DNA of 64,000 nucleotides from an uncultured Christensenellaceae bacterium (GTDB taxonomy: Bacteria > Bacillota > Clostridia > Christensenellales > UBA3700). The stretch covers positions 96,228 to 160,227 of the forward strand of contig CAJUOU010000002.1 in the NCBI GenBank assembly GCA_910588545.1, in the 5' to 3' direction. Both the position numbers and the translations under genes were made by a program. Shown here piece after piece: positions 1 through 64,000 of the stretch. How positions within the stretch are numbered: position 1 is the stretch's first letter; each line of letters starts with the position of its first letter. Under the pieces are notes generated by a model, which worked only from the letters and a program-made list of their open reading frames with translations, did no database searches and was not told the origin of the DNA.

Positions 1-523
1 CATTCTTTCTTCCACCGTTATCGTTGTATGATGTTCTAAAGTTAAATGTATCCTCAAAAGCTATCTCATTGCAATCTTTTGTAAATACAGGAGCGTTTTT
101 CGAAACCTTGTAGTTTTCAAATACATACCATTTGTAATCAGTAGGTTGTGCGGATTTAGCTTTTACGTTCTTAGGTAAGGATTGACCGAAAATAAATGTA
201 TCTGTACTTTCCGTAATGCCTTTTGTATATTTGATACTAAAGTTTATCTTAGTATTGTTAACACCTTCGATACTTTTATCGTCAGCTTGAACATTAAGCA
301 TATACTCTGTTCTTTCATTTGTAGCAATGTTTTTTGGATTGCTATTGATTTTTTCTCTTATGTAATAAGTTGAATAATTTGTTTCGGAATTTTTGATTGC
401 ATCTTGCAATACTCCGATTACATCTTCATCCACATTTTCTATTTTTATATTAGAGCAACCTGCTAGCACCATGGATAACAAACAAATTACGGCAATTACT
501 GCTATCAAAATTTTCTTTTTCAT
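1..523 (-). CDS. lipoprotein, N-terminal part (gene runs off the window start)
   Basis: Absent from the ORF track because there is no stop in the window. Reverse-strand ATG at 523 is preceded by GGAGG. Translation starts MKKKILIAVIAVICLLSMVLAGCSN (signal peptide plus lipobox Cys). ATGA start/stop overlap with the transporter gene ending at 520 suggests translational coupling. Confidence 0.7.
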   Translation of the reverse strand, partial: MKKKILIAVIAVICLLSMVLAGCSNIKIENVDEDVIGVLQDAIKNSETNYSTYYIREKINSNPKNIATNERTEYMLNVQADDKSIEGVNNTKINFSIKYTKGITESTDTFIFGQSLPKNVKAKSAQPTDYKWYVFENYKVSKNAPVFTKDCNEIAFEDTFNFRTSYNDNGGRKN

Positions 524-2259
524 TGTTTGCCTCCTTCGTTATCGCTATTTAACTCTTCTTTTATTTCTTCTTTTTCTTCTGCAAGTTTGTTTGCAGCATT
601 TAATTCTCCTACAACCAAAGCAGTTTTTTCCAAAACATCTACTGTCGGAACAGCAGTATTTGAAACTTGACTTTCATCTACAGGAACTGTTACCTCTGTC
701 GACTCGACATTTTTATTTTTATTCTTTTTAGCTTTACGTTTCTCCTCTTTAGCTTTATCTTCAGCCTCTTGTTCAGCAAGTTCTTTTACTTTTTCGTCAT
801 ATTCTTCCTGAGTAATGTCCCCTGCTTCCAAGTCGGCATCCAATGTGCGCTGTTTAAGTTCACGCATCATTACTCTCAATTTTTTCTCGCTCAAGTTATA
901 GAAAATCATTGGTACGCAACAAGCTAAACCTCCTATGAAACTGATAACAGCAAGTATTCTTACCAAGTTACCTCTAAATCCTGCCTCATATAAAACATCA
1001 TAGTTAGTTAGCAAACCATAAGACTCTGTAACTGCCGGAATTACGAAACCTGTAGCCATACCTACAACCGAAGTAATGATACCTATGTTACAGAAGAAAC
1101 CATCCATTCTCTTTCCTGTTTTCCATTGATGATAGTCAAGGATATCGGCATTAATTGCAGGACCTGTTATGATTGAAGTTGAATTTGCTGCATTTGCGAT
1201 ATAAATCAAAACAAATGTTACATAGAAACTTCCCGTACTAAAGAAAGTCAAACCGTAAGCAATCGCAAATAAAATGTTTGAACCGATATTCAAATTACGC
1301 TTACCTATAAACCTTACTATAATCGGAGCACCAACCATACCTATTAATGATGCAGTACCCATTAAAGTAGTAAGCAATCCCATTATAACTCCGTTTTGTA
1401 ATTGATAAATAAATACCCAATTCACAATAAGCGAAGATGCGTTTCTTGCAAACAACATCATTTGTTGTATGTTATAAAGCCATAAGTACTTGTTACTGAA
1501 AGCACTCTTGATACCTTCCATGAATGGAATTTTTTCGGTATTTGTTTTCTTTTGTACAACCCTTTCTTTTGTACCGAAATATGCAAAGAAAGTAAGCAAA
1601 ATACCCAATATACCAAACACAGGGAACAATAAACGGTAAATTTTGATATCAATCATTGTTCCGCCAGCAAGTTCTGCTATAACAGGGAAGAACAAACCTG
1701 TCAAAGTAGGAGCCATTGAGTAAATAATAGAACTTACCGAAACAATAGTTGTTCTCTCTTCGCTGTTAGGGCTGATAACTTGTACCAAGTTCATATAAGC
1801 AAGATATAATAATTGATTATAGAAAATGTTTACTAAAGTAAAACCTACCATAATCAATGCAAATTTTGTATTGTAATCTGCTGTAAGTGGTATGTACGCC
1901 ATAGCAATAGCTATAGCTGCTGCCGGTATAGACGACCACAAAATAATTGGTCTATATTTACCTTTTTTACTCTTTGTATTGTCCATCAACATACCTCTAA
2001 ATGGTACAATCAACAAAGAAATCAAAACACCTACAACCGCAATTATTTGCATGTGTGAAGGAGTTAAACCGTAAACCGAGCCGATTAGCAAACTACCTGC
2101 CGACATTCCAATGTAACCAACTACAGCCGCGATAAACTGAACACCGATACCACCCAGACTGTATGCAGCCATTTCTTTGATAGTCACATAGTTGCCTTTA
2201 GCGGGTTTATTCCATTGCGAAGTAACCCACTTAATCTTTCCTTTCAAGTCAAGCTTCAT
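520..2259 (-). CDS. glycoside-pentoside-hexuronide (GPH)/MFS family sugar:cation symporter with a ~120-aa charged C-terminal tail
   Basis: Polytopic membrane protein with a GPH-like loop motif (KKGKYRPIILW). Adjacent to the GH20 gene. The tail is E/K-rich (EEYDEKVKELAEQEAEDKAKEEKRKAKK). Confidence 0.75.
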   Translation of the reverse strand: MKLDLKGKIKWVTSQWNKPAKGNYVTIKEMAAYSLGGIGVQFIAAVVGYIGMSAGSLLIGSVYGLTPSHMQIIAVVGVLISLLIVPFRGMLMDNTKSKKGKYRPIILWSSIPAAAIAIAMAYIPLTADYNTKFALIMVGFTLVNIFYNQLLYLAYMNLVQVISPNSEERTTIVSVSSIIYSMAPTLTGLFFPVIAELAGGTMIDIKIYRLLFPVFGILGILLTFFAYFGTKERVVQKKTNTEKIPFMEGIKSAFSNKYLWLYNIQQMMLFARNASSLIVNWVFIYQLQNGVIMGLLTTLMGTASLIGMVGAPIIVRFIGKRNLNIGSNILFAIAYGLTFFSTGSFYVTFVLIYIANAANSTSIITGPAINADILDYHQWKTGKRMDGFFCNIGIITSVVGMATGFVIPAVTESYGLLTNYDVLYEAGFRGNLVRILAVISFIGGLACCVPMIFYNLSEKKLRVMMRELKQRTLDADLEAGDITQEEYDEKVKELAEQEAEDKAKEEKRKAKKNKNKNVESTEVTVPVDESQVSNTAVPTVDVLEKTALVVGELNAANKLAEEKEEIKEELNSDNEGGKQ

Positions 2260-2410
2260 AATTTCCTTCCTTATATTTTATTTAATTAAAATATAATATT
2301 TTAATATGTTAATAATAACATAATATTAGGGCTATGTAAATATCTTTTTAAAAATTTACCAAAATTATACATATCGTTACATTTAAAATTTGACAATATT
2401 TCATACAAAA

Positions 2411-2436
2411 GAAAAAAGCTGACTAAAAAGTCAGCT
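2411..2436 (-). terminator. intrinsic terminator downstream of the GH20 gene
   Basis: AGCTGACT/AGTCAGCT 8-bp stem followed by a T-run on the minus strand. Confidence 0.7.
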
Positions 2437-2450
2437 GCTTTTCGGTAACT

Positions 2451-4025
2451 TTATTTACAATATTTTTCAAATTCGTGATTTTGATTTTTTGACCAATTCA
2501 ACCATGCTTTGGATGCTCTACCCCAATTTTTAAAGCCTCTTACCAAGTATGCGTCACGATTTGCGTATTTTATGTCAAGTGCATCCATAATTTGCATTTG
2601 CAAAGGCAATCTTCCCTCAAAATCGATAAAATCTTTATTTTGCTTAGCTGTCCAATTTATTTCGCCAAGTGCTTGCATCCTAGGATAAATATTAAATTGC
2701 AATTTCTCCTTACATCTTACATATTCCGTCCAAAGCGGTGCTTCTATCCCCAAAACTTGATTTTCGAAAGCTGGACTTAGCCCCATTGTATCCAAATCTA
2801 CCGAGTAGTACTTTTTCAAATCTTTCATATCGTAGCAATGGTCCATATACAAATACGGCTCCGGAGTAAGGATAACTTTATTGCCTTTTGCAAGCCATTT
2901 GTCCACTCCGCTTGCTTTTGCCGAATGTATCCACCATTGAATAATCGTCTTGTCAGATAACTCCGTTGCACGCAAAATTTCATTCCAACCAATCATTTTT
3001 ATACCTTTTTCCTTTAGGTACAATAAAATTTGATTGTTAAACCAACCTTGCAAATCCTCCTCGCCTTTTAGTCCAAGTTCTTTTATTTTTGCTTGGCATT
3101 TAGGACAAACTTTCCATTTCTTTTTAGGCACTTCGTCACCACCGATATGGAAATAAGGGTATGGGAATAGCTCAGCTATTTCGTCGATAATATCTTTTAC
3201 AAACGGCATCAATTTATCTCCGCCAACGCAACCGATATCATCCAAAATACCCCAATGGGTAGAAACATCTATTTGCTTACCCTCACAAGAAAGCTCCGGA
3301 TAACAATGAATAGCTGCCACCAAATGTCCCGGCATATCTATTTCGGGCATAACCTCTATATGCAACTCTTTTGCATAAGCAACAATTTCCTTTATTTGCT
3401 CTTGAGTGTAATACAACCCTTCTCCGTATGTCTCGTTTTCCATTTTATTGCCAGCAAGTTGAGTAGCTGTTCTGCAAGCACCTTTTTCGGTCAGCAATGG
3501 ATATTTTTTAATTTCTATTCTCCAGCCTTGGTCGTCCGTTAAATGCCAATGGAAAACATTCAATTTGTTAAGTGCCATCATATTAAGACATTCTTTAATA
3601 GTGTCTATTGTGGAATAATGCCTTGCAACATCAAGCATAAAAGCCCTGCGCTTAAATCTAGGCTTATCCTCTATAACGCAACAAGGTATTTCTATTTCCT
3701 CTGCATTAGTGATAATATCCGCCTTGCTTAATTGCCTTAAAGTTTGCAAACAATAAAAAGCCCCCGCTTCATCGCTTGCTTTTATAGTTATCTTGTTCTC
3801 TGCGATATTTAAAATATACCCTTCCTTATCAAGGTTTGTATCGGTTACAAAATTTATGTCCCCATCGCCCGCAACAATCGTAGCCTCTACACCGCTTTTG
3901 GAAAATGCTGCAACAAGCTGTTTTTTTGTTTTAGGAAAATCTCCACCTACTTTTGTCGAAAATGTAAATTTAAAAATCCCTTCACCTTGAACAACTTTTA
4001 AGGGTTTTGGAATAATTTGAATCAT
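2451..4025 (-). CDS. beta-N-acetylhexosaminidase, glycoside hydrolase family 20 (no signal peptide, so cytoplasmic)
   Basis: GH20 signatures HWHLTDDQGWRIEIKKYP and HIGGDEV (catalytic D-E pair). Confidence 0.9.
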   Translation of the reverse strand: MIQIIPKPLKVVQGEGIFKFTFSTKVGGDFPKTKKQLVAAFSKSGVEATIVAGDGDINFVTDTNLDKEGYILNIAENKITIKASDEAGAFYCLQTLRQLSKADIITNAEEIEIPCCVIEDKPRFKRRAFMLDVARHYSTIDTIKECLNMMALNKLNVFHWHLTDDQGWRIEIKKYPLLTEKGACRTATQLAGNKMENETYGEGLYYTQEQIKEIVAYAKELHIEVMPEIDMPGHLVAAIHCYPELSCEGKQIDVSTHWGILDDIGCVGGDKLMPFVKDIIDEIAELFPYPYFHIGGDEVPKKKWKVCPKCQAKIKELGLKGEEDLQGWFNNQILLYLKEKGIKMIGWNEILRATELSDKTIIQWWIHSAKASGVDKWLAKGNKVILTPEPYLYMDHCYDMKDLKKYYSVDLDTMGLSPAFENQVLGIEAPLWTEYVRCKEKLQFNIYPRMQALGEINWTAKQNKDFIDFEGRLPLQMQIMDALDIKYANRDAYLVRGFKNWGRASKAWLNWSKNQNHEFEKYCK

Positions 4026-4144
4026 AATTTTCTCCTATTCTATTGAAATTTTTATATTTTTTTATTTTTAATACCGATTTTCAAAAGATTATTTGCTTTT
4101 AGCAATAATATGTTATTAAATAAAATTATAAATTTAGCCTTTTA

Positions 4145-5611
4145 TTAAATATCCATAATGTTAGATTTTATCTCTTCCTTAGTAGGTTTATTGTCCCCGT
4201 GTTTTACAAACAACATTACAATAAAAGCTATAAGGATATTTATCGACGCAAAAACAAACATAACATTATCCCCAAGTTTATCCATAAACAAACCTGCAAA
4301 GAAAGGTGCTACCGCTTGTGCTGACATAGATGCAACATAATAATATCCCGTATATTTACCAACGTTGCTACCCTTTGACATTTCGCAAACCATAGGTAAT
4401 GTATTAACATTTACGATAATCAAACCTATGCCTGCAAGAACAAAACAAATTCCAACTATATACGCCGTTTTGCTGTTCACAAATAAGCATGGGAAAAAGG
4501 CAATACTTGCAAGTGCAAAGCCAATCAATGTTGATTTTTTTCTACCTATCTTACCTGACATAAAGCCCACAGGGATTAGCGCCAACGCTCCGCCTAAGCC
4601 GTTTGCAAAGTTAATAAGTCCTACACCGGAGGATTCCATAAGCAATTTATCAGTTACATATACCGATAGATGCGAACGCACTGCATTGTACCCCATAAAC
4701 CAAAAGAAAATAGATGCCAAAATCAAAAGCAAACTTATTATTTTACCTTTTGATAGTTTTTCCTGCCCTTCGGTTTCCTCTTCGTCAATAACATTCCATT
4801 TGCGTTCTTCTTCATACCTTAAGTTTACAAATTTCTTTTCGTTAACTAACAACATATATCCTGCAAGCAACATATACATAAACATTACTAGTAACAAAAA
4901 CAATAACACAAATGAGCCGTAATCGGGGGCAAATAAGCTATATAAGCCTATTGATATAAATCCGCCTATACCACCCATAAAGTTCATAATCGCATTGGCA
5001 CCCGAGCGTAATGGTTTGATTGTAACATCGGGCATTAGCGCAACCACAGGGGCACGAAACGCAGACATTGTAACCAAAAGCACAAACAATACAATAATAA
5101 ACAGCACAAGCGATGTCGGATTAGCAATGGTATTTGTAATCGCCATTTTTACTTGAGCCGCATGAAAATCGATACTAAATTGTTCAAACAACGGACTTTC
5201 GGCATTAATAGTCTGATAAATCGGGTCTAAATATTTGCTGTCCAAATATCCTTTGGAAACTAGTTGGTCAATATTTTTTACGCCCATTTCGACAAGCTTG
5301 TTAAACTCGGTATTTTCAATAGCGATTAGCAACATTACAAGTATACCTGCAAGCAAAGTGCCTATCACAATAAAAGGCGTTCTTCTGCCAAAAACTTTGC
5401 CTTTTGACTTGTCGGATAAACTACCAAACAAAGGTAGCAATACTATAGCCAAAATATTGTCCAATCCCATTATAACGCCACGCCAAGTTGCGGATAAACC
5501 ATAAGTCCTGTCAAGCAATATAGGTACAGCAAAATCGTACACTTCCCAAAAAAGCATAACGATTATAAATGCTATTCCTACCTTAAAAACTCTTGCTTTA
5601 TCAAGTTTCAT
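4145..5611 (-). CDS. MFS transporter, GPH/SLC45-like sugar transporter
   Basis: About 12 predicted TM segments. Loop motif GRRTPFIVIGT is typical of GPH-type MFS proteins. Lies in the hexosaminidase locus. Confidence 0.7.
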   Translation of the reverse strand: MKLDKARVFKVGIAFIIVMLFWEVYDFAVPILLDRTYGLSATWRGVIMGLDNILAIVLLPLFGSLSDKSKGKVFGRRTPFIVIGTLLAGILVMLLIAIENTEFNKLVEMGVKNIDQLVSKGYLDSKYLDPIYQTINAESPLFEQFSIDFHAAQVKMAITNTIANPTSLVLFIIVLFVLLVTMSAFRAPVVALMPDVTIKPLRSGANAIMNFMGGIGGFISIGLYSLFAPDYGSFVLLFLLLVMFMYMLLAGYMLLVNEKKFVNLRYEEERKWNVIDEEETEGQEKLSKGKIISLLLILASIFFWFMGYNAVRSHLSVYVTDKLLMESSGVGLINFANGLGGALALIPVGFMSGKIGRKKSTLIGFALASIAFFPCLFVNSKTAYIVGICFVLAGIGLIIVNVNTLPMVCEMSKGSNVGKYTGYYYVASMSAQAVAPFFAGLFMDKLGDNVMFVFASINILIAFIVMLFVKHGDNKPTKEEIKSNIMDI

Positions 5612-5792
5612 ATTCCGTCCGATATATTTTACTTTTATTAAACTGCAAATTATTACATTAATTATACCTTAAATTATCACTAAAGTCAATATATAACCTC
5701 AATTATAAATTGACAGCTGTTAAAATATCTTTTTAATTAAAAGTCAATTTAATATTTACGATTTAAATTTAAATTTGCAATCAATAGCATAC

Positions 5793-5823
5793 AAAAAATT
5801 GCTTTCCCAAAAGAAAGCAATTT
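5793..5823 (-). terminator. intrinsic terminator after the OB-fold gene
   Basis: AAATTGCTTTC/GAAAGCAATTT stem with a T-run on the minus strand. Confidence 0.65.
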
Positions 5824-5845
5824 GATATTTGTCGCAATTTTTAAA

Positions 5846-6496
5846 TCAAATAATTTCGGATATTTCCTCTCCCTCATGCATACCGTCAAGTGCGATTTTG
5901 CTTACCGATACTTCATAAGCAGTCCTGTCCTCAACTATTCCGTCACTATCAATCTTTTGATAAACCCTGCTTTGAATTCTGCCAGACAAACTTATTTTTG
6001 TGCCTACAGGAAGATTTTTTATAAATCTAGCATTACGTCCCCAAGTAATACAAGGTATGTAATCGCTTTTGTTGTATGCCCTGTTAACAGCAAGCAAAAC
6101 ATCGCAAATTTCTCTTTTAAAAGGAGTCGTCCTGTAAACAGGCGGCTTGCAAATATATCCTACGATATCAATATTATTACCGTTTATTATCTCTTCCTCG
6201 CCAAGTATTTCCCTAACAAATATAGTAAGCATCAATCTGCTTTTATCGTCAACCATTTTATTGTAAGAACGGAATTGTCCACTCACGGAAATAACATCTC
6301 CGACTTTTATATCATGCTCTAAGATAAGTCTTTCGGAAATAGTGATTGGTAACACGTCAACTTGTTCGCTTAATCTTTTTACTTCTATCTTAGTCTCATA
6401 AAACCCTTCTCCAAACACTTCGTGTGAAAAAACCGGAACTTCCAATATTTTGCCTGTGATTGCCAATTTGTTGTTGCTCATCTGTTCGTAATTCAT
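5846..6496 (-). CDS. SSB-like protein with two tandem OB folds
   Basis: Internal duplication of an OB-like unit (ITGKILEVPVF...VSGQFRSYNK and IVGYICKPPVY...LSGRIQSRVYQK), resembling single-stranded DNA-binding protein folds. Assignment is by pattern only. Confidence 0.5.
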   Translation of the reverse strand: MNYEQMSNNKLAITGKILEVPVFSHEVFGEGFYETKIEVKRLSEQVDVLPITISERLILEHDIKVGDVISVSGQFRSYNKMVDDKSRLMLTIFVREILGEEEIINGNNIDIVGYICKPPVYRTTPFKREICDVLLAVNRAYNKSDYIPCITWGRNARFIKNLPVGTKISLSGRIQSRVYQKIDSDGIVEDRTAYEVSVSKIALDGMHEGEEISEII

Positions 6497-6542
6497 TTCA
6501 AATAACTCCCTATATTTATTTTTTGTTTATTTTGTTAATTTT

Positions 6543-7340
6543 TTATTTTTGTTTATGTTGCACACCATTTACATCAATGGTAAAGCCGTTTTTGTAAACC
6601 AACTCGCTTACCGTTTGAAAAGTATAGCCACCTTCAATCAAATACTCGATTACCTTTGGCAAAGCATCAAGCACATGGTCGGAATTGTTATGAAACAATA
6701 TTATATCCCCAAACGACACTTTGCTTTTTACTCTTTTTAAAATTTCGTTTGCATTAATGCCCTTCCAATCAAGAGTATCGATACTCCATTGCACTGCTTG
6801 CATATTAAGCTTGCTTACATTTTCAATCAACTTGTTGTTGTAATCTCCAAAAGGTGCCCTGAATACATACGGTCTTTTACCCGTAAGATTTTCAACTTTT
6901 TTGTTTACGTATTCAATCTCCTCTACAATGCTTTCCGCTTGCAAAGTAGACATCTTCAAATGATTGTGGCTGTGATTGCCTATGTCAAAACCGTTTTCTG
7001 CAAGTTTTTTTACCTCGTCTTCATACTTATCGACCCAAAACCCAACCAAAAAAAAGGTTGCTTTTATATTATATTTATTAAGTATGTCTATTATTCCTTG
7101 TGTTTTATCCGCACCCCATGCAGCATCAAATGACAATGCTACGACTTTATTTTCGCCCGTATCAACTCGGTAAACAGGCAATTTTCTGTTTTCTCCGCTT
7201 GCAAGAATTGTACTGTTTGTTACCATAAACAAACAGGCTGTTAAAGCCACAACTAAAACTAATGATACCAACACTTTGTAAACAGATTTGATTTTGAAAG
7301 AATAAAACACACGCCACCCTTTTATTAAAGCAAATGTCAA
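6543..7340 (-). CDS. polysaccharide deacetylase family protein (CE4, PdaB-like), N-terminally membrane anchored
   Basis: NodB-domain motifs ALSFDAAWG, ATFFLVG and GNHSHNH. Confidence 0.85.
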   Translation of the reverse strand: MTFALIKGWRVFYSFKIKSVYKVLVSLVLVVALTACLFMVTNSTILASGENRKLPVYRVDTGENKVVALSFDAAWGADKTQGIIDILNKYNIKATFFLVGFWVDKYEDEVKKLAENGFDIGNHSHNHLKMSTLQAESIVEEIEYVNKKVENLTGKRPYVFRAPFGDYNNKLIENVSKLNMQAVQWSIDTLDWKGINANEILKRVKSKVSFGDIILFHNNSDHVLDALPKVIEYLIEGGYTFQTVSELVYKNGFTIDVNGVQHKQK

Positions 7341-7671
7341 AAAAATCTTCCAACCATGACGATTACTTTAATATTATACATAAATAATGCTAACTAAATT
7401 TTAGAGATTTTGTCAATAAATGTCGAATACTCCATTTGCGTTACAAAATTCGATTTAGTATTACAATTTATTTCAAAAAACAACAAAATAGAACTTCTTT
7501 CAATTTATTTTTTGAAAATATAAAACATCTAAAATCAGTCATTATCAAGACTCCATAAATTATCAAGCCATATTGTGGCTACGGTAAATTGTGTTAATTT
7601 TGAATAGATAATGTACCGAACATCATGCTTTTATATTAATAAATATGCTGTTAAAATGCTAATTATTACAT

Positions 7672-7707
7672 AAAAAAATAAGGCAATATAAATATATTGC
7701 CTTATTT
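7672..7707 (-). terminator. bidirectional intrinsic terminator after the Pmp/dockerin gene
   Basis: AAGGCAATATA/TATATTGCCTT hairpin flanked by an A-run and a T-run. Confidence 0.7.
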
Positions 7708-7727
7708 AAAGTTAAAATATTTAGTTT

Positions 7728-9929
7728 TTAATAGAACAACTCGATTCCTATGATTTTGTCAATCACATTCCTTACGATTTCCGCATCTGCAGTGGTTATT
7801 TCGCCTTTGTTTATTACCATACTCGCTAGCTTTTTCTCCACACTTAAACTTTCGTATAATGCGTTGTCACTTGCTATTTCTCTCAAGTAGGACACATCGC
7901 TTGCACTTATCCTTCCATCGCCGTTCACATCCCCCAATACGGATAGGTATATCGTTTCGCCGTTTGTCTGTATACACCATCCTGTTCCTATTGCCATCTC
8001 TTTGCCGTTATCTGCAATAGCACTGTTTATGCCACTATCTACTGCTCCGTTTTGATAAATTGTTTTGCCTTTACTATCCGATAGTTGTAAATTGTTTTTA
8101 TCAATACCCAAAGGTGCTAGGTTATTTACAAATTCGTTTACCGAAGTGTTTGGTTTTATATTTCCCAATACATATCTTTCCAACTCGCTGTCATTGTAAC
8201 CGTGTAATTTGTCATTTTCAGTATATGTTTTCCTATAGCCGTTATCCAAATAAACAAAATCATAAATTGATTTTTCTTTCAAATCAAAAATTACTTCCTC
8301 ATTTTTCAAAACAGCAACTTTTTTGCTGTCTTTGGTAAAAAAGTATTTTGACGGATTTTGATTTCCGTTGCCGTAATAAGTATACCCCAATGTGAAAGTT
8401 TTAAATAAATTATAGTTATCATTCAAATCAACTTGAATATGAGCATCTTTACCTTCGCTTGTAAGCAGACCTACTACTTCAACTTTAATATCCTGCGGCA
8501 AACACAAATCTGCATATTCTCCGTTGGATGAGTTGTCTTTTATAACAGTTGCTCCGCTGATTTGCAGCTTGCCTGCGCGAATATTTAGTCCGCCAGCATT
8601 TTCAGTTGCATGATTACCTGTTATAGTAGTATTTTTAATTGCTATGATATCTGCGATTGTAGAAATACCTGCGCCGTATTTTGCAGTGTTCCCCGTGATT
8701 TCGCAATTACTAATGCTCATTAGGGTCATATTATCATCGTTATAAATTCCACCGCCGGATTCTGCACTGCTATTATTTTGAAACACACAATTATTTAACG
8801 TACAAGACGAATTTTGATAATTAAAAATTGCACCTCCATAATTGTTTGCAACATTGCCTACAAAATTGCAGTTTGTAATCGTTGTAATTCCGTTGGAGAA
8901 AATGCCTGCACCGCTCATCTCACTTTCATTTTTATAAAAAACACAATCGTTTATTGTAACTTTTGTATTTTCATGAAATACGCTCAATGCTCCGCCATTT
9001 AATTTTGATGTGTTATTGCTGAAAACAACATTGTTCATTTCAAAATTTATACTGCCTGCAGCCATAATAGCACCTGCTTCAGTAGAAGACTTGTTTCCTA
9101 TTATAATTGAATTGCTAATAGATGTATTGTTCGTACAATGAAATGCTGCACCGCTAGTTTTTGTAGCACAGTTATTCATAAATAAACCGCCATTCACGAT
9201 AAGTTCTCCTGCAGCACAAATCGCACCGCCGGCTGGAGCATAAATATTATCAATTATCATACCACCATTAAATGTCAATTTTGCATTAGATTGAATATAA
9301 ATACCACCGCCTGTATCCATACATGCTCCACCTGTGATTTTACCAAAAGGCAAAGCTCTTAAAGCATTTATTTGAGTTGCTAATGGTTTGTCTTTATTTT
9401 CCTCGTAAGTATTAAACATTAACTCACTGTCGTATTTACTATCTATGATTGTCAAAGTACCTCCATTTAAAACTGTAAAAATAGACCCATAGCTCATTTT
9501 TGTAGTTTGTTTTTTATCAAGCGTATGTCCGTTTAAATCAAATATAATTGTTGCGCCATGTGGCACTGTTATAGAGCCACTGCCATTATAAAAGCCCTTA
9601 CCTACACCAAAAAAATAAGTATCTTCATGTGCAACCCAATCACTGTCAAGCAATACTTTTATTTCTTTGTTATTACCATCAAAGCTTTTTTGTATGGCAC
9701 CACTCCATAAAGCAGCTTTTTCATCTGTTGTACCTGTTAAAATAACATCAGGTGTATAGCCAACATCGGTAGCTTTTTCACTATCTACTATCTCTCCACT
9801 GCTTTGTGTTTTTAAAGTTTCGGTTTGTAAAGCAATGTTTGTAGATGCAAACAAACATCCTACAACTAAAAGACAAGAAATTACTAATACAAAAAATATT
9901 ATTCCAACTTTTTTAATAATCTTTGCCAT
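7728..9929 (-). CDS. secreted surface protein with polymorphic-membrane-protein (Pmp) type beta-helix repeats and a C-terminal dockerin-like module
   Basis: N-terminal signal peptide. Many GGAI/GGAL/SGAG plus FxxN-type repeats (NNYGGAIFNY, LNGGALSVF, ESGGGIYN). C-terminus GDVNGDGRISASDVSYLREIAS matches the dockerin Ca-binding repeat; the second repeat is degenerate. GGAGG SD upstream of the ATG. Confidence 0.8.
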   Translation of the reverse strand: MAKIIKKVGIIFFVLVISCLLVVGCLFASTNIALQTETLKTQSSGEIVDSEKATDVGYTPDVILTGTTDEKAALWSGAIQKSFDGNNKEIKVLLDSDWVAHEDTYFFGVGKGFYNGSGSITVPHGATIIFDLNGHTLDKKQTTKMSYGSIFTVLNGGTLTIIDSKYDSELMFNTYEENKDKPLATQINALRALPFGKITGGACMDTGGGIYIQSNAKLTFNGGMIIDNIYAPAGGAICAAGELIVNGGLFMNNCATKTSGAAFHCTNNTSISNSIIIGNKSSTEAGAIMAAGSINFEMNNVVFSNNTSKLNGGALSVFHENTKVTINDCVFYKNESEMSGAGIFSNGITTITNCNFVGNVANNYGGAIFNYQNSSCTLNNCVFQNNSSAESGGGIYNDDNMTLMSISNCEITGNTAKYGAGISTIADIIAIKNTTITGNHATENAGGLNIRAGKLQISGATVIKDNSSNGEYADLCLPQDIKVEVVGLLTSEGKDAHIQVDLNDNYNLFKTFTLGYTYYGNGNQNPSKYFFTKDSKKVAVLKNEEVIFDLKEKSIYDFVYLDNGYRKTYTENDKLHGYNDSELERYVLGNIKPNTSVNEFVNNLAPLGIDKNNLQLSDSKGKTIYQNGAVDSGINSAIADNGKEMAIGTGWCIQTNGETIYLSVLGDVNGDGRISASDVSYLREIASDNALYESLSVEKKLASMVINKGEITTADAEIVRNVIDKIIGIELFY

Positions 9930-9951
9930 AATAAAACCTCCGTTTTTATCT

Positions 9952-9978
9952 TACATAGAATAAGTATATCTATGTACA
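9952..9978. repeat. left inverted repeat of inverton 1
   Basis: TACATAGAATAAGTATATCTATGTACA. Its reverse complement matches 10100-10126 at 26/27 positions. Contains an internal dyad ACATAGA-N9-TCTATGT. Confidence 0.9.
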
Positions 9979-10057
9979 AAATCGCGATTTTTCGGAAAAG
10001 TTTTTTAAAGTTTTTGTAGCTTTTTTGTAAAGCTATTACAAAATGTTTAATTAAATG

Positions 10058-10087
10058 TTGACAAAAGTTTACTTTTGACCCTATAAT
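10058..10087 (+). promoter_or_regulatory. sigma-A type promoter inside inverton 1
   Basis: TTGACA (10058-10063), 18-nt spacer, TATAAT (10082-10087). Confidence 0.8.
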
Positions 10088-10099
10088 ATACATATAATA

Positions 10100-10126
10100 T
10101 GTACATAGATATACTTATTCCATGTA
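10100..10126. repeat. right inverted repeat of inverton 1
   Basis: TGTACATAGATATACTTATTCCATGTA, the partner of 9952-9978. Confidence 0.9.
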
Positions 10127-10140
10127 CCCAAACTTTACAT

Positions 10141-10233
10141 TAATGGCAAATTTTCAACCCCAATAGTCCCGATTTTTGATAGGATTATTGCAGTGAACGA
10201 TACTTTTTGCCAACTTTAAACTTTACACAAAAA
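10141..10233 (+). other. conserved non-coding module, copy 1 (paralog of 14231-14319)
   Basis: The 40-nt core CCGATTTTTGATAGGATTATTGCAGTGAACGATACTTTTT matches copy 2 at 35/40 positions, at the same distance (~42 nt) from the right IR. Also shares the AAACTTTACA(C/T)AAAAA motif. Confidence 0.7.
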
Positions 10234-10236
10234 GTA

Positions 10237-10274
10237 ACACCCCAAAACACAATGTTTCGGGGTGTATTTTATTT
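10237..10274 (+). terminator. intrinsic terminator ending the OFF-state transcript of inverton 1
   Basis: ACACCCCAAA / TTT(C)GGGGTGT stem followed by ATTTTATTT on the plus strand. Confidence 0.6.
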
Positions 10275-10430
10275 GTATGGCGTATTTAAAATTGTATAAT
10301 TTTAAGAAATTTTACGGCTAAAAAATGTCTATATTAATTTATATTACTACTATCCTTTTCAATTTTTATTTATATATTCTATTTGATAAACAAGTGCAAT
10401 TTTTAATTAAACATATAATTTATAGCAAGC

Positions 10431-10460
10431 AAAAAAGCCATTCTATTGAATGGCTTTTTT
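10431..10460 (-). terminator. bidirectional intrinsic terminator after the 1154-aa adhesin gene
   Basis: GCCATTC/GAATGGC stem flanked by A6 and T6 runs. Confidence 0.7.
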
Positions 10461-10523
10461 AATTAGTTATGCTTTTTACCTTTTTGTTTTTTAGTGTTTG
10501 TTTGCGTTTCGTTTTGGTTGTTT

Positions 10524-13500
10524 TTATTTACGCCTTTTCTTTTTATTCAATTTGCTATTAGGCTTGCTATCTTCATCAATTTTATCAGTGTCCACACCAT
10601 CAGCCGGCGTTATTTGATTTTGTAGCTTTTTAACCTTTTTTGCTTCGCTTTCTTTTAATGCGTAAAATAATATTCTTTCTTGCGGAGCTTCCAACACACT
10701 CAAGTTCAAAACATCATTTTCCTTTATTACAAATGTCCAATCTTTGTAACCTACCTTGTAGTTATTTACTATCGTTCCTCTTACATTTACTACTTCCTTT
10801 GGTTTTATATCCTCGGTATTGGTATTTGTCGCTCCGTTGTTTTCGCTTGCTGCTTGTTGGTTGTTTGCGGCATACTGTGCATAAGGTATTGCTTGTTGTG
10901 GAGTATTTTTATTTTTCTTTACTACTATCAATATTATTATCAACAACAATATAAATATTATCATAAAGATAAATATTGCTATTAATATCCACCACATATA
11001 CGGAGGCATATTTTTTAGTGTTTCTATTACACTATTCATTCCGCTATCCGTATTACCATTACTTCCACCATTCGGTTTGCCGTCAGTTCCGTTGTTATCG
11101 TCCTCGCCGTCGCCACCACTTGGGTTAGGGTTTACCTCTGTTTTAAAGCTGTATGTTTCCGTCTCGTCAACTAGCTCTCCGTTGTATTTTAAAAACACAC
11201 TGCCCTTATACTCATTTTTTACTTTCAAGGAGATTTGGTAATTTGTATCATACTTTAGCGTTGCAGTTGGCAATATTACATTGCCTATTATCTGCCCGTC
11301 TTTTACTTGGTATATTTCGTAATCAAAATACTTTTCTATCTCACTTTTTTCGTCAGATAATAGCGTTGGTCGTTTGTTTCCCGTTCCGTTTTGCCATCCG
11401 CTTATCTCAAACTCCAGCGTTTGTATATCCAAAGTTATTGTATATGTCGTGTTATCTCTATCCTCCCACACTACATTGTCTACTTCTCCGCCATTTGCTG
11501 TGTTTACTCCGTTTTTAAACGCTATTTGTATGCTATACTTTCCTGCTTTTGTAAACTTGTAGTTTTCGTCTACTACATTGCCGTCTACTGTTATTTCAAA
11601 GTAGCTCTTCCAATTTGTCGGCATATTGGCTACAGCACTTAACCCAAAGCCTTCTGCATCAAATATGTTTACTTGGTCTGCTTTTGGCTTTCTTATCTTT
11701 AAGCTTTCTATCTCATAATCAAAGGTATCTTCTCCTACTATCATAAAGTCGTCCAAACCACTTTGCAATCCTACCAACACTTTATATCTTCCTACATTTG
11801 TCGGTGCTCCGCTCAGTGGCGTACCGTCTGCTGTAGTGTAGCTTATTACCAAGTTACTTGCTGTCAATCCTCCGCCTGCTACATTTAGCTCTACAGCTTG
11901 TGACAAACCATTGTATGTAAACTTATTATTCTTTAAGCTTACCTCTACTTTATTTATTACCGACCCTGTTTGGAATACTTCCGATACTGAGTTTTCCTCA
12001 TTTCCATCTACTACAAATATACAGTTAGTGTTGTTAAATCCTATTGTATTTGTCGTAAATATTGCTTGTATATAATATGACTTTATTTCACTTATATCAT
12101 TTTCTGCAAATATTTGCTCTAATGTTACTTCATCAGTCAAATCACTCTTTCTAAAATACTTGTATTCTATTGCATTAGCTAAGTTTTCCGCTACTTGTAA
12201 TCTTGGTATTGGTAGCGTTATATCCCCTATTGTCACATTCTTTTTTGTCCATGATACCGCTACTTTCTTTTTGGTTATCTTCCAATTATGCTTTAGTTGT
12301 GGTATATTTGCTAGTTCCGCACTCGTATATGTTTTGTAGTTAGGGTCACTGCCTGTAAAATCAATTACACTTGCGATATAATCTCCTACTGCGGACTTAG
12401 CATTATTGTCATACACTGCTGTTAAAAAGGACGGTAGTCCAGAGGCTATCTCTACCTTTTGGTTTTGACCATTATATTCAAACTCGCTTTGACTCCACGT
12501 GACTTTGCTAAAATCTATTTCTGCCTTGTTTATGGTTATTTTTATCCATCGGACTGTATCGCTTTCCAAATGGTCGCTATCTGTGGTATCCGCAGTTCCT
12601 CTAAATCTTGGTTTTCTAAAATCTATTACTTCCTGTTTTTCGGTTTCCGTCCAACCGTATTTTAAAGCATCTTGCTCTACCAATGCAATTATTTTATTTG
12701 TCCAACTCTCTTTTATCTCTACCTTTACCCAATACTCTCCTGCGTTTTCGAATGCTTTAGTACTGTCGGGATAAGCAAGTTGAATAAACTCGTTATCTGA
12801 CTCATACAAATTTTTGTCATACCAAGCAGTATTGTTGTTTGTCTTTACAATTTCACTTAATGTTTGTGCTGTTGCATTATATGTTGTCTCCAAATCTTGG
12901 GGATTTTGCACTCCGTTTTCCAAGCCTCTTAGTATTTCGCTTAAATTTACATGTATTGCAGGGCGGACACCTCGCTCATTTGTTATACCCACATTAATCC
13001 ATCTACTAGCATCTGTACAAGTGGAATCAATATCGGAAAAAGCATATCCCCAACTATAATTATTATGATGAGCAGAACGTGTCCATGCTGTAGTAATCCC
13101 TTTTGATGCTATTTGCTCAGGCGACAATTTCCATCCAGATTCTACCAAAGTTCCATTGGAATAGTTTCCGCCAATTTCATAGACACTAGGTATCCAAATA
13201 TAGTCTTTACCCCAGTCGCTATATTTAATACCATCTACTGCATAATCGACTTCATACCCCCCGCCTGTATTAAATTGAGGTTTCCAATCAGGATAGTTGC
13301 TGTTTAGCGCATCATTTCCATAATCATAGGTACTAAACCCAAGTCTCATTGATTGTAGTTGTTGGTATTTAATATACTGCGGCTGAACTAAATATTTTGT
13401 AGCAAAATCGCCTTCGATAAATTGAGACATTTCGTTACTTGACAAAAGAGTATTTCTCAAAGTGCTGCTACTGTACATATTATTACCTTTCGATGCAGAA

Positions 13501-13988
13501 CCGTTTGTATAGAACTTGGACAATTTATACGAATCTGCTAAATATAAAGTTACAACAACATCTTCTTTGGAATAAAAATTTATATCGGTTAAAGTTACAG
13601 ATGTAACTATCCATTGATATCCACCGAGAGTAACAACTAAACCTGTTTCAGAACCAACTTGCGTATTTATAGTAGTAGCATTAACTAAATAAGTTGTTGT
13701 ATCCATATCAGGATTAATTTTATATACATGTTTTTTTACATAATCAGTCGGATTTTCTTTATTAAATAATTTTTCTTTCAAATTTAAAATTGCAAAATTA
13801 TTAAAAGACTTATTAACATTATCATATAATTCAGCACCATTCGCAACTTGAATAGCAGAGCTTGGATTTGATAAAGCCAATGCCTGTTTTGGAAAAATAA
13901 AAATACTTGCAATAAGACTACTAAATAGTACTATCATAAATGTTAACATTACTATAAATAGATACGATTTTTTTATGGTTTTCTTCAT
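10524..13988 (-). CDS. large type-I membrane surface protein/adhesin with DUF6273-like N-terminal domain, MBG-type Ig-like repeats, one C-terminal TM helix and a ~150-aa cytoplasmic tail
   Basis: Signal peptide. GVRPAIHVNL motif (DUF6273-like). MBG-like repeats (FEYNGQNQKVEI...VGDYIASV; FTYNGLSQAVEL...VGRYKVLV). G/N/D-rich linker. TM helix MWWILIAIFIFMIIFILLLIIILIVV followed by KKNKN and a basic tail ending KKKRRK. Confidence 0.75.
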   Translation of the reverse strand: MKKTIKKSYLFIVMLTFMIVLFSSLIASIFIFPKQALALSNPSSAIQVANGAELYDNVNKSFNNFAILNLKEKLFNKENPTDYVKKHVYKINPDMDTTTYLVNATTINTQVGSETGLVVTLGGYQWIVTSVTLTDINFYSKEDVVVTLYLADSYKLSKFYTNGSASKGNNMYSSSTLRNTLLSSNEMSQFIEGDFATKYLVQPQYIKYQQLQSMRLGFSTYDYGNDALNSNYPDWKPQFNTGGGYEVDYAVDGIKYSDWGKDYIWIPSVYEIGGNYSNGTLVESGWKLSPEQIASKGITTAWTRSAHHNNYSWGYAFSDIDSTCTDASRWINVGITNERGVRPAIHVNLSEILRGLENGVQNPQDLETTYNATAQTLSEIVKTNNNTAWYDKNLYESDNEFIQLAYPDSTKAFENAGEYWVKVEIKESWTNKIIALVEQDALKYGWTETEKQEVIDFRKPRFRGTADTTDSDHLESDTVRWIKITINKAEIDFSKVTWSQSEFEYNGQNQKVEIASGLPSFLTAVYDNNAKSAVGDYIASVIDFTGSDPNYKTYTSAELANIPQLKHNWKITKKKVAVSWTKKNVTIGDITLPIPRLQVAENLANAIEYKYFRKSDLTDEVTLEQIFAENDISEIKSYYIQAIFTTNTIGFNNTNCIFVVDGNEENSVSEVFQTGSVINKVEVSLKNNKFTYNGLSQAVELNVAGGGLTASNLVISYTTADGTPLSGAPTNVGRYKVLVGLQSGLDDFMIVGEDTFDYEIESLKIRKPKADQVNIFDAEGFGLSAVANMPTNWKSYFEITVDGNVVDENYKFTKAGKYSIQIAFKNGVNTANGGEVDNVVWEDRDNTTYTITLDIQTLEFEISGWQNGTGNKRPTLLSDEKSEIEKYFDYEIYQVKDGQIIGNVILPTATLKYDTNYQISLKVKNEYKGSVFLKYNGELVDETETYSFKTEVNPNPSGGDGEDDNNGTDGKPNGGSNGNTDSGMNSVIETLKNMPPYMWWILIAIFIFMIIFILLLIIILIVVKKNKNTPQQAIPYAQYAANNQQAASENNGATNTNTEDIKPKEVVNVRGTIVNNYKVGYKDWTFVIKENDVLNLSVLEAPQERILFYALKESEAKKVKKLQNQITPADGVDTDKIDEDSKPNSKLNKKKRRK

Positions 13989-14033
13989 TTTTATTTTCTC
14001 CTAATAGTACACTTTATATCAAATGAAACATTT

Positions 14034-14061
14034 GTACATAGAATATATATAATCTATGTAC
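14034..14061. repeat. left inverted repeat of inverton 2
   Basis: GTACATAGAATATATATAATCTATGTAC. Its reverse complement is identical (28/28) to 14185-14212. Internal dyad ACATAGA-N10-TCTATGT. Confidence 0.95.
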
Positions 14062-14142
14062 ATTTAGGAGCATTTTTCAAGCAATAAAATTAAAGTTTTG
14101 GTATAAATTAGTTAAAGTTCTTACAAAATGATTAGTTTAATA

Positions 14143-14172
14143 TTGACATTACTTTACTTTTAATCTTATAAT
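14143..14172 (+). promoter_or_regulatory. sigma-A type promoter inside inverton 2
   Basis: TTGACA (14143-14148), 18-nt spacer, TATAAT (14167-14172). Confidence 0.8.
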
Positions 14173-14184
14173 ATAACTGAAAAA

Positions 14185-14212
14185 GTACATAGATTATATA
14201 TATTCTATGTAC
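14185..14212. repeat. right inverted repeat of inverton 2
   Basis: GTACATAGATTATATATATTCTATGTAC, the perfect partner of 14034-14061. Confidence 0.95.
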
Positions 14213-14230
14213 TTTTTTTATCCTTTTATT

Positions 14231-14319
14231 TTATGGTAAATTGCAAGTTAATGCCGATTTTTGACGGCATTATTGCAGTGAACGACAATTTTTATATACT
14301 TCAAACTTTACATAAAAAA
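14231..14319 (+). other. conserved non-coding module, copy 2 (paralog of 10141-10233)
   Basis: Core CCGATTTTTGACGGCATTATTGCAGTGAACGACAATTTTT. Hairpin TAATGCCG-AUUUUUGA-CGGCATTA. Followed by CAAACTTTACATAAAAAA. Confidence 0.7.
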
Positions 14320-14320
14320 T

Positions 14321-14358
14321 AGCAACCCGAAAATTATATAAATAAGGTGCTGTTTTTT
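14321..14358 (+). terminator. possible weak terminator ending the OFF-state transcript of inverton 2
   Basis: AGCA(A)CC / GGTGCT short stem with a large loop, followed by GTTTTTT. Confidence 0.35.
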
Positions 14359-14464
14359 ATATTCGAAATTTTCGTTCAATGCAATTAGACATATTTAGGC
14401 TTAAAATTAAACCGAAAACTGCTTTTTAAGCAAAATATTTATACTACAGACGGCTTGGTTAAAT

Positions 14465-14650
14465 AAAAAAATAAGGCATATACCTTAAAGATATATGCCA
14501 AAAACGCAAATAGCGTGTAGTACCGCTCAACCGAAAGAAAACTATTTGAAAACCTCGTTCTTCGAGGTGGGTTAGCTACCTGATACCGCTGTCTTCCCCT
14601 GCCATAACCTAAAAGGTCGAGGGCGTGACATTGAGTACCACAACTCGCAG
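14465..14650 (-). ncRNA. candidate ~185-nt structured small RNA, class not identified (6S-like size and architecture)
   Basis: GC-rich island in an AT-rich intergenic region. TATAAT -10 box on the minus strand (14662-14657). Strong intrinsic terminator (GGCATATA/TATATGCC, 14475-14499, plus U-run). 5' segment GUGGUACUCAA can pair with 3' segment UUGAGCGGUACUAC. Internal hairpin ACCUCG-AAGAA-CGAGGU. Only a 19-codon ORF without an SD. Confidence 0.55.
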
Positions 14651-14808
14651 TCCCTTATTATAAATGTGGTTACAAAATGCAATTTCCTTTCAAATCTTGC
14701 AGTTATCCTACAACAATAGTATAACACATTTGAATGGTCATTACAATACCCTTTTTAAATTTTAATGTAAAAAATTTCCTAAATTAATGTTTAATAAACT
14801 TTACATTT

Positions 14809-14838
14809 AAAAAAGACCTAAAGTTTTACTTTAAGCCT
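14809..14838 (-). terminator. intrinsic terminator after the membrane protein operon
   Basis: 10-bp stem on the minus strand (AGGCUUAAAG/CUUUAGGUCU, with G-U pairs) followed by a U-run. Confidence 0.6.
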
Positions 14839-14853
14839 TTTAATTTATTTATA

Positions 14854-15789
14854 TCAATATACTTCTTTTACGGAATGCTTGCTGTCGATAACAGTTTCGG
14901 CATCTATATAGTATTTTCTTTCGTTCCTACGATAGTAAATTACCAACCCGATGCTTTGATAGAAAATGTTTAAAAAGCTTGTTGCCATAATAAAGCCGAT
15001 ACCAAAAGTAATAAGCCCGAATAACATAATAAACATATAAGACACAAAATTGATTGCAGTAAACAAGCCCCAATTTTTTATTATCAAATCTTTATTAGTC
15101 AATATTGCTTTTTGCAAGCTTTTAAAAATACCAAGTTCCTCATTTATATAAGTTGGTAACCACATTGCAAACACTGAACGTTTTAGTGCAATCAACACCA
15201 TAAAAATCGTTAGGCACAGCGTTAAAGCAAACACAACCGACAACTTACCAACACCCCAAAATGTCAAATAAATCAAACCACACAACAATAGCATGTATGG
15301 GATGTAAATCAATGTATCTACAAAGCTGTAAGCAACTGATTTTTTCAAATGTGCAATTAGGTTTGATGTAAAACCAAATTTGCTATTGCTGTTCATAAAA
15401 TTATTTAACACATCTGCAAGCGGATAATGACCGATTGTGATTAAAAACTTTCCTAAAAAAGTAAATGCAAACAATGCACAAACAGCACCGACTACATTGT
15501 TCCTGTTAGTTGCAAACACTTCCGAAATTTTTGCAAAGTCTTGTCCCAAAATACCAAATGCAGAATTTTGAACAGCTAAATCGCCACCGAACATAGAGCG
15601 GAATGCATCCATACAATGTTCAAAGAAATGCATATTTTGTACGCCTTGTATAATAGGTCGCATAATATAGTACATTGAACTTATAGAAACCGCAGCAAAT
15701 ATAAGCATAACAATAGTTAAATACAGCAAAAATTTATAAAACAAGGAAAACCTCGAAACGGTTATCGAAAAAGAATGTTTTGCTAACAT
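14854..15789 (-). CDS. polytopic integral membrane protein, function unknown
   Basis: Multiple hydrophobic helices and no recognisable motif. Abuts the upstream membrane protein gene with a 1-nt gap. Confidence 0.55.
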   Translation of the reverse strand: MLAKHSFSITVSRFSLFYKFLLYLTIVMLIFAAVSISSMYYIMRPIIQGVQNMHFFEHCMDAFRSMFGGDLAVQNSAFGILGQDFAKISEVFATNRNNVVGAVCALFAFTFLGKFLITIGHYPLADVLNNFMNSNSKFGFTSNLIAHLKKSVAYSFVDTLIYIPYMLLLCGLIYLTFWGVGKLSVVFALTLCLTIFMVLIALKRSVFAMWLPTYINEELGIFKSLQKAILTNKDLIIKNWGLFTAINFVSYMFIMLFGLITFGIGFIMATSFLNIFYQSIGLVIYYRRNERKYYIDAETVIDSKHSVKEVY

Positions 15790-15790
15790 A

Positions 15791-16612
15791 TTAATCCTCC
15801 ACCAACTTTAAATATTTATTTTTAAGGTCTTCCCTATCAATATCTTCGATATCCATATAAGTAGTATACATCAAAGTTATATAATATGAGAAAATATATA
15901 CAAATAAAAATATATTAATTATTTTTCGCCACCAAAAACCATAAGCTGCAAAAACTGCCATTAGGATATAAGGTATTATCGTTGGTATTAAAATAGCAAA
16001 TAACATCCTAAAGAACTTGCCTTTTAATAGTGTTATTGACTCTGCAATAGCTTTTCTTAAATTTAAACCTGTAATTGACATAATAGGCAAAGTCAAACTT
16101 AAAAGCACCATTGCACACAACATTACCAAAAACAATAATACATTTATTGTGATTGTAAGTCCTAAAGCAACTGCTGCTTTTTTGATTGCTTTAACCCATA
16201 AAAAGGTAAACAACGAGCAAACAACAGCGTATAACTCCATAACAAAAATAAACACAAGTACCAATTTAAATACCGGCAAAAAGTTATTGTTTACACGCTT
16301 TAACAAATCTTCTCCCGATAATATACCCCAACGCATGTGTTTAGACTCAAGTCCGCACACTATACTGAAAAATATACTAAAAATCGGCAAAGCAAATAAT
16401 CCCGCAACTACTGATTTCCAATTTATTTCGCTAACCGCAAAAAATACGTCGCCAAAAGTTACAAGCTTACTTTGGTCAAAGTTTACAAATAACTGAATCA
16501 TAGTACATGGCTCTGTAAGCAATCCCATTACAATAGACGGAACTAATGTTGCAAGCGCCAAATACCAAAAATTCTTACGCAGGTACTGAAGAGCAAGTCT
16601 TGAAAATCGCAT
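15791..16612 (-). CDS. polytopic integral membrane protein, function unknown
   Basis: About 6 predicted TM helices. Operonic with 14854-15789. Confidence 0.55.
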   Translation of the reverse strand: MRFSRLALQYLRKNFWYLALATLVPSIVMGLLTEPCTMIQLFVNFDQSKLVTFGDVFFAVSEINWKSVVAGLFALPIFSIFFSIVCGLESKHMRWGILSGEDLLKRVNNNFLPVFKLVLVFIFVMELYAVVCSLFTFLWVKAIKKAAVALGLTITINVLLFLVMLCAMVLLSLTLPIMSITGLNLRKAIAESITLLKGKFFRMLFAILIPTIIPYILMAVFAAYGFWWRKIINIFLFVYIFSYYITLMYTTYMDIEDIDREDLKNKYLKLVED

Positions 16613-16672
16613 AACCTTTCTCCTTTTTTAAATTGATTTCTATCAAAATACCAATATTGTATTTTTTAATTT

Positions 16673-17320
16673 TTATTGTTTTTTAAATACGTCAATCAAA
16701 TCGACAGGCTTTTGAACACACAAAATAGTCCCGATTTTTGACATATTTTTCACATTTCCAAAGCCGTAAGCCACTGCCAAGCAGTCGACACCCACTTGCT
16801 TTGCTGCCATTGCATCGTATATGGAATCCCCAATCATAAGGCAGTCATTTTTGTTGGCGCCGGATATTTGAACTGCATACTCCAAAATATCTTTTTTGTC
16901 AATCCTGCCCTCGCTTTCTACAGTACCAAACACTCCGTCAAAGCAATCCCTCACGCCAAACTCTTTAAGCATTTCGCTTGCAATATCTTCCCTTTTGCTG
17001 GTCGCAATAAACATTTTATATCCAAAGCTTTTTATTGCGTTTAAAATATTGGGCATATCGTCAAATAGCTTACACATATTTTGTCCGCCTTGATTTATAT
17101 AGTATTCCCTATACAACTCGCGTGCAAACGGCTCCTTCTCTGCCCCAAACATATCGGTAAAAGTAACTTTCAACGGAGGTCCGATATATTGTTTCCTATC
17201 CTCTGGCGGTACATTTACCCCAAAATGTTCAAAAACTTTGCCAAAAGCAAAACTACAGCCCTCAAAACTATCCACTATTGTGCCATCAAAATCCCAAAAC
17301 AAATATTTATATTCACGCAT
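16673..17320 (-). CDS. HAD-superfamily hydrolase (phosphoglycolate phosphatase/PpaX-like)
   Basis: Motif I FDFDGTIVDS and motif IV GDSIYD. Overlaps the valS stop by 8 nt. Confidence 0.8.
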   Translation of the reverse strand: MREYKYLFWDFDGTIVDSFEGCSFAFGKVFEHFGVNVPPEDRKQYIGPPLKVTFTDMFGAEKEPFARELYREYYINQGGQNMCKLFDDMPNILNAIKSFGYKMFIATSKREDIASEMLKEFGVRDCFDGVFGTVESEGRIDKKDILEYAVQISGANKNDCLMIGDSIYDAMAAKQVGVDCLAVAYGFGNVKNMSKIGTILCVQKPVDLIDVFKKQ

Positions 17321-19976
17321 TTTTCAACTCTTCGATTTGACTTTTTATTTTTTCCGCAAGTTGTGTGTAATTGGCAAGTTTTTCCTTTTCCTTATCTACC
17401 AACTGTTTAGGTGCTCTTGCAATAAAGCCTTGATTGTTAAGCATTTTGGTTGCACGTTCAATTTCGCTGTTGGTGTCTTCCAAATCTTTTGTAAGTCTTG
17501 CAATTTCTTTTTCATTGTCTACAAGATTGCCAAGCGGAATCAAAATATCTCCGAAATCGCTGATAATCACACTTACCTTTTCGCTAATTTCCTGTTTGTC
17601 TTTAATATATGATACACTGCCGATATTAGCCATTTTTATAATGTACGGCATAATAGTATCCAAAACTTTTATGTCAACGCTAGGTGCAATAATCAAATCG
17701 ATTTTTTGAGATGGTTTTACATTCATTTCCACCCTCAAGTTACGTATACCTTTTATAATATCCATAACTTTTTCAAATGTTTCCCTTTCCTTTTTGTAGT
17801 TATACTTTTTAATAACTTGTGGCCAATCGCTAATCATAATGCTGGATTTTGCAGTGGCAGTAAACGAATAAATTTCATCGGTAATGAAAGGCACAAACGG
17901 ATGCAACAACTTTAATATTTTGTCAAGCACATAATTCAAAACTGTTACAGTGTTTGTTTTTTTATCCGCATTATCGCCATACAAAGCGGCTTTTGATAGC
18001 TCTATATACCAATCACAAAAATCATTCCAAACAAAATCGTAAATACTGCTACAAGCCAAGCCCAAATCGTATTTCTCCATACATTTAGTGCTTTCCTTAA
18101 CAGTGTTGTTCAATTTTGATAATATCCATTTATCGCTAGGTGTCAAGCGGAAACTGCCCATTTCCTTTAATTTAACATTTTGGGTATTCATCATAACAAA
18201 CCTAGATGCATTCCAAACTTTGTTAAGGAAGTTACGACAACTTACCACTTTTTCCTCAATAAATCTAGTATCTCCACCCGGAGCAATACCCATAAGCAAG
18301 CTAAGTCTTAAACTATCCGCACCATAATTATCTATAACTTCAAGCGGGTCAATACCATTTCCCAAAGACTTACTCATTTTTCTGCCTTGGCTGTCACGAA
18401 CAATACCGTGTATCAAAACTTCAGGGAAAGGTATATCCCCCATGTGTTCCAAGCCACTGAAAATCATCCTTGCAACCCAGAAGAAAATTATATCATAAGC
18501 AGTTACAAGCAAGCTTGTAGGGTAAAAATATTGCAAATCTTTTGTTTGCTCCGGATATCCAAGTGTAGAAAACGGCCACAATGCAGAGGAAAACCAAGTA
18601 TCCAAAACATCCTCATCTTGTCTTAAATGTGTGCTACCACACTTGCTGCATACTTTAGGTGCATCTTCCTGTACCATCATTTTACCACAATCTTCGCAGT
18701 AGTAAGCAGGTATCCTGTGTCCCCACCAAAGCTGACGCGAAATGCACCAATCTTTAATATTTTCCATCCAATTAAAGTATGTTTTGCTAAATCTGCTTGG
18801 GATAAATTCAATCTTTTTATCCTTAACAACTTTAACTGCCGGTTTTGCAAGCGGTCCCATTTTAACAAACCATTGTTTGCTGACAATAGGCTCAACCACA
18901 TTGTGACACCTATAGCAAACACCTACATTGTGCTTGTATGGCTCTTCCTTAACAAGATATCCGCCTGTCTTTAAATCTTCTACAATTTTAGCTCTTGCAT
19001 CCAACCTATCCAAACCGCAGTATATGCCTGCAAGTTCGTTCATAGTTCCGTCATCGTTCATAATGCGGATAACATCCAAATTGTGTCTTAACCCCACTTC
19101 AAAGTCGTTAGGGTCGTGCGCAGGTGTAATTTTAACCGCACCACTACCAAAATCAAGCTCTACATACTCATCCGCAATAACGGGAATTTGTTTGTCCGTA
19201 AGCGGTAAAATAAGCATTTTGCCAATAATATCTTTATATCTTTCGTCCTTTGGATTGACAGCAACGGCACTATCACCAAGCATAGTCTCAGGTCTTGTAG
19301 TTGCAACAACAAGCTCCCCACTGCCATCTGCAAACGGATACCTAATATGCCATAGGAAGGAGTCCTGCTCTTCATAGTCAACTTCCGCATCACTCAATGC
19401 AGTTTTACAGGACGGACACCAATTTATAATACGGTCAGCCTTATAAATCAAACCTTTATTGTATAGCTTAACAAAAACGTGTTTTACCGCTTTTGTAAGA
19501 TTATCATCCATTGTAAAAGCAAGTCTGCTCCAATCGCATGAGGAACCAAGCCTTTTTAATTGCTCGATAATTCTTCCACCGTACTGTTCTTTCCACTCCC
19601 AAGCACGCTCCAAAAAACCGTCTCTTCCCACATCGGCTTTTGTAAGTCCGTCTTGTTTCATTTTTTCAACAATCTTGACCTCGGTCGCAATAGACGCATG
19701 GTCTGTACCCGGTAGCCACAAAGTAGCATATCCTTGCATACGTTTAAACCTTACAATAGTATCTTGAATACTGTTGTTCAAGGCATGTCCCATGTGTAAT
19801 TGACCCGTAATATTAGGAGGCGGAATAACAATGGAAAACGGTTGCTTGTTGCTATCAGCTTCCGCTCTGAAATACCCCTTTTTCTCCCACTCTTTATATA
19901 ATTTTTCTTCAAACTCTTTCGGATTATATGTTTTTGACATATCCATAAACCGCACCTTCCTATTTTTCTCAAGCAT
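17313..19976 (-). CDS. valS: valine--tRNA ligase
   Basis: Class I HIGH-type motif PPPNITGQLHMGHA and KMSKS. C-terminal coiled coil. Length 887 aa. Confidence 0.95.
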   Translation of the reverse strand: MLEKNRKVRFMDMSKTYNPKEFEEKLYKEWEKKGYFRAEADSNKQPFSIVIPPPNITGQLHMGHALNNSIQDTIVRFKRMQGYATLWLPGTDHASIATEVKIVEKMKQDGLTKADVGRDGFLERAWEWKEQYGGRIIEQLKRLGSSCDWSRLAFTMDDNLTKAVKHVFVKLYNKGLIYKADRIINWCPSCKTALSDAEVDYEEQDSFLWHIRYPFADGSGELVVATTRPETMLGDSAVAVNPKDERYKDIIGKMLILPLTDKQIPVIADEYVELDFGSGAVKITPAHDPNDFEVGLRHNLDVIRIMNDDGTMNELAGIYCGLDRLDARAKIVEDLKTGGYLVKEEPYKHNVGVCYRCHNVVEPIVSKQWFVKMGPLAKPAVKVVKDKKIEFIPSRFSKTYFNWMENIKDWCISRQLWWGHRIPAYYCEDCGKMMVQEDAPKVCSKCGSTHLRQDEDVLDTWFSSALWPFSTLGYPEQTKDLQYFYPTSLLVTAYDIIFFWVARMIFSGLEHMGDIPFPEVLIHGIVRDSQGRKMSKSLGNGIDPLEVIDNYGADSLRLSLLMGIAPGGDTRFIEEKVVSCRNFLNKVWNASRFVMMNTQNVKLKEMGSFRLTPSDKWILSKLNNTVKESTKCMEKYDLGLACSSIYDFVWNDFCDWYIELSKAALYGDNADKKTNTVTVLNYVLDKILKLLHPFVPFITDEIYSFTATAKSSIMISDWPQVIKKYNYKKERETFEKVMDIIKGIRNLRVEMNVKPSQKIDLIIAPSVDIKVLDTIMPYIIKMANIGSVSYIKDKQEISEKVSVIISDFGDILIPLGNLVDNEKEIARLTKDLEDTNSEIERATKMLNNQGFIARAPKQLVDKEKEKLANYTQLAEKIKSQIEELKNA

Positions 19977-19995
19977 TTTATATTTTTATCTAAAT

Positions 19996-20259
19996 TTATT
20001 TTACAAAAAGCACTGCAAGCAAAGCCCCTATCAAGGTTACTCCAAAAGCAACGCCTTTGAATATCAAGCCTACATTTGCAAGTTTTTTATCGTCTGCATC
20101 TTTCATTTTAAGTGTAACGTGATAGGCAATTTTATTGCTGAATATCAACAAAACTATTCCTATAAACATAACGACTATTCCACTTATTACAAATGGATTT
20201 TTAAATCTCTCCCAACTCCACTCGAATATTGCGGAAAGGCTGTAAGCAAAGTCAATCAT
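19996..20259 (-). CDS. small two-TM membrane protein
   Basis: 87 aa with two hydrophobic helices. 4-nt overlap with pgsA and 19 nt upstream of valS, so operonic. Confidence 0.5.
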   Translation of the reverse strand: MIDFAYSLSAIFEWSWERFKNPFVISGIVVMFIGIVLLIFSNKIAYHVTLKMKDADDKKLANVGLIFKGVAFGVTLIGALLAVLFVK

Positions 20260-21044
20260 ACCTGTTTATCCCCGTCGCAGACTGAAGTATCGCTACTTAA
20301 GGTATCTCCCGATTTTTCTTCCTTACATAAATCTGCGTCATTGATATCTGCGTTTTCTACAGCAACCTCGTTTACAACATTTTCCTCAACTTGGGCTTGA
20401 AGTACAATTTCTTCATTTTTTTGATTGTCCGAGTCGACTGCAAATTTCAATCTTTTTTCAGTAATTTCTCTTTTTCTAAACTTAAAAAACTGAACTGTAT
20501 AAATAACCGCCGTGACGACTGCAAAAACTGCACCGCAAGTCAAAATCACATTAACGGCTATGTCGTAAGCCATATTGCCCTCTTTTGCGAAAAATCCCAA
20601 TACGATACCCAATGAATTTAAGCAAGTTGCGAATTTGCCAAAGATATTGGATTGCAACACGTAATCGCTTTTAAACAACTTGACAATCACACTACCGCCA
20701 AGCACCATATATGTTTCCTTAATGAAAAACACTACAGGAAATCCCCAATGTATCTTACCCAAAATAGTAAGACAAAGCAATGTGGAAACCTGCAACAACT
20801 TATCTGCAATAGGGTCTGCAACTTTACCGATATCACTAATCAAATGATAATGTCTTGCAATAAAGCCGTCCACCAAATCGGTAATCGAAGCAAATATGAA
20901 TATTCCAAACGCTATGTAGATATTGTTGGGAATACTTTTATCTAAAATAATCCAAATGAAAAATGGCACACACACAATCCTTATGTATGTCAAAATATTA
21001 GGTATGGTAAATATTTCATTTTTGCTAAATTTCATTTTTTTCAC
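20256..21044 (-). CDS. pgsA: CDP-alcohol phosphatidyltransferase (CDP-diacylglycerol--glycerol-3-phosphate 3-phosphatidyltransferase-like) with an acidic C-terminal extension
   Basis: Motif DLVDGFIARH...GKVADPIADK (D-G-x2-A-R...G-x3-D-x3-D). Confidence 0.8.
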   Translation of the reverse strand: MKKMKFSKNEIFTIPNILTYIRIVCVPFFIWIILDKSIPNNIYIAFGIFIFASITDLVDGFIARHYHLISDIGKVADPIADKLLQVSTLLCLTILGKIHWGFPVVFFIKETYMVLGGSVIVKLFKSDYVLQSNIFGKFATCLNSLGIVLGFFAKEGNMAYDIAVNVILTCGAVFAVVTAVIYTVQFFKFRKREITEKRLKFAVDSDNQKNEEIVLQAQVEENVVNEVAVENADINDADLCKEEKSGDTLSSDTSVCDGDKQV

Positions 21045-21113
21045 CTTCAGTAAATCAGTACTACAAAGTAGTATATCATACTTTTATTTATTTGTAAACA
21101 TTTTTATTAATTA

Positions 21114-22091
21114 TTAAATTAAACTTTTTAAATAATTATTTTTATTTTTTAGCTTGTTAATCAAACACGTTATACAGTTATATATTAAATTGCAAATTAT
21201 CAAAATGCAAACGATAAGGCCTATTTCGCCGATCTCTCCATAACAAAAAGCAACCAAACTCGCAAAATCAAGCCCGTCAAAATAACAAGCAAGTGTAAAG
21301 AACAGCACAAATACTATCCACTTATGCGGCAAAAATTTTAAAATCATATCTGCAAACGCTCTTCCCGAGCCGATAAGAGTAGTAAAAATTGCAAGATATA
21401 CGACAATGGCGGCAAGTGCACCCAAACCGTAACTCCTTGCAACCTCGAATACAGGCATACCCGCCGCAGGCGATTGCATGCTTATTACATAGCAAATACT
21501 CATTAAAAGTGTCATAACGAAAGCGACCAATACGCCTGAACAGACTATTTGTTTGTGTGACAAATCACATCCCTCTTCGCTCATAAAGTATCCACCCAAA
21601 AGCATATTCATACCTGCATATTTCAGTGAGGATGAAAAATCGAAACCGCTGTACAACTCCCCCCCGCCGATTATCAAAATTACCAACATTATAAGCACAA
21701 TCAAAGGAACGATAATCAAATTTAAAATCTTTATGATTCGTATATCGTAAAGCATAATAATAGCAACAACAAATCCCGTAATTATACCGAAATATTTAAT
21801 CCCAAACTGATTATAAATAAGTTCACTCGTGCCGCTTATCATAATGCAATAAGTGATTATCGATGATAGAAACACTACGATTTTCGTAAGGTTTTTCATT
21901 ATTTTATACTTGCTTTGCAGCTTCCCGAAATAGCAAAATGCTATGCTGAGCAGCCCCATTATAATACCCGATATCACAACGGAAATATACCCACTATTTT
22001 TAAAGTACAAAACTATTTCGCTACCCGTTGCAAACCCGGCACCGATTACCACCCCAACAAATAAAAACACTAATTTAAAAATACGTCGCAT
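21114..22091 (-). CDS. YkvI-family membrane protein (putative transporter)
   Basis: N-terminal VGVVIGAGFATGSEI motif typical of the YkvI family. About 10 TM helices. Confidence 0.6.
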   Translation of the reverse strand: MRRIFKLVFLFVGVVIGAGFATGSEIVLYFKNSGYISVVISGIIMGLLSIAFCYFGKLQSKYKIMKNLTKIVVFLSSIITYCIMISGTSELIYNQFGIKYFGIITGFVVAIIMLYDIRIIKILNLIIVPLIVLIMLVILIIGGGELYSGFDFSSSLKYAGMNMLLGGYFMSEEGCDLSHKQIVCSGVLVAFVMTLLMSICYVISMQSPAAGMPVFEVARSYGLGALAAIVVYLAIFTTLIGSGRAFADMILKFLPHKWIVFVLFFTLACYFDGLDFASLVAFCYGEIGEIGLIVCILIICNLIYNCITCLINKLKNKNNYLKSLI

Positions 22092-22144
22092 ATTAAAGTG
22101 TATGCGACATATTAATTATTAATAATTTTTTTTAAAATTTTGTA

Positions 22145-23911
22145 TTATTCTCCGGGATTTTCGGATTTTAAAATTTTGTTATGAATTCTTTTTAAAACCA
22201 ATTCAAAAATATCATCGTCTTCCAAATCGAAAAACTCTCCGTTCTTTTTTATTGCATAAATATACGATTTTACTCGTTTTTCATTGCACTCCACAACACG
22301 AGAAACAGTTTGTACAATATCGTCATTAACAAGCACATAGCTGTTACAAATAATAGCAGCAGCCAAAGCATACTCGTCACGAAATTTGCGTTTTGTCTCT
22401 TTCATTGCAGCAAGCAACTCTACTGCGGAAGTGTATATATTTTTGCTAAAATCCTCAGTGGAAAACGCACAATATGCAAAAGCATAGTAATAAGCATCGC
22501 TATAACATTCTGGATAATCTTTTAACTGGTCGATAGGCAAAAATTCTTCCTTATTTAAACCGCCGTCGGTAAAAAATGTAAATTCCGTTATTCCGCACTT
22601 TAGCATGGCGTATAAAATACCCGCTCTTATGATAGACGGAATTTCTCTCAAATAATTTATAGCCAAAATCTTTTGAGAAAACTTCAAGGTAAAACTATCT
22701 TTAAAATCAATCAAAAATTTTATTATTATATCTTCGTCGGCAGTCATTACGATAAGTTCAAACACATTCCACAATTCATCGTCGCCAATCGGTTTGTTAA
22801 TTTTTGCTTTGTCATAAACATCCGATAACATTGCATTTGCAACTTCCCACAACTCATCAGGAATGCTGTTGTAGTTAACTATTTTAAGGGCTTCCTTATT
22901 ACAATCAAACAAATAACCGTAAACAAGTCCCAAACCTATAATTCCGTAATAGTTATTGATTTTTTTAAGTAGACGCTTTGCATCTTGATAATTGCCTATT
23001 TTTAAATTTGCAATCATTCGCATCATTAAAATATCATAATTGTTTTCGTTTTTTGTACTGTAATTATTTAGCAATTTTACACATTTTTCATATTCTCCGC
23101 GAGCATCCAAAACCTCACATATTCTTTTTAGCGAAAGTATATTTTCTATAGGACTGTACAACATTTTTTCGGTTAGTTGTTTGCTGTCAAAATCACTCAG
23201 GTGTCTTTTAGTATAAAGATACATTGCTATGGCCTCTAAATTATCCGGAAATTTTTTAAACCTACGTTCACTGATATCTGCGAGTTTTTCTTCGTCAAAT
23301 AAAGTTAAATAGATACAAATCAACAGTTCGTACGCAGGTTGATAGTCGGGGAACATTTCAAGCAATTTTTCAAGACATTCACAAGCAACATCAAACTCCC
23401 CTTTGCTGTATAATTCATAAGCTTTTTCAAGCATATCGTTGCTTTTAAAATCATCATCTACCAAAAACAATTCGTTATCTAGTTGATTTTGACTCAAACT
23501 ATTAAAATACTCCACCAATTCTTCGGCTTTTGAAAGACCTTGATAATCCAAATTACTAAAAGTGACTAGTGCCTCTTTAAAGCCGCCAATTTCGCCACAA
23601 TTCTTACAAACATTTGCCAAATCAAGATACGCGTTGCTGTTTAAAGGATTGCATTTAATCGCATATTTAAAAGCCCATATTGCTTGTTCAACCGCATCCC
23701 ACTTGATATAAACATTACCCAGCAACTCAAGTAATTGTGATTGTATTTCCAATGGACATTTATCGTATTTGTCTTGCAAGAACTCTGCTACAGCCACATA
23801 GTCTTGCTTTTCATAATATTTTGTAGCCAGCTGCAAAATTCTTTCCGGACTCATATATTCTTCAAAACTTATCATTACCAATTCCTTATTTTTACATTTA
23901 AATATTTGCAA
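22145..23911 (-). CDS. tetratricopeptide-repeat (TPR) protein, function unknown
   Basis: Repeated TPR-like helical pairs (AIWAFKYAIKCNPLNSNAYLDLANVC and others). The true start may be ATG 23875 (MISFEEY), which has an AAGGA SD. Confidence 0.6.
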   Translation of the reverse strand: MQIFKCKNKELVMISFEEYMSPERILQLATKYYEKQDYVAVAEFLQDKYDKCPLEIQSQLLELLGNVYIKWDAVEQAIWAFKYAIKCNPLNSNAYLDLANVCKNCGEIGGFKEALVTFSNLDYQGLSKAEELVEYFNSLSQNQLDNELFLVDDDFKSNDMLEKAYELYSKGEFDVACECLEKLLEMFPDYQPAYELLICIYLTLFDEEKLADISERRFKKFPDNLEAIAMYLYTKRHLSDFDSKQLTEKMLYSPIENILSLKRICEVLDARGEYEKCVKLLNNYSTKNENNYDILMMRMIANLKIGNYQDAKRLLKKINNYYGIIGLGLVYGYLFDCNKEALKIVNYNSIPDELWEVANAMLSDVYDKAKINKPIGDDELWNVFELIVMTADEDIIIKFLIDFKDSFTLKFSQKILAINYLREIPSIIRAGILYAMLKCGITEFTFFTDGGLNKEEFLPIDQLKDYPECYSDAYYYAFAYCAFSTEDFSKNIYTSAVELLAAMKETKRKFRDEYALAAAIICNSYVLVNDDIVQTVSRVVECNEKRVKSYIYAIKKNGEFFDLEDDDIFELVLKRIHNKILKSENPGE

Positions 23912-24764
23912 TCTCTTTTATGCGTTTTGCATCAAAAACATAATATTTGTTACAAAAATCGCAATGAATTTCAATTTTATTCTCTTTTGCAAGTATATCT
24001 TTTATCTCTTCCTTATCCAACGATTTGATTATATTTATCATTCTTTCTTCACTGCATTTACACTTAAATTCGGGATAAACAGGCGGCATAAGTTTACATT
24101 CGAAATGTCCGAAATTTTCTTCTATAATCTCTTCCGCAGTTTTGTTTTGTATAAGTTCGCCAAAATTTGTAAAATTGCGGACAATATCCTGTAAAACAAC
24201 TACATACTCCTCCTCACAATTTGGCATTGGTTGAACGATTATTGCCCCGCAGGATGAAACTTTGCCGTCTTTAATCACCGCACCGCTTGCAACTGCCGTA
24301 GGAAGTCCCTCACTAGTTGTAAAGTAATATGCAAAATCGCTGTCAATACTTCCGTTTACAATTTGAGTTTTGCCAACATAAGGATTTTTTAGTCCGAAAT
24401 CCTTAATAACCGTTATACTTCCCTCTTTTCCGATACATTCGGAAACATCGTATGTACCGTTAGCCGACTTCGACACTTTAGGATTGCGATTTTCCACAAA
24501 CCCTCTAACGATACCGCCTGTCTCTCCTGCAACAATTATTTTGCCGCATTTTCCGCCGCCATCAACAGTCACACTCAACCTTATGTTTGTTCCTTTGATA
24601 CCGCAACCTAAAAAAGCACCGATACAAAGCACCCTTGCAAGAACTTCGCTTGCAGCATCATTTGTTTGCTGTTTATCTACGGCAACCTGTGCCAAATCTT
24701 TTCCGTTTACTACGCTTACAATAGCTTTTCCGCCAAATAATATCGCTTTTTGTATAATGTCCAT
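23898..24764 (-). CDS. hslO: Hsp33-family redox-regulated molecular chaperone
   Basis: Hsp33 fold pattern and a C-terminal zinc centre, CKC...CDFC (FKCKCSEERM...IHCDFCNKYYVF). Confidence 0.9.
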   Translation of the reverse strand: MDIIQKAILFGGKAIVSVVNGKDLAQVAVDKQQTNDAASEVLARVLCIGAFLGCGIKGTNIRLSVTVDGGGKCGKIIVAGETGGIVRGFVENRNPKVSKSANGTYDVSECIGKEGSITVIKDFGLKNPYVGKTQIVNGSIDSDFAYYFTTSEGLPTAVASGAVIKDGKVSSCGAIIVQPMPNCEEEYVVVLQDIVRNFTNFGELIQNKTAEEIIEENFGHFECKLMPPVYPEFKCKCSEERMINIIKSLDKEEIKDILAKENKIEIHCDFCNKYYVFDAKRIKEIANI

Positions 24765-24802
24765 TTTTCACCTTGTATTTGATTTATTAATTGTACTGCT
24801 TA

Positions 24803-25519
24803 TTATAATTTTTTGCAAATAAATAAAAGCCTTAAACTTTCGTCTTTCAGACTATCAAACTTTTCGCCGTCAAATGTTTGTACGCTAAAACCTGCATTTT
24901 TCAAACAATCTTCCACAAATTGTCTATCATGAATATATTGTATATGACTCTCGTCTTCTCTTTTATACAAATCCCCTATTTTTTCAAAAACAGTTATATC
25001 CATTTGTACAAAATCCTTATTAAGTTTATTTGTCCATAGATATGTCAAATCGTCCCTATCCTCGTAAAAAATATTATTACCTATAACATTTTTCAATTTA
25101 TAGCTACTGCTTATATCAAAAATAAAGTATCCGCCGCTTTTCATATACCCGCTTATTTTGTCAAAAGCCTTTTGCAAATCGCAATCCGTTATGTAATTAA
25201 ATCCATCACATACGGCAATAACATTGTTTGCTTTAAAAGGAGGTACGAAAGTCAAAATATCGTCTTTTACAAATTGAATATATTTTCTGTTTTTAAAATT
25301 GTTTTGCACAGCTTTATCCAACATTTCGCTACAATTATCCACAGCAATAACGCTATCACAAACTTTGACTAAATAATCGGTAAAAGCACCACTTCCACAT
25401 GCAAGTTCTACGACCTTTCCGCTAAAGTAGTGCTTTATAAATTCAAAATATTTTGAGTAATCAAAGTCAGTATTAGCGCTATCATAAAATTTTGCTATAA
25501 CTGAATATGCTTCCATCAT
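24803..25519 (-). CDS. class I SAM-dependent methyltransferase
   Basis: Motif I VVELACGSGAFTDYL. 4-nt overlap with the upstream gene. Confidence 0.75.
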   Translation of the reverse strand: MMEAYSVIAKFYDSANTDFDYSKYFEFIKHYFSGKVVELACGSGAFTDYLVKVCDSVIAVDNCSEMLDKAVQNNFKNRKYIQFVKDDILTFVPPFKANNVIAVCDGFNYITDCDLQKAFDKISGYMKSGGYFIFDISSSYKLKNVIGNNIFYEDRDDLTYLWTNKLNKDFVQMDITVFEKIGDLYKREDESHIQYIHDRQFVEDCLKNAGFSVQTFDGEKFDSLKDESLRLLFICKKL

Positions 25520-26538
25520 CTTTTTCCTTTATTCTTTTTGTTTTTATTTGTTCCTTTGCGATTGACACTCGCCTGTCTGCGTCTTTCCTTTTCTTGCGTG
25601 TAAAGCATATTTTGATATAAAACGGTTGTATAATTATCCGCAGCATAAACGCCGAAACATTGGATGGCAGTTGCATACGCCGCAAAACCGAACAAAACAA
25701 ATGTAACCAGCAAAATCATTTGTGTCAAACTTGTCCAAATCAAAGCAACCGGCAAACCTATCCACAAAATGCCAAGCATTGTAGACGGTAACAAAAGCAC
25801 AACCGCAAGCAAAATGCTGTTTTTTATTTTATCGCCCGCTTTAAAGTTATACATATTTATAATCGGCAAGAATGTAATCATAAAGAATACAATCGCAAGT
25901 GCAATAAGAACGGCAATAATCATTACTATATACATATACCAAGTGGTCATACCTGCTATGCTCATATACAAGTATCCGTAAATTGAGGCAAGAACTGCAT
26001 ACACTGCAATACCTATTATGGTAAATGCAAGCATATATTGCCACCAATATTTTTTAACTCCACGGAAAAAGTGACGAAATTTGATTTTTGCACCCCAAGC
26101 CACATTTCTACTTGAGTAAAACAAACCCGACATTCCAAGACCAATCAAACTAAAGCATGGTATAATCAAAGAGTAAAACATCAATCTAAACAAATATATC
26201 CCTTTAATTGCCATTACAGTATCCGTTGTACTGCCTGTAAATCCAAGTCCCAACTCTCCTACAAAGTTAAAGGCATTTTGTAAAATCCACCTTTGTTCCA
26301 AATTAGGCATAATAAAAAATACCAAAGCAATAAACGGTGCAGCAAGCAACATACACAAAATATTTTGAATAACAAGCGAGCTGTAATTCGATTTAAATGT
26401 ACGCCACCAATGACGAATCATACCTGTTTCGATTGGCGCTCTGTTTATACTTATATCATTGCCCAAAGTCATTTTATCCAATACTTTTGCAGCAAATGAC
26501 GGTTTATTTGATTTTTGTCGGTTTACTGTTTTTGCCAT
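25516..26538 (-). CDS. polytopic membrane protein (YesL/DUF624-like) with basic N- and C-terminal tails
   Basis: Six or more TM helices. Lys/Arg-rich termini (EKERRRQASVNRKGTNKNKKNKGKR). Family assignment is tentative. Confidence 0.45.
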   Translation of the reverse strand: MAKTVNRQKSNKPSFAAKVLDKMTLGNDISINRAPIETGMIRHWWRTFKSNYSSLVIQNILCMLLAAPFIALVFFIMPNLEQRWILQNAFNFVGELGLGFTGSTTDTVMAIKGIYLFRLMFYSLIIPCFSLIGLGMSGLFYSSRNVAWGAKIKFRHFFRGVKKYWWQYMLAFTIIGIAVYAVLASIYGYLYMSIAGMTTWYMYIVMIIAVLIALAIVFFMITFLPIINMYNFKAGDKIKNSILLAVVLLLPSTMLGILWIGLPVALIWTSLTQMILLVTFVLFGFAAYATAIQCFGVYAADNYTTVLYQNMLYTQEKERRRQASVNRKGTNKNKKNKGKR

Positions 26539-26781
26539 ACTAAAAAACTCCTAATTATCTAAAAACGAAATTGTCGAACTAATTAAATTAAAATGTACTG
26601 TTAAGAAATTCACAAAAATTTTAAGTTTTACATATCATATTTCAAATAGCAAAATAAAAAAACTCCGCCTACAACTTAATAATTTTTGACATTTTCGCTC
26701 AAAATTACACTACTTTTCATTATACTATATTTAACTATACACTAAAATTAAAAAAATATCAATTAAATTGTAGCAAATCTT

Positions 26782-26810
26782 TTGACAAATTAAAAATTTT
26801 ATGATATCAT
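26782..26810 (+). promoter_or_regulatory. promoter of the lysine-riboswitch/asd operon
   Basis: TTGACA, 17-nt spacer, TATCAT with an extended -10 TG. Confidence 0.65.
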
Positions 26811-26828
26811 TTAGTAAATTAAATTTTG

Positions 26829-27017
26829 ATGCTAATAGAGGAGCAATCAGCAATAGTATGTCCGCCAAATGGTATGCAATTACCGACAGGCAGAAAGGGT
26901 ATGATTGCCGAGGTCTTAATCATATTGCAGTGGTTAAGGTTGGGTATAAGGCTAAATCCTTATAACTGTCATCTTAGATGGAGTACTATTATGCTAGCGG
27001 TAAAAATGCTTTTTATT
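26829..27017 (+). promoter_or_regulatory. lysine riboswitch (L-box) aptamer
   Basis: L-box hallmarks AUAGAGGAGC...AGUA, GAAAGGG...UUGCCGAGG and AACUGUCA...UGGAGUACUAU. Lies upstream of lysine/DAP pathway genes. Confidence 0.85.
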
Positions 27018-27044
27018 GCAGTACGATAGTCGTACTGCTTTTTT
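27018..27044 (+). terminator. riboswitch expression-platform terminator
   Basis: GCAGTACG/CGTACTGC stem followed by T6. Confidence 0.8.
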
Positions 27045-27173
27045 AATATTCAAACATAAATTTCAAGCAAATTATATGTATAAGCAGTTTTACAAGCATG
27101 TTACAATCGGATAAATCAAAAAATTATTTATCCGTTATAAATTAGATTTTTATTTTTATTCATGGAGGCATAT

Positions 27174-28172
27174 ATGAAAAAATTCAATGTTGCAGTTGTT
27201 GGTGCTACCGGTATGGTAGGCAACAAATTTTTGGAAGTTTTAACTGAAAGACAACTTCCTGTGGAAAATTACTATCTTTTTGCTTCAAGCAAAAGTGCGG
27301 GTAAAGTTATCGATTTTATGGGCAAACCTCACACTGTTATCGAACTTACTAACGAAAATATCGCAAAATACCCTGTAGATTTTGCTTTATTCTCTGCAGG
27401 CGGCTCTACTTCTGCAAAATTCGCACCTGAATTTGTAAAATGCGGTGCTATCGTTGTAGATAACTCTAGCCAATGGCGTATGTATGACAATGTTCCGCTA
27501 GTAGTTCCGGAGGTTAATCCCGATGATATAGATTGGAACGAAGGTATTATCGCAAACCCTAACTGTTCTACTATTCAAGCTATGGTTGCCCTAAAACCTC
27601 TTCACGATAAATATACTATCAAACGTATTGTTTATAGTACATACCAAGCTGTATCAGGTGCAGGTGTTGCAGGATATAACGATTTGGTTGAGGGTGTAAA
27701 AGGTGCAGAACCTAAAAAATTCCCATACCCTATCTTTAATAACGTGCTACCTCACATAGACGTATTCTTGCCAAGCGGCTACACTAAAGAAGAAGAAAAA
27801 ATGATGAAAGAAACTCAAAAGATTCTTGACAAAAACATCAAAGTTACAGCTACAACTGTCAGAGTGCCTGTATTAAACAGCCACAGTGAATCTATTAATG
27901 TAGAGTTTGAAAAACCTTGCACTTTGGAAGGTATTTACGATGCTTTGAGAAATGCTGAAAGTGTTATTTTGTATGATGACCCAGCAAACTTGAAATACCC
28001 TATGCCTATTATTTCTAGCGGCCACGACGAAACTTATGTAGGAAGAGTAAGAATTGACGAGACTGTTCCAAGCGGTTGTAACTTATGGGTAGTTGCAGAT
28101 AACATCCGTAAAGGTGCTGCAACAAATGCCGTTCAAATTATGCAAAAATTAATGGAAAAGAAATCTAAATAA
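27174..28172 (+). CDS. asd: aspartate-semialdehyde dehydrogenase
   Basis: VAVVGATGMVG NAD(P)-binding motif and active-site NPNCSTI. Start moved to ATG 27174, downstream of a GGAGG SD (the ORF track starts at 27162). Confidence 0.93.
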   Translation: MKKFNVAVVGATGMVGNKFLEVLTERQLPVENYYLFASSKSAGKVIDFMGKPHTVIELTNENIAKYPVDFALFSAGGSTSAKFAPEFVKCGAIVVDNSSQWRMYDNVPLVVPEVNPDDIDWNEGIIANPNCSTIQAMVALKPLHDKYTIKRIVYSTYQAVSGAGVAGYNDLVEGVKGAEPKKFPYPIFNNVLPHIDVFLPSGYTKEEEKMMKETQKILDKNIKVTATTVRVPVLNSHSESINVEFEKPCTLEGIYDALRNAESVILYDDPANLKYPMPIISSGHDETYVGRVRIDETVPSGCNLWVVADNIRKGAATNAVQIMQKLMEKKSK

Positions 28173-28189
28173 TAATCGGAGGTACTATT

Positions 28190-29068
28190 ATGTTTTCAGG
28201 CGTTGCTACTGCTCTTATCACACCGTTCAACTTTAAGGGTGTGGATTTTGAAGCTTACGGCAGACTAATAGAAGACCAAATTGCAAACGGAATAGATGCT
28301 TTGGTTGTGCTTGGCACAACAGGCGAGGCATCAACAATGTCACATGACGAAAAAGTGGCTACTATCAAATTTGCAATCGAAAAAATAAACAAAAGAGTAC
28401 CTGTTATAGTAGGTACAGGTTCTAACTGCACCGCAACTGCTGTTGAAAACAGTATCGAAGCCGAAAAATTGGGTGCAGACATGTTGCTTGTAGTTACACC
28501 ATACTATAACAAATGCACACAAGAGGGGCTTATTGCGCACTACTCTCAAATAGCAAGTGCAGTAAACACTCCTATCATCGCATACAATGTTCCTGGCAGA
28601 ACGGGCGTAAACATTTTGCCAAAGACAATCAAAGCCCTAGCAAACATTCCTAATATTGTTGCAGTAAAGGAAGCAAGTGGCAACATAAGCCAAATAGCAA
28701 GCGTTGTTGCCGAAGTACGCGGCAGTGATTTTAAAGTTTACAGCGGCGACGATGGTATTATTTTGCCTGTAATGAGCTTAGGAGCAGATGGTTTAATAAG
28801 CGTTGCAAGCAATGTCATCCCTAAACAAATGGTAGATATGGTAAAAGCTGCTAAAGAGGGAGATTTAAAAACAGCTCAAAACTTGTTTTTCAAATATCGT
28901 CCTTTGATGGAAGTAATGTTTTGCGAAACAAATCCTATTCCTGTAAAATTCGCTTGTTCAAAGTTAGGTTACGGTGAAAATTTGCCAAGGTTGCCTTTGA
29001 CACCTATTTCAGAGACAGGAAAAATAAAAGTATTGGACGAAATGTATAACGTCGGATTGATAAAATAA
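28190..29068 (+). CDS. dapA: 4-hydroxy-tetrahydrodipicolinate synthase
   Basis: DapA pattern ALITPF...GTTGE...YNVPGRT...VKEASG. Confidence 0.93.
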   Translation: MFSGVATALITPFNFKGVDFEAYGRLIEDQIANGIDALVVLGTTGEASTMSHDEKVATIKFAIEKINKRVPVIVGTGSNCTATAVENSIEAEKLGADMLLVVTPYYNKCTQEGLIAHYSQIASAVNTPIIAYNVPGRTGVNILPKTIKALANIPNIVAVKEASGNISQIASVVAEVRGSDFKVYSGDDGIILPVMSLGADGLISVASNVIPKQMVDMVKAAKEGDLKTAQNLFFKYRPLMEVMFCETNPIPVKFACSKLGYGENLPRLPLTPISETGKIKVLDEMYNVGLIK

Positions 29069-29091
29069 CAAAATTACTCTCGGAGGAGTTT

Positions 29092-29862
29092 ATGACTAAT
29101 GTATTAATATGGGGTATCGGTGGCAGAATGGGTCGAACTTTGCTTGAATGCCTTAACAAAAACAGCAATGCGAACGCTATAGGCGGTGTAGATAAATTTG
29201 CAAATAAAGCAGATTTTAATATCCCAATCTTCAAAAGTGTTTCCGAAATCAATGTAAAAGCAGACGTAATTATAGATTTTTCACGTGCGGAAGCAATTTA
29301 CGATTTTTTGCCATACGCTAAGGAAAATAAAATTCCGGTTGTGCTATGTACCACAGGTTATAGTGAGCTTGACTTGGACTATATTTCCGAAATGTCAAAA
29401 GAAATACCGCTATTTAAATCCAGCAATATGTCAATAGGTATTAACTTGCTTATCGATTTAGTTAAAAAAGCAACTAACCTTCTTGGCGAAAACTTTGATA
29501 TCGAACTTATCGAGCAACACCATAATGTAAAAGTTGATAGTCCATCGGGCACTGCACTTTCTATCGCAAATGCCATAAATGAAGAAATGAACAACACTTT
29601 AGAATTCAAGTTTGGCAGACACGATAGCAATGAACGACGCAAAAAAAATGAATTGGGTATTCATGCCGTAAGAGGTGGAACAGTTGTCGGCAAACATGAA
29701 GTACTATTTCTTGGAAATGACGAAATTATTACAATTAAACACGAGGCAAGCTCAAAAGCTGTTTTTGCCGAAGGTGCTGTAAAGGCTAGTATTTTTATGA
29801 CAAGCATAAAAACTCCGGGTATTTACAATATGAATGATTTAATTCAATCAACTGAAAATTAA
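29092..29862 (+). CDS. dapB: 4-hydroxy-tetrahydrodipicolinate reductase
   Basis: DapB signature ELIEQHHNVKVDSPSGTA. Confidence 0.9.
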   Translation: MTNVLIWGIGGRMGRTLLECLNKNSNANAIGGVDKFANKADFNIPIFKSVSEINVKADVIIDFSRAEAIYDFLPYAKENKIPVVLCTTGYSELDLDYISEMSKEIPLFKSSNMSIGINLLIDLVKKATNLLGENFDIELIEQHHNVKVDSPSGTALSIANAINEEMNNTLEFKFGRHDSNERRKKNELGIHAVRGGTVVGKHEVLFLGNDEIITIKHEASSKAVFAEGAVKASIFMTSIKTPGIYNMNDLIQSTEN

Positions 29863-29884
29863 TTACAAATCAATCACTTTAAAA

Positions 29885-29915
29885 AAGGGTTTGCAGTTTT
29901 TGCAAATCCTTTTTT
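29885..29915 (+). terminator. intrinsic terminator after dapB
   Basis: AAGGGTTTGCA/TGCAAATCCTT stem followed by a T-run. Confidence 0.7.
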
Positions 29916-30101
29916 CATTTAAAAATTTTTATTATAATTATAACAAATTTTTAATTAGCGGAAAAATTTTAAAACTTGATATATTTTATAAGCTTTTTGC
30001 AAATTATATTAAACATTTTATACGAAACTGACAAAGCTGTTTTTATAATGCTTAACGCATTGCAAATATTACCTATAAAAATATTGCTTTTATTAGAGTT
30101 A

Positions 30102-30304
30102 ATATCCACATAAAGTAGATAAATGCAAGATGTATTAATAGATTATATATCTCATTTCGATTAATAAAAAAAATATCAAGTCATTAAATTTTTTTATTTG
30201 ATTTATTTTATGAGAAATAGTGTAATATTTTGATTACACTGTCAATTTTACAACAAATTTGATTTTACTTTTTTATTCACACTTTATCTACACTCTGTGG
30301 ATTA
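30102..30304. promoter_or_regulatory. cluster of four near-consensus DnaA boxes in an AT-rich non-coding gap
   Basis: ATATCCACA (30102-30110), TTATTCACA (30273-30281), TTATCTACA (30284-30292) and TGTGGATTA (30296-30304). Each matches TTATCCACA at 8/9 positions. Confidence 0.3.
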
Positions 30305-30315
30305 TATAGCAAAAT

Positions 30316-30339
30316 AAATGCAGCTAAATAGCTGCATTT
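30316..30339 (-). terminator. bidirectional terminator after the lipoprotein gene
   Basis: AAATGCAGCT/AGCTGCATTT perfect 10-bp stem. Confidence 0.65.
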
Positions 30340-30360
30340 AAGTTTTTTAATAGTTTTTAA

Positions 30361-31266
30361 TTAAAATTGATTAAAATAATTACCTGTATTTACTTCTGCT
30401 CTATCGTAAGTAAAATAGGTGGTAGCAAGTAATGACGTTCTGTTTTCAAATCCCAATGCATTTACAATATATGACTCTTCATTTCCGATAGATTTGATTA
30501 GACCATTTTCCCACATTACTACAGTTAGTCTAAGTTTTGTAAAATTAATACCCTTTGGAGTTACGCCGCCCTTTTTAGTCTTATATTCCATTACTTTTAT
30601 ATAATCCTTAGTTGCAGTTTCTAAATCTAAAGTAATATTAAATTTATACGTTTTATTCTTTGCATCATAAATTGGTTTTGTTGATGTTTTTAAAGTTTTG
30701 CTATTAACAATAAACATGTTAATTTTAGTTAGGTCATCCGGGTATACTTGTAAGCCTTGTCCTAAGCTTTCAAAAACCTCGACTGCCGGCCATTTGGATA
30801 CACTCATAGTACCATCTTTTTCAACTTTAATGTCTTTTGAATTAGCTGACCTTACTCTATATTTACCATTTTCGTAAATACTTTGGTCGCTCATTTTTAT
30901 TGTTGGGCCACCTTTAATCGTATAGCTGCTAGAGCCCAAATAATATCTATTATCTTCTTTTATTTTTAAACAATCAAGTTTTTGGGTCATATTTCCCGTA
31001 AGCTTGTTGTTGGTAGTTATATTTCCTAGTTGACTTGAAGCAACAAAGCTTGCTGCTTTAAAATTTTTAACTCCTGCCTCGTACATTTGCAGTGCTGTCA
31101 TAGATTTATTAATCTTATATTGTGCAGTCACATTTTCCGGATACTTTTCGCCGAATGGTGCTGTCACTTCAACATCTGTCTCGATATCTTGCCCGCAAGC
31201 AACCAAAGTTAAACAAACTAAAACCATTAGAGCTGATACAAAGAAGCTTTTTAATGTTCTTTTCAT
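30361..31266 (-). CDS. lipoprotein, function unknown
   Basis: MKRTLKSFFVSALMVLVCLTLVACGQ (signal peptide plus lipobox). Start moved to ATG 31266, downstream of an AAGGAG SD. Confidence 0.65.
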   Translation of the reverse strand: MKRTLKSFFVSALMVLVCLTLVACGQDIETDVEVTAPFGEKYPENVTAQYKINKSMTALQMYEAGVKNFKAASFVASSQLGNITTNNKLTGNMTQKLDCLKIKEDNRYYLGSSSYTIKGGPTIKMSDQSIYENGKYRVRSANSKDIKVEKDGTMSVSKWPAVEVFESLGQGLQVYPDDLTKINMFIVNSKTLKTSTKPIYDAKNKTYKFNITLDLETATKDYIKVMEYKTKKGGVTPKGINFTKLRLTVVMWENGLIKSIGNEESYIVNALGFENRTSLLATTYFTYDRAEVNTGNYFNQF

Positions 31267-31652
31267 TATAAACTCCTTTTTTGTGTGGAATACACACATC
31301 TCTATACACTTAGCATACTACATAATCTGACAAAAATCAATATTTCAAAGGTTGCTTTGTGTAAATTTTACGTAAACAACGCCTTTTTTCAATGTTTTTA
31401 CTCAAATATTAATTGAAATTTGTACGATTTGCAGATATTTTATGCAAAAATTATTAACAACTTTACATTCATTTAGCAAAATTTAGCTTTTACGACTATA
31501 TTGGGCTGTTTTTCAGCCATAAATTTGCTGAATTATCAAGCGATATATGCCTATATGGTCATAATATAAACAATTAAATAGGTTATTTGTTTACTATTAT
31601 ATATTAATTGTAAAATGAAAATGTAAATTTGTTAAATTTTTTGTGTAATAGA

Positions 31653-31681
31653 TTGACATTTATACACATATACCCTAAAAT
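31653..31681 (+). promoter_or_regulatory. candidate promoter upstream of the degV pair
   Basis: TTGACA, 17-nt spacer, TAAAAT. Overlapped by an imperfect palindrome, TTTATACACATATA...TATATACATGTATAAA. Confidence 0.4.
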
Positions 31682-31862
31682 ATATACATGTATAAATAGT
31701 TAAGCTTGCATATTTGCGTAAACAACAGTATTTTAATTAAAAATGAATTATTCTTATTATTTATCACTGTAATATGCTACTATATGATATGTTTTGAATA
31801 AAACAAATATGCTATTTTGATTATTTACATATTATTAAGAAAAATTAATCAAAGGAGTACTT

Positions 31863-32756
31863 ATGTCTTATTTTATAACCACAGATGCTACTTGTGATTT
31901 CCCACAGGAACTATTAAATAATTTTACAAACTTTAAAATCATTCCAATGGCATACACCATTGACGATATAGAATATGGTATTGATAAACAACTTTCGGGT
32001 AAGGAATTTTACGATAAGGTAAGAAACGGTGCCATGCCGACTACATCCCTTATAACTACTTACACAGCAACCGAGTTTTTCAGGCCTATCTTAGAGGACG
32101 GCAACGATATACTTCATATTTGTTTTTCTTCAAGCTTAAGCAGTACTTACCAAAGCGTTACTTTAGCTGTTGAAGAATTAAAAAAGGAATTTCCCAATAG
32201 GAAAATATTTATGCTAGACTCTAAGGCTGCATGCTCGGGCGAAGCTTTGCTTGTTTACTATTCACTTAAAGCACGCGATAATGGTATGGATATCGAAAGC
32301 AACTATAACGAAACAGTTGAAAGACGTGACCACATTTGCCATTACTTTACACCAAATGATTTATATCATTTAATGCGTGGCGGTAGAGTAAGTAAAACCG
32401 CTGCTGTTGCAGGTACTTTACTTCAAATTAAACCTATGCTTTATGCAAATGTTGACGGAAAACTTTCTACAATAGGTAAAGTTAAAGGCAGAAAAAAAGC
32501 TCTTTTGGGACTTGTTGAATATATGCAAGACAAAATGATAGCAGATAAAAACGAAATTATTTTTATTGCTCACGCTGACTGCTTGGAAGACGCGGAATTT
32601 GTTAAGGAAAAAATTATCGAAAAAACAGGGCTTACCAATATAATAATCGATTATATAGGTCCGGTTATCGGCTCACACACGGGACAAGGCACGGTAGCAT
32701 TATTCTTTGTCGGAAAAGACAAAATCGAAGCTACGGACGATTTATTAAAACAATAA
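31863..32756 (+). CDS. DegV-family fatty-acid-binding protein (paralog 1)
   Basis: DegV pattern ITTDATCDFP...PTTSLIT...HICFSSSLSSTYQS...GRVSKTAA. Confidence 0.88.
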   Translation: MSYFITTDATCDFPQELLNNFTNFKIIPMAYTIDDIEYGIDKQLSGKEFYDKVRNGAMPTTSLITTYTATEFFRPILEDGNDILHICFSSSLSSTYQSVTLAVEELKKEFPNRKIFMLDSKAACSGEALLVYYSLKARDNGMDIESNYNETVERRDHICHYFTPNDLYHLMRGGRVSKTAAVAGTLLQIKPMLYANVDGKLSTIGKVKGRKKALLGLVEYMQDKMIADKNEIIFIAHADCLEDAEFVKEKIIEKTGLTNIIIDYIGPVIGSHTGQGTVALFFVGKDKIEATDDLLKQ

Positions 32757-32778
32757 AAACTGACACTACGGAGGGATT

Positions 32779-33669
32779 ATGTCTTATTACATTACAACCG
32801 ACGCGACTTGCGATTTTCCACAAGAATGGTCGTATTTTGAAAATTTTAAAATTATACCAATGACATACACAATAGGAGATACCGAGTATGGTATTGATAA
32901 AAATCTTTCAGGTAAGGAATTTTTTGATGCGATAAGAAATGGTGCCATGCCAACAACTTCGCTTATTACAAGTTTTTTTGCCGAAGAATTTTTTAGACCG
33001 ATATTAAAAGCAGGAAACGATATATTGCATATCTGTTTTTCTTCGAGCTTAAGTAGCACTTATCAAAATGTACTTACCGCAGTTGAAGAATTGAAGCAAG
33101 AATTCCCCCAACGTAAATTTTACATGCTTGACTCAAAATGTGCAACAACAGGCGAAGGTTTGCTTGCCTATTATGCATTAAAAGCCCGTGACAACGGTAT
33201 GAGCATTGAAGATAATTACAATGAAACTCTTATTCGTCGCGATAAAATTTGTGTTTATTTTACTCCTGATGACCTTTTCCACTTGATGAGAGGTGGCAGA
33301 GTAAGCAAAACCGCTGCTATAGCTGGCTCATTGCTTAAAATCAAGCCTATGCTTTATGTAAATAAAGACGGCAAGCTTTCAACAATAGATAAAATAAAAG
33401 GTAGAAAAAAAGCTATTTTGGAGCTAATCGACCATTTGCAAGACAAAATTATTCTTGAAGAAAATGATGTAATAATTATTCTTCACGCAGACTGCCCTGA
33501 CGATGCAGAGTTTTTAAAGGAAAAAATAATCGAAAAAACCGGTATTACAAATATACTTACCAATTATGTAGGACCTATCATTGGCTCACACACAGGCGCA
33601 GGCACAATAGCTTTAGGCTTTATTGGAAAAGACAAAATAGAGCCAAACGACGAATTGTTAGAAAAATAA
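32779..33669 (+). CDS. DegV-family fatty-acid-binding protein (paralog 2, tandem duplicate)
   Basis: Collinear with 31863-32756 and highly similar along the whole length (roughly two-thirds identical by eye). Confidence 0.88.
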   Translation: MSYYITTDATCDFPQEWSYFENFKIIPMTYTIGDTEYGIDKNLSGKEFFDAIRNGAMPTTSLITSFFAEEFFRPILKAGNDILHICFSSSLSSTYQNVLTAVEELKQEFPQRKFYMLDSKCATTGEGLLAYYALKARDNGMSIEDNYNETLIRRDKICVYFTPDDLFHLMRGGRVSKTAAIAGSLLKIKPMLYVNKDGKLSTIDKIKGRKKAILELIDHLQDKIILEENDVIIILHADCPDDAEFLKEKIIEKTGITNILTNYVGPIIGSHTGAGTIALGFIGKDKIEPNDELLEK

Positions 33670-33755
33670 ATATTGGACAAGTTTTACGGGACAAGTCATT
33701 ATTTTAAATTTTATAGCATATATTTACTTATAAAGATAAACAAAGGAGTAATTAT

Positions 33756-34391
33756 ATGCTATTATCATTTTTATACAACAAAACCATTATAGACTGCAAC
33801 CAAGCTCAAAATTTAGGTACAATAAGCAAGATACATGTCAATTACAAAAAAATCGATTATATCGAAACCAGCAGAAACGTAAAAATTGACGTAAAAAACA
33901 TTTATCAAATAAATGATGCTATTATGTACAAGTCCGAATACAGGAATTATCCAAACTTTAAATTCTTTAGAGTAGGCGGACAACTTGTGACTGACGACAA
34001 AGGTAAAATACACGGCAGATTGGTTGACCTTATGATAACCAAAGATTTTGATATAAAAAAGATAATTACCGACAATAAAAATCTTCTTAATGTAGAAATT
34101 CTTTCTATATCCGATGACGGACTAGTGTTTAAACGTATGCCAAAAGCAAAAAAGAAAGAAGTAAAAACAGATAAAATAGCAACCGTCGCTCCCGTAGGAC
34201 TTGTTACCACAATTTGCAATTACGGTTTTTTGATAGGTAGAATAACGCAGAAAAATATAACCGCAGGCAGTACCATAATAGTTCCCGCCGGTAAAAAAAT
34301 AAGCAAGCAAGATATAGATAATGTTCAAAAGCACGGCAAACTTATTGACTTGACGGTATATTCCAAGTTTTATAATATCGAAAATTTATAA
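33756..34391 (+). CDS. hypothetical protein (possible PRC-barrel-like repeats)
   Basis: GGAG SD present. No diagnostic motif recognised. Confidence 0.4.
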   Translation: MLLSFLYNKTIIDCNQAQNLGTISKIHVNYKKIDYIETSRNVKIDVKNIYQINDAIMYKSEYRNYPNFKFFRVGGQLVTDDKGKIHGRLVDLMITKDFDIKKIITDNKNLLNVEILSISDDGLVFKRMPKAKKKEVKTDKIATVAPVGLVTTICNYGFLIGRITQKNITAGSTIIVPAGKKISKQDIDNVQKHGKLIDLTVYSKFYNIENL

Positions 34392-34462
34392 ACATACTAT
34401 CGTTATTTCCAATCAAAAAGTATTTATAATATAAACAGTTTCTCCACTCAAATAGGACTTAT

Positions 34463-34511
34463 AAAAACAAACACTCTCTTTAATTCTACACTAAAGAGAG
34501 TGTTTGTTTTT
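34463..34511. terminator. bidirectional terminator between convergent genes
   Basis: Perfect 20-bp arms AAAAACAAACACTCTCTTTA / TAAAGAGAGTGTTTGTTTTT. Confidence 0.8.
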
Positions 34512-34534
34512 GAGTTTGCTAAATGCTAATATAC

Positions 34535-34660
34535 TTATTTGCAATTAGAACAATTTGAGCAATTTTTTGCACCGGATTTACTTACGCTTTTAGTTTGAGT
34601 TGATTTCTTAGACTTAGTTGCAGTCTTGTTTCCGGCACTGTTTTGTTGACTTCTTGCCAT
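34535..34660 (-). CDS. small (41 aa) Lys/Ser/Thr-rich protein with a C-terminal CxxCxxC motif
   Basis: MARSQQNSAGNKTATKSKKSTQTKSVSKSGAKNCSNCSNCK. The internal ATG at 34660 has a GAGGAG SD. Terminator lies immediately downstream. Composition resembles minor SASP-type spore proteins. Confidence 0.5.
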   Translation of the reverse strand: MARSQQNSAGNKTATKSKKSTQTKSVSKSGAKNCSNCSNCK

Positions 34661-34756
34661 AATTTTCTCCTCTGTAGCATCTACTGCTACAATAATATTT
34701 TGAGCAAGAGTAAACTTAATATACAAAACTCAAATTATTTATTTACCATTTAATTC

Positions 34757-36385
34757 CTACAATTTGTCAGGATGTACAAATGGCAAAACTTGCGCATCTC
34801 CGTCTATAATACAATTAAGCAAAATAGGCTCTTTAAAGTTGCGATGTTTTTCAATAATTTCCGTCAATTTGCTAGTACAGTCTATCGTATAGCTGTGTTT
34901 AACGCCATAAGCTTTTGCAAGCATTTCAAAATTTACCCTACCACTTATATTTACTCCCTCATAATGTTTTTTATAAAACTCCGTCTGCCATTGTTTAACC
35001 ATGCCCAAGGCTCCGTTATTCATGACTACAATCATGATTGGCAATTTATTTTCCACTGCAACCGCAAGCTCATTATTGTTCATCAAAAAACTTCCGTCGC
35101 CTGTTATAAGCACTCCTCTTTTGCTTGTGGCAATAACACCGCCTATACAACTACCCAAGCCATACCCCATTGCTCCTAGCCCGCAAGAAGTTAAAAATGT
35201 TCTTGGTTTTTTAAACGGATATGTTTGAGCTGTCCATAATTGATGCTGCCCCACATCGGTAGAAATTATGTCATCCTCACGCAAACCATTTGCCAATAAT
35301 TTTATAATATTATTAGGCGAAAAACCTTGGTTATCGTACACATAGTCTTTTTGCTTTTGAGTGTTAATAAAATCCCACCAATCACTATTTTGACGTTTTT
35401 TAACCATAGGAAAAATTTGTCCTAAAAATTCGGTTACCGAGCTTTTTATCAAGCAATCGCACTCGACGTTTTTATTAAGCTCCACCAAATCAATATCAAC
35501 ATGTACTATTTTTTGACTGCAAAGTTTTTCCTGTACATTTGCCCTATCATTAAACCTAACACCCAACGCCAACACCAAATCGGCATCATTTTTTATTGAA
35601 TTTGCACAAACATTACCGTGCATACCCGTCATACCGATATTATATTGTGAATCATAAGGAATTGCAGTTTTGCCCATCATTGTACATGCAACAGGTGCAT
35701 CGATAAGTTTTGCAAGTTCCAACACCTTTTCTCCTGCATTGTCACTTACCACACCGCCGCCACAATAAATAAGCGGTTTGTTGCTACTATTTATAAGTTC
35801 TGCTGCTTTTTCATAGTCGGGTTTATAGTTTAGAACTTTTTTATGAATTTTAGCAGTCAAATTACCATAATATTCACATTTTTTATTAAGGATATCTTTA
35901 GGCATATCTATAAGTACAGGTCCTGGTCGGCCACTTTTCGCAATCTCAAACGCATCCACGATAGTCTGTTCCAAATCTTCAACATTTCTGCACAAATAGC
36001 TGTATTTGACTACAGGCATTGTAATACCGTAAATATCTACTTCCTGAAAGCTGTCCTGTCCAAGCTTGCTGTTTGAAACATTACCTGTAAAAACTACTAT
36101 AGGTACGGAATCCAAAAAACTGTTTGCTATCCCCGTTACCAAATTGGTTGCCCCGGGACCCGAAGTTGCAAGCACAACTCCGACTTTCCCGCTTGACCTA
36201 GCATAGCCGTCTGCTGCAAAAGTCGCGCCTTGTTCAGACGACATAAGGTAATGTTTAACCTTTCCGCGAGCTTTGTAAATTTCCTCATAAATATCCAAAA
36301 TGCTACCGCCCGGATATCCGAATATACATTCGACCCCAAGTCTTTGCAAGCTTTCCAATATTATTTTTGCACCGGTATATCTCAT
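34757..36385 (-). CDS. ilvB: acetolactate synthase large subunit-type thiamine-diphosphate enzyme
   Basis: FGYPGGSILDIYEE, GATNLVTGIANSFLDSVPIVVFTGNV, and the TPP-binding region GDGSFLMNNNELA...NN. No small-subunit gene is adjacent. Start is 36385 or 36400. Confidence 0.75.
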   Translation of the reverse strand: MRYTGAKIILESLQRLGVECIFGYPGGSILDIYEEIYKARGKVKHYLMSSEQGATFAADGYARSSGKVGVVLATSGPGATNLVTGIANSFLDSVPIVVFTGNVSNSKLGQDSFQEVDIYGITMPVVKYSYLCRNVEDLEQTIVDAFEIAKSGRPGPVLIDMPKDILNKKCEYYGNLTAKIHKKVLNYKPDYEKAAELINSSNKPLIYCGGGVVSDNAGEKVLELAKLIDAPVACTMMGKTAIPYDSQYNIGMTGMHGNVCANSIKNDADLVLALGVRFNDRANVQEKLCSQKIVHVDIDLVELNKNVECDCLIKSSVTEFLGQIFPMVKKRQNSDWWDFINTQKQKDYVYDNQGFSPNNIIKLLANGLREDDIISTDVGQHQLWTAQTYPFKKPRTFLTSCGLGAMGYGLGSCIGGVIATSKRGVLITGDGSFLMNNNELAVAVENKLPIMIVVMNNGALGMVKQWQTEFYKKHYEGVNISGRVNFEMLAKAYGVKHSYTIDCTSKLTEIIEKHRNFKEPILLNCIIDGDAQVLPFVHPDKL

Positions 36386-36617
36386 AACAACACCACTCAT
36401 TATTTTATTAAAGTTATTTTAACACATTAAACAAAAATATACAAGATTTTAATGTAATTTTTAAAAATAATACTCATTCTTTAATTATCGTCCAATAAGT
36501 CATACCTCAAAATTTTATTTGTATTCTTTTTATCATAAGTTTAGCAAACAATACGCTGTCATTTTTTTATTGCAAACTTTAAATATTCTTGTAGAATATA
36601 ACGTAAGGAGACTAATT

Positions 36618-37140
36618 ATGACATACAAAAATTAGTTGGAAGAATGGCTAAATAATTTCATTAAAATTTCAAACAAACAACGAACTTTTGAGAGTTACAA
36701 AAACATTATATACTTGCAAAATTATTAATGATTTAGTAATTCCTGAAAATGTTACAAAGATATCGAGTTTTGCCGTCTGCAATAACGACGAGCTAACTAA
36801 CATAACACTAGCAGATAATGTAACAAAAATAGAATATCAAGTTTTTTTATAAGTGCACATGACTATCTGACATTAACCATAATAAAGTGGCTTTGATAGA
36901 GAGTTATGCATTTTATGAATGTGAGAATATAACAAATATTACAGTTTCCGATAGTCTAAAAAGTATTAGACATTCAGCATTTCAAGATTGTATATGTGTG
37001 GAAACAATGAATTTATGTAGCAAAAACTACTAAATCAATAATATAAATAAAGACTATGAGTGGAATTTTAGAACATATAATAATTATGCAGAAATTTTAC
37101 TGATGTTAGACTTGATATATACGACAACTCTGTCGAAGCA
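36618..37140 (+). pseudogene. decayed gene patch: a tyrosine-integrase N-terminal remnant fused to fragments of a BspA-type leucine-rich-repeat protein
   Basis: MTYKN*LEEWLNNFIKISNKQRTFESYKNIIYLQNY* (SAM-like integrase N-terminal pattern with an in-frame stop). Followed by LVIPENVTKISSFAVCNNDELTNITLADNVTKIEYQVF and ESYAFYECENITNITVSDSLKSIRHSAFQDC, interrupted by stops and frameshifts. Confidence 0.65.
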
Positions 37141-37213
37141 TTTGGAAATTAATAATAAAAACAACGATTAAGTTTTAATCGTTGTTTATTTGATATAGTT
37201 TTGAGCAAAACGA

Positions 37214-37248
37214 AAACTAAAGGACAGCGAAACGCTGTCCTTTAGTTT
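37214..37248 (-). terminator. intrinsic terminator after the CofE-like gene
   Basis: AAACTAAAGGACAGCG/CGCTGTCCTTTAGTTT 16-bp stem. Confidence 0.75.
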
Positions 37249-37280
37249 ACTATAATTTAATAATTTAGCAATTAATTAAA

Positions 37281-38459
37281 TTAGTCAATGCTGTAGTTAG
37301 TAAAATAGTTTTGTATCAAAATGATTGGAGTACCTTTATCGCCACTACCGGAAGTCAAATCACAAAGGCTGCCAAGCAAATCGGTAAGTCTTCTTGGAGT
37401 TGTACCTTGTGAAGATTGGTCAGCAACTAGGTTTGCCTTTTTCTCCTTTATTAGCGCTTTCATAGCTTTTTTAGCCTCTTCTCCAGACAAATCGCCAATA
37501 GCATTGTCTGCTAGATATTTAAGTTTCAATTCGTTAGGAGTACCTACCAAGCCTTTTGTATATGCTGGAGATACAACAGGGTCTGCAAGTTCCCAAATTC
37601 CGCCTACAGGGTCTTTAAACGCACCGTCGCCGTAAATCATAACTTCGATATTTTTGCCTGTAATGCTCTTAAATTTTTCGGCAATAGCATCAACCAATTT
37701 TTGTCCGTCGCGAGGGAACAATTTAACAGAGTTATCTGTTGCCAAGTTGCTACCATACAAACCATATTGATTGTAACCGCTGCCGTCAACACTTTCGTTC
37801 ATGATATCAGTCAAATTCAAGCAAACTTTAGCACCTGCTTCCTTTAAAATGCGTTTTGTGCGGTTTCTTGTATGTATATCTGCATTGATAACTTTATCGG
37901 TATATTTCAAAATTTCCTTTGGATTATTTGCAAGTATAATTTCGCAATTATCGCCGCCAAAGCTCTTATAAAGTTCGATATAATCAAGACCTGTAAAAGG
38001 ATGAAGAATTTTACCGAAAGTTGCATAGTATTGTTCTTCGGTAAACACGTCAGTATAAGGATTTACACCTTTTTCATCAATAATATCCATTGGGATAAGT
38101 GGGTTTCCTACCTCGTCACTCGGATAAGATAATTGAATAATCAATTTATCAACCCCCATTGCAATACCCTTTAAAATCATAGAAAATCTGTTTCTTGACA
38201 TAATAGGGAATACCAAACCGACAGTACCGCCACCGGTTTTACGTCTTACATCTTTGGCAATTTGCTCAAGTGTTGCATAGTTACCTTGTGCTCTTGCAAC
38301 AATAGCCTCGGTCATTGCAACAACATCTTTATCTTGCAATTCAAACTTGCCTTCCTCGCTTGCTGCAAGTACACTGTCAACAACGATGTCAACCAAATTG
38401 TCGCCTTTTTTAATAATAGGTGCTTTAATACCTCTTGAAATTGTACCAATAGTTTTCAT
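37281..38459 (-). CDS. coenzyme F420-0:L-glutamate ligase (CofE)-like family protein
   Basis: N-terminus MKTIGTISRGIKAPIIKKGDNLVDIV is typical of CofE-like ligase homologs in Firmicutes. Start moved to ATG 38459, downstream of a GGAGG SD. Confidence 0.55.
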   Translation of the reverse strand: MKTIGTISRGIKAPIIKKGDNLVDIVVDSVLAASEEGKFELQDKDVVAMTEAIVARAQGNYATLEQIAKDVRRKTGGGTVGLVFPIMSRNRFSMILKGIAMGVDKLIIQLSYPSDEVGNPLIPMDIIDEKGVNPYTDVFTEEQYYATFGKILHPFTGLDYIELYKSFGGDNCEIILANNPKEILKYTDKVINADIHTRNRTKRILKEAGAKVCLNLTDIMNESVDGSGYNQYGLYGSNLATDNSVKLFPRDGQKLVDAIAEKFKSITGKNIEVMIYGDGAFKDPVGGIWELADPVVSPAYTKGLVGTPNELKLKYLADNAIGDLSGEEAKKAMKALIKEKKANLVADQSSQGTTPRRLTDLLGSLCDLTSGSGDKGTPIILIQNYFTNYSID

Positions 38460-38623
38460 AACAAAAACCTCCTGTTTTCCTTGACCTCTCATATTATACA
38501 ACAAAACAATTTTTTTTGCAATTAATTACAAAAATTTCAATATAATGAAATCTTAATATTGATATAAGTAAAATAATACCGATAAAAAATGTACCGTAAA
38601 TAAGCTTACGGTACAAACAATTT

Positions 38624-40312
38624 TTACATTTTTGTAGGACACTTTATGCCAAGCAATGACATACCATCTTTTATAATGTTTTGTACAATCTTTACAACTG
38701 CAAGACGTGCACATTTGTCCTGCTCGTTTGAATTGGAAATATTTTGTTCCAAATAAAATTTATTAAACTGTACAGCCAAATTATAAATATATCTTGTTAC
38801 GATAGACGGCTCATACTTTGCACCGGCATCCGCAACTATGTCAGGGTATTTATCTATCAATTTGATAAGTTCATAGCTCTCCGCACTTGTCAAATTGTCG
38901 TAATTGATACTGCCGCTACTTTCGATTTTGTTTAAAAGCGAACAACATCTTGCATAAGTGTATTGGACGTAAGGACCTGTCTCTCCCTCAAAATTTAAAA
39001 CTTTATCGTAACTAAAGCTGATGTCTTTGATACGGCTACCGACCAATGCACCAAAAACGACTGCTCCTGTTCCGACCATTTCAGCTACATCCTGTTTGTT
39101 TTCCAAATCGGGATTTTTTTCGTTTATTATCTCAAGTGCTTTGTCCCTTGCGGTATTCAAAACATCCTCTAAAAATACCACATTACCGTCACGGGTGGAA
39201 AGTTTTCCTCCCTCAATGCTTACCATACCAAAAGGAACATGAATCATATCCTTTGCCCAATCATAGCCCATCATTTCGATAACTTTAAAAAGTTGTTTGA
39301 AATGCAAGTTTTGTTGATATGCCACTACATAAAGCGATTTATAAAAATTATAAGTGTTTTTCCTGTAAAAAGCCGCAGCCATATCACGAGTTGCATACAA
39401 AGTAGCTCCGTCTGCTTTTTTTATAAGGCATGGTGGCATATCTTCGCTTTGGTCAAACTCCACTATTGTAGCTCCGTTGCTTATTTTGGTAAGCCCTTTT
39501 GCCTCTAGCTCGTCAATCACAGGTTGCATTTTGTCGTTATAAAAACTTTCGCCGTTATAGCTGTCAAAATGAACATCCAATCTGTCATATATTTTTTGCA
39601 CATCACGAAGTGTAACCTCTTTAAACCAAAGGAATAATTCCATTGCTTCGCTATCGCCGTCTTCAATCTTTTTAAACCAATTTCTTGCAATGTCATTTAA
39701 CTCAGGGGTGCTTTCCGCCTCTTTATGGAATTTTACGTAAATTTCAAGCAGAGCATTTATACCTCTATTGTTTATATCCTCTTTATCGCCCCACATTTTA
39801 TATGCAACAATCAATTTACCAAATTGGGTGCCCCAATCGCCCAAATGATTGATGCCAACCACCGAATATCCAAGTTTTTTATAAATTCTGTACAAAGCCG
39901 CGCCGATAACAGTAGTGGATAAATGCCCCATGTGAAAAGGTTTTGCAATATTAATGCTAGAGTAGTCAATGCAAATTGTTTTACCTGCGCCCTCAGTACT
40001 TGCACCATAACTTTCGCCCAAAGCCAATGTCTTATCCACAGTCTGCTTAACAAAATTCAGTTTGGATAATTTGAAGTTAACATATCCGTTTACTGCTTCG
40101 ATACTCTCGATAAAAGCAGGTTTTTCTATGCTGGATACTATCTCTTTTGCAACAATTACAGGCGATTTTCGTAAGGTTTTTGCAAATTTAAAACAAGGAA
40201 AAGCAAAATCCGCCAAAGCACTGTCTTTTGCCGCCACAACTAGCGACAAAATTTCGTCAAAGCTTACACCATCTATTTTTATTAGTTTTGCTATCTCAAC
40301 TTTATAATCCAT
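38624..40312 (-). CDS. argS: arginine--tRNA ligase
   Basis: Class I HIGH variant (PFHMGHL). ArgRS N-terminal and anticodon-binding domain pattern. Start ATG 40312 has an AAGAGG SD just after the ychF stop. Confidence 0.9.
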   Translation of the reverse strand: MDYKVEIAKLIKIDGVSFDEILSLVVAAKDSALADFAFPCFKFAKTLRKSPVIVAKEIVSSIEKPAFIESIEAVNGYVNFKLSKLNFVKQTVDKTLALGESYGASTEGAGKTICIDYSSINIAKPFHMGHLSTTVIGAALYRIYKKLGYSVVGINHLGDWGTQFGKLIVAYKMWGDKEDINNRGINALLEIYVKFHKEAESTPELNDIARNWFKKIEDGDSEAMELFLWFKEVTLRDVQKIYDRLDVHFDSYNGESFYNDKMQPVIDELEAKGLTKISNGATIVEFDQSEDMPPCLIKKADGATLYATRDMAAAFYRKNTYNFYKSLYVVAYQQNLHFKQLFKVIEMMGYDWAKDMIHVPFGMVSIEGGKLSTRDGNVVFLEDVLNTARDKALEIINEKNPDLENKQDVAEMVGTGAVVFGALVGSRIKDISFSYDKVLNFEGETGPYVQYTYARCCSLLNKIESSGSINYDNLTSAESYELIKLIDKYPDIVADAGAKYEPSIVTRYIYNLAVQFNKFYLEQNISNSNEQDKCARLAVVKIVQNIIKDGMSLLGIKCPTKM

Positions 40313-40322
40313 CTTCTGCCTC

Positions 40323-41414
40323 TTAAACATTAAATCTGAACAACACTACATCGCCATCTTGTACGACATAGTCTTTGCCCTCACTTCTTACTTTGCCTTT
40401 TTCTTTTGCTATAGTATACGAGCCAAGCTCAAGTAAAATTTTGTAGTCAACGATTTCCGCTCTTATAAAACCTCGCTCAAAGTCACTGTGTATTTTACCT
40501 GCTGCTTGCGGAGCTTTTGTGCCTTTTTCTATTGTCCAAGCACGAGTTTCCTTTTCGCCCGCAGTAAGGTAAGATATTAATCCCAATAGCGAATAACACT
40601 CTGTTACCAAAATATCAAGTCCGCTTTCGGATAATCCCAATTCCTCAGCGAACATATTTCTTTCTTCCTCATCGTCTATGGATGCAAGGTCTTCTTCTAT
40701 CTTTGCGCATAAAACAACTACGCCGGCATTGTCGCCTTTTGCAAATTCCTTAACCTGCTTAACATAGTCATTTTCCGTACCGATTTCCCCCTCACTAATG
40801 TTTGCAACATAAATAACGGGTTTTGTCGTAAGCAAAAACATTTCTTTTACGGCAACTGCTTGTTCATCATCAAACTGCATAGAGCGAACAGGCTTTCCGC
40901 TTTCCAAATGAGCGTAAATTTTCTCCAAAAACTCGGCTTCGGCAACAAATTTTTTATCCCCGCCCTTTGCACTGCTGCGTGCTTTTGCAATTCTTTTGCT
41001 TACCGACTCCATATCCGCAAAAATAAGTTCCAAATTTATTGTTTCTATATCTCTAAGCGGATTTACGCTTCCGTCCACATGTGTGATATTGTCGTCGTCA
41101 AAACACCTTACAACATGTGTTATTGCATCTACCTCACGTATATGCGACAAAAACTTATTTCCCAATCCTTCGCCGCGGGATGCACCTTTAACCAATCCCG
41201 CAATATCTACGAACTCAAGATAGGTGGGAGTAATTTTTTTGCTGTTATAAAGTTTAGCAAGTGCGTCAAGCCTTTTATCGGGAACGGCAACAACACCAAC
41301 ATTTGGCTCGATAGTGCAGAAAGGGTAGTTCGCACTTTCGGCACCAGCCTTGGTTATTGCATTAAACAATGTACTTTTGCCAACGTTAGGTAAACCTACA
41401 ACACCTAATTTCAT
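40323..41414 (-). CDS. ychF: redox-regulated ribosome-binding ATPase YchF
   Basis: GLPNVGKSTLFNA P-loop and a C-terminal TGS domain (VRSEGKDYVVQDGDVVLFRFNV). Confidence 0.93.
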   Translation of the reverse strand: MKLGVVGLPNVGKSTLFNAITKAGAESANYPFCTIEPNVGVVAVPDKRLDALAKLYNSKKITPTYLEFVDIAGLVKGASRGEGLGNKFLSHIREVDAITHVVRCFDDDNITHVDGSVNPLRDIETINLELIFADMESVSKRIAKARSSAKGGDKKFVAEAEFLEKIYAHLESGKPVRSMQFDDEQAVAVKEMFLLTTKPVIYVANISEGEIGTENDYVKQVKEFAKGDNAGVVVLCAKIEEDLASIDDEEERNMFAEELGLSESGLDILVTECYSLLGLISYLTAGEKETRAWTIEKGTKAPQAAGKIHSDFERGFIRAEIVDYKILLELGSYTIAKEKGKVRSEGKDYVVQDGDVVLFRFNV

Positions 41415-41483
41415 ATTTATCTCCTAAAATCCGCAATATTTACTACAGATAACTAATAATTATTTTTACCAAATAATTATAAT

Positions 41484-41520
41484 AAAAAAAAGACCAAAAG
41501 TCAAGCAATTTAACTTTTGG
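41484..41520 (-). terminator. orphan intrinsic terminator ~290 nt downstream of the radical SAM gene
   Basis: CCAAAAGT/ACTTTTGG stem followed by U8 on the minus strand. Confidence 0.55.
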
Positions 41521-41806
41521 CAAGCAACATATACAATTTATTATATTTTTTGAGCATATCAGCATATTATCATACATTGATAGGATAGATATCAACTTAT
41601 GTCAATTTATTCATAAATGGTTGTATTATCATATAATCAAAAGTTAATTTATCAATATATGACAATATGATTATTCATTAATAATTTAATAATAGGCATA
41701 TCTACATGTATAAATTTATTACAAAAATCGCTACTATTTCATATTTTCATATCTACATATTGTGATATGATGATATATCTATTCTTTTAAAATGGCTTTA
41801 CACAAC

Positions 41807-42682
41807 TCAATAATTTTTTGACAAATGCTTGTTTAACATATTCAAAAAATATCTTTTATGTAAAGTCCATTTAGGAGCGACCAAAGTTTTCCTATCCCCG
41901 TCTCCCGTCAATCTTTCTATATAAATTTCCTTATCCAAAATACAAAGTTGCTTAGCTAAAACAACAATGTACTCATCCATTTCCAAAGGTTTGTACTCTC
42001 CGCTTTCGTACATTTCGTGCAGCTTAGTTCCAAAAGGCACATAAGTACAATGTATTTTTACCGAATGTGGTTTCATACTACTTACAATTTGAGCTGTTTT
42101 TAACATATCGCTTTCTGTCTCGTAAGGCAAACCATCCATTATATGCACGCAAACTTTTATATTATTTGCCTTAAGCTCGTCAAAACACTCTTTAAACTGC
42201 TCAAAAGTATGCCCGCGTCCGATAACCTTAAGCGTCTTATCAGACACAGACTGTAACCCAAGTTCCACAACCAAATGTGTTGCATTGTTAAGTTGGGTCA
42301 AATACTCAAGCATATCGGAAGTTATACAATCGGGTCTGGTTGCAATGCTTATCCCGCAAATCTCGCTATCTTGTAACACTTCTTTTACACGGTCTTTAAG
42401 CTTGAAAACAGACATATAAGTATTACTGAACGATTGAAAATAAGCTATGTATTTACCGCATTTTTTATCTTTCAATTTACTTTTTGCACAGTCTAATTGC
42501 GTAAAAACAGTTGCATAATCCCCGCTGCCTGCGCCGCTGCAATATATGCAACCTCCTGTACCTTTACTTCCGTCTCGATTTGGGCAAGTCGCACCTATAT
42601 CCAATGCAAGCTTATACACTCTGCCGCCGAAAGTCTGTTTATAATATTCGGTTATACTATTATATTTCATTCCGTTATCCAT
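41807..42682 (-). CDS. TIGR01212-family radical SAM protein
   Basis: N-terminal FGGRVYKLALDIGATCPNRDGSKGTGGCIYC pattern characteristic of the TIGR01212 (YhcC-like) family. Confidence 0.8.
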   Translation of the reverse strand: MDNGMKYNSITEYYKQTFGGRVYKLALDIGATCPNRDGSKGTGGCIYCSGAGSGDYATVFTQLDCAKSKLKDKKCGKYIAYFQSFSNTYMSVFKLKDRVKEVLQDSEICGISIATRPDCITSDMLEYLTQLNNATHLVVELGLQSVSDKTLKVIGRGHTFEQFKECFDELKANNIKVCVHIMDGLPYETESDMLKTAQIVSSMKPHSVKIHCTYVPFGTKLHEMYESGEYKPLEMDEYIVVLAKQLCILDKEIYIERLTGDGDRKTLVAPKWTLHKRYFLNMLNKHLSKNY

Positions 42683-42872
42683 ACAATTATTTTAACACAT
42701 TTAAGTATATTTTGCTATACTTTTTTTGTAAAAAACAAAGATAATTTATTATAGAAAATATTTTTATATTTGATTAAGGATAACCTAAAATACAAATTAG
42801 TACCGATTTTTAAAAGTTTTTTACAAAACTTTATGTATTAAAAAGAGTGCTTAAGTCAGCACCCTTAGTTAT

Positions 42873-43523
42873 TTATTTGTTGTCGCCTACAACATATTGC
42901 ATCGGGTCAACCAATTTGTTATTTTGGGTTAACTCATAATGAATATGTGCATCTTGCTTACACTCAAATTGAAATTTGCCTACAGTACCAAGTACGGTTT
43001 TTTCGTCAACCTTATCGCCTTTGCTAACTTTAACATCATTAATCAATCTGATTGTAGCTACATAACCCTTGCCATAATCGATAGTTACGCTACCGCCGTA
43101 GTAAGCATCGGTAGTAACATTTGTTACTGTTCCCTCAAAACCTGCATATACATTAGCGCCTTCACTACCTACGATATCAACAGCCAAATGTGCGTCGTAT
43201 CTTGATAAAGTCGGATTATAACTTAAAGCTGTATCCGAAAAAGCTCTACCTTGTACTCCACCCTCAACAGGCATAATCAAAGCAAACTTCTTTTCAACAA
43301 CAGCCGGTTTTTCGTCATCCGGAGCTTCTATTGTTGGCTCGTTAGGTTTGTTTACATCGACATCGTTTGTCTTTGTTGTGTTAAGCACTGCAACTACTGT
43401 TACCACTACTCCAATCGCTATCACGCATAGAATCATCAGGATATAATGAATATTCTTTTTTAAAAAAGCCATTAATCTGCTGCCGATAGCCTTTGCATCT
43501 TTTTTTTGCATATTTACCTCCAA
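42873..43523 (-). CDS. M23-family metallopeptidase (LytM domain), membrane anchored
   Basis: N-terminal TM anchor. HLAVDI (HxxxD) and HIHYEL (HxH) zinc ligands are intact. Confidence 0.8.
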   Translation of the reverse strand: MEVNMQKKDAKAIGSRLMAFLKKNIHYILMILCVIAIGVVVTVVAVLNTTKTNDVDVNKPNEPTIEAPDDEKPAVVEKKFALIMPVEGGVQGRAFSDTALSYNPTLSRYDAHLAVDIVGSEGANVYAGFEGTVTNVTTDAYYGGSVTIDYGKGYVATIRLINDVKVSKGDKVDEKTVLGTVGKFQFECKQDAHIHYELTQNNKLVDPMQYVVGDNK

Positions 43524-43529
43524 ATATTC

Positions 43530-43979
43530 TTAATAACTCCCCATTATCAAAGGGGTGCCTACTGTGATTACATTATCCCTTATAGCGATTTGAAAATTGA
43601 TATTCATACCGTTTGCTGAAATCGGCTTGCCACAACTTTCAGATATACCATAAATGATATGTACATTCCCTACAGTTTCCTCACTTAGGACTGCCACTTT
43701 GCATTTTTTGACCACACTTTTCATATCGTCAAAATCGCCGTTGAATGTAGCGCTTATTCCTACTATGTTTACCAAATTATCTGCAGTCTTTTGTCCTTCC
43801 TTATAGTCGCTCGTAACCATAAAAATGTCATCGTATAGGTATATAGCATTTTCGCTATATCTACCTTTAGTAAAATAATTGATAGTGATATCCTTGTCCG
43901 ATTTAGGTAGAATTACGGGCAAAGAATATGTAACAAACAACAATAAACATAATGATAAAACAATCAAAGCTTTCTTCAT
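43530..43979 (-). CDS. secreted/anchored protein, possibly YwmB (DUF1779)-like
   Basis: Signal/anchor sequence. C-terminal INFQIAIRDNVITVGTPLIMGSY resembles the YwmB family C-terminus. Tentative. Confidence 0.4.
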   Translation of the reverse strand: MKKALIVLSLCLLLFVTYSLPVILPKSDKDITINYFTKGRYSENAIYLYDDIFMVTSDYKEGQKTADNLVNIVGISATFNGDFDDMKSVVKKCKVAVLSEETVGNVHIIYGISESCGKPISANGMNINFQIAIRDNVITVGTPLIMGSY

Positions 43980-44310
43980 TTTTCAATCCTCACAATTCTA
44001 TTCTTGCCACATTATTTCCCATGTATACATATAATTTCAAATTTTTGATTTTTAAAAAATACTTGTATAAAAAAATATTTCCTTATAGCAAAAACATATA
44101 CACAACAAATGTTAAGCAAATAAAAATTATTTATTTGTTATAATTGTTATTAAAAAACATAATTTAATAACTTTGGTTTTATTTTGCTTAAATATTAATA
44201 TCCCGTCCCGAAAAGTATGATAGTTTAAAAAGACTAATTTTTATCCTCATTTTCTTTCAAAAAGCAGCAAAAAAGCACCCTTCGCATTGCAAAGAGTGCT
44301 TTTTGAATAT

Positions 44311-44338
44311 AAAAAGACACCTAAAAAGGTGTCTTTAT
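44311..44338 (-). terminator. intrinsic terminator after the aminotransferase gene
   Basis: AAGACACC/GGTGTCTT stem with flanking A/T runs. A second hairpin at 44266-44304 pairs better on the minus strand. Confidence 0.65.
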
Positions 44339-44355
44339 TTTTCTTTTTATTATTC

Positions 44356-45642
44356 TTATTTTTCGCTTATCAATTTTTCAATGCAAGCAATTTTTGTGCT
44401 GCATACTAAAATTTTGCAAGCTGTATCCAACTGATTGGTGTTTGTAAAAGTAGGTGCAATACGAATATTGCTGTCATTATCGTCTTTACCATAAGGGAAA
44501 GTATCGCCAACAGTAGTGATTACAAGACCTGCGTTTTTGCAAAGTTCGTAAACTTTTTTCGCGCAACCGTTAAGTACATTGTAGCTGATAAAATATCCGC
44601 CTTTTGGATTACTCCAATTTGCAATATCGCTGTCTGTGCCAAACTCATCCTCAAGCACATTTAAAATGGTATCAAATTTAGGTCTGATAATAGCAGCGTG
44701 CTTTTTCATTATAGCACGTACTCCGTCCATATTTTGCAAAAACTTTAAGTGCAAATATTGATTGATTTTATCCGGTCCGATAGTTTGGAACTTCATTGTT
44801 TTAAGCGCATCTTTCAAATTTTCTTCGGAGGATGCAAAGCATGCAACGCCCGCACCAGGGAAAGTAATTTTCGAAGTACTTGCAAAAATAAACACTCTGT
44901 TAGGGTTGCCGTTTGCAAGGCAGGCTGTATAAATATTTTTTAGCGGTACAGTGCTGTCATACAAATCATGCACAACATAAGCATTATCCCAAAAAATTCT
45001 AAAATCTTGTGCTTTTGTAGGCATTTTAGCAAGTCTGTCTACTACTTCGTCGCTAAATACAATACCTGTTGGATTAGAATATTTAGGAACACACCAAATA
45101 CCTTTTATTGCCTCGTCGTCTGCAACCAATTTTTCCACAACATCCATAATTGGTCCGTTTTCATCCATTGGGATAGTAATCAATTCGATTCCAAAAACAG
45201 CTGTCAAACTGAAGTGTCTGTCATAACCGGGTGCAGGACACAAAAATTTAACCTTTTCAAGCTTATTCCAAGGGGTGCTGCCGTTAACACCAAATTGCAT
45301 ACATCTTTGAATTGTATCATACATCATGTTTAGGCTACTGTTGCCGCCTACCAAAACATTTTCCGCTTTTACGCCCAACATTTCGCCAAACAACTGACGT
45401 AAACCATAAAGTCCCTCAATACCGCCGTAGTTACGGATATCCGCACCCTCAGCAGGCAAATCGGCTACGCTATTTATCATATTCAACATTTCCATAGAAA
45501 GGTCAAGTTGCTCTTTGCAAGGCTTACCTCTGGAAATATCAATCTTTACATTTTGTTTAAGAATTTCTTCATAATTTGCTTTTTCTTTGGCAAGTTCTTT
45601 TTCCAAAAAATCTTTTGTTTTATCGCGATAAATCATATACAA
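44356..45642 (-). CDS. PLP-dependent aminotransferase (class I/II fold)
   Basis: Aminotransferase-like pattern including ASTSKITFPGAG (PLP-lysine region). 428 aa. Confidence 0.7.
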   Translation of the reverse strand: MYMIYRDKTKDFLEKELAKEKANYEEILKQNVKIDISRGKPCKEQLDLSMEMLNMINSVADLPAEGADIRNYGGIEGLYGLRQLFGEMLGVKAENVLVGGNSSLNMMYDTIQRCMQFGVNGSTPWNKLEKVKFLCPAPGYDRHFSLTAVFGIELITIPMDENGPIMDVVEKLVADDEAIKGIWCVPKYSNPTGIVFSDEVVDRLAKMPTKAQDFRIFWDNAYVVHDLYDSTVPLKNIYTACLANGNPNRVFIFASTSKITFPGAGVACFASSEENLKDALKTMKFQTIGPDKINQYLHLKFLQNMDGVRAIMKKHAAIIRPKFDTILNVLEDEFGTDSDIANWSNPKGGYFISYNVLNGCAKKVYELCKNAGLVITTVGDTFPYGKDDNDSNIRIAPTFTNTNQLDTACKILVCSTKIACIEKLISEK

Positions 45643-45757
45643 ACCTCCGTTTTTCCTATTTTATCACATACGCATTAAATTAGTCAATTATATATATAAA
45701 TGATTAGATTAAAATTTTTTATATTAATTATAACCTCAATTAATGCAAAATTTATTA

Positions 45758-47083
45758 TCAAACAAAGCTATCATCTTCATTTTTATTGCGAAATACAAGC
45801 CTTATCGGAGTACCTTTAAACTCAAATGATTTTCTCAAACAATTTTCCAAATACCTTTTATACGAAAAATGCAACAATTCGCTATCATTTACAAAAAAGA
45901 CGAATGTAGGCGGATTACTGCTGTTTTGAGTTGCAAAGAAAACTTTCAATCTCTTGCCATTGTGTGCAGGTGGCTCTACCAAACTTACCGCATCTTGAAT
46001 AATATCGTTCAACAATCCCGTAGTTATTCGTTTGCTTGCCTCACTGTAAACAAAATTTACCTCACGCATAATCTTATCCGTTCTTTGTCCCGTTTTGGCA
46101 CTTACATATAAACTATCGTAATAGTCCATAAATTTCAGCTGCTCGTCAAGCCTTGCATTGTACTTATTTATTGTATGAGTATCTTTTTCAACAATGTCCC
46201 ACTTATTCATTATAATTACGGATGGTTTACCTTGTTCATGAACATATCCGCAAATGCGAATATCTTGTTCGCTAAGTTCTTCTCCCGCATCGATAACAAC
46301 AAGACAAATATCTGCTCTTCGTATTGCTGCAAGACTTCTCATAACGCTATAGCTTTCCACACTTTCGTCAATGCTGCGCTTACGTCTTATACCCGCAGTA
46401 TCAATCAAATTATACTTCTGTCCCTCGTAAGTAAATGCAGTATCAATAGCATCACGGGTAGTTCCCGCAACATTGCTGACTATTACTCTGTCATAGCCAA
46501 GCAACCTGTTTACCAAACTGCTTTTACCTGCATTTGGTTTACCTACAACGGCAATATTAATTACGTCATTATCCGCATTAGTATCGATTTTCGGCAGATA
46601 ATTGCATATTGCATCCAACAAATCGCCAATACCTTTACCCTGTTCCCCCGAAACAGCATAAGGCTCGCCAAGTCCTAATTCATAAAACTCGTAAGTCTTT
46701 TCCACCTCATTATTATCTAGCTTGTTTACAGCCAAAACGATAGGTTTTTTGCTTTTTCTCAAAAAATTTGCAATATCTATATCGTCGGAAATTATCCCTT
46801 GTTTTCCGTCTACAAAAAGCACGATAACATCTGCAACCTCCACTGCGATTTCCGCCTGTGCTTTTATATGTTGCCACATTTTATCTTCGCTTTTAAGTTC
46901 GATACCGCCTGTGTCTATCATTGTAAAATTATATCCGCACCACTCGGCATCGAAATACAATCTATCGCGAGTAACACCAGGTTTATCCTCCACAATAGAC
47001 ACTCTTTTTCCTACTACTTTATTAAAAAATGTCGATTTACCTACATTGGGTCTACCGACAATCGCAACTAACGGCTTTGCCAT
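45758..47083 (-). CDS. der: ribosome biogenesis GTPase Der (EngA)
   Basis: Two tandem GTPase domains (GRPNVGKST and GKPNAGKSS P-loops) plus a KH-like C-terminal domain. Confidence 0.93.
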   Translation of the reverse strand: MAKPLVAIVGRPNVGKSTFFNKVVGKRVSIVEDKPGVTRDRLYFDAEWCGYNFTMIDTGGIELKSEDKMWQHIKAQAEIAVEVADVIVLFVDGKQGIISDDIDIANFLRKSKKPIVLAVNKLDNNEVEKTYEFYELGLGEPYAVSGEQGKGIGDLLDAICNYLPKIDTNADNDVINIAVVGKPNAGKSSLVNRLLGYDRVIVSNVAGTTRDAIDTAFTYEGQKYNLIDTAGIRRKRSIDESVESYSVMRSLAAIRRADICLVVIDAGEELSEQDIRICGYVHEQGKPSVIIMNKWDIVEKDTHTINKYNARLDEQLKFMDYYDSLYVSAKTGQRTDKIMREVNFVYSEASKRITTGLLNDIIQDAVSLVEPPAHNGKRLKVFFATQNSSNPPTFVFFVNDSELLHFSYKRYLENCLRKSFEFKGTPIRLVFRNKNEDDSFV

Positions 47084-47118
47084 ATATCCACCTACTTTAC
47101 TATTTTTTATTATGATTT

Positions 47119-48396
47119 CTATAACTTAGCGATAATTTGCACCAAATGCTCTCCATTACGACAAATATGAAGTTTTACTCCAAGCTCTTTTTCCACTTCT
47201 TTAACACTCATTCCATCCAAAAAAGTAGTTGTAAATTCCTTTAACATTGTGCTTGGTATAATTACATTTTTATAAAGCTTACCTTTGCATTGTTTGATAA
47301 TATCTCCCGCAGTAATCAATCCCGCAACAGTAACAGTCTCTCCAAAAAACTCGTTTTTGATTTTTATTACCTGTGTTTGCAATCCTTTTAATTTGCTTTC
47401 TATCCTACCGCAGTAGTCTTTCAAAAAGTCCCCGAAAGACTCCCCTGTAATCAAACTTACCTTTGCTTTGGACTTATTTTTCTTAACTTCATTTAATGCG
47501 CAGTCTACTTCGTACTCAAACATTCTCACAAGTCCTACGCCGTTTTCAATCTGCTCAAAATCGCCGTAATCCTCATAATTTGGCAAAGGCAATTCCGCTT
47601 TTATATAAAACTCGTCCGACGGATAAACAAATATACCGTATTTTTTATTTATATCGTTCGCTAAAGTTATGGTTTGTCTTGCTTTTTCCTTATCCACAGG
47701 TATTAACGGATATAATCCCTCCCTATGTTTAGTAAGCCCTACGGGAACAACTGCAACGGATTTTAACATAGGTCTCAAACTTTGCAAATCCTCTAAAGTA
47801 TGCAACAGTACTTCTCCATCATTTTCGTTTGGGCACATTACTATCTGCGTATTAACTTGTATGCCGTTATCCGTCAAAAACTTTAATTTTTCAAAAGTTT
47901 TGCTACCCTCGGGATTTGTTACAAGTTGATTTTTTATATTATTATCGATAGTGTGTACCGAAACATACAAAGGTGATAAATGCAACCTTACTATCCGTTC
48001 AAGTTCTTCCTTAAACACATTTGTTAAAGTTATGTAATTGCCCGATACAAAGGACAAACGATAGTCGTCGTCTTTGACATACAAACTTTCCCTCATACCT
48101 TTTGGCAGCTGGTCTACAAAACAAAATTTACATTTGTTTTTACAGCGTATAGGGGTAAGTTCCATACTTTCGTCAAGTTCAAGTCCCAAACTCTCGTCAT
48201 AATCTTTTTCAATTTCATAGTCGGTTATTTGTTCTCCGCGGCTTACGGTCATCACAAATTCTTCCATACCGTCATAGTAATGATAGTCCAAAATATCTTT
48301 TACAGGATTTCCATCAAAGCTAAGTAAAATATCGCCTGACTTAATGCCAAGCCGATAAGATATACCACCCTTATCCACTCCGATAATTTTTGCCAT
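47119..48396 (-). CDS. DUF512-domain radical-SAM-like protein with an N-terminal PDZ-like domain
   Basis: Cys cluster CKNKCKFCF and typical placement upstream of der in Firmicutes. Confidence 0.7.
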   Translation of the reverse strand: MAKIIGVDKGGISYRLGIKSGDILLSFDGNPVKDILDYHYYDGMEEFVMTVSRGEQITDYEIEKDYDESLGLELDESMELTPIRCKNKCKFCFVDQLPKGMRESLYVKDDDYRLSFVSGNYITLTNVFKEELERIVRLHLSPLYVSVHTIDNNIKNQLVTNPEGSKTFEKLKFLTDNGIQVNTQIVMCPNENDGEVLLHTLEDLQSLRPMLKSVAVVPVGLTKHREGLYPLIPVDKEKARQTITLANDINKKYGIFVYPSDEFYIKAELPLPNYEDYGDFEQIENGVGLVRMFEYEVDCALNEVKKNKSKAKVSLITGESFGDFLKDYCGRIESKLKGLQTQVIKIKNEFFGETVTVAGLITAGDIIKQCKGKLYKNVIIPSTMLKEFTTTFLDGMSVKEVEKELGVKLHICRNGEHLVQIIAKL

Positions 48397-48460
48397 ATTT
48401 TAAGTACCCCTAATTTATATTTTTCCATTAAAAAAGCGATATAAATCGCTTTTACAATAT

Positions 48461-49054
48461 TTATTCGAACTCAATAAATTCATTTTCCGCAAGCAAAATA
48501 GGTTGCAAATTGTTTTGCTTGATATACTCCTGCCTACTGCTTTCGTTTGAATGAGGGCAAAAACACCCCTTTATCAACCCGTATCCGTCTGCAATTTCGT
48601 ATTCCTTGCTTATGCCCGCCATTATTTTGTAGTCGGAAACACTTTGTTCAAACATAAGCATTGCGCCTGCACTGTTGCCGACGATTAGACCTCCTCGTTT
48701 ATAAAAATCGCAAACAAGTTGCTTTATACCCATTTTTTCAAATTCGTGGTAAAGCACATCATATCTTCCGCCGCCTATATAAATACAGTCTACCATATTG
48801 AATTTTTGTTTTATGTGTTCAAAGTCCATTTCGCCTTTTGCCCACAAAGCACAGGTGGTTTTACATTTTAGTCTTGTACCAAATTCCCTCGTAAAAGAAT
48901 TTACGTACGGTTTAGATTCAAAGCTTGCCTGTGGCAAAAACATTATTTTGGGTTTTCTTTCCATTTCTTGTCTTATATGCTCGAGCTTTGATACTATATA
49001 ATCATTTACGGCAGTCATTTCCTTCATACTTCCGCCACCGATTGCGATAAACAT
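48461..49054 (-). CDS. peptidase S51 (dipeptidase E-like) family protein
   Basis: IYIGGG...GNSAGAM nucleophile-elbow pattern. Confidence 0.65.
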   Translation of the reverse strand: MFIAIGGGSMKEMTAVNDYIVSKLEHIRQEMERKPKIMFLPQASFESKPYVNSFTREFGTRLKCKTTCALWAKGEMDFEHIKQKFNMVDCIYIGGGRYDVLYHEFEKMGIKQLVCDFYKRGGLIVGNSAGAMLMFEQSVSDYKIMAGISKEYEIADGYGLIKGCFCPHSNESSRQEYIKQNNLQPILLAENEFIEFE

Positions 49055-49116
49055 ATTCTTCCTTTTCGTTTAATTTGTAAATTATAAATTTTAATTACGA
49101 TTTTCAAATGGTTTTT

Positions 49117-49875
49117 TTATAAATTTATGCCGTAAGCCTTAACATAATCTTTCACAGTGCTTGCAGGCATAGCATAAGCAATTCCGAATGTGACATTTTG
49201 ATTTGAATTTGAATTGTCATACTGTCTTAAAGTAACAATTCCTGCAAGTTTACCCGATGCATCAAAAAATCCACCGCCACTGTTGCCCGGATTAACAGGT
49301 GCATCTAGGGTTATAAATTCCGTAGAATGAATAGTTTTGATTGAGTGTTGCATTAACCTTTTTGGATTGGAAACCATTGCATGTGCACATAGGGTACCAA
49401 GTTGTTTTGGGTTTCCGATAATCACACCGTACTCTCCCCATTTAACGTCTTCATCTTTCAATTTAACAGGTTTAAAATCATTTTTGATTCTATCCGTTAT
49501 TTTTAAAAGTGTCAAGTCTAAGCTTGCCAAATTACCCGTATTTTTCTCGGACAAAATAATCGCTTGGCAATACTCTCCATTTGCAAATCTGATATCCGCA
49601 GTTTTTGTAGTAGAATCTTTTACAACGTGATTATTTGTCAAAACATATCCATCGGCAGAGACCACAACACCTGCACCGCCCGAAGTTCCGCTACTAGTTG
49701 TACAGCTTATTGTAACTGTTGAGTCGATAACTTCTCCTACTACTTTTTCAAATATAAAGTTTGCGGAAGTCAATGTTACATCTTCTGTCACTTTTTTTGT
49801 AAAACAACCGCTTGCGGTGACACAAATCACAACTAAGATTAAAGCTATTAATATAATTATACTTTTCTTTTTCAT
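49117..49875 (-). CDS. trypsin-like serine protease (S1C, HtrA-like without PDZ), lipoprotein
   Basis: Lipobox TASGC. Catalytic motifs LTNNHVV (His), DLTLLKI (Asp) and NPGNSGGG (Ser). Confidence 0.8.
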   Translation of the reverse strand: MKKKSIIILIALILVVICVTASGCFTKKVTEDVTLTSANFIFEKVVGEVIDSTVTISCTTSSGTSGGAGVVVSADGYVLTNNHVVKDSTTKTADIRFANGEYCQAIILSEKNTGNLASLDLTLLKITDRIKNDFKPVKLKDEDVKWGEYGVIIGNPKQLGTLCAHAMVSNPKRLMQHSIKTIHSTEFITLDAPVNPGNSGGGFFDASGKLAGIVTLRQYDNSNSNQNVTFGIAYAMPASTVKDYVKAYGINL

Positions 49876-49887
49876 TATATCACCCTC

Positions 49888-50826
49888 CTATATAATTTGC
49901 TTACTTTGCAAAACAGCTTTTATGTTGCTGCTGCGTACAGCATAACCTATACCCGCTACTATATGTTCGTTTGAATCCGTACCGTCAACCCTTCGTAAGT
50001 AGTTGATTCCAACAAATTCTCCCGCAGTATTAAATAACATGTTGTTTGTCAAAACATAATTATCATTTTTATCTATTGCCTCAAAGCCGTGTTTAAAATC
50101 CAACCCCGTTACATAAGTATCGTAATCCGACTTGTTGAAATAGCCTTGTGTTGTGAATGAAGCTGCCATCATTTCCGCAGGTATTCCGTTAGGATGATTA
50201 CTCATAATGTCCACACCTGTCATCATGGATTTTGAAGAAACCAATACAGGAATAGTCTTAAAATATTCCGCAGTAGGGATATCCAAAGAAGAACTGTTGT
50301 TATACACCCTGCTGTCAGGCACAATAACTTCCACCCCAAAAATCATTTGCCCAAGTTTGACTATGTCGGTAGTATCGTTATTTTTTGCAAATTTGACAGG
50401 CTTTAGTTTTACACTGTTTTTGTCCTTAAGCGTTAATACATTAAAACCATAATCATTATTCCTTGCAAAATTGTTATCTTCCGTCTTGTAGACAAAGTCA
50501 AATCTGCCTTTTGTATTATAAACTCTGCCCTTATAATAGTTTATCTCAGGCAAATTCAGTTTATTTAACGGAATCGTTTGCCTTGGAACAATTATTTTAT
50601 CTTCGGAAATAGCAACTCCCATAGAATAATAATATGTAAAATTTCCCGGAACAACTTCCACCACAACACAGGAAGACAAAACATCTTCCATAGCATCGGA
50701 AATTACGACACTTCCGATGCCGTCCAAATTATAGTTTCTCTCCTCCGGTTTGCACCCCGTAAAGGCAAGTAAAGCTAGCGTTAATAAAATCGCTAGCGAT
50801 ACAAACAATTTAAACTTAATTTTCAT
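49888..50826 (-). CDS. lipoprotein, degenerate (catalytically inactive) paralog of the adjacent S1 protease
   Basis: Lipobox AFTGC. C-terminal FNTAGEFVGINYLR...IGYAVRSSNIKAVL aligns with FDASGKLAGIVTLR...GIAYAMPASTVKDYV of the neighbour. The GNSGG Ser and NNHV His motifs are absent. Confidence 0.55.
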   Translation of the reverse strand: MKIKFKLFVSLAILLTLALLAFTGCKPEERNYNLDGIGSVVISDAMEDVLSSCVVVEVVPGNFTYYYSMGVAISEDKIIVPRQTIPLNKLNLPEINYYKGRVYNTKGRFDFVYKTEDNNFARNNDYGFNVLTLKDKNSVKLKPVKFAKNNDTTDIVKLGQMIFGVEVIVPDSRVYNNSSSLDIPTAEYFKTIPVLVSSKSMMTGVDIMSNHPNGIPAEMMAASFTTQGYFNKSDYDTYVTGLDFKHGFEAIDKNDNYVLTNNMLFNTAGEFVGINYLRRVDGTDSNEHIVAGIGYAVRSSNIKAVLQSKQII

Positions 50827-51724
50827 TTATCAATGCCTTTATATCGCTGTATAGTTTATCTGCGATATGTAATTTCCAAATTTCCGTATGAGTGGCAGTC
50901 CCTCCAATAGGAATGTTTTGCAACTCTGACAAACTTTCCACTTCAATAAAATCTTTACAAGTATAAAGCTCTGTAGAAGAAGAATAGTCTGCGTAATTTC
51001 CATCCCTCTTTGCTTTTGGGAAAATCTTTTCCACTAATTTGTCGCCACGAATGTAGTAAACAATACCTTCGGTATTTAATGTTCCTATTTTCATAGGTCC
51101 TTTGCAATCAGGGTCTTGCCTCATGCTTATGTAATCTTGTTTTATTTGCAACCTGTCATCCGCAACATCCGTATACGGCCAAATAACTAAATTGCGGTTA
51201 GCAAGAAGTCCCGTATCTTCCTTTGACATAGGGATAACTGCCGTACCGTATTTGTTCATAACGGATAATGCCCACAATGCTACATTAAGCGGTTTGTCGC
51301 CGCAATTATAAAAAGCATGTTCAACAGTTACGTCGCCATTTTCTGTCATAGTAACCTTTATAGTTTTTCCGATACCGGTAACTTTATCGTTTCCGCTAAA
51401 AAATACAGCACCATTATCAATCAAGGTCACATCTACCTTATTATGGTCGGGTTGATAGCTGGACTCATCCTCAGGAGATTTCCAAAGTCTGTGACCGCCA
51501 TAAATTTTCCAAACTTCGCCTTTTTTATAGTTTTTGTCAAGAAATTCGCTTGGACGCTTATTTAATCCAAGGTCATCGGTGTGCATCATATTATCTTCAT
51601 CCGTTGTTCCGTAATAAATAATACGCGGACCTAAATCAGTAGTAACACGTAGCACAACAACACCGTTTGAAATTTCCAAACAATTACCAAAAGTGCTGAA
51701 ATTTACATTTTTAATAGTAACCAT
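50816..51724 (-). CDS. hypothetical cytoplasmic protein (beta-sandwich, possibly mutarotase-like)
   Basis: No diagnostic motif recognised. 11-nt overlap with the downstream lipoprotein gene. Confidence 0.35.
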   Translation of the reverse strand: MVTIKNVNFSTFGNCLEISNGVVVLRVTTDLGPRIIYYGTTDEDNMMHTDDLGLNKRPSEFLDKNYKKGEVWKIYGGHRLWKSPEDESSYQPDHNKVDVTLIDNGAVFFSGNDKVTGIGKTIKVTMTENGDVTVEHAFYNCGDKPLNVALWALSVMNKYGTAVIPMSKEDTGLLANRNLVIWPYTDVADDRLQIKQDYISMRQDPDCKGPMKIGTLNTEGIVYYIRGDKLVEKIFPKAKRDGNYADYSSSTELYTCKDFIEVESLSELQNIPIGGTATHTEIWKLHIADKLYSDIKALINEN

Positions 51725-51815
51725 ATATAACCCCTATCTTTTTCATATCTATTTATTAATTTTTAAATAAATATATCACAATAATATAACTAATTTAAAA
51801 ATAGATATGTTCAAA

Positions 51816-52025
51816 TTATTTACGTTTATCCGAAATGCCAAGCAAATAATCGCTTGTAACATCAAACAAATTCGCCAAATCAATAAGTGCTTGGAAATTA
51901 GGTTCTTTAAACCCTCTTTCCCAATTACTGATGCTAACTTGAGTTACACCCATATAGCCCGCAACATATTGTTGATTAAACCCTCTTTCTTTTCTCAGTT
52001 CAGATAATCTCTCACAAAACTTCAT
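51816..52025 (-). CDS. XRE-family helix-turn-helix transcriptional regulator
   Basis: MKFCERLSELRKERGFNQQYVAGYMGVTQVSISNWERG. Start moved to ATG 52025, downstream of a GGAGA SD. Confidence 0.8.
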   Translation of the reverse strand: MKFCERLSELRKERGFNQQYVAGYMGVTQVSISNWERGFKEPNFQALIDLANLFDVTSDYLLGISDKRK

Positions 52026-52236
52026 ACTTTCTCCTATTAATCTAAAAATATTAATACTTAGATGCCCCATCATTTAAAGTCATTTAGCGGCATTTACCAA
52101 ATAAATTTGTCTTTCAGATAAACTCATTTGCTATATGCAACCACCCTTTAAGATAACAATTTTTAAATTTATTATATAATATTATAATACAATATAATTG
52201 TAGCACAAATATTTTCTTATTTCAATATGTTTACAA

Positions 52237-52899
52237 TTATTTTTGTAAAAATTTCTCATTTTTTTTGTCGTCTATCAACAGCAAGTCATTTAAAACGCTG
52301 TCTATGTTTATTATTTTTTTACTGCTATTCAAGCAGATTCTCACTTCGTTGATTACATCTATCATTTGATAACGAAAATTGGTAAGAATCCTTTTGATAA
52401 ACGGAAAAGCCGAGTAAATACTACCCGCGCAATTTGTAACTGCATAAGCAATAACGCCTGCAATATCTGTGTACTGCATTCCTTCTTCCACACTATCGTA
52501 ATCAATGCCGTAACATCTTCCGTCTTTTATAATAAAATTATCAAAAGAAATATCTTTTAAAATATAATTATCCGCAAGCGTATAAAAGATTTGCAAAAAA
52601 ATCGAAAGTTCGTTGGCAAGTCTTATAAGTCCGTCAACATTATCGCTCATAGTATACAATAAAAATTTGTCTTTTAGCAAATCTCCCTCGATATACTCGT
52701 AAATGATAAAGTCTTCTCCCATTTCTATTATTTTGGGAGCATAGCCGGAAACCGAAAGTTGATTTAATATAGTAGTTTCAATATTCAAAGTTTTTATGTC
52801 TTGATATTTTTTTACTACTACAGACATACCTTTTTCATTTTTTGCAAGACATACTTTATTACTTGTACGACTTAATTGTTTTATTATTTCTAGATTCAT
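52237..52899 (-). CDS. small protein-kinase-like fold protein (CotS/choline-kinase/RIO-like)
   Basis: Lys region VVVKKY, catalytic-loop-like DISFDNFII and a DFG-equivalent GIDYDS. Start moved to ATG 52899 (GGGGA SD). The upstream part of the ORF-track ORF looks non-coding. Confidence 0.5.
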   Translation of the reverse strand: MNLEIIKQLSRTSNKVCLAKNEKGMSVVVKKYQDIKTLNIETTILNQLSVSGYAPKIIEMGEDFIIYEYIEGDLLKDKFLLYTMSDNVDGLIRLANELSIFLQIFYTLADNYILKDISFDNFIIKDGRCYGIDYDSVEEGMQYTDIAGVIAYAVTNCAGSIYSAFPFIKRILTNFRYQMIDVINEVRICLNSSKKIINIDSVLNDLLLIDDKKNEKFLQK

Positions 52900-53101
52900 A
52901 AGTTCCCCATACTGAATTAGCGTAAAAAATTTTATTTCCAACGCAATCCGCACTATGTAGTATTCTATCAAATATTTTTTAGTATAGCAAGCAAAAAGGC
53001 TATCAATTTTTAAAAATAAACGCATTTTAGCTAAAAATATCGCGAATAATTGATAAATAATAGTAAATACTAATATAAACAAAAGATTATTAGGAGGATT
53101 T

Positions 53102-53413
53102 ATGAAAGGTTTAAAATGCACTACAAGCAACTGCGAGTTTAATGAGGGTTTTCACTGTAAAGCCGGCGTTGTAAACATCGATAAAAGAGGCAACTGTATT
53201 ACAAGAATAAAAAGAGAAAACGGAGTAATCGAACAAGAATTCGTCAATATGGAAGTTTCAAGCGAATTTAACTATTCAGATAACGAGGATACTTTAATAA
53301 AGTGCAATAGCACAGACTGCAGTTACAACAAATGTTTCAAATGTGCTGCCGATTTCATCAATGTAGGAGAAAAATTGCTTTCTACCAAATGCAAAACAAG
53401 AACTAAAGACTAA
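53102..53413 (+). CDS. DUF1540-domain protein (two Cys-rich repeats)
   Basis: Repeats CTTSNCEFNEGFHCKAGVVNI and CNSTDCSYNKCFKCAADFINV. AGGAGG SD. Confidence 0.75.
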   Translation: MKGLKCTTSNCEFNEGFHCKAGVVNIDKRGNCITRIKRENGVIEQEFVNMEVSSEFNYSDNEDTLIKCNSTDCSYNKCFKCAADFINVGEKLLSTKCKTRTKD

Positions 53414-53444
53414 ACGAAAATTCAAATAATTTGTAAATAAAGAT

Positions 53445-53480
53445 AAAAAACAGCAGACATAAAAATGTCTGCTGTTTTTT
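53445..53480. terminator. bidirectional terminator
   Basis: ACAGCAGACAT/ATGTCTGCTGT stem flanked by A6 and T6. Confidence 0.8.
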
Positions 53481-53486
53481 ATTACT

Positions 53487-55556
53487 TTATATCAATTTTA
53501 TTTCCAATTCAATAACACCGCAAATAGGATAAATATAATCGATTAATTTTTTATCTTCCGTGCCGAACAATTCATTTATATTATCCAAAAATCTATAAAT
53601 ATTATTATTAACACTACCACCTACAACCAAGTATACCGTTTGAGTTGTTTGAGTTTGTGCAATGTCTAAACCGACAATGTCAAGTATAGTTAAGTTTTCG
53701 GTAATTTGATTGTTTAACATATCAACATATTTGCCTTCTACACTAGCACCAATTAAAGCATTCAAATCTTGAGCTGTCAAATCCTTAAGAGTACCGTCCC
53801 CATTATAGATATCTTGAGCTGTAATTATTTTAATAATGTTTTGTGAATTGAATGTATAGTCGATTTTACTATTTATAGGAGCCATAATATCTTTGATACC
53901 GTCTGTTTCGCTGTAGCAAAACTCCCTGTTTTCCAAAAACTTTGCTTTTATATTCCAATCTGTTATATGCTCGTTAGTATGAACAACAGTGTAATCTATA
54001 CTATCTACATTAGGAAATACTATATCCAAAACTTTTGCGATTGTATCTTTATACTCCGCAAAGACATCTGCTTTCAAAATACTATTTACTATTTGAGTAA
54101 AATCAATCGTATTACTGTCATTTACAGCCATAATTTGTGGCAAAATAATATTATCAGTACTACTTACTTCAGCTTTTTTAATATAAGCCGACGGGTCAAT
54201 ACTAAAAATCAAATCTTCTTTTGGTAAAAGGTCTAATATCTCTTGTGCGGAAACCAATGTGCCGTCATTTATCATTTCGGATATTTTTTCCGCAAAATCG
54301 GCACCTACGCTGCCCCTTATATTAAAAGCAAAGTAAACTCTATTAGTCCCAAAAGAATTAGGGTCATAAGCAACAGTCAATAACGGACGAGAGTCATTGC
54401 TCAAATGATTGATTTTGCAACTATTATCGCAAATGTGTTTTACCTCTATATAAATTTTCCCGCTCTCGTCTTTAAACATTTTGTCTACAATCGGCATTGC
54501 ACTTTGCTTTACGGCACATTCTATCAAACTTGAAAATATTTGTGTTTTGTTAAAATCAAAATTAGCAGTATATTCATAATTTCCTAAAATATCGCCGTTT
54601 TTATCTTTCAAATTAAAAGTGCCATTCAAATTGCTTGGCAATAAAAAGCTGTCAAAATCCATAAATTCCGTAGGCGTACTAATAACAGGTATGCTGTTTA
54701 ATAATCTAAATCCACCGACGCCGCAATTAACAGTCATTTCACTTGTGCCAACTTTTGCGGCAATTTTCATATCAGTTAATTTTCCACCTTTATAGTTATA
54801 TTTTGGTGCACCTTTGGCTGGTTTTACAACTTTTTCTCTTTGATTACCTGCTGTTTTTATATCAAAGTAAATACTAACATCATTAAGCTCTGCTTTTACA
54901 CTCTCAAATATCTCTTCGGAGCCTGGGATAAACGACATTAATCCGTCAATCAAACTATTAAGTTTAAAATCAAATGTATAATTTACATCATAAGAATTTT
55001 TTTCTTTAAGCACAGGTCTTACGGTAATACAGCTCCCTTCCATATTGATTGCATCATTTACCAAATTTATTATAGGCATCTTTAAAAGTCCTGCCAAATC
55101 CCCTACGCTAAAGCCTAATGTTTCATTTATAATAGAGCCTATGCCTTGAAATTTTATTTCATTTATTTTTAACGGTTTATCATTTAGCCCGTCAGCATAA
55201 ACAAAAGTACCATCACTGTTTGATATTACCTCTGCGATAGTTTTATTTGCAAAATTATTTACTATTGCTAAGTGCAAGCCCTCTTTAACGCTTGCGTTGC
55301 TGGAAATACCGCCCTGCAAAACAAAATTGATATCTTTGCCTTCGCCTTTTAGATTGACATTTACATCAATACCCAAAGTATCCGTTGCCGTCTGAAAATT
55401 ATCAATCGACCAAGCATCCCAAATTTCTTCAAGCGTTATCATACTGTCAACAGCAGAAAACGACTCCGGGTCTTTAGGGTCACATGCAACAAGTACTAAA
55501 GTAAGCATACTTACTAGCAGTACGATTACAATAGCAAAACTAAATTTCTTTTTCAT
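53487..55556 (-). CDS. large (689 aa) lipoprotein, function unknown
   Basis: MKKKFSFAIVIVLLVSMLTLVLVACDP (lipobox). Start moved to ATG 55556, downstream of a GAGGTG SD. Confidence 0.6.
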   Translation of the reverse strand: MKKKFSFAIVIVLLVSMLTLVLVACDPKDPESFSAVDSMITLEEIWDAWSIDNFQTATDTLGIDVNVNLKGEGKDINFVLQGGISSNASVKEGLHLAIVNNFANKTIAEVISNSDGTFVYADGLNDKPLKINEIKFQGIGSIINETLGFSVGDLAGLLKMPIINLVNDAINMEGSCITVRPVLKEKNSYDVNYTFDFKLNSLIDGLMSFIPGSEEIFESVKAELNDVSIYFDIKTAGNQREKVVKPAKGAPKYNYKGGKLTDMKIAAKVGTSEMTVNCGVGGFRLLNSIPVISTPTEFMDFDSFLLPSNLNGTFNLKDKNGDILGNYEYTANFDFNKTQIFSSLIECAVKQSAMPIVDKMFKDESGKIYIEVKHICDNSCKINHLSNDSRPLLTVAYDPNSFGTNRVYFAFNIRGSVGADFAEKISEMINDGTLVSAQEILDLLPKEDLIFSIDPSAYIKKAEVSSTDNIILPQIMAVNDSNTIDFTQIVNSILKADVFAEYKDTIAKVLDIVFPNVDSIDYTVVHTNEHITDWNIKAKFLENREFCYSETDGIKDIMAPINSKIDYTFNSQNIIKIITAQDIYNGDGTLKDLTAQDLNALIGASVEGKYVDMLNNQITENLTILDIVGLDIAQTQTTQTVYLVVGGSVNNNIYRFLDNINELFGTEDKKLIDYIYPICGVIELEIKLI

Positions 55557-55765
55557 ACTTTCACCTCTATAAATTAGCGCAAAAATAAACTCTTTCAATA
55601 ATCAAGTTACCCCTCAACTTATAACGATTATTTAGAGAATATACCGCAGATTTATTTATATTATTATATCATATTTAAATTAAATTTGCAATAGCTAATC
55701 AAAAAAATGACACTCTTAAAATAAATATCTTTACATTATCATTCTATTGTGTTATAATTTAATAT

Positions 55766-57166
55766 ATGAAATTTTTTGAATATCTCAAAAATACTTCCCG
55801 ATTGTCATTGTATACACCTATTTTCCCAATGATTTGCGGGTTTGTCACATTTTTTTGTTGGATGACAGGCAATAGTTTGCTTGGCATGACTATTTTGTTG
55901 TTAATCACTTGTGTTGTATTGATTATCAACGAAGATATTTTGCCTGTATTGCCTTGTTTGATATATATGATTTTCAACACCTCAAACAATAATATTTTAA
56001 ACGAGGATAAAACTTGGCCTGTTATGTTCGTATTGGCAATTTTATTAATCGGTGCATTTATATCTCATTTAATCAGTTATCCTATCAAATTTAAAAATTA
56101 CAAGTTGACTTTGCCGTTTTTTGCGATAACAATAGCACTTTTTGCAGGAGGTATAGGTTTTTTGAGTTTAAAACAATACTTAAACGGTATAATGTTTATA
56201 TTAACTCTCGGTCCTGTAATGCTAATACTATATTACTTAATTATGACCTATACAAAACCTCCTAAGGATGTCGATTATAAAAAGTATGTATGCTATATTA
56301 TGATTACGTTGGGCTTTATAATTGTTGCAGAAATGTTAACTCATTTTTTGCGTTCGGATGAGCCGTTTATTGAAATGCTCAGACTTGACGTAATAAACTT
56401 AGGTTGGGGTAACAGAAACGGAATTGCTACACTGCTTGCAATTATTGCTCCTTGCGGTTTTTATTTGGGATATAGCGATAAAAAATTTGCTTGGCTGTTT
56501 TATACAATCGGACTGATTTTTTTCGGATTTATTTTTATTACATTTTGCCGTAGCGGAATATTATCCATATTGATTACTTTTCCGGTTTTATTAATTTATT
56601 CATTTACAAAGGGTGCAAATCGCTCACAGTTACTAATCTCTATATGTGTACTTGCTATCTTAATATCTATATTTGTATTGATAAAAAAAGAGTTTATCTT
56701 AAAAGCATTTGAGCATATTTCAGACTTATCATTTACAACTAGCGGAAGAAGTAACTTATATGAAGAAGCGTTGGTTTGTTTTATTAAAAATCCTATGTTT
56801 GGAGTAGGAATGGGATATGTTGGGCCTAACTTGCATTTAGCAGATTTCTGCATATATTGGTTTCACAATACACTTTTGCAAGCACTTGCAAGTATGGGTA
56901 TTATCGGAGTACTAGCATATTGCTACTATTACTTTGTACGCGGCAAAATAATGTTTAGCAACTTTAAAAGATTCAATGTTTCAATCTCACTTGGTATAAT
57001 AGCTTTTGAAATACAATCCTTAATGGATGCAGGCAGCTTTTTACCGGTGCCTTATGTTTTGATAGTTGTTATACTTACCGCTATACTTGAGTTTAACAAC
57101 ACTAAGGAAAGTAAAACATTTATGAAATCTATCGACGTAAACAACATTGATGTTTGTTCAGCATAA
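55766..57166 (+). CDS. O-antigen ligase/polymerase (Wzy_C)-family membrane protein
   Basis: About 12 TM helices with the characteristic loop region FCRSGILSILITFP...GRSNLYEEAL...NPMFGVGMG. Confidence 0.6.
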   Translation: MKFFEYLKNTSRLSLYTPIFPMICGFVTFFCWMTGNSLLGMTILLLITCVVLIINEDILPVLPCLIYMIFNTSNNNILNEDKTWPVMFVLAILLIGAFISHLISYPIKFKNYKLTLPFFAITIALFAGGIGFLSLKQYLNGIMFILTLGPVMLILYYLIMTYTKPPKDVDYKKYVCYIMITLGFIIVAEMLTHFLRSDEPFIEMLRLDVINLGWGNRNGIATLLAIIAPCGFYLGYSDKKFAWLFYTIGLIFFGFIFITFCRSGILSILITFPVLLIYSFTKGANRSQLLISICVLAILISIFVLIKKEFILKAFEHISDLSFTTSGRSNLYEEALVCFIKNPMFGVGMGYVGPNLHLADFCIYWFHNTLLQALASMGIIGVLAYCYYYFVRGKIMFSNFKRFNVSISLGIIAFEIQSLMDAGSFLPVPYVLIVVILTAILEFNNTKESKTFMKSIDVNNIDVCSA

Positions 57167-57276
57167 AACAAAATTTATTAGAATTTCAATTAATTAAATT
57201 TTAATAAAAAATGCTTTCAGTAAAGATGCATTCCTATAAGGAATTAAAAAAAGAGTTGCACTTTCAATTAATAAAG

Positions 57277-57308
57277 AAAGCTCTCGAACATTTTGTTCGA
57301 GAGCTTTT
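57277..57308 (+). terminator. intrinsic terminator after the O-antigen ligase-like gene
   Basis: AAAGCTCTCGAAC/GTTCGAGAGCTTT 13-bp stem followed by T-rich sequence. Confidence 0.75.
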
Positions 57309-57340
57309 ATCTACACATTTTTAGAAAAATAAATTGAAAT

Positions 57341-57679
57341 TTATTGATTATTTTTAAGATTGTCTAATGCTTCTGCATTATTAGATATTATCATACCGAC
57401 AGTTTGACAGCCATTAATTGCCAAACAGTTGCCGCAAGTTTCACACCCTTTTTCAAGCGCACATTGTCTAATTGGACATAAACTATTGCAATATGGCGTT
57501 TTTAGACCGTTCATACGGCATCCCTCACAATTTATCATTTCGGGAGTAATCTCCACTCCATTCATTTCTGACCAAAGTTTTGCAACTTTTTCGCGTAAAG
57601 CATTATCGTTATTAAGCGTAGCAATTCTTGCATCACATTTTGCACAATCAAGTCCGCAATATGCTATAAGTTTTTTCAT
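57341..57679 (-). CDS. DUF3795-domain Cys-rich protein
   Basis: N-terminal IAYCGLDCAKCDA motif plus further Cys clusters. Confidence 0.7.
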   Translation of the reverse strand: MKKLIAYCGLDCAKCDARIATLNNDNALREKVAKLWSEMNGVEITPEMINCEGCRMNGLKTPYCNSLCPIRQCALEKGCETCGNCLAINGCQTVGMIISNNAEALDNLKNNQ

Positions 57680-57830
57680 AAGTGTTTATCCTCCTAATTC
57701 AATTTATATTGGAATAATTATATCATAAAATGAAAGTAAGTCAACCAATTTAATATTTTTGAATAGAAATATCTCCATATCTCACTAGGCTACTAATAAC
57801 TAAGTTACTCCACTAATTATAAATATCAAA

Positions 57831-57853
57831 AAGCGTGGCTTATCGCCACGCTT
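57831..57853 (-). terminator. intrinsic terminator downstream of gpsA
   Basis: GCGTGGC/GCCACGC stem with a U-run on the minus strand. Confidence 0.6.
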
Positions 57854-57994
57854 TAATCTCTACATTTTGCAACTTACCAATTCCTCTATAGCAACTATGG
57901 TAATACCTAAGGCGTTTTTATTTTATATAATTTCAACAAATTTCTATCGAAAATCGCAATTAAATTGCAAAAATTTAAACATATTAAGTATTTA

Positions 57995-58966
57995 TCAGCT
58001 ATACTTTTCAGTTTTTACCGAGCGACTAAACAAAGAAGATAACGCATCTTTTAAATCGGCTTTTTCAAACAAAACTTTATATACCGCTTCCGTAATAGGC
58101 ATATCAACATTCAAAGCTTTTGCTTTTTTATAAACTGCCTCGGACGTTTTAACACCCTCTGCTAGTTTTTCAAAAGGTTGCCCCAAAGCCAATTTTTCAC
58201 CAAAATTACGGTTGTTTGAATACTTGGAAAACAAAGTTGTTTCATAATCCCCCAAATGAGTCAATCCATAAGCTGTATATCCGTCGCCACCCATTGCAGT
58301 TATAAATTTTGAAACCTCAAAAGCACCTCGTACCATAAGCGGACCTTTCATTGCACCGTAACCCAAGCCGTCAAGTACTCCTGCACAAATTCCCATAATA
58401 TTTTTACAAGCTGCACCTATCTCATTACCTATTATGTCATTGCCATAATAAAATCTGATAAGTTCGCTCGCCAAATTATCTGCCAAATAACAAGTCAAAT
58501 CTTTATTGTAGCTATCTATAGTCATACAATTAGGTATACCGCGAGTAAAATCCTGTATATGCCCCGGACCAAGCCAAACTGCCAAATTATTTTTATCGAT
58601 ACCCTCTTCGATACAAACCTCTGTAAGTCTTTTGCCGCTCGGAGTTTCAAGCCCTTTCATGCAAAGCACAAATTTTTTACCGCAAATATCGTAGTTATTA
58701 TTGATATTTCGTATAAATTCACGCAAATTTTGCGCGGAAATACTAATAATTACTATATCCGCAAAGTTTAAAGCCACAGATAAATCACTTGTTAAAGTGA
58801 TATTGTCATTTAATTTTACGTATTCATTTTGTCTTGTATTTTTAAGTTGCAAATAGTTAGCACTTGTAGCTCTTCCGTAAAGACAAGTATCATAATTCTT
58901 TATATCCGATAAATACCAACTTATAAAGGACCCCCATCGTCCACAACCCAATACCGAAAATTTCAT
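57995..58966 (-). CDS. gpsA: NAD(P)H-dependent glycerol-3-phosphate dehydrogenase
   Basis: N-terminal Rossmann motif VLGCGRWGS and a GpsA-like C-terminal domain (NRNFGEKLALG...EGVKTSEAVYK). Confidence 0.85.
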   Translation of the reverse strand: MKFSVLGCGRWGSFISWYLSDIKNYDTCLYGRATSANYLQLKNTRQNEYVKLNDNITLTSDLSVALNFADIVIISISAQNLREFIRNINNNYDICGKKFVLCMKGLETPSGKRLTEVCIEEGIDKNNLAVWLGPGHIQDFTRGIPNCMTIDSYNKDLTCYLADNLASELIRFYYGNDIIGNEIGAACKNIMGICAGVLDGLGYGAMKGPLMVRGAFEVSKFITAMGGDGYTAYGLTHLGDYETTLFSKYSNNRNFGEKLALGQPFEKLAEGVKTSEAVYKKAKALNVDMPITEAVYKVLFEKADLKDALSSLFSRSVKTEKYS

Positions 58967-59096
58967 ACTACAATCCTTTTATAAAATTATTGCTGTTTTA
59001 GATAACAAATTAATCTAGATATTATTATAGCATAAAATAAAGTTTTTGGCAAGAGCAAATATTGTATCAAATTGTATATTTTACACCAATGCCAAA

Positions 59097-59474
59097 TTAT
59101 AAATTTGCCATAGCAGTGTTTATTTCGGAAAGTTTGCGGATTTTATCCAAAGCTATTTTATCCAACTCTGCAATATTATGATGACACTCCATTTGAAGCC
59201 TGTCACATCTCATTTTTTCATTGCATATTCTGTCATAATTATCTAGCCACTCTTCGATTTCCATTTTTTCAGTAACCAAATTATTTAAAATAGTACGATT
59301 TTTGACGTGTTTTTTATAGCTTTTATCATCATATACTATCTTACCGTCCACATATTTTGCAAAAAGCAATTTATCTGTATCAACTTCGTAATTATCTTCC
59401 AAACAACCTGCTTTAAAATTTTCTACTACTTCAGTCAAATTCCCGTCTTTGTCAATTTTTATATACATTTTCAT
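59097..59474 (-). CDS. small phage-like accessory protein (possible tail-fibre assembly/XkdW-like)
   Basis: 125 aa. 4-nt overlap with the fibre-like gene. No diagnostic motif; called from context. Confidence 0.35.
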   Translation of the reverse strand: MKMYIKIDKDGNLTEVVENFKAGCLEDNYEVDTDKLLFAKYVDGKIVYDDKSYKKHVKNRTILNNLVTEKMEIEEWLDNYDRICNEKMRCDRLQMECHHNIAELDKIALDKIRKLSEINTAMANL

Positions 59475-60634
59475 CCCTCCAATAAAATATATCTATAATA
59501 TCCCGTAGTTCTCTTACCCGATGTTTGGCATTGACAATAAAACTTTACGGTTGTATTTGCATCCAAATAATCACACAAAACTACACCCATAGCGGCAGGC
59601 GATAATGTATGCCCGATATTGCTTACCGCACCTGTTGTGTTTCCTGCACTTTTCACAGGCAAAATTCCTACTTTAGACACTGCTGCACCACTATTACAAC
59701 TGCCAAAAAACACAACCAAATAACCTTTTGCAGGGGTGGTAATTGTACTAACCTCCGAATAAGTTGTTGAAGAAGTAAAAGTAAATTCTCCAGAATCTTT
59801 ATGGAATTTTTTCAAATTATTATTAATATATTGGGTAGAATAAACTTCGCTGGCACTTGAATAATACTCATTTTTAACAGCCGAGGTATTTAGTTTACCA
59901 CTAAGACCGTTTTCAACATTTGTGACCTTACTACTTATTTGAGAAATACTACCATTTAAACTGCTTATATCTCCTTTCAATTCATTTTGCACTTCGGCAA
60001 TCACACTTTTATTTTCTTCTATTTTACTTGTATTGTTGCTTATACTCCCCTCTACTCCAACAAGTTGACTTTTTAAATTATCGGCAACATTTTCGATTTT
60101 TCCGTCTATAACCGTTTGATACTCTGCAAGCTTGTCATCTACTGCTTTAAGTTGCGCCTCTACAATGTCGGTAATTTGAGCAGGCACGCTTTCTATCATT
60201 TTGTCAACAATGTCAATTTTATCAGACACACTTGTCACGACATTTTGGGCATATTCAAAAAAATCGCGTCTCTCACTGCTATCCAAAGCATTACTTGCAA
60301 GTATTGATTGCTTTATTACAAACAATGGGTTACTTGCTATCAACGAACGGCTGATAAGTGCAGCATCTTCATTAGACATTATTATCATTTGCACATAAAC
60401 TTCCCCGATATACTCTGATATCCCACGCGGTAAAATTATCTCGTATTCCTTATCGGCAGTACGAGTCAGTTTTTGACTTATGTATTTGACATTACGCGGA
60501 CAGGCGAACTCCAAATAATAATTAGCGTCATTCCTCTCTTCCTCTAAAACTACCGAGACTTTAATTTCCCCGCAATCTTGCGGCAAATCGAGAGTATCGA
60601 CTTCCAAAACACCGTTTTTAAAATATTTTATCAT
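59471..60634 (-). CDS. phage tail-fibre/receptor-binding-like protein (N-terminal beta domain, coiled-coil stalk, C-terminal beta-sandwich)
   Basis: Central heptad-like region (VEAQLKAVDDKLAEYQTVIDGKIENVADNLKSQLVGVEGSISNNTSKIEENKSVIAEVQNELKGDISSLNGSISQISSKVTNVENGL). No signal peptide. Confidence 0.5.
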   Translation of the reverse strand: MIKYFKNGVLEVDTLDLPQDCGEIKVSVVLEEERNDANYYLEFACPRNVKYISQKLTRTADKEYEIILPRGISEYIGEVYVQMIIMSNEDAALISRSLIASNPLFVIKQSILASNALDSSERRDFFEYAQNVVTSVSDKIDIVDKMIESVPAQITDIVEAQLKAVDDKLAEYQTVIDGKIENVADNLKSQLVGVEGSISNNTSKIEENKSVIAEVQNELKGDISSLNGSISQISSKVTNVENGLSGKLNTSAVKNEYYSSASEVYSTQYINNNLKKFHKDSGEFTFTSSTTYSEVSTITTPAKGYLVVFFGSCNSGAAVSKVGILPVKSAGNTTGAVSNIGHTLSPAAMGVVLCDYLDANTTVKFYCQCQTSGKRTTGYYRYILLEG

Positions 60635-60802
60635 ACAAACTCCTTTTTATTTTTATGCTAACATTGATTTTGCAAATGGCAATATTTTTATGACAAATTA
60701 AATTAAAATTAAACACAAAATTACACTTCGGTATTATCCATTTGACTGTAAATTTTGTATTTAATTTTCATAATTGTAAAAAATCCATAATTGTCTTATA
60801 AC

Positions 60803-60832
60803 AAAAAAGTCTGCTGTTTGGCAGACTTTTTC
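60803..60832 (-). terminator. intrinsic terminator after secF
   Basis: AGTCTGC/GCAGACT stem flanked by A6 and T5. Confidence 0.7.
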
Positions 60833-60850
60833 AATCTAATTTTATGTTAA

Positions 60851-61912
60851 TTATACAACCGCAGTATCTTTTACTTCTTTTTTCTCTTTTACTTTTTTAG
60901 GTTTTGCGATTTTGTTTTTATTTTTAACTGAAGAAGCATCACTTGCATTTTTCATTAAGCAGTACAAAGATGGAGCAATGAATATTGACGAGAAAGTACC
61001 TGCAAGCAAACCAAACAATACAGGAAGAGCAAACTCTCTAATTGAAGAAACTCCTATAATTGCCAAAATAACAATCGCAGCCATAGTTGTAATAGTAGTC
61101 AAAATACTTCTTGATAAAGTTTGTGCGATAGATTTGTTTACAACCATATTATTATTTACACTCTCACCTACAGGCAAAGATTTATAGTTTTCTCTTACTC
61201 TGTCAAACAATACGATAGTATTATTAATTGAGTAAGCAATAATCGTAATAATTGCCGCAATAAATGACGAGTTAATTTGAATATGGAAAATAATCGTCAA
61301 AGCAAAAACTATCAAAACGTCATGTATCAATGCGATAACCGCAGACAATCCTGTAAATACATTTCTAAATCTAATTACAATGTAAACCAAAATCAACAAA
61401 GTGGAAATTAATACCGACAAAAATGCTGTCAAAATCAATTCCTTTTGTACACTTGGTCCATTACGTTCTATTGTAATGTTATTTACAATATCACTACTAA
61501 GTTTCGCATTTAGCGTTTGAATTATCTCATCGGTAATTTGGTTGTTGACTTCCGCATCTTTTGATAGTGAATTAAATCTTACTACCACATCCAATGTTGT
61601 ATCGCCCGCCATTTGGTCATAGCTTATTTTTGCATTTTTTTCTGCAAGCACATCTTTAACTACATTTAAAGTTTCGTTGTATTTTGCATTTGCGTCACTT
61701 GCGTTTGCATCGTATTTAGTTTGAATTGTAATAATGTTACCGCCCGCAAAGTCAATACCTATATTAACACCCAAAGCAGCATCTTTATTAACACCCGCAT
61801 AAATACCAAAAGCAATTAACGCGATTAAGAAAATAGCCAACGGAACAGAAATCCAATACTTCCATTTTTCTACGACTTTTTTACCAGCCAATGTAAAATT
61901 AATCTTTTTCAT
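60851..61912 (-). CDS. secF: protein translocase subunit SecF
   Basis: SecF pattern (GIDFAGG, six TM helices, RFRN...HDVLIV). Start overlaps the secD stop by 1 nt. Confidence 0.9.
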   Translation of the reverse strand: MKKINFTLAGKKVVEKWKYWISVPLAIFLIALIAFGIYAGVNKDAALGVNIGIDFAGGNIITIQTKYDANASDANAKYNETLNVVKDVLAEKNAKISYDQMAGDTTLDVVVRFNSLSKDAEVNNQITDEIIQTLNAKLSSDIVNNITIERNGPSVQKELILTAFLSVLISTLLILVYIVIRFRNVFTGLSAVIALIHDVLIVFALTIIFHIQINSSFIAAIITIIAYSINNTIVLFDRVRENYKSLPVGESVNNNMVVNKSIAQTLSRSILTTITTMAAIVILAIIGVSSIREFALPVLFGLLAGTFSSIFIAPSLYCLMKNASDASSVKNKNKIAKPKKVKEKKEVKDTAVV

Positions 61913-63417
61913 TATGCATTTACCTCCGCTGTTTCAGTCTTATTGTTGTCATTTACAACTGCTTTATCTGCATTTTTATCTTGAACAGGCTCGGCAATTT
62001 GTTTAGCATTATTTTTATAATCTATCGAATAATCTACATCCTTAACATTTAAGCCATAAAGTTTTGTAGAATCGTCATTAAATGCAAGGAAACATTTAAT
62101 CATTAAACGGCAAACAAGCAACGAGCTTATCAAAGATATAACGATACCTATTAGCAATGTGATGGCAAATCCTTTAATAGAGCTAATAGCTACGATAGCA
62201 AGTACGATAGCACCAATCAAAGTTGTTACGTTACCGTCAATAATTGCAGATAATGAATTTTTAAAACCTTGAGTCACACTTGCACGGATATCTCTTTGGT
62301 TGTTACCTGCCATAAGTTCTCTTATTCTCTCAAATATAATTACGTTCGCATCCACCGCCATACCTATCGACAGCAAAATACCCGCAATACCGGGAAGTGT
62401 CAACTGTACCCAAGGGAATATAGATAAGATAAATATATAAGTCAATGCAAAGAAAATCAATGACAATGATGCTGCTAAGCCTAACATTCTATATCTTGCA
62501 ATCATAATGATAAAGATAATCAAAAGTCCTACGCCGCCGGCAATCAAACCGTGATTGATTGCATTTTTTCCTAACGTTGCGGAAATTACGTTTGAGCTAT
62601 CCATACTAAGTTTCACACCCAAAGCACCCGACTGAATTTGAATAGCATATTGGTTAGCAGTTTCATAAGTATAGTCGCCTGTAATAACTGCTTGTCCATT
62701 TGTAATTGCACTATTTACTTTAGGAGCCATCAAAGGTCTGCCGTCCAAGAAAATACCCAAATACTTACCATTTAAGTTAGTGGTTGCCTCCGAGAATTTT
62801 TTGGTACCGTTTCTGTTAAATTTAAGTTGAATAACATATTTACCTTCTTGCATACCGACACTAGCCATTTGAATGTCCGAGCCGCTTACAAGCAAATCAT
62901 CGTTAGCTTTTGTTATATTACCTTGACTATCGACATTAGCTTCATACATAGTAAGTGTAGCAGGTTTTGCAATCAACGCAAACAATTCGTCAGGGTCATC
63001 GACATCGGGAACTTCTACACGAATTTTTTGATTATCTCCGCTACCATTTACAGTTACTTGGGCTTCGGTATAGCCCCTACTTGTCAAAAGGTCGGTCAAA
63101 CGAGATACCGTACCTTGAACTGCACTGTCAAAAGCATAGTTCACTTCGTCCGTTTTACTTGTATCTCCCTCATATTTATTTTTTATAAAATCGTCCTTGT
63201 CAACATTGAAAACTGCGTACACACCGCCTTTCAAATCCAATCCAAGTTTAATGTTGCTCGCAAAGTTATTATAATCAACAATGCCAAGCTGTCCGTCTTG
63301 AAGTGGAACAAAGGCAAAGACTGCGCCTAAAATCACAAGCAAAGCAAAAATAGTCAGAATAGCAATACTCCAACCTTTTGTAAGCCCTTTGGATTTTAAT
63401 TTACTATTATTTTTCAC
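61912..63417 (-). CDS. secD: protein translocase subunit SecD
   Basis: SecD pattern (LGLDLKGG, periplasmic domain, C-terminal six-TM bundle with VDANVIIFERIRE). Confidence 0.9.
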   Translation of the reverse strand: MKNNSKLKSKGLTKGWSIAILTIFALLVILGAVFAFVPLQDGQLGIVDYNNFASNIKLGLDLKGGVYAVFNVDKDDFIKNKYEGDTSKTDEVNYAFDSAVQGTVSRLTDLLTSRGYTEAQVTVNGSGDNQKIRVEVPDVDDPDELFALIAKPATLTMYEANVDSQGNITKANDDLLVSGSDIQMASVGMQEGKYVIQLKFNRNGTKKFSEATTNLNGKYLGIFLDGRPLMAPKVNSAITNGQAVITGDYTYETANQYAIQIQSGALGVKLSMDSSNVISATLGKNAINHGLIAGGVGLLIIFIIMIARYRMLGLAASLSLIFFALTYIFILSIFPWVQLTLPGIAGILLSIGMAVDANVIIFERIRELMAGNNQRDIRASVTQGFKNSLSAIIDGNVTTLIGAIVLAIVAISSIKGFAITLLIGIVISLISSLLVCRLMIKCFLAFNDDSTKLYGLNVKDVDYSIDYKNNAKQIAEPVQDKNADKAVVNDNNKTETAEVNA

Positions 63418-63540
63418 CGTATGCCTCCTATCATCAACCCACTATAAAAATGCTTTAAAAGTATATATTTATTATAGTCAAAGTTAAATCACATTTTAAC
63501 ATAAATTATTTATTTTATTTCAATCGCTTTAATATAATTG

Positions 63541-64000
63541 TTATTTTGTGCCTGTAGCTTCAATCGCACTTATTGCAAGTGAAAGTTCAAATCTTTTTTT
63601 CATCATTTCGCAACTTATGGAATAAGGCGTGCTTATATCCCCGCAAAAATGAATATTATTTGCACAACATCCGCCGCTGCAATAATATTTTGCAGGACAA
63701 TTTTGACACTGCGGCTTGTTTGTAACAATATTTGTTGCAAACTTTTTGCTAATTTCCAAACTAAAATCGTCATTCAAAACATTGCCTAGCTTGTAATTTG
63801 TCTCTCCCGCAAATTGATGACAAGGATAAATATCTCCGTAAGGCGTAACCGCCAAATATTCACACCCGGCACCGCAGCCTGTAAGCCTTTTTTTAATGCA
63901 AGGTCCACCCTCTAAATCAAGCATAAAATGAAAAAAGTTAAACCATTTTCCATTTGCACGTGAATCAAGGTACTCTTTAGCAAGCTTTTCGTACTCCGCA
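63541..64000 (-). CDS. radical SAM/SPASM-domain peptide-maturase-type enzyme, C-terminal part (gene continues beyond the window end)
   Basis: The reading frame stays open upstream of the track ATG to position 64000 (AEYEKLAKEYLDSRANGKWFNFFHF...). SPASM Cys motifs CGAGCEYLAVTPYGDIYPCHQF and CQNCPAKYYCSGGCCANN. Confidence 0.75.
   Translation of the reverse strand, partial: AEYEKLAKEYLDSRANGKWFNFFHFMLDLEGGPCIKKRLTGCGAGCEYLAVTPYGDIYPCHQFAGETNYKLGNVLNDDFSLEISKKFATNIVTNKPQCQNCPAKYYCSGGCCANNIHFCGDISTPYSISCEMMKKRFELSLAISAIEATGTK

Follow-up and report, generated by a model that had tools for sequence, protein, structure and literature searches.

The window, by which we mean the whole 64-kb stretch of DNA that was analysed, carries two short segments bounded by inverted repeats, each holding a consensus promoter and each lying directly in front of a minus-strand gene. 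The features are, in order:

7728-9929, minus strand: controlled gene, 733 aa; secreted, Pmp-repeat beta-helix, C-terminal dockerin match below threshold.
9930-9951, minus strand: fixed leader of 22 nt with Shine-Dalgarno sequence ACGGAGGTTTTATT before the ATG at 9929; kept in ~70 paralogues.
9952-9978: gene-proximal site IR-L, TACATAGA-ATAAGTATA-TCTATGTA(CA); two palindromic arms of 8-9 bp and an asymmetric 9-nt spacer.
9979-10099: invertible segment, OFF here; 121 bp if bounded by the 27-nt repeats, 125 bp if bounded by the 25-nt cores.
10058-10087, plus strand: sigma-70-type promoter TTGACA-18-TATAAT; consensus match; 91 of 96 family cassettes have a promoter placed likewise.
10100-10126: gene-distal site IR-R; a single arm mismatch (TCCATGTA).
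10127-10236: fixed distal element of switch 1; TTTACAT, then CCGATTTTTGAnnGnATTATTGCA (10169-10192), then AAACTTTACAYAAA.
10237-10265: terminator hairpin of 13 bp, with T-rich tracts on both sides (both strands).
10524-13988, minus strand: gene of switch 2, 1154 aa; signal peptide, no Pfam or NCBIfam match.
14034-14212: switch 2, OFF; sites 14034-14065 and 14181-14212 (31/32), promoter 14143-14172 (plus strand); fronts the gene 10524-13988.
14213-14360: distal element and terminator of switch 2; motif at 14254-14277.

The gene behind switch 1 belongs to a family that we name after its MAKxIKRxG motif, and its product is probably of the lipoprotein type, as judged by an LLVVGC lipobox read from the sequence. 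A sequence-only reading of this DNA had described the protein as a Pmp-repeat protein with a dockerin. The repeats were borne out by a Chlam_PMP match of 28.1 bits, above the cut-off. The dockerin is tentative: Dockerin_1 matches residues 665-721 just short of the threshold, with 20.6 bits against a Pfam gathering cut-off of 22.9. Several paralogues of the protein carry a precomputed PF00404 hit.

The same reading had proposed that an invertible promoter, in its OFF orientation, sits upstream of this gene, and the architecture it described is present. The two 27-nt arms are complementary at 26/27 positions (96%) and enclose 121 nt; when up to three mismatches are allowed, the arm occurs just twice in the 64-kb window, where 100 shuffles gave an expectation of 0. 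The promoter matches the consensus at 12/12 positions and points away from the gene at 7728-9929. Perfect TTGACA-18-TATAAT promoters number two in the 64 kb (10058-10087 and 14143-14172) against 0.12 expected, and these are the promoters of the two switches. The gene starts at the ATG at 9929 on the minus strand, and the 22 nt at 9930-9951 hold a GGAGG. Three points of the description needed amendment. The repeats are real inverted repeats, but each of them is a full core site with palindromic arms. The argument that there is no room for a fixed promoter stands for the 22 nt next to the gene and fails further out, where a weak extended -10-like motif in the distal element is directed towards the gene. 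Finally, the promoter had been called the only obvious content of the segment; a conserved fixed element and a two-way terminator lie on the far side as well.

Within the repeats, the core site follows the pattern (G)TACATAGA-N9/10-TCTATGTAC(C), with a centre of 9-10 nt, or of 7-8 nt with 10-bp arms; in switch 2 the centre is 10 nt. Each is laid out like a complete site on which a site-specific recombinase would bind as a dimer, and the two lie in opposite orientations. The features that characterise tyrosine-recombinase core sites, in which two inverted binding arms enclose a crossover spacer of 6-8 bp, are found here: palindromic arms, an asymmetric centre, and a spacer that is equal in both partner sites (95 of 111 switches). 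An apparent asymmetry between outer and inner arms in the site logo was rejected as an artefact of a scan pattern that demanded exact inner arms.

Inside the cassette, a hairpin at 10016-10042 (GTAGCTTT-N5-AAAGCTA) and a conserved TTACAAAATG directly upstream of the -35 box are common to most cassettes; they may represent an UP element or a factor-binding site. The part of the cassette beside the proximal site (9979-9995) differs between the window (CCGAAAAATCGCGATTTTG) and the related loci L001 and L002 (CAAAAAAACTCCAATTTTG) by 6 substitutions in 12 nt, while the remaining ~630 nt agree except for a single substitution early in the alignment. Both the CCGAAAAATCGCGATTTTG and the CAAAAAAACTCCAATTTTG type recur among other orthologues and paralogues, and this recurrence suggests gene conversion between switches.

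Switches 1 and 2 align over the cassette and a further ~150 nt on the gene-far side. Among 45 unique copies of the distal element, drawn from at least four species, CCGATTTTTGAnnGnATTATTGCA and AAACTTTACAYAAA are invariant and TTTACAT is nearly so. Taking the distal elements at 10127-10236 and 14213-14330 together with 50 related loci, the invariant blocks are CCGATTTTTGAnnGnATTATTGCA and AAACTTTACA. A TTTACA motif occurs twice in the distal element, ~90 nt apart, and resembles a half-site (TACAT). The extended -10-like motif, TGCAATAAT, faces the gene (10213 to 10184) as part of a weak TTGGCA-18-(TG)cAATAAT arrangement; its -35 is not kept between species, and the invariant block exceeds the length that a promoter would require. 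The hairpin at 10237-10265 shows compensatory changes among paralogues and is a predicted two-way terminator, which would end transcripts made in the OFF state and shield the switch against transcription running in from upstream. RNAalifold on the 45 copies found essentially no conserved covarying structure in the distal element (-0.2 kcal/mol) except the terminator, and a search of the switch and distal element against Rfam gave no match. A small open reading frame was considered and dismissed: the element of switch 1 lacks a start codon and has an in-frame stop, while that of switch 2 has a 29-codon ORF there. Our best guess is that the distal element is a protein-binding accessory or insulator module; less probably, it may act as an OFF-state RNA.

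The proposal of an invertible promoter in its OFF state is supported by the opposite orientations of one allele in two contigs from sister samples, by an ON copy at a relative of switch 2, by the recurrence of the cassette in a large family and by a linked recombinase. For switch 1, orthologues of the 733-aa protein were looked up and were 90-95% identical to it. One of them, P0139 (91% identical), is encoded identically on two contigs from sister samples, L129 and L130. The cassette of L129 is oriented as in the window, which is OFF. In L130 it is ON: over the 101 nt upstream of the proximal site, its gene strand has 100% identity to the opposite strand of window positions 10000-10100. The site, the Shine-Dalgarno sequence, the ATG and the first 100 nt of the gene are identical across the window, L129 and L130. 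It had been predicted that flipping the segment would bring the -10 box to 9991-9996; mirroring the segment puts it there, and the naturally flipped L130 has its -10 at the matching position: the -35 begins 91 nt upstream of the ATG and the -10 ends 62 nt upstream of it. Contig L130 breaks off within the switch, 149 nt before the ATG, and the ON state was thus read at the proximal junction only.

Among the 13 orthologous assemblies, 12 are OFF and 1 is ON, and 4 of them end inside the switch. The complete paralogues of the switch 1 type were OFF in 68 cases and ON in none. The complete copies recovered in a scan of metagenomes were likewise all OFF, and the sole ON-like copy there is a 13-nt contig end: in L106, a paralogue on a metagenome contig, 13 nt of the promoter end lie beside the proximal site where the contig stops, and the locus looks ON.

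Switch 2 provides a second case. An exact look-up of its 1154-aa protein returned no record. The related locus L089 is colinear with the window on both flanks (93% and 90% identity), and its cassette is inverted, matching at 119/125 positions when reverse-complemented and at 72/94 when compared on the same strand. The promoter faces the gene there, making the locus ON.

Contig ends were frequent at these loci. At least 9 of the 27 contigs from the metagenome scan stop within or at a switch, and L094, L100, L102, L104, L106, L107, L112, L128, L129, L130 and L132 all end inside a switch or at its edge. The switch cassettes are systematic assembly break points, as would be expected if a sample held both orientations or if near-identical copies tangled the assembly graph.

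The window itself holds no further copies of the switch besides switches 1 and 2. We scanned one genome per species for two sites, using a pattern of a site, 105-135 nt and a half-site, and obtained 87 stretches, all from 16 metagenome-assembled genomes (MAGs). These comprise mouse-gut MAGs labelled 'uncultured Christensenella sp.' (MGBC catalogue), rabbit 'Lapin' Clostidia, Clostridia SRR15634022_bin.6 and a Bacillota MAG; one MAG contains 32 switches and another 22. The metagenome scan, whose pattern was the proximal site followed by a Shine-Dalgarno sequence and an ATG, added 27 further stretches. Throughout the family the offset from site to site is almost always 150 bp, and 91 of 96 cassettes have a near-consensus promoter in a fixed place, where 12-13 nt separate the end of the -10 from a site. 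Orientation was called from the direction of the promoter relative to the adjacent signal-peptide gene, and the 113 switches were divided into 90 OFF, 6 ON and 17 undetermined. Spacers differ between classes of switch (ATAAGTATA, ATATATATAA and ATACATATA), and such class-specific spacers would keep different classes from recombining together.

The genes beside the switches fall into a few families. The MAKxIKRxG family has 69 members in our sample, all with the Shine-Dalgarno sequence ACGGAGGTTTTATT 21-25 nt after the site. Others are the family of the 1154-aa protein, a family of ~560-590 aa and, in the rabbit MAGs, type IV pilin-like genes with the GFTLAE prepilin motif. In the rabbit-gut Clostridia MAGs (L004, L006, L016, L028, L038 and L047) the same core site and recombinase accompany these pilin-like genes. 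The rabbit pilin switches are ON in L006 and L016 and OFF in L004, L028 and L038, and at the rabbit pilin loci the recombinase gene runs up to the distal site or ends within it.

Within the window, a Pfam search of the 44 ORFs of at least 150 aa found no recombinase and no PF00239 match. Beside such switches in eight lineages, we found a tyrosine recombinase of ~304 aa (PF00589 with a SAM-like PF14659 domain). It directly abuts the distal site in L004, L006, L011, L015, L016 and L047. In L031 and L110 it lies 2 kb from the switch with a metallophosphoesterase gene between, and the order recombinase, metallophosphoesterase, switch is seen in L031 and L110 and in L117-L121. P0008, a 78%-identical orthologue, is followed by the metallophosphoesterase, a switch and a surface gene, with another switch upstream. 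Look-ups of P0004, P0007, P0008 and P0011 showed that the synteny of recombinase and metallophosphoesterase is kept, with switches near P0008 only and no contig overlapping the window. In all lineages examined this gene pair sits among housekeeping genes, indicating that the recombinase gene is resident on the chromosome and does not belong to a mobile element. In L031, L110, L117-L126, L133 and L134, a gene for a metallophosphoesterase of ~430-455 aa follows the recombinase gene in every case, in a housekeeping neighbourhood; in L118 this second gene is split into ORFs of 133 and 308 aa.

A regular-expression scan of the 808 ORFs across all loci recovered 7 tyrosine recombinases next to switches and 0 serine-recombinase N-terminal motifs. 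A serine invertase of the Hin/Gin/Mpi type was rejected, as no resolvase-family gene linked to the sites turned up among these ORFs. Nor is the enzyme of the FimB/FimE type (21.7 bits against NF007371, 'tyrosine-type DNA invertase', cut-off 222) or one of XerC and XerD (65.5 bits for XerC, cut-off 335; 49.6 bits for XerD, cut-off 330). Its nearest solved structure is the Tn1549 Int (E = 5e-21), and Clostridia contain more than 7,500 members of the wider family. The same core site accompanies the recombinase in lineages that differ greatly in GC content, and alongside differing cargo genes. Because the site travels with the enzyme in this way, there is good circumstantial evidence that the ~304-aa tyrosine recombinase is the invertase.

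Taken together, we consider it very likely that this inverton gives ON/OFF phase variation of the gene for the 733-aa surface protein, through an enzyme that would be encoded elsewhere and act in trans. Weighing against it are the lack of a recombinase gene in the 64-kb window and the scarcity of ON copies, with 1 among the 13 orthologous assemblies and none among the 68 complete paralogues of the switch 1 type. That expression depends on orientation is a prediction from the promoter consensus alone. In the OFF state, the promoter would read outward through the distal site and the distal element, giving a transcript of ~180 nt that ends at 10237-10265; the same hairpin would stop read-through from the upstream gene and leave the 733-aa gene silent. 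The -10-like motif in the distal element, if active, would make the OFF state leaky. In the ON state, with the -10 at 9991-9996, transcription would start ~55 nt before the ATG at 9929, and the leader would contain the proximal site and the fixed Shine-Dalgarno region. A chromosomal tyrosine recombinase of ~304 aa, presumably encoded elsewhere in the genome, would act in trans on switches 1 and 2 and probably also on dozens of other switches. Most loci would be OFF in most cells, and the outcome would be antigenic or adhesive variation of a paralogous surface-protein family.

Other explanations differ in how much of this they retain. The cassette could be a static repeat, dispersed and MITE-like or a dead hairpin, with the opposite orientations being fixed differences or assembly artefacts. 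Nearly all assemblies do share one orientation, and dozens of near-identical copies could mislead assemblers. What speaks against a static repeat is that L129 and L130 hold opposite cassettes beside an identical protein allele and identical flanks, and that the ON junction needs k-mers across the 27-nt repeat, so that reads must contain the junction. Moreover, both sites are intact at 26/27 positions or better in more than 100 copies, spacers remain identical in the 95 of 111 switches mentioned above, as continued recombination requires, and a dedicated recombinase is syntenic with the sites. We regard this explanation as extremely improbable. Scarcely more credible, and still highly unlikely, is a fixed promoter (the motif running from 10213 to 10184) combined with an invertible attenuator, as in cwpV or flgB of Clostridioides difficile, where the cassette would tune read-through, either through a terminator or through head-on collision with its own promoter. 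The invariance of TGCAATAAT in the 45 unique distal elements, its promoter-like form with a TG, and the 7-bp hairpin inside the cassette speak for this arrangement. However, the -35 of the distal motif is not kept between species, its -10 is AATAAT, and the invariant block runs 15 nt past it, which a promoter does not explain. The relatives with an adjacent recombinase have no distal element, no hairpin with a T-run after it is conserved in either orientation, and the one feature kept in 91 of the 96 cassettes is the near-consensus promoter 12-13 nt from a site.

An extension of the phase-variation model, which does not exclude it, is that the switch works as a two-way toggle between the surface-protein mRNA and a regulatory RNA, the OFF state expressing a conserved non-coding RNA of ~180 nt. 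The OFF promoter reads into a conserved element with a terminator at its end, shuffled sequences fold less well than the predicted RNA (z = -3.6), and the distal motifs are invariant over at least four species. Set against this are the failure of RNAalifold to find covarying structure beyond the terminator in 45 copies, the lack of an Rfam match, and the fact that protein-binding DNA or concerted evolution of duplicated units would explain the conservation equally well. We think such a toggle unlikely. A more comprehensive version, speculative and likewise unlikely, would be a genome-wide antigenic-variation regulon of an uncultured low-GC gut Clostridia lineage, in which one vertically inherited chromosomal tyrosine recombinase serves at least 30 uniform 150-bp cassettes before genes for different lipoprotein-like beta-helix or other surface proteins, each cassette a two-way toggle whose OFF state involves either a distal regulatory RNA or an accessory site that biases inversion to OFF.

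The phase-variation model has parallels in several known systems. In Escherichia coli, fimS is a single locus of 314 bp with 9-bp repeats, inverted by the tyrosine recombinases FimB and FimE. As in fimS, a short promoter segment lies between inverted repeats, is associated with a tyrosine recombinase and controls a surface structure; the order recombinase, switch, pilin gene in the rabbit-gut L004, L006 and L016 resembles that of fimB/E, fimS and fimA. Unlike fimS, the cassettes here are 125 bp with sites of 25-28 bp and occur at dozens of loci per genome, and unlike FimB and FimE the recombinase has ~304 aa and a SAM-like N-terminal domain. Mpi of Bacteroides fragilis is a serine recombinase acting on multi-locus invertible promoters of polysaccharide operons. 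Our family shares with the Mpi regulon a single repeat motif at many scattered promoters, surface targets, a predominance of OFF states and, as proposed here, a recombinase acting in trans. It differs in having a tyrosine recombinase, another repeat motif and single protein genes in low-GC Clostridia, as opposed to operons in Bacteroidota. Context for the multi-locus invertible promoters of B. fragilis is given in PMC4747536.

In Clostridioides difficile, RecV operates ~eight switches, including those of cwpV, flgB and pdcB, which have dissimilar repeats and several of which act after transcription initiation (PMC9286219). The common ground is a host in the class Clostridia, a tyrosine recombinase acting in trans (as proposed here) and several short switches before surface or signalling genes; in contrast, the present family numbers at least 32 near-uniform cassettes, each with a consensus promoter. 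Inverton group 139 with invertase group 35, from cultured gut Clostridia, nearly always has a tyrosine-type recombinase/integrase within 5 kb and has repeats of ~26 nt (PMC11892184). Our recombinase-adjacent relatives resemble it in layout, which is the basis of the comparison and not the repeat motif, but that group is present at about one copy per genome versus at least 22-32 here. That survey of cultured gut strains reports a median of 3 invertons per genome for Clostridia-like Firmicutes_A (PMC11892184), next to which at least 22-32 uniform promoter cassettes in one MAG is unusual. The Vsa and Vpma systems of Mycoplasma vary lipoproteins by Xer-like recombinases, which move one promoter among clustered genes by 5'-end inversions (PMC2268961). 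They too combine a tyrosine recombinase with a large paralogous family of lipoprotein-like surface proteins in a low-GC Gram-positive lineage, whereas here each gene has a private invertible promoter and the genes are dispersed. Our literature search found nothing on invertons in Christensenella, and phase variation combined with Christensenellales returned unrelated work only.

The principle of the invertible promoter was already known, and the locus is a real inverton belonging to a large undescribed regulon. The novelty lies in how many and how uniform the cassettes are for an organism of the class Clostridia, at 22-32 near-identical ones per MAG. All cassettes share one core site linked to one recombinase family and control large paralogous families of surface proteins, in bacteria for which mouse and rabbit gut metagenomes are the only source. 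Surface variation in the lineage is probably as extensive as in Bacteroides. In practical terms, the core-site pattern offers a simple sequence-based way to locate the whole regulon. In addition, the switches break metagenome assemblies and confound the annotation of MAGs, because the genes behind them look promoterless.

Some further observations concern the host and the rest of the window. The G+C content of the window is 34%, and its relatives are labelled 'uncultured Christensenella sp.'; cultured Christensenella have ~50% G+C. The label probably hides a separate low-GC lineage. Large minus-strand ORFs with no Pfam or NCBIfam match lie at 10524-13988, 53487-55598, 49888-51724 and 52237-53130, the first being the only one with a switch. 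Between switch 2 and the gene at 14854-15789, the minus strand at 14516-14708 gives a full-length match to 6S/SsrS RNA, which is below threshold (40 bits, E = 1e-5; gathering cut-off 46.4), followed by a terminator hairpin at 14499-14475. Finally, a lysine riboswitch (88 bits) is located at 26828-26996 on the plus strand, upstream of asd-dapA-dapB (27162-29862).

Follow-up and report, generated by a model that had tools for sequence, protein, structure and literature searches.

A family of promoter invertons in front of surface-protein genes of gut Clostridia, likely flipped by a tyrosine recombinase encoded in trans

The 64-kb stretch of DNA analysed here (hereafter, the window) contains two short segments bounded by inverted repeats (IRs), each upstream of a gene for a large secreted protein, raising the question of whether these segments invert, whether they belong to one family and which enzyme would flip them. 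All four IRs are 27/28 nt long and internally dyads, GTACATAGA-N9/N10-TCTATGTAC, in which 9-nt arms flank a 9-nt spacer in switch 1 or a 10-nt spacer in switch 2 (the N9 and N10 classes; IRs carry no strand assignment). In switch 1, the gene-proximal IR, or core site, reads TTACATAGA-ATAAGTATA-TCTATGTAC (9951-9977; 27 nt, N9) and the distal IR GTACATAGA-TATACTTAT-TCCATGTAC (10101-10127; 27 nt), whose outer arm holds the single mismatch between the arms of the pair. In switch 2, the gene-proximal core site is GTACATAGA-ATATATATAA-TCTATGTAC (14034-14061; 28 nt, N10) and the distal IR, GTACATAGA-TTATATATAT-TCTATGTAC (14185-14212), is its exact reverse complement. The window contains three exact copies of the motif ACATAGA-N8-11-TCTATGT, for which 100 shuffles gave an expectation of 0.00, and a search tolerating up to three mismatches across the 18 arm bases returned just the four IR sites (0.02 expected), confirming the IR positions, dyad arms and spacer lengths given by the initial annotation. 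The annotation had also called the spacers asymmetric; the dyads around them stand, but the asymmetry of the 10-nt spacer is confined to its two end positions, the inner 8 nt (TATATATA) being palindromic. The N10 site as a whole is a nearly perfect palindrome centred on AT.

Both IR pairs enclose an interior of 123 nt (9978-10100 and 14062-14184, both on the plus strand). The proposed homology between the two was borne out, with 77% identity over 86 nt (10005-10090 versus 14090-14175), and extends from switch 1 to the interiors of further family members, while the assignment of both switches to a single family that uses a common core site is likewise supported. Each interior harbors a predicted plus-strand promoter with a 12/12 match to TTGACA-18-TATAAT (−35 at 10058-10063 and −10 at 10082-10087, spanning 10058-10087, in switch 1; −35 at 14143-14148 and −10 at 14167-14172, spanning 14143-14172, in switch 2), which presumably is the active one. 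Both point away from the controlled gene, that is, switches 1 and 2 are OFF in the window.

The gene behind switch 1 (7728-9929, minus strand; ribosome-binding site GGAGG at 9937-9941, minus strand) is a predicted open reading frame for a secreted, lipoprotein-like surface protein of 733 aa with the signal peptide MAKIIKKVGIIFFVLVISCLLVVGC. Its Pfam matches are limited to a weak Chlam_PMP repeat and sub-threshold dockerin hits, NCBIfam returned POMP_repeat, and its N-terminus is common to dozens of switch-linked paralogues. Behind switch 2 lies a predicted open reading frame (10524-13988, minus strand; ribosome-binding site AGGAG at 13998-14002, minus strand) for a secreted protein of 1154 aa with the signal sequence MKKTIKKSYLFIVMLTFMIVLFSSLIASIFIFPKQALA, which matched no family in Pfam or NCBIfam, leaving the label ‘adhesin’ without domain support; its paralogues and orthologues stand behind N10-class switches. 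The ribosome-binding site and ATG lie beyond the gene-proximal IR by 22-26 nt for N9 switches and by 44-48 nt for N10 switches.

Outside each switch we found a second conserved module, termed D2, that the initial annotation had missed (10164-10247 versus 14249-14332, 80% identical; no strand assigned). In an alignment of 60 non-redundant copies, D2 comprises the invariant blocks CTTTACAT, CCGATTTTTGA, TTATTGCA and AAACTTTACA, which at switch 1 (10128-10275) are followed by a hairpin terminator (10237-10265) called on the minus strand by a terminator scan. The copy at switch 2 (14213-14365) carries the same conserved blocks and a weaker hairpin plus T-run at ~14321-14365, read by eye, the scan having called no terminator there. 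D2 also contains a weaker promoter-like site directed at the gene (TTGGCA-18-AATAAT, with TG), so that the OFF state could be leaky.

Comparison between assemblies revealed that the segment between the repeats does invert, as had been proposed. Among ten assemblies carrying the window’s exact 311-aa neighbour, switch 2 was OFF in seven, as in the window, and flipped to ON in three (L288, L289 and L290, on contigs of 235, 81 and 59 kb), each an exact reverse complement between collinear flanks; perfect 28-nt repeats could in principle be mis-joined in short-read assemblies, and one contig (L253) is such a fold-back. In L288 and its OFF counterpart L282, 5.9 kb of flanking sequence is collinear, yet the 179-nt switch aligns at 100% identity to the opposite strand; L214 gives the same picture against the window. 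An N9 switch also differs in orientation between assemblies (L116 ON, L217 OFF), and ON-state family members were found in genomes (L116, L146 and L184). For switch 1 itself, all three spanning contigs were OFF and no ON assembly was seen. Overall, the ON state was found in three of ten assemblies and two of five units for N10, and in one of 56 units for N9.

The family extends far beyond the window. A genome scan counting family sites returned more than 104 loci among the matches listed, and 126 unique invertons were found overall. At least 24 switches reside in CANSGN, a metagenome-assembled genome (MAG) ~95-97% identical to the window’s species, and at least 21 in the sister species MGBC121002, bearing out the earlier prediction of a larger inverton regulon. 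The majority lie upstream of paralogous genes for lipoprotein-like proteins and are almost always OFF, and the N9 and N10 classes coexist in at least three genomes (the window’s, CANSGN and MGBC121002). The host MAGs are labelled Christensenella (Clostridia) and stem from mouse and rabbit gut. Copies of the repeat unit within one genome are ~85-94% identical, and many metagenome contigs end at or within the unit, as they would at any repeat.

As to the enzyme, the window encodes none: no recombinase domain was detected by Pfam in those of its open reading frames of at least 90 aa that were judged real genes, in agreement with the initial annotation. The integrase trace noted earlier (36618-36728, plus strand) is indeed a dead N-terminal fragment of a tyrosine recombinase, non-functional with an in-frame stop at codon 6. 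By BLASTP it belongs to the same family as P0130 (13/30 identities, 43% over 30 aa, aligned from residue 1; E=1e-7), a conserved tyrosine recombinase of 304 aa encoded on contig CARAPM010000002.1 of MAG GCA_948940675.1. Another contig of this MAG, CARAPM010000003.1, matches the window at 100.000% (5.9 kb) and 99.966% (8.8 kb) in the two stretches compared. P0130 combines a SAM-like N-terminal domain with a full set of catalytic residues (R142, K184, H247, R250, H273 and Y283) and occupies a conserved chromosomal locus; window-type invertons with a promoter matching that of switch 1 lie 2 kb away. In ten genomes more distant from the window, an orthologous recombinase of ~305 aa (PF00589 plus PF14659) lies at most a few hundred bases from a family inverton, the pairs abutting or overlapping in several of them; in one further genome they are 2 kb apart. 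Acting in trans, as the annotation had suggested, is thus the most likely mode for the enzyme, given a tyrosine recombinase on another contig of a 99.97-100% identical MAG, and P0130 is the likely candidate, linked to the sites by adjacency in other genomes and co-residence in one binned MAG.

At 9-10 bp, the central region is longer than in typical tyrosine recombinase sites (6-8 bp), and it comes in two lengths, which a single enzyme may be unable to handle. An alternative is a pair of enzymes, one acting on N9 sites (upstream of lipoprotein genes) and the other, whether or not related to it, on N10 sites (upstream of the genes for ~1150-aa proteins); the arms would then be shared because the sites descend from a common ancestor or because the DNA-binding domains are alike. 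N9 and N10 do form separate sub-families differing in interiors (77% identity), gene families and the ON frequencies given above, no N9/N10 hybrid occurs among the 126 unique invertons of the family, and some C. difficile switches require recombinases other than RecV (PMC5903667). Against a second enzyme, the arms of the two classes are identical, and all close relatives of P0130 (>75% identity) whose context was read share one syntenic locus and are therefore orthologues rather than paralogues. XerCD works on sites with central regions of 6-8 bp, a range by which a difference of 1 bp alone demands no second enzyme. On balance, we regard two enzymes as possible but rather unlikely.

The absence of hybrids also agrees with the earlier proposal that different spacers block recombination between switches. 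The proposal is supported in part, but not as a general rule: the spacer ATAAGTATA is identical in 19 of 24 switches of one genome, same-spacer tandem neighbours 3.3-3.4 kb apart exist (L123, L175 and L269), and in strain L285 a rearrangement coincides exactly with the switch 2 IR. Recombination between same-class switches is therefore probable. Gain or loss of the gene lying between same-spacer neighbours proceeds by homologous recombination within a flanking module of direct repeats rather than through the core site. When the two IRs of a switch are compared, mismatches are all but absent from the inner arm and from spacer positions 2-8 (three among 114 x 7 cells for the central spacer) but unconstrained in the outer arm and at spacer position 1, a pattern that fits an identity requirement in the strand-exchange region.

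The same pattern bears on whether the switches are instead flipped by an unrelated recombinase encoded elsewhere, such as a serine invertase of the Hin/Gin/Mpi type, with the neighbouring tyrosine recombinase being there by coincidence or serving another function. Near-palindromic sites of 27/28 bp resemble hix/gix sites in size, the symmetry of the N10 site about its central AT would suit such an enzyme, and a serine master invertase handles 13 loci in B. fragilis (PMC5903667). However, the seven of nine spacer positions that are almost mismatch-free reach beyond a 2-bp core, and a motif regex for the serine-recombinase N-terminus found it in the open reading frames of none of the 84 fetched family loci, whereas the same tyrosine recombinase orthologue occurs in 11 of the 84 and adjoins the switch in 10 of these 11. 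A non-rigorous look also identified no enhancer-like element, and we deem this explanation improbable. Hardly tenable at all is the notion that the units are small mobile or duplicated, MITE-like promoter cassettes with terminal inverted repeats, their flipped versions being independent insertions or assembly artefacts: the similarity of the many copies within a genome, the contig breaks and the fold-back L253 would suit it, but one locus with 97.8% identical flanks carries the exact reverse complement (100% over 179 nt) on three independent long contigs, the switch 2 locus displays neither presence/absence polymorphism nor target duplication, no transposase is associated with the units, and the repeated unit extends into the signal-peptide codons of the downstream gene, copies therefore having arisen by gene-plus-switch duplication rather than transposition.

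The system is a large but familiar kind of phase variation, with M. penetrans mpl, C. difficile RecV and B. fragilis Mpi as its closest analogues. The mpl (P35) genes, as described in PMC2268961 (citing Horino 2003), form a big surface lipoprotein family over several loci, in which each gene is independently turned ON or OFF by its own short promoter inversion and candidate tyrosine recombinases lie nearby, not one per switch. Here, similarly, each of at least 24 genes, the majority of which encode a lipobox signal peptide, has its own 123-nt promoter segment; the systems differ in lineage (Clostridia, not mycoplasma), in that the repeats are full 27/28-bp dyad core sites, in the conserved external module and terminator accompanying every switch, and in the two spacer-length classes. 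In C. difficile, another Firmicute, the single tyrosine recombinase RecV inverts several short regulatory segments away from its own gene, including the cwpV, flagellar, cmr and pdcB switches and others, one of them upstream of a cell-wall protein gene (PMC5903667). The candidate here is likewise encoded away from the window switches; the seven C. difficile switches have mostly unrelated inverted repeats and differing regulatory logics (PMC5903667), unlike the dozens here with one core sequence and one architecture. B. fragilis Mpi is a master recombinase for at least 13 scattered promoter invertons with common repeats, generating combinatorial surface variation (PMC5903667; PMC2268961), but is a serine rather than a tyrosine recombinase, and targets polysaccharide operons, not single large protein genes.

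In E. coli, the fimS promoter inverton is flipped by the tyrosine recombinases FimB/FimE, and sequences outside its repeats influence switching bias; the family described here similarly is strongly biased towards OFF and carries a conserved external module on one side. Unlike this family, fim consists of one locus, with repeats of 9 bp and its recombinase genes next to it, and P0130 scored 21 bits against a FimB/E-type invertase model with a cut-off of 222. The closest solved structure to its catalytic domain (residues 119-298, E 2.4e-19) is the Tn1549/Tn916-family integrase (PDB 6EN0, 6EMY, 6EMZ), a likeness restricted to that domain, P0130 residing at its conserved chromosomal locus without transposon context.

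Taken together, each element is best explained as a promoter inverton, a phase-variation switch that is probably flipped by a tyrosine recombinase in trans. P0130, from its other contig, would bind each 27/28-bp core site at its two 9-bp arms; two such sites, 150 bp apart, would pair, and strand exchange within the 9- or 10-bp central region would flip the 123-nt segment with its consensus sigma-A-type promoter. In the ON state, the promoter would read across the gene-proximal repeat and ribosome-binding site into the large secreted protein gene, which in the N9 class would encode a lipoprotein. In the OFF state of both window switches, it would instead read into the external module ending in the hairpin terminator, leaving the gene without a strong promoter; at switch 1, D2 would take in this transcript and insulate the switch from the upstream gene. 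The two window switches belong to a set of at least 24 such units in the species, which each have their own paralogous surface-protein gene and are mostly OFF, and the system therefore looks like one of combinatorial surface variation.

The two switches of the window, short flippable promoter segments before genes for proteins of 733 aa (switch 1) and 1154 aa (switch 2), are each bounded by a pair of inverted repeats (IRs), and all four IRs were recovered at the coordinates proposed in the initial annotation. In switch 1, the gene-proximal IR (9951-9977) reads TTACATAGA-ATAAGTATA-TCTATGTAC and the distal IR (10101-10127) GTACATAGA-TATACTTAT-TCCATGTAC; in switch 2, the gene-proximal IR (14034-14061; GTACATAGA-ATATATATAA-TCTATGTAC) has its exact reverse complement as distal IR at 14185-14212. 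Every IR (27 nt in switch 1, 28 nt in switch 2) is itself a dyad of 9-nt arms around a centre of 9 or 10 nt—the two classes hereafter referred to as N9 and N10—and paired IRs lie 150 nt apart, start to start, in both switches. The exact dyad motif matched three times in the 64 kb, with zero matches expected by chance, and allowing up to three mismatches in the 18 arm bases still returned just the same four sites. The two 123-nt interiors are homologous (77% over 86 nt), and each carries a predicted promoter with perfect TTGACA-18-TATAAT elements (12/12 consensus) on the plus strand. Since both genes lie on the minus strand (the 733-aa gene starting at 9929, 22 nt from the repeat, and the 1154-aa gene at 13988), both predicted promoters point away from them and both switches are OFF in the window. 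Each switch hence has the layout of a promoter inverton, with a short segment bounded by an IR pair and an internal predicted promoter that faces the gene in one orientation only; in ON-state copies it is directed at the RBS and ORF.

Both orientations at a single locus were found in natural populations. As the exact 1154-aa protein is absent from the public record, we read the orientation of switch 2 through its neighbour, the gene for a 311-aa protein, in ten assemblies listed among the many with that protein. In seven of these ten (L282-L287 and L291; L-numbers denote loci or contigs from other assemblies), switch 2 lies as in the window, that is, OFF. In the other three (L288, L289 and L290, on contigs of 235, 81 and 59 kb from different samples), the interior is the exact reverse complement, with the promoter directed toward the 1154/1155-aa gene. 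L288 and L282 are collinear over 5.9 kb, with the 179-nt switch 100% identical on the opposite strand. A more distant orthologue, L214, shows the same inverted-switch pattern relative to the window, and an N9 switch before the same 1151-aa gene is ON in L116 and OFF in L217. The crossover point could not be located from these ON/OFF pairs, since the partner repeats of switch 2 match perfectly and the two N9 loci belong to different strains. Switch states vary between loci: among units with a recognizable D2, the conserved external module beyond the distal repeat of each switch, we counted 55 OFF to 1 ON for N9 and three OFF to two ON for N10. Switch 1 itself was OFF in all three assemblies spanning it, its ON state not being seen. 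A candidate ON copy in L253 (96% identical to the window) was discarded, as it is flanked by D2 on both sides, the product of a fold-back join at the perfect repeat.

The repeats themselves have the build of a tyrosine-recombinase core site, namely inverted arms around a short centre that matches between partners. The 9-bp arms are GTACATAGA and TCTATGTAC, and the N9 site reads, from outer to inner arm, GTACATAGA-A-T-A-[A/C/T]-[G/A]-T-[A/T]-[T/A/G]-A-TCTATGTAC. The inner arm hardly varies; changes are tolerated in the outer arm, those of the window clade being G at position 7 (D2 side) and T at position 1 (gene side). Mismatches between partner repeats—not independent events, given that many copies are paralogous—fell 65 times on position 1 and 42 times on position 7 of the outer arm, in 17 of 114 cases on spacer position 1, and in 3 of 798 cells on the seven central spacer positions (2-8). 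This pattern fits a central exchange region that would need to match between partners. In tyrosine-recombinase core sites, the central region comprises 6-8 bp with defined cleavage positions, and the arm gap of 9 or 10 nt can be read as a putative overlap of 7 or 8 bp with a single extra base at either end. In the N10 centre, A-TATATATA-A, the inner 8 nt form a palindrome, which leaves the flanking bases as the only carriers of directional information in this class.

To determine the size of the family, we scanned one genome per species (GTDB representatives) with the pattern ACATAGA-N8-11-TCTATGT-N110-140-ACATAGA. The scan returned at least 104 loci; ~84 of the 104 matches listed are true paired sites with the same 150-nt geometry, the remaining ones being chance matches in unrelated phyla and one tandem repeat. 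Counts per genome bear out the earlier suggestion of a larger regulon, with at least 24 switches in the MAG CANSGN (SRR15634022_bin.6) and at least 21 in MGBC121002 (‘uncultured Christensenella sp.’). Three other mouse-gut MAGs contain at least 5-6 switches each, and rabbit, goat and other Clostridia MAGs at least 1-3 per genome. Since housekeeping DNA of CANSGN shows 95-97% identity to that of the window's species, the count of at least 24 applies to roughly that species. With metagenome and assembly loci added, the matches listed comprise 126 unique switches (114 N9 and 12 N10). More than 500 blocks of the public assembly collection contain the marker proteins of the window. When viral contigs were scanned with the 16-base dyad, the 87 loci returned were all single sites without a pair, that is, chance background, and the family is therefore not phage-borne. 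Neither the switch nor D2 matched an Rfam family, even at a threshold of E ≤ 1, and in the literature searched we found no published description of invertons in this lineage.

In the JGI metagenome collection, a pattern specific for the ON state of the window clade had no match, and a broader pattern returned 54 loci, mostly OFF. Many contigs end at or inside a switch (L196, L198, L199, L220-L261, L295 and others), and in 14 of the 54 metagenome loci the break falls no more than ~110 nt from the gene-proximal repeat. Mixed orientations would cause such breaks, as would any repeat. In this lineage, the switch units systematically lead to fragmented assemblies.

The first ORF past the gene-proximal repeat is nearly always large (540-1200 aa). 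N9-class proteins share a conserved N-terminal signal of the lipoprotein type, MAKIIKRAGIIFFVLVISCLL-x-GC; the lipobox signal MAKIIKR...(L/I/V)xGC recurs in dozens of N9 paralogues, each 22-26 nt from its own switch. The N-terminus of the N10 class reads MKKTIKKSYLFI...ALA-LS. The 733-aa protein of the window has weak matches to Chlam_PMP/POMP repeats and a sub-threshold dockerin match, and the 1154-aa protein matches no family in Pfam or NCBIfam. ‘Surface protein’ is a fair label for both; ‘adhesin’ is not supported by the domain matches. In the window clade, the repeated unit of ~430 nt (9844-10322 in the window) spans signal-peptide codons, switch and D2, from which we infer that the family grew by joint duplication of gene and switch.

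In agreement with the initial annotation, no recombinase was detected within the 64 kb. A Pfam run on the 49 window proteins (ORFs of at least 90 aa judged to be real genes) identified housekeeping functions (ValRS, ArgRS, YchF, EngA, SecDF and the dap operon among them) alongside unannotated proteins; domains of the Phage_integrase, Resolvase and transposase types were absent. Previously taken for a dead integrase trace, the fragment at 36618 is indeed the remnant of a recombinase: it reads MTYKN*LEEWLNNFIKISNKQRTFESYKN, interrupted by a stop, and its alignment with the N-terminus of the recombinase family introduced below starts at residue 1 (13/30 identities, E 1e-7). This dead N-terminus opens a decayed region (36618-37130); after it come out-of-frame stretches, for example IPENVTKISSFAV...LTNITLADNVTKIEYQVF, that look by eye like leucine-rich-repeat motifs of surface proteins. 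The region has no family core site nearby. Elsewhere in the window, a lysine riboswitch (26828-26996, plus strand, 88 bits) sits upstream of asd-dapA-dapB (27162-29862).

A candidate enzyme is found next to switches in other genomes. Ten more distant genomes have a family switch adjoined by an ORF that encodes 303-325 aa and shows tyrosine-recombinase motifs, in three cases ending within 3 nt of the repeat or overlapping it; in an eleventh genome, the ORF lies 2 kb from the switch. All four orthologues checked carry PF00589 (93-110 bits) and the SAM-like N-terminal domain PF14659. A protein search returned thousands of relatives of ~303 aa, with the close ones (75-99% identity) residing at one conserved chromosomal locus, GH123 - Metallophos - PI-PLC-X - recombinase - Metallophos. 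Among these is P0130, a protein of 304 aa encoded on contig CARAPM010000002.1 of MAG GCA_948940675.1, with the catalytic residues of a tyrosine recombinase in place (R142, K184, H247, R250, H273 and Y283). At a distance of 2 kb from its gene are window-type switches that share their repeats and promoter (TTGACAAAAGTTTACTTTTGACCCTATAAT) with switch 1. As another contig of the same MAG, CARAPM010000003.1, matches the window at 100.000% over 5.9 kb and 99.966% over 8.8 kb, the window's genome very probably encodes P0130 as well, outside the window. The association of orthologues with switches in ten genomes, together with the presence of P0130 in this MAG, suggests that inversion likely depends on this recombinase.

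P0130 falls outside the FimB/FimE-type invertase and Xer families, scoring 21 bits against a cut-off of 222 for the FimB/FimE-type NCBIfam invertase model, 72 against 220 for XerA, 64 against 335 for XerC and 48 against 330 for XerD; NCBIfam assigns this recombinase to no curated family. Its closest solved structure is the Tn1549 integrase, for the catalytic domain only. With respect to serine recombinases, no ORF in the 84 family loci carries the N-terminal motif Y-x-R-x-S-[ST]-x-x-Q, and the window contains no Resolvase domain. Near the recombinase locus of a sister species (L264/L265, 15713-16927) lies a gene for a 742-aa protein with TIR_2 and LRR_5 domains, apparently unrelated to the switches.

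The different spacers of the two switches had been proposed to block recombination between them. In support of this, no N9/N10 hybrid occurs among the 126 unique switches; the length mismatch is expected to prevent productive exchange, and the neighbours in the window are probably protected from each other. The barrier is no general rule of the family, because spacers are shared between switches, same-spacer tandems exist, a unit is missing from some strains with the junction in D2, and one breakpoint, in L285, falls at a repeat. Spacer ATAAGTATA is common to 19 of the 24 CANSGN switches listed, and same-spacer tandem switches lie 3.3-3.4 kb apart in L123, L175 and L269/L270/L272. Strains also differ downstream of the recombinase locus: L269/L270/L272 (10870-14355) carry a gene for a ~970-aa lipoprotein together with its switch, and L266/L267/L268/L271 (10875-11047) lack both. 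The junction falls within D2, in the interval that separates the terminator from the AAGTTGGC block, a position that suggests homologous recombination between direct-repeat copies of the module rather than exchange at the core site. The switch left behind in L266/L267/L268/L271 has no lipoprotein gene behind it and is followed, 160 nt away, by a RarA/MgsA-like gene.

In L285 (ERZ14651323 NODE_114), the rearranged stretch starts at position 4259, equivalent to 14034 in the window: 99.5% identity to the window extends precisely to the outer boundary of the switch 2 gene-proximal repeat and no further, which puts the breakpoint at the core site. Past this breakpoint, another D2-type module and guaB replace the 1154-aa gene. 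Such a structure is what site-specific exchange between two N10 switches would leave. The contig has 4x coverage, and the junction may be a chimeric join. Four more places similar to L285 have been noted.

D2 always lies on the side opposite the gene, so that the OFF promoter reads into it. Its conserved stretch is 80% identical between switch 1 (10164-10247) and switch 2 (14249-14332), and the first copy ends in a strong hairpin terminator (10237-10265). An alignment of 60 non-redundant copies revealed blocks that are invariant across species, CTTTACAT (beside the repeat), CCGATTTTTGA, TTATTGCA and AAACTTTACA, followed by the terminator hairpin, whose pairing is kept despite sequence change; RNAalifold retained this hairpin alone. 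Another hairpin, seemingly supported by compensatory changes when the two window copies are compared, was dismissed because it is not conserved in the sister species. At the least, D2 ends transcription from the OFF promoter and insulates the switch against the gene upstream; the D2 of switch 2 also shields a convergent 6S RNA candidate. The candidate is a full-length match (1-187 of 187) to the 6S/SsrS model at 14516-14708 (minus strand), between the 311-aa gene and a terminator at 14475-14499, and is convergent with the OFF-state promoter of switch 2; at 40 bits it scores below the gathering score of 46.4 (E 1e-5; fold z-score -3.5).

The conserved D2 blocks might serve to bind an accessory or bias factor, or be part of an OFF-state RNA, and those of the window clade could include a weak gene-directed promoter. 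Within the window clade, D2 contains two further blocks (window 10143-10157 and 10203-10214): AATGGCAAAT, in the same sense as the start-codon region of the family, ATGGCAAAG, and CTTTTTGCCAAC, which could pair with AATGGCAAAT or with the start region of the mRNA. Read on the opposite strand, CTTTTTGCCAAC forms the -35 element of a promoter-like site, TTGGCA-18-AATAAT (TG), at 10213-10184 (minus), facing the gene. Both blocks are absent from the D2 of the sister species.

Near-identical D2 copies number 20 or more per genome. We consider it unlikely that the switches have two outputs instead of an ON and a silent state, with the OFF promoter transcribing D2 into a terminated ~170-nt RNA and the number of OFF switches setting a family-wide RNA dose or occupying a shared DNA-binding factor. 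If they did, the switches could be coupled, for example by limiting the number of surface proteins that are ON or by a bias of the recombinase toward OFF, like that exerted on FimE by the flanks of fimS.

Of known systems, the closest in logic is mpl of Mycoplasma penetrans, a family of 38 lipoprotein genes, the majority of them behind an invertible promoter of their own (PMC2268961). The likeness—a lipoprotein gene family with an invertible promoter for each member and independent switching—is one of function. Next comes RecV of C. difficile, a tyrosine recombinase that acts in trans on several switches whose repeats are mostly unrelated to each other, and then Mpi of B. fragilis, a serine master invertase with at least 13 targets (PMC5903667).

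The observation in the initial annotation is genuine, and its main inference has held up. The 9- and 10-nt centres between identical arms provide a natural test of how spacer length and identity limit recombination between sites, and the system accounts for gain, loss or rearrangement at switches among strains. Through the site pattern, the ON/OFF state of each surface protein can be read from metagenomes. With one core site, at least 24 targets and a named candidate enzyme, it represents a sequence-defined surface-variation regulon in a widespread, uncultured lineage of gut Clostridia.

Follow-up and report, generated by a model that had tools for sequence, protein, structure and literature searches.

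In the window, by which we mean the whole 64,000-nucleotide stretch of an uncultured Christensenellaceae genome analyzed here, an invertible promoter upstream of an adhesin gene was captured facing away from that gene and into about 110 bp of non-coding DNA, which lies outside the invertible segment and runs up to a terminator hairpin. The arrangement raises the question of what this outer arm does. It could be the template of an RNA made only when the adhesin is OFF, as the first-pass annotation proposed, or it could act as DNA, insulating the gene or taking part in the inversion itself. We addressed this question by comparing the arm with its copy beside a second switch in the window and with related loci in other genomes and metagenomes.

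Two invertible promoters and their outer arms

Two homologous invertible-promoter switches lie in tandem along the minus-strand gene axis of the window. In switch 1, the inverted-repeat (IR) pair encloses a 121 bp segment with a consensus promoter inside, and everything that the first-pass annotation had described for the inverton and its module (the IRs, the promoter, the hairpin at 10237-10265 and the ATTTTATTT run) was found where it had been placed. The features of switch 1 and its arm are as follows.

7728-9929, minus strand: switch 1 gene, 733 aa, secreted; PMP repeat, C-terminus dockerin-like
9952-9978, no strand: IR-L of switch 1, a near-palindromic core-type arm, TACATAGA-9 nt-TCTATGTA
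10058-10087, plus strand: invertible promoter of switch 1, TTGACA-18-TATAAT, 12/12 match to the sigma-70 consensus, facing the module
10100-10126, no strand: IR-R of switch 1, 27 nt, 96% complementary to IR-L
10127-10236, no strand: fixed outer module, about 110 bp, with near-invariant blocks CCCAAACTTTACATT; TAGTCCCGATTTTTGATAGGATTATTGCAGTGAA; ACTTTTTGCC.ACTTTAAACTTTACACAAAAAG
10143-10166, plus strand: mini-ORF MANFQPQ*, not a gene, start codon not conserved
10163-10179, minus strand: anchor motif TCAAAAATCGGGACTAT, invariant in four module variants, with its TCAAAAATCGG core exactly 41 nt from the IR
10184-10213, minus strand: weak promoter-like site in the gene sense, TTGGCA-18-(TG)AATAAT, with the extended -10 TGCAATAAT
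10237-10265, minus strand: intrinsic terminator hairpin of bidirectional form, with ATTTTATTT at 10266-10274 (plus) and TTACTTTTTGTG at 10236-10225 (minus)
10302-10319, no strand: distal motif TTAAGAAAnnnTTnGGCT, the outer edge of cassette homology

The IR pair of switch 2 encloses 115 bp, and its features follow.

10524-13988, minus strand: switch 2 gene, 1154 aa, with the inverton upstream, as in switch 1
14034-14065, no strand: IR-L of switch 2, one arm of a 32-nt IR pair, 97%
14143-14172, plus strand: invertible promoter of switch 2, 12/12 consensus, OFF in the window
14181-14212, no strand: IR-R of switch 2, pairing with 14034-14065
14213-14320, no strand: outer module, type-2 copy, homologous to the switch 1 module
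14321-14358, no strand: weak type-2 hairpin, AGCAACC...GGTGCT with an 18-nt loop, then a T-run
14384-14401, no strand: distal motif of switch 2, ATTAGACATATTTAGGCT

Each IR arm, in both switches, is a near-palindrome made of TACATAGA, 9-10 nt and TCTATGTA, and so has the form expected of an entire core site for a recombinase. Because the switch 1 promoter is directed away from 7728-9929(-), the adhesin gene is OFF in the window, and both of the window's consensus promoters are directed into their outer modules. Related loci were assembled in other orientations. Switch 2, OFF in the window, is ON in three other loci (L064, L068 and L083), and the orthologues of switch 1 are OFF in three assemblies (L102, L103 and L104) and ON in a fourth (L105); L104 and L105 encode the identical protein (P0019), with the promoter of L105 flipped toward the gene. 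Since the same loci are found in both orientations, inversion is real for both switches. These loci have IR pairs, a promoter within the segment and both orientations in natural populations, and the last of these rules out reading the IR pair as a MITE.

The two orientations were not found equally often. Among type-1-like assemblies, 15/16 were OFF, which indicates a strong population bias toward the promoter facing the module and therefore some asymmetric determinant. Neither the window nor the fetched loci yielded a recombinase when 326 ORFs were searched by phmmer with XerD and Hin and three batches were run against Pfam; the cognate recombinase is presumably encoded elsewhere in the genome. 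An exact-protein look-up found no record identical to the 1154-aa product of switch 2.

Distribution and conservation of the arm

The two module copies in the window are homologous, as the first-pass annotation had stated, with 80% identity between 10164-10247 and 14249-14332. The 17-mer ATTATTGCAGTGAACGA occurs exactly at two window sites only, one in each switch module, and allowing up to three mismatches gave 4 window matches against 0.44 expected, a count reached by 0/100 shuffles; the module pattern is far beyond chance. Within the window, nhmmer found no module copies beyond these two.

Outside the window, a search of 185,579 species-representative genomes for the exact 17-mer core returned two true relatives, a Eubacteriales MAG (L005), whose contig begins inside IR-R, and a Clostridia MAG (L064); the other 64 matches equal the chance expectation and bear no other likeness to the module. 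A looser two-block pattern retrieved 24 metagenome contigs, 19 of them true; 8 were from one assembly. Many of the 24 end inside the module, as expected because it is a multi-copy repeat. The module therefore stands next to homologous invertons in 2 MAGs and 19 metagenome contigs, which bears out the first-pass expectation that it would be conserved beside such invertons in other genomes.

The outer arm lies beside switch 2 and, in public gut metagenomes and MAGs, beside about 30 related switches with about 20 different outer flanks. Proteins homologous to the 733-aa product were found at 31-95% identity, and each of them with an upstream region available has the cassette there. By these comparisons, the module is a family-wide feature, and none of the related switches found in gut Clostridia lacks it. 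Our census of cassettes gives a minimum figure for each genome, about 10 or more loci in a lineage. As the family has been neither cultured nor annotated, genome annotation does not at present show these cassettes. The orientation of the regulated gene is constant in all loci, and the genes on the module side are co-directional with it in most, so that the arm usually lies between the 3' end of the upstream gene and the inverton. One partial solo copy of the module, detected by nhmmer in L087, follows an acyltransferase-like gene without any inverton. We also considered an origin as a mobile element and rejected it: the phage, plasmid and viral collections gave no match, and the copies are tied to invertons except for the partial solo copy in L087.

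We aligned nine full-length type-1 loci and calculated the mean pairwise identity of each segment.

IRs: 0.96-0.99
module, from IR-R to the terminator: 0.91, lowest value 0.86
invertible interior, which exists as two alleles: 0.80, lowest value 0.62
terminator stem-loop: 0.71
spacer beyond the terminator: 0.48
distal motif TTAAGAAAnnnTTnGGCT: 0.66

Identity is 91% over the 106 bp that separate IR-R from the terminator, against 80% for the invertible promoter segment, and therefore the most constrained DNA besides the IRs lies outside the segment that flips. Conservation also reaches past the terminator to the distal motif, which is absent from the predicted OFF RNA, and cassette homology stops beyond that motif.

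What the arm may do

The hairpin that closes the arm had been annotated at first pass as an intrinsic terminator of the plus strand. A hairpin and a T-run are indeed present on that strand, but a terminator scan called the hairpin in the gene sense only, both in the window and in L098, and the plus-strand form has an A·C mismatch. Across 17-19 distinct copies the stem varies yet stays paired. Read as minus-strand RNA, 90.9% of the alignment cells pair, versus at most 54% in slid controls, and read as plus-strand RNA 83.1% pair; changes on both sides of the stem account for 7 cells in three pairs, and the observed pairing and covariation scores were attained by 0/500 shuffles. In minus-strand RNA there are 20 G·U pairs, versus 3 in plus-strand RNA. 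A second count gave 22 versus 4 (binomial p=5e-4), and the hairpin is stabler on the minus strand in 16/19 copies (Wilcoxon p=0.001), the copies being a mixture of paralogues and orthologues whose G·U counts are not fully independent and whose p-values are optimistic. With flanks, the mean folding energy is -16.8 kcal/mol for the minus strand versus -13.5 kcal/mol for the plus strand. The direction of this asymmetry is consistent, and it arises at different stem positions in different loci.

The sequences that follow the stem were also compared. The gene-sense U-tract, TTACTTTTTGTG, is invariant, and on the plus strand a T-rich run of the ATTTTTATTTT type follows the stem in the 19 copies that we inspected visually. 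The plus-strand hairpin of switch 1 in the window has a folding energy of about -16 to -18 kcal/mol; in several copies it is weak (-5 to -7 kcal/mol), and five are weaker than -7.6 kcal/mol. The type-2 hairpin of switch 2 is weak on both strands and was not called by a simple terminator scan. The G·U asymmetry and the minus-strand stability point to selection mainly on the gene-sense RNA, and the hairpin, bidirectional in form, thus appears to have evolved mainly as a gene-sense (minus-strand) terminator. Stopping the flipped-away promoter would be a secondary role, uneven among copies, for which the hairpin should be adequate in switch 1 and weak in switch 2.

The body of the module is constrained in a different manner. 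Four diverged variants (canonical, type 2, L099 and L091) all have the order TTTTTGTGYAAAGTTT, 36-37 nt, TCAAAAATCGG, exactly 41 nt, IR; the intervening sequence is about half identical by eye, and the spacing is almost free of indels. Conserved sequence outside the IR thus keeps a constant distance to the point of crossover, as would be expected of a fimS-like accessory site. Anchors kept at such fixed, almost indel-free spacing point to a module that works as a DNA-level accessory or regulatory scaffold. The motif TCAAAAATCGG(K)(R)(Y)TAT is not confined to the modules: at three or fewer mismatches it has 8 matches in the window against 2.3 expected (0/100 shuffles reach 8), including three intergenic near-matches at 4068-4084, 41721-41737 and 42797-42813, and it is present outside modules in related loci too. 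Its recurrence suggests the site of a genome-wide DNA-binding factor.

We also examined the arm for A-tracts and known boxes. All five aligned sequences have an A-tract at -50 to -46 from the IR, and four have one around -30 to -23. When the control preserves the tracts, their helical phasing does not reach significance (p = 0.05-0.36); a naive shuffle returned p <= 0.002, which comes from a biased control and is not relied on. By eye, none of the known boxes considered (sigma-D, ECF, sigma-54, Fur, cre, PurBox and Spo0A) had a convincing match. A CodY-like core in the distal motif and a partial IHF-like WATCAA beside TCAAAAATCGG are speculative candidates.

Given these results, the reading that we prefer, at roughly even chances, is that the fixed arm (10127-10319) combines an insulating terminator with a spacing-constrained DNA scaffold in a multi-copy phase-variation cassette. 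In the gene sense, the cassette would run from the distal motif through the terminator, the 106-bp module, an IR, the invertible promoter and the second IR to the SD and the surface-protein gene. The gene-sense terminator would halt read-through from co-directional upstream genes and so keep the adhesin silent when the promoter is flipped away. In most copies, the T-run on the opposite side would end transcription from the flipped-away promoter at about 180 nt, thereby sparing the upstream gene antisense transcription, and the OFF-state RNA of about 180 nt would be made as a by-product. The 106 bp themselves would be a scaffold predicted to bind protein, with anchors whose distance to the point of crossover is constant; much as the sites for IHF, Lrp and H-NS do around fimS, it may shape a tight synapse of the 121-bp segment and/or bias it to OFF. 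Read in this manner, the arm would offer a handle on two questions in gut Firmicutes, the tightness of the OFF state and the OFF bias of a whole switch family, and it would be a natural example of a synthetic-biology design, a terminator-insulated, recombinase-addressable promoter cassette. The accessory site and the directionality element that the first-pass annotation listed fit the data better than the antagonistic small RNA that it also suggested.

Several points count against this preferred reading. Neither a recombinase nor a binding protein turned up in the window or the fetched loci, the phasing of the A-tracts is not significant under the fair control, the G·U counts come from related copies, the type-2 hairpin is weak on both strands, and the reading gives the distal motif no role. 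In addition, the module nearly coincides with the OFF-transcribed stretch, and the promoter that feeds it is a perfect consensus, so an RNA role retains some probability. In its explicit form, which we consider unlikely, each switch would have two outputs, the plus-strand RNA of about 180 nt made only in the OFF state being a trans-acting riboregulator and the loci together yielding a pooled 'OFF-census' RNA. A transcription unit with its own promoter and terminator is predicted, conditionally and in the OFF state only (from 10058-10087 to 10266-10274, about 180 nt), and the part of the first-pass account in which the promoter reads through IR-R to a hairpin and T-run is plausible as it stands; the terminator signature on which that account also relied belongs to the minus strand. 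The 12/12 consensus promoter leads directly into the module, a hairpin and T-run follow on the plus strand in most copies, the near-invariant blocks of 15-33 nt could be seeds, and the OFF state is the majority among type-1-like assemblies (15/16). An 18/18 sense-strand match at 16724-16741 amounts to complementarity to the mRNA of a HAD gene, but this stretch is protein-coding and the match was noticed post hoc.

The folding and target tests bear on the same reading. An alifold consensus of the module gave -11 kcal/mol, of which covariation contributed -0.2, no sign of a conserved fold, and the good z-scores of single folds come only from the IR hairpin and the terminator, for which reason we rejected a structured RNA. 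The candidate mid-module hairpin TAGTCC...GGATTA has one compensatory change in switch 2 of the window and is broken in L064-type copies, L099 and L091, so that the module body has hairpins lost in several variants and none that is kept throughout. No Rfam family covers the module (9900-14900; at gathering thresholds and also at E up to 5), and in an RNAduplex scan of 44 start regions in the window the pairing of the module RNA with the adhesin 5' regions was no better than shuffles (74/300 and 180/300). The terminator is optimized for the other strand, its plus-strand hairpin falling to -5 to -7 kcal/mol in several copies; conservation continues beyond it; and the diverged variants keep spacing and not sequence. 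The antagonistic small RNA accordingly finds no backing in fold, family or target, and, on sequence comparison, the data do not appear to require a functional OFF-state RNA. The module could also have encoded a small protein at 10143, and this we rejected: the first-pass annotation had noted that the module has no SD and that the short ORF MANFQPQ* is not conserved, and both hold, the ATG being AAG, ACG, AAA or GAG in other copies.

A bolder form of the idea, which we hold only tentatively and think improbable, is that some 10 paralogous switches in the OFF state transcribe the same near-invariant RNA of about 180 nt, and that its pooled amount, a measure of how many are OFF, could act back on the recombinase or on the few ON loci; equivalently, the arm could be a new directionality module that holds the inverton family OFF. 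A functional OFF-state RNA would give phase variation a regulatory logic of a new kind.

The gene-sense strand of the module offers another reading, in which TGCAATAAT, with a TAGGCA or TTGGCA -35, is a fixed promoter and TCAAAAATCGG an operator at its start, giving a regulated, non-invertible input that runs through the inverton to the adhesin; when the switch is OFF, convergent interference from the consensus promoter that opposes it at a distance of about 85 bp would silence this input. We doubt this reading as well. The window has TTGGCA-18-AATAAT with an upstream TG and L098 has TAGGCA-18-AATAAT with TG, both in the gene sense; the extended -10 TGCAATAAT, which overlaps the most conserved core, is kept in 3/4 variants (canonical, type 2 and L099); the site lies just downstream of the gene-sense terminator, the usual place for the next promoter; and near-matches of the operator-like motif recur in intergenic regions. 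However, the match is 9-10/12 only, type 2 has a poor -35 or none, and L091 carries TTTAATAAA. The orientation of the TCAAAAATCGG motif relative to nearby genes is inconsistent elsewhere, and a fixed promoter leaves unexplained both the near-invariance of about 110 bp and the exact distance of 41 bp to the IR.

We were also concerned that the flank might be a neutral by-product, kept by recent cassette duplication or gene conversion with the terminator alone being functional. Paralogues whose proteins are 31-49% identical do have the 5' UTR and the signal-peptide codons in common, and two interior alleles seem to have been swapped between orthologous loci (L092 vs L094), which implies recombination among cassettes. 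Against this, conservation is block-wise: the module (0.91) is more conserved than the promoter segment, the terminator (0.71) carries compensatory changes, and the spacer beyond it drops to 0.48. L091, L099 and type 2 keep anchors and spacing, which is unexpected for neutral AT-rich DNA, and we regard this explanation as quite improbable. A cis-regulatory leader, that is a riboswitch or attenuator for a plus-strand gene beyond the terminator, is hardly credible: promoter, conserved leader of about 100 nt and terminator look superficially attenuator-like, but a sense-strand gene follows in none of about 20 loci, where convergent 3' ends and a few divergent genes are found, and there is neither an Rfam match at E up to 5 nor a conserved alternative structure.

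Comparison with known switches

Among known systems close to this one is fimS of Escherichia coli, which is inverted by the tyrosine recombinases FimB and FimE and resembles the present switches in its short invertible promoter, its adhesin and its strong OFF bias. There, the inverted repeats have essential cis elements beside or beyond them: one IHF site (IHF-1) adjoins IRL and the other lies within fimS, recombinase sites flank each repeat, and an H-NS 'trap' takes in adjacent chromosomal DNA (PMC9993118). The first-pass annotation did not recognize the arrangement from described invertons, but to regard conservation outside an invertible segment as unprecedented would, for that reason, be too strong. 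A further likeness is that, at fimS, the relation of a terminator to the neighboring transcript changes with orientation (PMC9993118). The differences are that fimS is a single locus with its recombinases next door, whereas the present family has about 10 or more loci in each lineage and no recombinase close by; that the fim terminator is Rho-dependent and inside the element, whereas here an intrinsic hairpin of bidirectional appearance lies outside; and that there is no sequence similarity, the genomes here being Firmicutes-type.

In Bacteroides, capsular polysaccharide and surface-protein invertons are served by a global invertase. These multi-locus invertible promoters resemble our family in that many loci of one genome have IRs and promoter type in common, in controlling surface structures and in an invertase that may be distant (surveys such as PMC11892184). 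The conservation described for them is in the IRs, in the promoter of the interior and in UpxY/UpxZ downstream; the phylum and the sequences are different. Large inverton surveys, as far as their available sections go, analyze IRs and interior, and those sections describe no conserved external arm with a terminator (PMC11892184, PMC11602134). Such surveys score the IRs and the flipped interior, whereas in the family described here the most constrained DNA is outside the flipped segment.

In the Clostridioides difficile switches cwpV and flgB, the invertible element lies in the 5' UTR below a fixed promoter, and its orientation decides termination. The RecV switches of this species (cwpV, flgB and cmrRST) are a Firmicutes parallel, with several invertons, a distant tyrosine recombinase and transcription termination within the switching logic (PMC7446863, PMC8844915). 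Here, in contrast, the element bears a consensus promoter and the terminator is fixed outside; the C. difficile IRs differ between loci, which are not known to share a flank.

The Salmonella hin system (H-segment) is the classic invertible promoter with a second regulatory output. One orientation gives that second output, fljB together with the fljA repressor. The system differs from the present switches in that both outputs are proteins and come from the ON orientation, with no known OFF-side RNA module, and in that inversion is by a serine invertase with a Fis-bound enhancer.

Bidirectional intrinsic terminators consist of a GC-rich hairpin between an A-tract and a T-tract, and they can stop RNA polymerase both ways. 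The hairpin of the outer arm has the same two-sided form; unlike them, it is a conserved part of a repeated cassette, and its G·U content is asymmetric.

Possible exchange between adhesin cassettes

At orthologous chromosomal sites, the invertible interior differs in allele between related loci from gut metagenomes and metagenome-assembled genomes (L092 versus L094, at 2830-2950, and L091 versus L098), with a TAAAAT-type promoter in one allele and a TATAAT-type promoter in the other. The adhesin cargo also differs between orthologous copies of the ypeB-DUF1846 site, where it is 756 or 1052 aa long. These differences suggest that cassettes exchange parts. The paralogous adhesins have in common their 5′ UTR, Shine-Dalgarno sequence, and first ∼20 codons (ATGGCAAAGATTATTAAAA..., MAKIIKK...), and are elsewhere just 31 to 49% identical. 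We conclude that this start is a conserved cassette head and that the cargo is variable.

Shared adhesin head
9930-9951 and 9870-9929 of the window; the same in L092-L102

At L078 (3190-3330), the cassette has no left inverted repeat (IR-L), and the interior of the invertible segment is directly joined to protein-coding sequence for at least 1104 aa. The cause is a rearrangement that locked the switch OFF or else a misassembly induced by the repeats. The first 60 nt of contig L083 (1-60) match, in reverse complement, what lies to the right of IR-R, the right inverted repeat, and are a fold-back assembly artefact at the inverted repeat.

Module-like sequence away from invertons

Outside the modules, the conserved fixed flanks beyond IR-R, TCAAAAATCGG-type motifs recur and are for the most part intergenic. 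In all, the window has 8 hits to the motif, against 2.3 expected, and the motif may be the site of a global DNA-binding protein.

Motifs of the TCAAAAATCGG type outside modules
4068-4084, minus strand, window
41721-41737, plus strand, window
42797-42813, minus strand, window
7974 in L079; 12415 in L085; 7010 in L098; 5672 in L101

Read on the minus strand, window 42790-42870 has TTTTTAATACATAAAGTTTTGTAAAAAACTTTTAAAAATCGGTACTAAT after a terminator hairpin, GGGTGCTGACTTAAGCACTC, and looks like a compressed arm without an inverton. A solo partial module, also lacking an inverton, runs from TCCCGATTTTTG through a terminator to the distal motif in L087 (826-1010), immediately 3′ of a plus-strand 240-aa acyltransferase-like ORF and convergent with a minus-strand ORF.

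The module also shares AATAGTCCCGATTTTTGA with window 16724-16741 (plus strand; 18/18 identity), within the 3′ end of a HAD-hydrolase ORF (16673-17320, minus strand). This stretch has orthologues in L068 and L083, and the L064 orthologue has one mismatch. From sequence, the HAD-hydrolase mRNA would have 18 nt of perfect complementarity to the predicted OFF-state RNA, the module transcript made when the promoter faces away from the adhesin. The identity may reflect chance in coding sequence, motif origin, or a target.

Terminators, RNA elements, and tandem genes

A second hairpin, at 10431-10460, ends the 1154-aa gene served by switch 2; therefore, two terminators in series shield switch 1, the adhesin promoter.

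Other features of the window
10431-10460, perfectly symmetric, A6/T6-flanked hairpin, AAAAAAGCCATTC...GAATGGCTTTTTT
14516-14708, minus strand, full-length 6S/SsrS RNA match (Rfam RF00013, 40 bits, E=1e-5)
26828-26996, plus strand, lysine riboswitch (RF00168, 88 bits)
31863-32756 (297 aa) and 32779-33669 (296 aa), tandem paralogous ORFs

The 6S/SsrS-like match, slightly below the RF00013 gathering score of 46.4, comes with a -10-like box and a terminator of its own; the switch 2 arm lies on one side of it and the next gene on the other. The lysine riboswitch precedes a plus-strand operon starting at 27162. Across the tandem ORF pair (31840-33285), nucleotide identity is 68 to 79% at an offset of 913 to 916 nt.

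Follow-up and report, generated by a model that had tools for sequence, protein, structure and literature searches.

A 123-bp promoter segment between lox-like sites, upstream of a large surface-protein gene, is found in both orientations in near-identical wild strains

In the 64,000-nucleotide stretch of DNA analyzed here (the window; uncultured Christensenellaceae bacterium, GCA_910588545.1 CAJUOU010000002.1:96228-160227), the element at positions 14034-14212, hereafter switch 2, is a real DNA switch: the segment between its two arms was found both ways in near-identical wild strains. It is very probably a promoter inverton, in which a tyrosine recombinase encoded outside the window flips a 123-bp segment bearing the only strong promoter by means of two 28-bp lox-like sites. 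The original prediction, made from the sequence alone, had described an invertible promoter, OFF in this sequence, for the minus-strand gene of a 1154-aa protein, and the existence of both orientations in natural variants agrees with it. The features of switch 2 and of its gene are the following.

10524-13988, minus strand: gene of the 1154-aa surface protein, ATG at 13988
13998-14002, minus strand: ribosome-binding site AGGAG, 9 nt 5' of the ATG
14034-14061, unstranded: gene-proximal arm and recombination site, made of half-site GTACATAGA (14034-14042), 10-nt spacer ATATATATAA (14043-14052) and half-site TCTATGTAC (14053-14061)
14062-14184, unstranded: invertible segment of 123 bp, exact reverse complement in contig L006, inverted relative to the flanks in L145
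14121-14127: TTACAAA box of the interior, conserved in the family (34-module alignment)
14143-14172, plus strand: sigma-70-type promoter TTGACA-18-TATAAT, 12/12 consensus, facing the distal flank
14185-14212, unstranded: gene-distal arm and recombination site, perfect inverted copy of 14034-14061, spacer TTATATATAT

The proximal arm, GTACATAGAATATATATAATCTATGTAC, is the perfect reverse complement of the distal arm, and the sequence and coordinates of these 28-bp repeats and of the 123-bp interior are as originally predicted. When extended by the flanks, the repeat covers 32 nt at 97% identity. Among inverted repeats within a spacing of 1.5 kb, the arms of switch 2 are the longest of the whole window. 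Furthermore, 64-kb sequences simulated 30 times under a first-order Markov model had longest perfect inverted repeats (gap 20-300) of 12-16 nt, against the 28 nt observed. The flanking sequences, ...AAACATTT and TTTTTTTA..., are devoid of a target-site duplication. Another inverted repeat of the window, imperfect (34 nt, 79%), was noticed at 51781-51814 and 52147-52180, its arms 332 nt apart; it is intergenic between the ORFs 50816-51724 and 52237-53130, both without a Pfam family, and its sequence is unrelated to the switch sites.

The promoter of the interior, whose TTGACA (14143-14148) and TATAAT (14167-14172) are 18 nt apart, scored 12/12 on the plus strand. As had been stated, it points away from the ATG at 13988, and no further consensus promoter stands between the left repeat and this ATG: in the region 9500-15200, just one other 12/12 promoter was found, and it lies inside the neighbouring switch 1. 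Since the promoter is on the plus strand and directed away from the minus-strand gene of the 1154-aa protein, switch 2 is OFF in the window. The distance from the ATG to the proximal arm is 46 nt. In the ON contig L006 the -10 box ends 12 nt from this arm, which makes the leader about 78-80 nt long after inversion, close to the 80 nt initially proposed. A further property, absent from the original prediction, is that the arm itself is near-palindromic, with two 9-nt half-sites around the 10-nt spacer. The succession of a half-site, a spacer and an inverted half-site is the layout of tyrosine-recombinase core sites such as loxP or FRT, and by their layout the arms of switch 2 resemble sites of this type.

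Evidence for inversion was obtained from natural strains. An exact-match contig look-up with the 311-aa protein encoded nearby (14854-15789 on the minus strand) returned nine loci, 98.4-99.8% identical to the window. The interior of one of them, L006 (ENA ERZ14864644), is the exact reverse complement of the interior of L002 (ERZ14864025) and of the window, with arms and flanks unchanged. Comparison of the L006 and L002 flanks gave no mismatch over 11,608 positions on one side and 2 mismatches over 3,327 on the other, hence 2 bases for about 15 kb in all; once flipped, the L006 interior is 100% identical to that of L002. The two contigs are essentially one strain, found in two samples in opposite orientations. 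In addition, JGI metagenomes were scanned with the 28-nt arm as query. Of the loci found, L145, which shares 96.6% identity with the window, is in the ON form; so are three at orthologous positions, L147, L151 and L146. A fourth, L150, is OFF. Both orientations, and not a single one throughout, are found in public contigs between unchanged flanks. De Bruijn assemblers with k-mers longer than 28 nt cannot make the opposite junction when it lacks supporting reads, and thus, for k > 28 nt, the ON forms are real molecules.

Several assemblies are interrupted at the switch. The contig L008 stops precisely at the outer boundary of the proximal arm, L009 breaks off within the spacer of the distal arm, L146 and L151 begin at or in the switch, and L148 is a fold-back contig around it. 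Such contig breaks at the arms would imply mixed orientations inside one sample.

Next, the distribution of the site was examined with the pattern GTACATAGA-N(9-10)-TCTATGTAC, in a scan of one genome per species that returned at least 117 stretches. Among the matches listed, nearly all are in uncultured gut Clostridia, and the isolated single sites in unrelated taxa are compatible with chance. The hosts are labelled by NCBI as 'uncultured Christensenella sp.', Clostridia or Eubacteriales, and they include MAGs from mouse (MGBC) and rabbit (Lapin). One mouse-gut genome, MGBC121002, has at least 27 site-bearing loci, at least 17 of them with a complete pair, and many of its other sites are at contig ends. 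Among the matches listed, at least 20 further contig ends fall within about 100 nt of a site. From the start of one site to that of its partner, the distance in the family is typically about 150 bp, and nearly all pairs enclose a TTGACA/TATAAT-like promoter; the start of the gene is located 20-100 nt from one arm. When 34 modules were aligned with their promoters in a common direction, TTGACA and TATAAT appeared as columns conserved at 90% or more. Also conserved across these modules are a ribosome-binding site and ATG by the proximal arm, both arms, the TTACAAA box, TATAATAT, and a gene-distal flank of about 140 nt, named D2.

A palindromic operator pair could mimic an inverted repeat, and the decisive feature is therefore the inversion of the non-palindromic spacer. 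Among the matches listed, the spacers of the two partner arms are identical as inverted copies in 52 of the 68 family pairs and as direct copies in none of the 68; these pairs contain 32 distinct spacers. The spacers of the window's two switches differ from each other. The general rule that a spacer is the unique address of its switch was nevertheless rejected, as two spacers of MGBC121002 are each common to at least seven switches. A scan of viral contigs gave just two isolated single sites, and the sites are thus not tied to phages.

Orientation could be scored in 36 assembled modules: in 32 the promoter faces D2 (OFF) and in 4 it faces the gene (ON). This suggests either a repertoire kept mostly OFF or a directional bias of recombination, and it could also fit a D2-facing orientation with a function of its own.

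As to the enzyme, Pfam scans of the gene-like ORFs of the window (some 40, out of 51 that reach 150 aa) revealed no recombinase domain. In related genomes, loci retrieved by the site pattern alone proved to contain an orthologous tyrosine recombinase of about 303 aa: it stands within about 60 bp of the site in at least about 13 loci from more than 10 genomes, and farther away, up to about 2 kb (L082), in three further loci. These site-associated recombinases share 50-91% identity and a common HxLRHT motif, and their homologues carry PF14659 and PF00589. The family remains below every NCBIfam cut-off. It scored 21.9 bits against NF007371 (tyrosine-type DNA invertase, FimB/E-type; cut-off 222), and 63, 51 and 74 bits against the XerC, XerD and XerA equivalogs (cut-offs 335, 330 and 220, respectively). 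Membership of the XerC/XerD-dif and FimB/FimE types was rejected on these scores, which are far under the model cut-offs. The nearest solved structure is that of the Tn1549 integrase (6EN0, E = 2e-19).

In more distant relatives the recombinase gene directly abuts a switch. In the window's closer relatives it is stand-alone, without an adjacent site, in a conserved arrangement in which PI-PLC on the opposite strand is followed by the recombinase and then by Metallophos, at the following positions.

8001-8927 in L143 and L144: stand-alone recombinase gene
8001-8918 in L137: stand-alone recombinase gene
5668-6600 in L127: stand-alone recombinase gene

Such a stand-alone gene would fit a 'master' recombinase acting in trans. 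The contexts of the homologues P0008, P0007, P0006 and P0146 showed the same PI-PLC/recombinase/Metallophos order, and none of the four could be tied to the species of the window. The prevalence of P0146 is similar (610 versus 564 index blocks), which is only suggestive as a pointer to the recombinase of that species. From the association of site and recombinase in related loci, we infer that a protein of this family would flip switch 2.

The region on the gene-distal side of switch 2 comprises the following features.

14213-14360, plus strand: D2 flank, with a T-run, boxes CCGATTTTTGA, ATTATTGCA and AAACTTTACA, then a hairpin with A/T tracts at 14312-14360
10128-10265: D2 of switch 1
14516-14708, minus strand: candidate 6S (SsrS) RNA gene, between the gene of the 311-aa protein and D2, with a terminator at 14475-14499 (minus strand)

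The D2 of switch 2 is 80% identical to 10164-10247, in the D2 of switch 1. By nhmmer, D2 was found to adjoin the distal site in about 50 loci (for example L116, 4701-4808), and it is on the gene-distal side wherever the neighbouring gene is known. Its inner part contains the boxes CCCCCGATTTTTGA and ATTATTGCA, and CTTTACA twice. Its outer hairpin covaries, with compensatory changes in 7 of 7 pairs, and on the gene strand it is followed by a T-tract and the invariant TGTAAAGT; covariation and T-tract together make it read as an intrinsic terminator against transcription coming from upstream. A TGCAATAAT-like extended -10 box, facing the gene, is also present in D2, and its -35 region is not conserved. 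No Rfam family matched the switch or the D2 flank.

Farther upstream of the module, the minus strand of 14516-14708 matched Rfam RF00013 with 40 bits (cut-off 46.4; E = 2e-6) over all 187 model positions, and the region folds with z = -5.2. It is probably a 6S RNA gene, to judge from this match. Another RNA element of the window, a lysine riboswitch (RF00168, 88 bits), was detected at 26828-26996 on the plus strand, upstream of asd/dapA/dapB (27162-29862).

In the transcript of the OFF state, the distal arm and its A5/T7 flanks would form a hairpin of -16 kcal/mol followed by a U-run (z = -6.1), and the OFF transcript may well terminate there. A T-run past the distal arm is found in most family members. 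It is missing in switch 1, where the arm hairpin is weak (-5.7 kcal/mol), and in the copies of MGBC104832, so that this terminator feature is not universal.

These observations bear on an alternative that we consider unlikely, namely that the switch is bifunctional and toggles between two outputs, the D2-facing orientation driving a conserved non-coding transcript over D2. The conservation of D2 beside the distal arm in about 50 loci, without a change of side, and the promoters facing it in 32 of the 36 scorable modules would be expected in this case. Yet D2 does not contain a conserved ORF (the 29-codon ORF of switch 2 is kept neither in switch 1 nor in L003), and the transcript should be stopped at about 40 nt by the arm hairpin and T-run that, in switch 2 as in most copies, come immediately after the start. 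The plus strand of 14225-14365 folds well (z = -4.1), but the minus strand does so equally (z = -4.0); moreover, the first plus-strand hairpin is broken in close relatives such as L145 and L003, and the T-tract of the covarying far-end hairpin is on the gene strand, which makes it face the opposite way.

Still less probable, to a degree that leaves it little room, is a rare strain polymorphism fixed after an old recombination, with no active and reversible phase variation. It is true that the data are assemblies and that each of them gives a single orientation. However, the ON and OFF contigs compared above are 2 bases apart in about 15 kb and have identical interiors once one of them is flipped, ON forms are found in several lineages, and contig breaks are located at the arms in many assemblies. 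Furthermore, perfect arms and spacers matched in 52 of 68 pairs are expected only under continuing recombination, and a conserved recombinase accompanies the sites.

Finally, the arms are each near-palindromic and the element is multi-copy, but there is practically no chance that they are independent palindromic operators or a terminator pair around a fixed promoter, or the terminal inverted repeats of a miniature transposable element, since the interior occurs in both orientations between unchanged flanks, the non-palindromic spacers are inverted within pairs and never direct, the copies keep a fixed distance from a gene start and have D2 opposite to it, and, for a transposable element, the associated enzyme is a tyrosine recombinase and not a transposase. 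A miniature inverted-repeat transposable element was rejected in particular because a target-site duplication is absent and the copies are always 20-100 nt upstream of a gene start.

Returning to the promoter inverton, we propose the following mechanism. A site-specific tyrosine recombinase, encoded beyond the window, would recombine the two 28-bp lox-like sites. In the OFF form, which is that of the window, the promoter would fire into the distal arm, away from the gene of the 1154-aa protein, and the distal-arm hairpin and T-run would probably end this outward transcript once it is about 40 nt long. In the ON form, which is that of L006, transcription would start a few nt before the proximal arm, cross this arm, which is not followed by a T-run, and continue through a leader of about 78 nt and the AGGAG to the ATG of the same gene. 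The covarying terminator at the end of D2 would insulate the module from upstream transcription, that of the probable 6S RNA gene. The consensus and the conservation of the promoter suggest that the orientation would set the expression of the 1154-aa protein, and flipping is likely to be frequent and reversible within a population.

The product of the gene facing the proximal arm has the features of a large surface protein. The 1154-aa protein begins with a hydrophobic signal/anchor helix and an ALA-LS cleavage-like motif, continues with an ectodomain of about 900 aa and a G/N/D-rich linker, and ends with a TM helix (about 996-1026) and a disordered lysine-rich tail. In the AlphaFold model the mean pLDDT is 70, with values of 85-93 across most of residues 50-650. 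The best PDB matches of this model are Ig-like beta-sandwich chains (the grappling-hook protein GhpA, contactins, the adhesin SiiE); the overall TM-scores are low, as may be expected from a flexible multi-domain rod. The model would make of the ectodomain a string of beta-sandwich domains, the fold match being a generic tandem Ig-like one. The label 'MBG-repeat' given by the original prediction is not borne out: the protein matched no Pfam or NCBIfam family even at E <= 1, and its homologues carry no precomputed Pfam domain. A look-up for records of exactly this protein sequence returned none. Its 44 homologues all belong to uncultured Clostridia, at identities from 97% down to 40%, a fast divergence such as might be expected of an exposed variable antigen.

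Among the matches listed, the genes of the switch family fall into two main groups: those of 27 large N-terminally anchored proteins, among them paralogues of both the 1154-aa and the 733-aa protein of the window, and those of 15 prepilin-type proteins with the N-terminus KKGFTLAELLIVVAII. In rabbit-gut Clostridia MAGs, the switch was observed upstream of small prepilin-type genes (KKGFTLAELLIVVAII) and not of large anchored proteins. The loci with a switch at a prepilin gene are given below.

Prepilin-gene switch loci: L012, L016, L019, L041, L047, L064, L065, L072, L074, L077, L091, L096, L101

The window itself contains a second member of the family, switch 1, with the following features.

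9951-10127, unstranded: switch 1, paralogous to switch 2, with the same half-sites, 9-nt spacers ATAAGTATA and TATACTTAT, and a promoter at 10058-10087 (plus strand)
7728-9929, minus strand: gene of the 733-aa protein under switch 1

A second copy of the design had been invoked in the original prediction as an argument for a real switch. The paralogue 4 kb away is indeed real, and is one of many, but it had been called better preserved, which is wrong: its arms, upstream of the 733-aa gene, are of 27 nt with one mismatch, against the perfect 28-bp arms of switch 2. The 733-aa protein weakly matched a dockerin domain as well as Chlamydia polymorphic-membrane-protein repeats, and it showed no BLASTP similarity to the 1154-aa protein.

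Rearrangements around these switches were also observed. In the switch-1 orthologue of L004 (about 15685-15817), a clearly different interior is enclosed by the same arms, and it looks like a cassette replacement and not like point divergence. In MGBC145026, a relative at 93% identity, the 3.9-kb contig L020 (1-3936) extends from a switch-1-type distal site to a switch-2-type proximal site; the whole stretch between switches 1 and 2 was assembled separately. In L003 (11560-12330), in four similar contigs and in L149 (1-400), the switch-2 cassette is placed between D2 and an 80%-identical D2', which bears the same 10-nt spacer in the L003-type contigs. Next to it, L003-type strains have unrelated genes (IMPDH, GH3) in place of the gene of the 1154-aa protein. 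The L003-type junction suggests that two different switches have recombined with each other, or that the strain was rearranged.

Invertible promoters are a main route of surface variation in gut bacteria, well studied in Bacteroides and little in Clostridia. Like the element described here, fimS of E. coli has its promoter in a short invertible segment; it is flipped by the tyrosine recombinases FimB/FimE, as a tyrosine recombinase probably flips switch 2, and it controls a surface adhesin organelle. The fimS segment has 314 bp and 9-bp repeats, its recombinase genes are adjacent, and it depends on IHF and Lrp. The recombinase family described here differs, with 22 bits against the cut-off of 222 of the tyrosine-type DNA invertase model. 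The likeness to Cre/loxP and FLP/FRT concerns the architecture of the site alone: two inverted half-sites around a short spacer whose asymmetry sets the orientation and whose identity is kept between partners, inverted sites leading to inversion. In contrast to these systems, the half-sites are here of 9 nt and the spacer of 9-10 nt, as delimited in this analysis, and the element is a chromosomal regulatory one, not a plasmid or phage resolution system. In the cwpV switch of C. difficile, one orientation forms a terminator, through which the switch acts. There the invertible segment separates a fixed promoter from the gene, whereas the promoter is here inside the segment.

In C. difficile, the tyrosine recombinase RecV acts on 7 sites with mostly unrelated repeats (PMC5903667), and the RecV-dependent switches include cwpV/Cdi1, flgB/Cdi4 and cmrRST/Cdi6 (PMC5903667, PMC2784873), the cwpV switch being treated in PMC2784873. 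Common to both cases are a host among the Firmicutes/Clostridia, a 'master' tyrosine recombinase (here a putative one) acting in trans on several short segments, and a large surface protein, which is CwpV in C. difficile; in contrast to the unrelated RecV repeats, dozens of copies follow here one consensus. For Bacteroides fragilis, PMC5903667 cites the master recombinase Mpi, a serine recombinase, as flipping at least 13 regions in trans, at capsular polysaccharide and other surface loci. The resemblance is close in that many short promoter segments with one repeat consensus are scattered over the genome upstream of surface loci, the recombinase is encoded elsewhere, as is proposed for switch 2, and most loci can be OFF. 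The two systems differ by the enzyme, since a tyrosine recombinase is associated with the sites here; by the Clostridia host, with TTGACA/TATAAT promoters and lox-like 9 + 9/10 + 9 palindromes; and by the outputs, which are polysaccharide operons in B. fragilis and single large proteins or pilins here.

Large catalogues of predicted invertons have already been published (PMC11602134, PMC11892184), and PMC11892184 puts the median at 3 invertons per genome for the Clostridia-like group of a defined human gut community. Full-text searches of the literature gave no paper pairing Christensenellaceae or Christensenellales with invertons, and the site sequence was met in unrelated primer lists alone. 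The type of switch is well known, and a single one is expected biology; this example and the large family to which it belongs have not been described before. The family is distinctive by its host lineage, its uniform lox-like site, a copy number that is high for Clostridia, and its conserved insulated flank.

A wider reading, quite possible but put forward only tentatively, is that of a genome-wide 'switchboard' in prevalent uncultured gut Clostridia. Dozens of near-identical modules (terminator, D2, site, promoter, site) would be served by one stand-alone tyrosine recombinase, each gating one fast-evolving surface protein or pilin, most of them OFF. The boxes of D2 would serve as a new accessory element, for the control of recombination or in the OFF transcript. 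Because of the L003-type junction, this reading also includes recombination between same-spacer sites of different loci, which would reshuffle the chromosome.

In conclusion, switch 2 is a verified switch and belongs to a uniform family, of which a single related genome has at least 27 loci, 17 or more of them complete; the lineage is known from metagenomes only, and the family would gate large, rapidly diverging surface proteins. The site consensus and the recombinase family provide a handle for measuring ON and OFF states in existing metagenomes and an entry to testing a compact lox-like inversion system, and they could account for the fragmented assemblies of these genomes. The family, its recombinase and the D2 flank merit follow-up.
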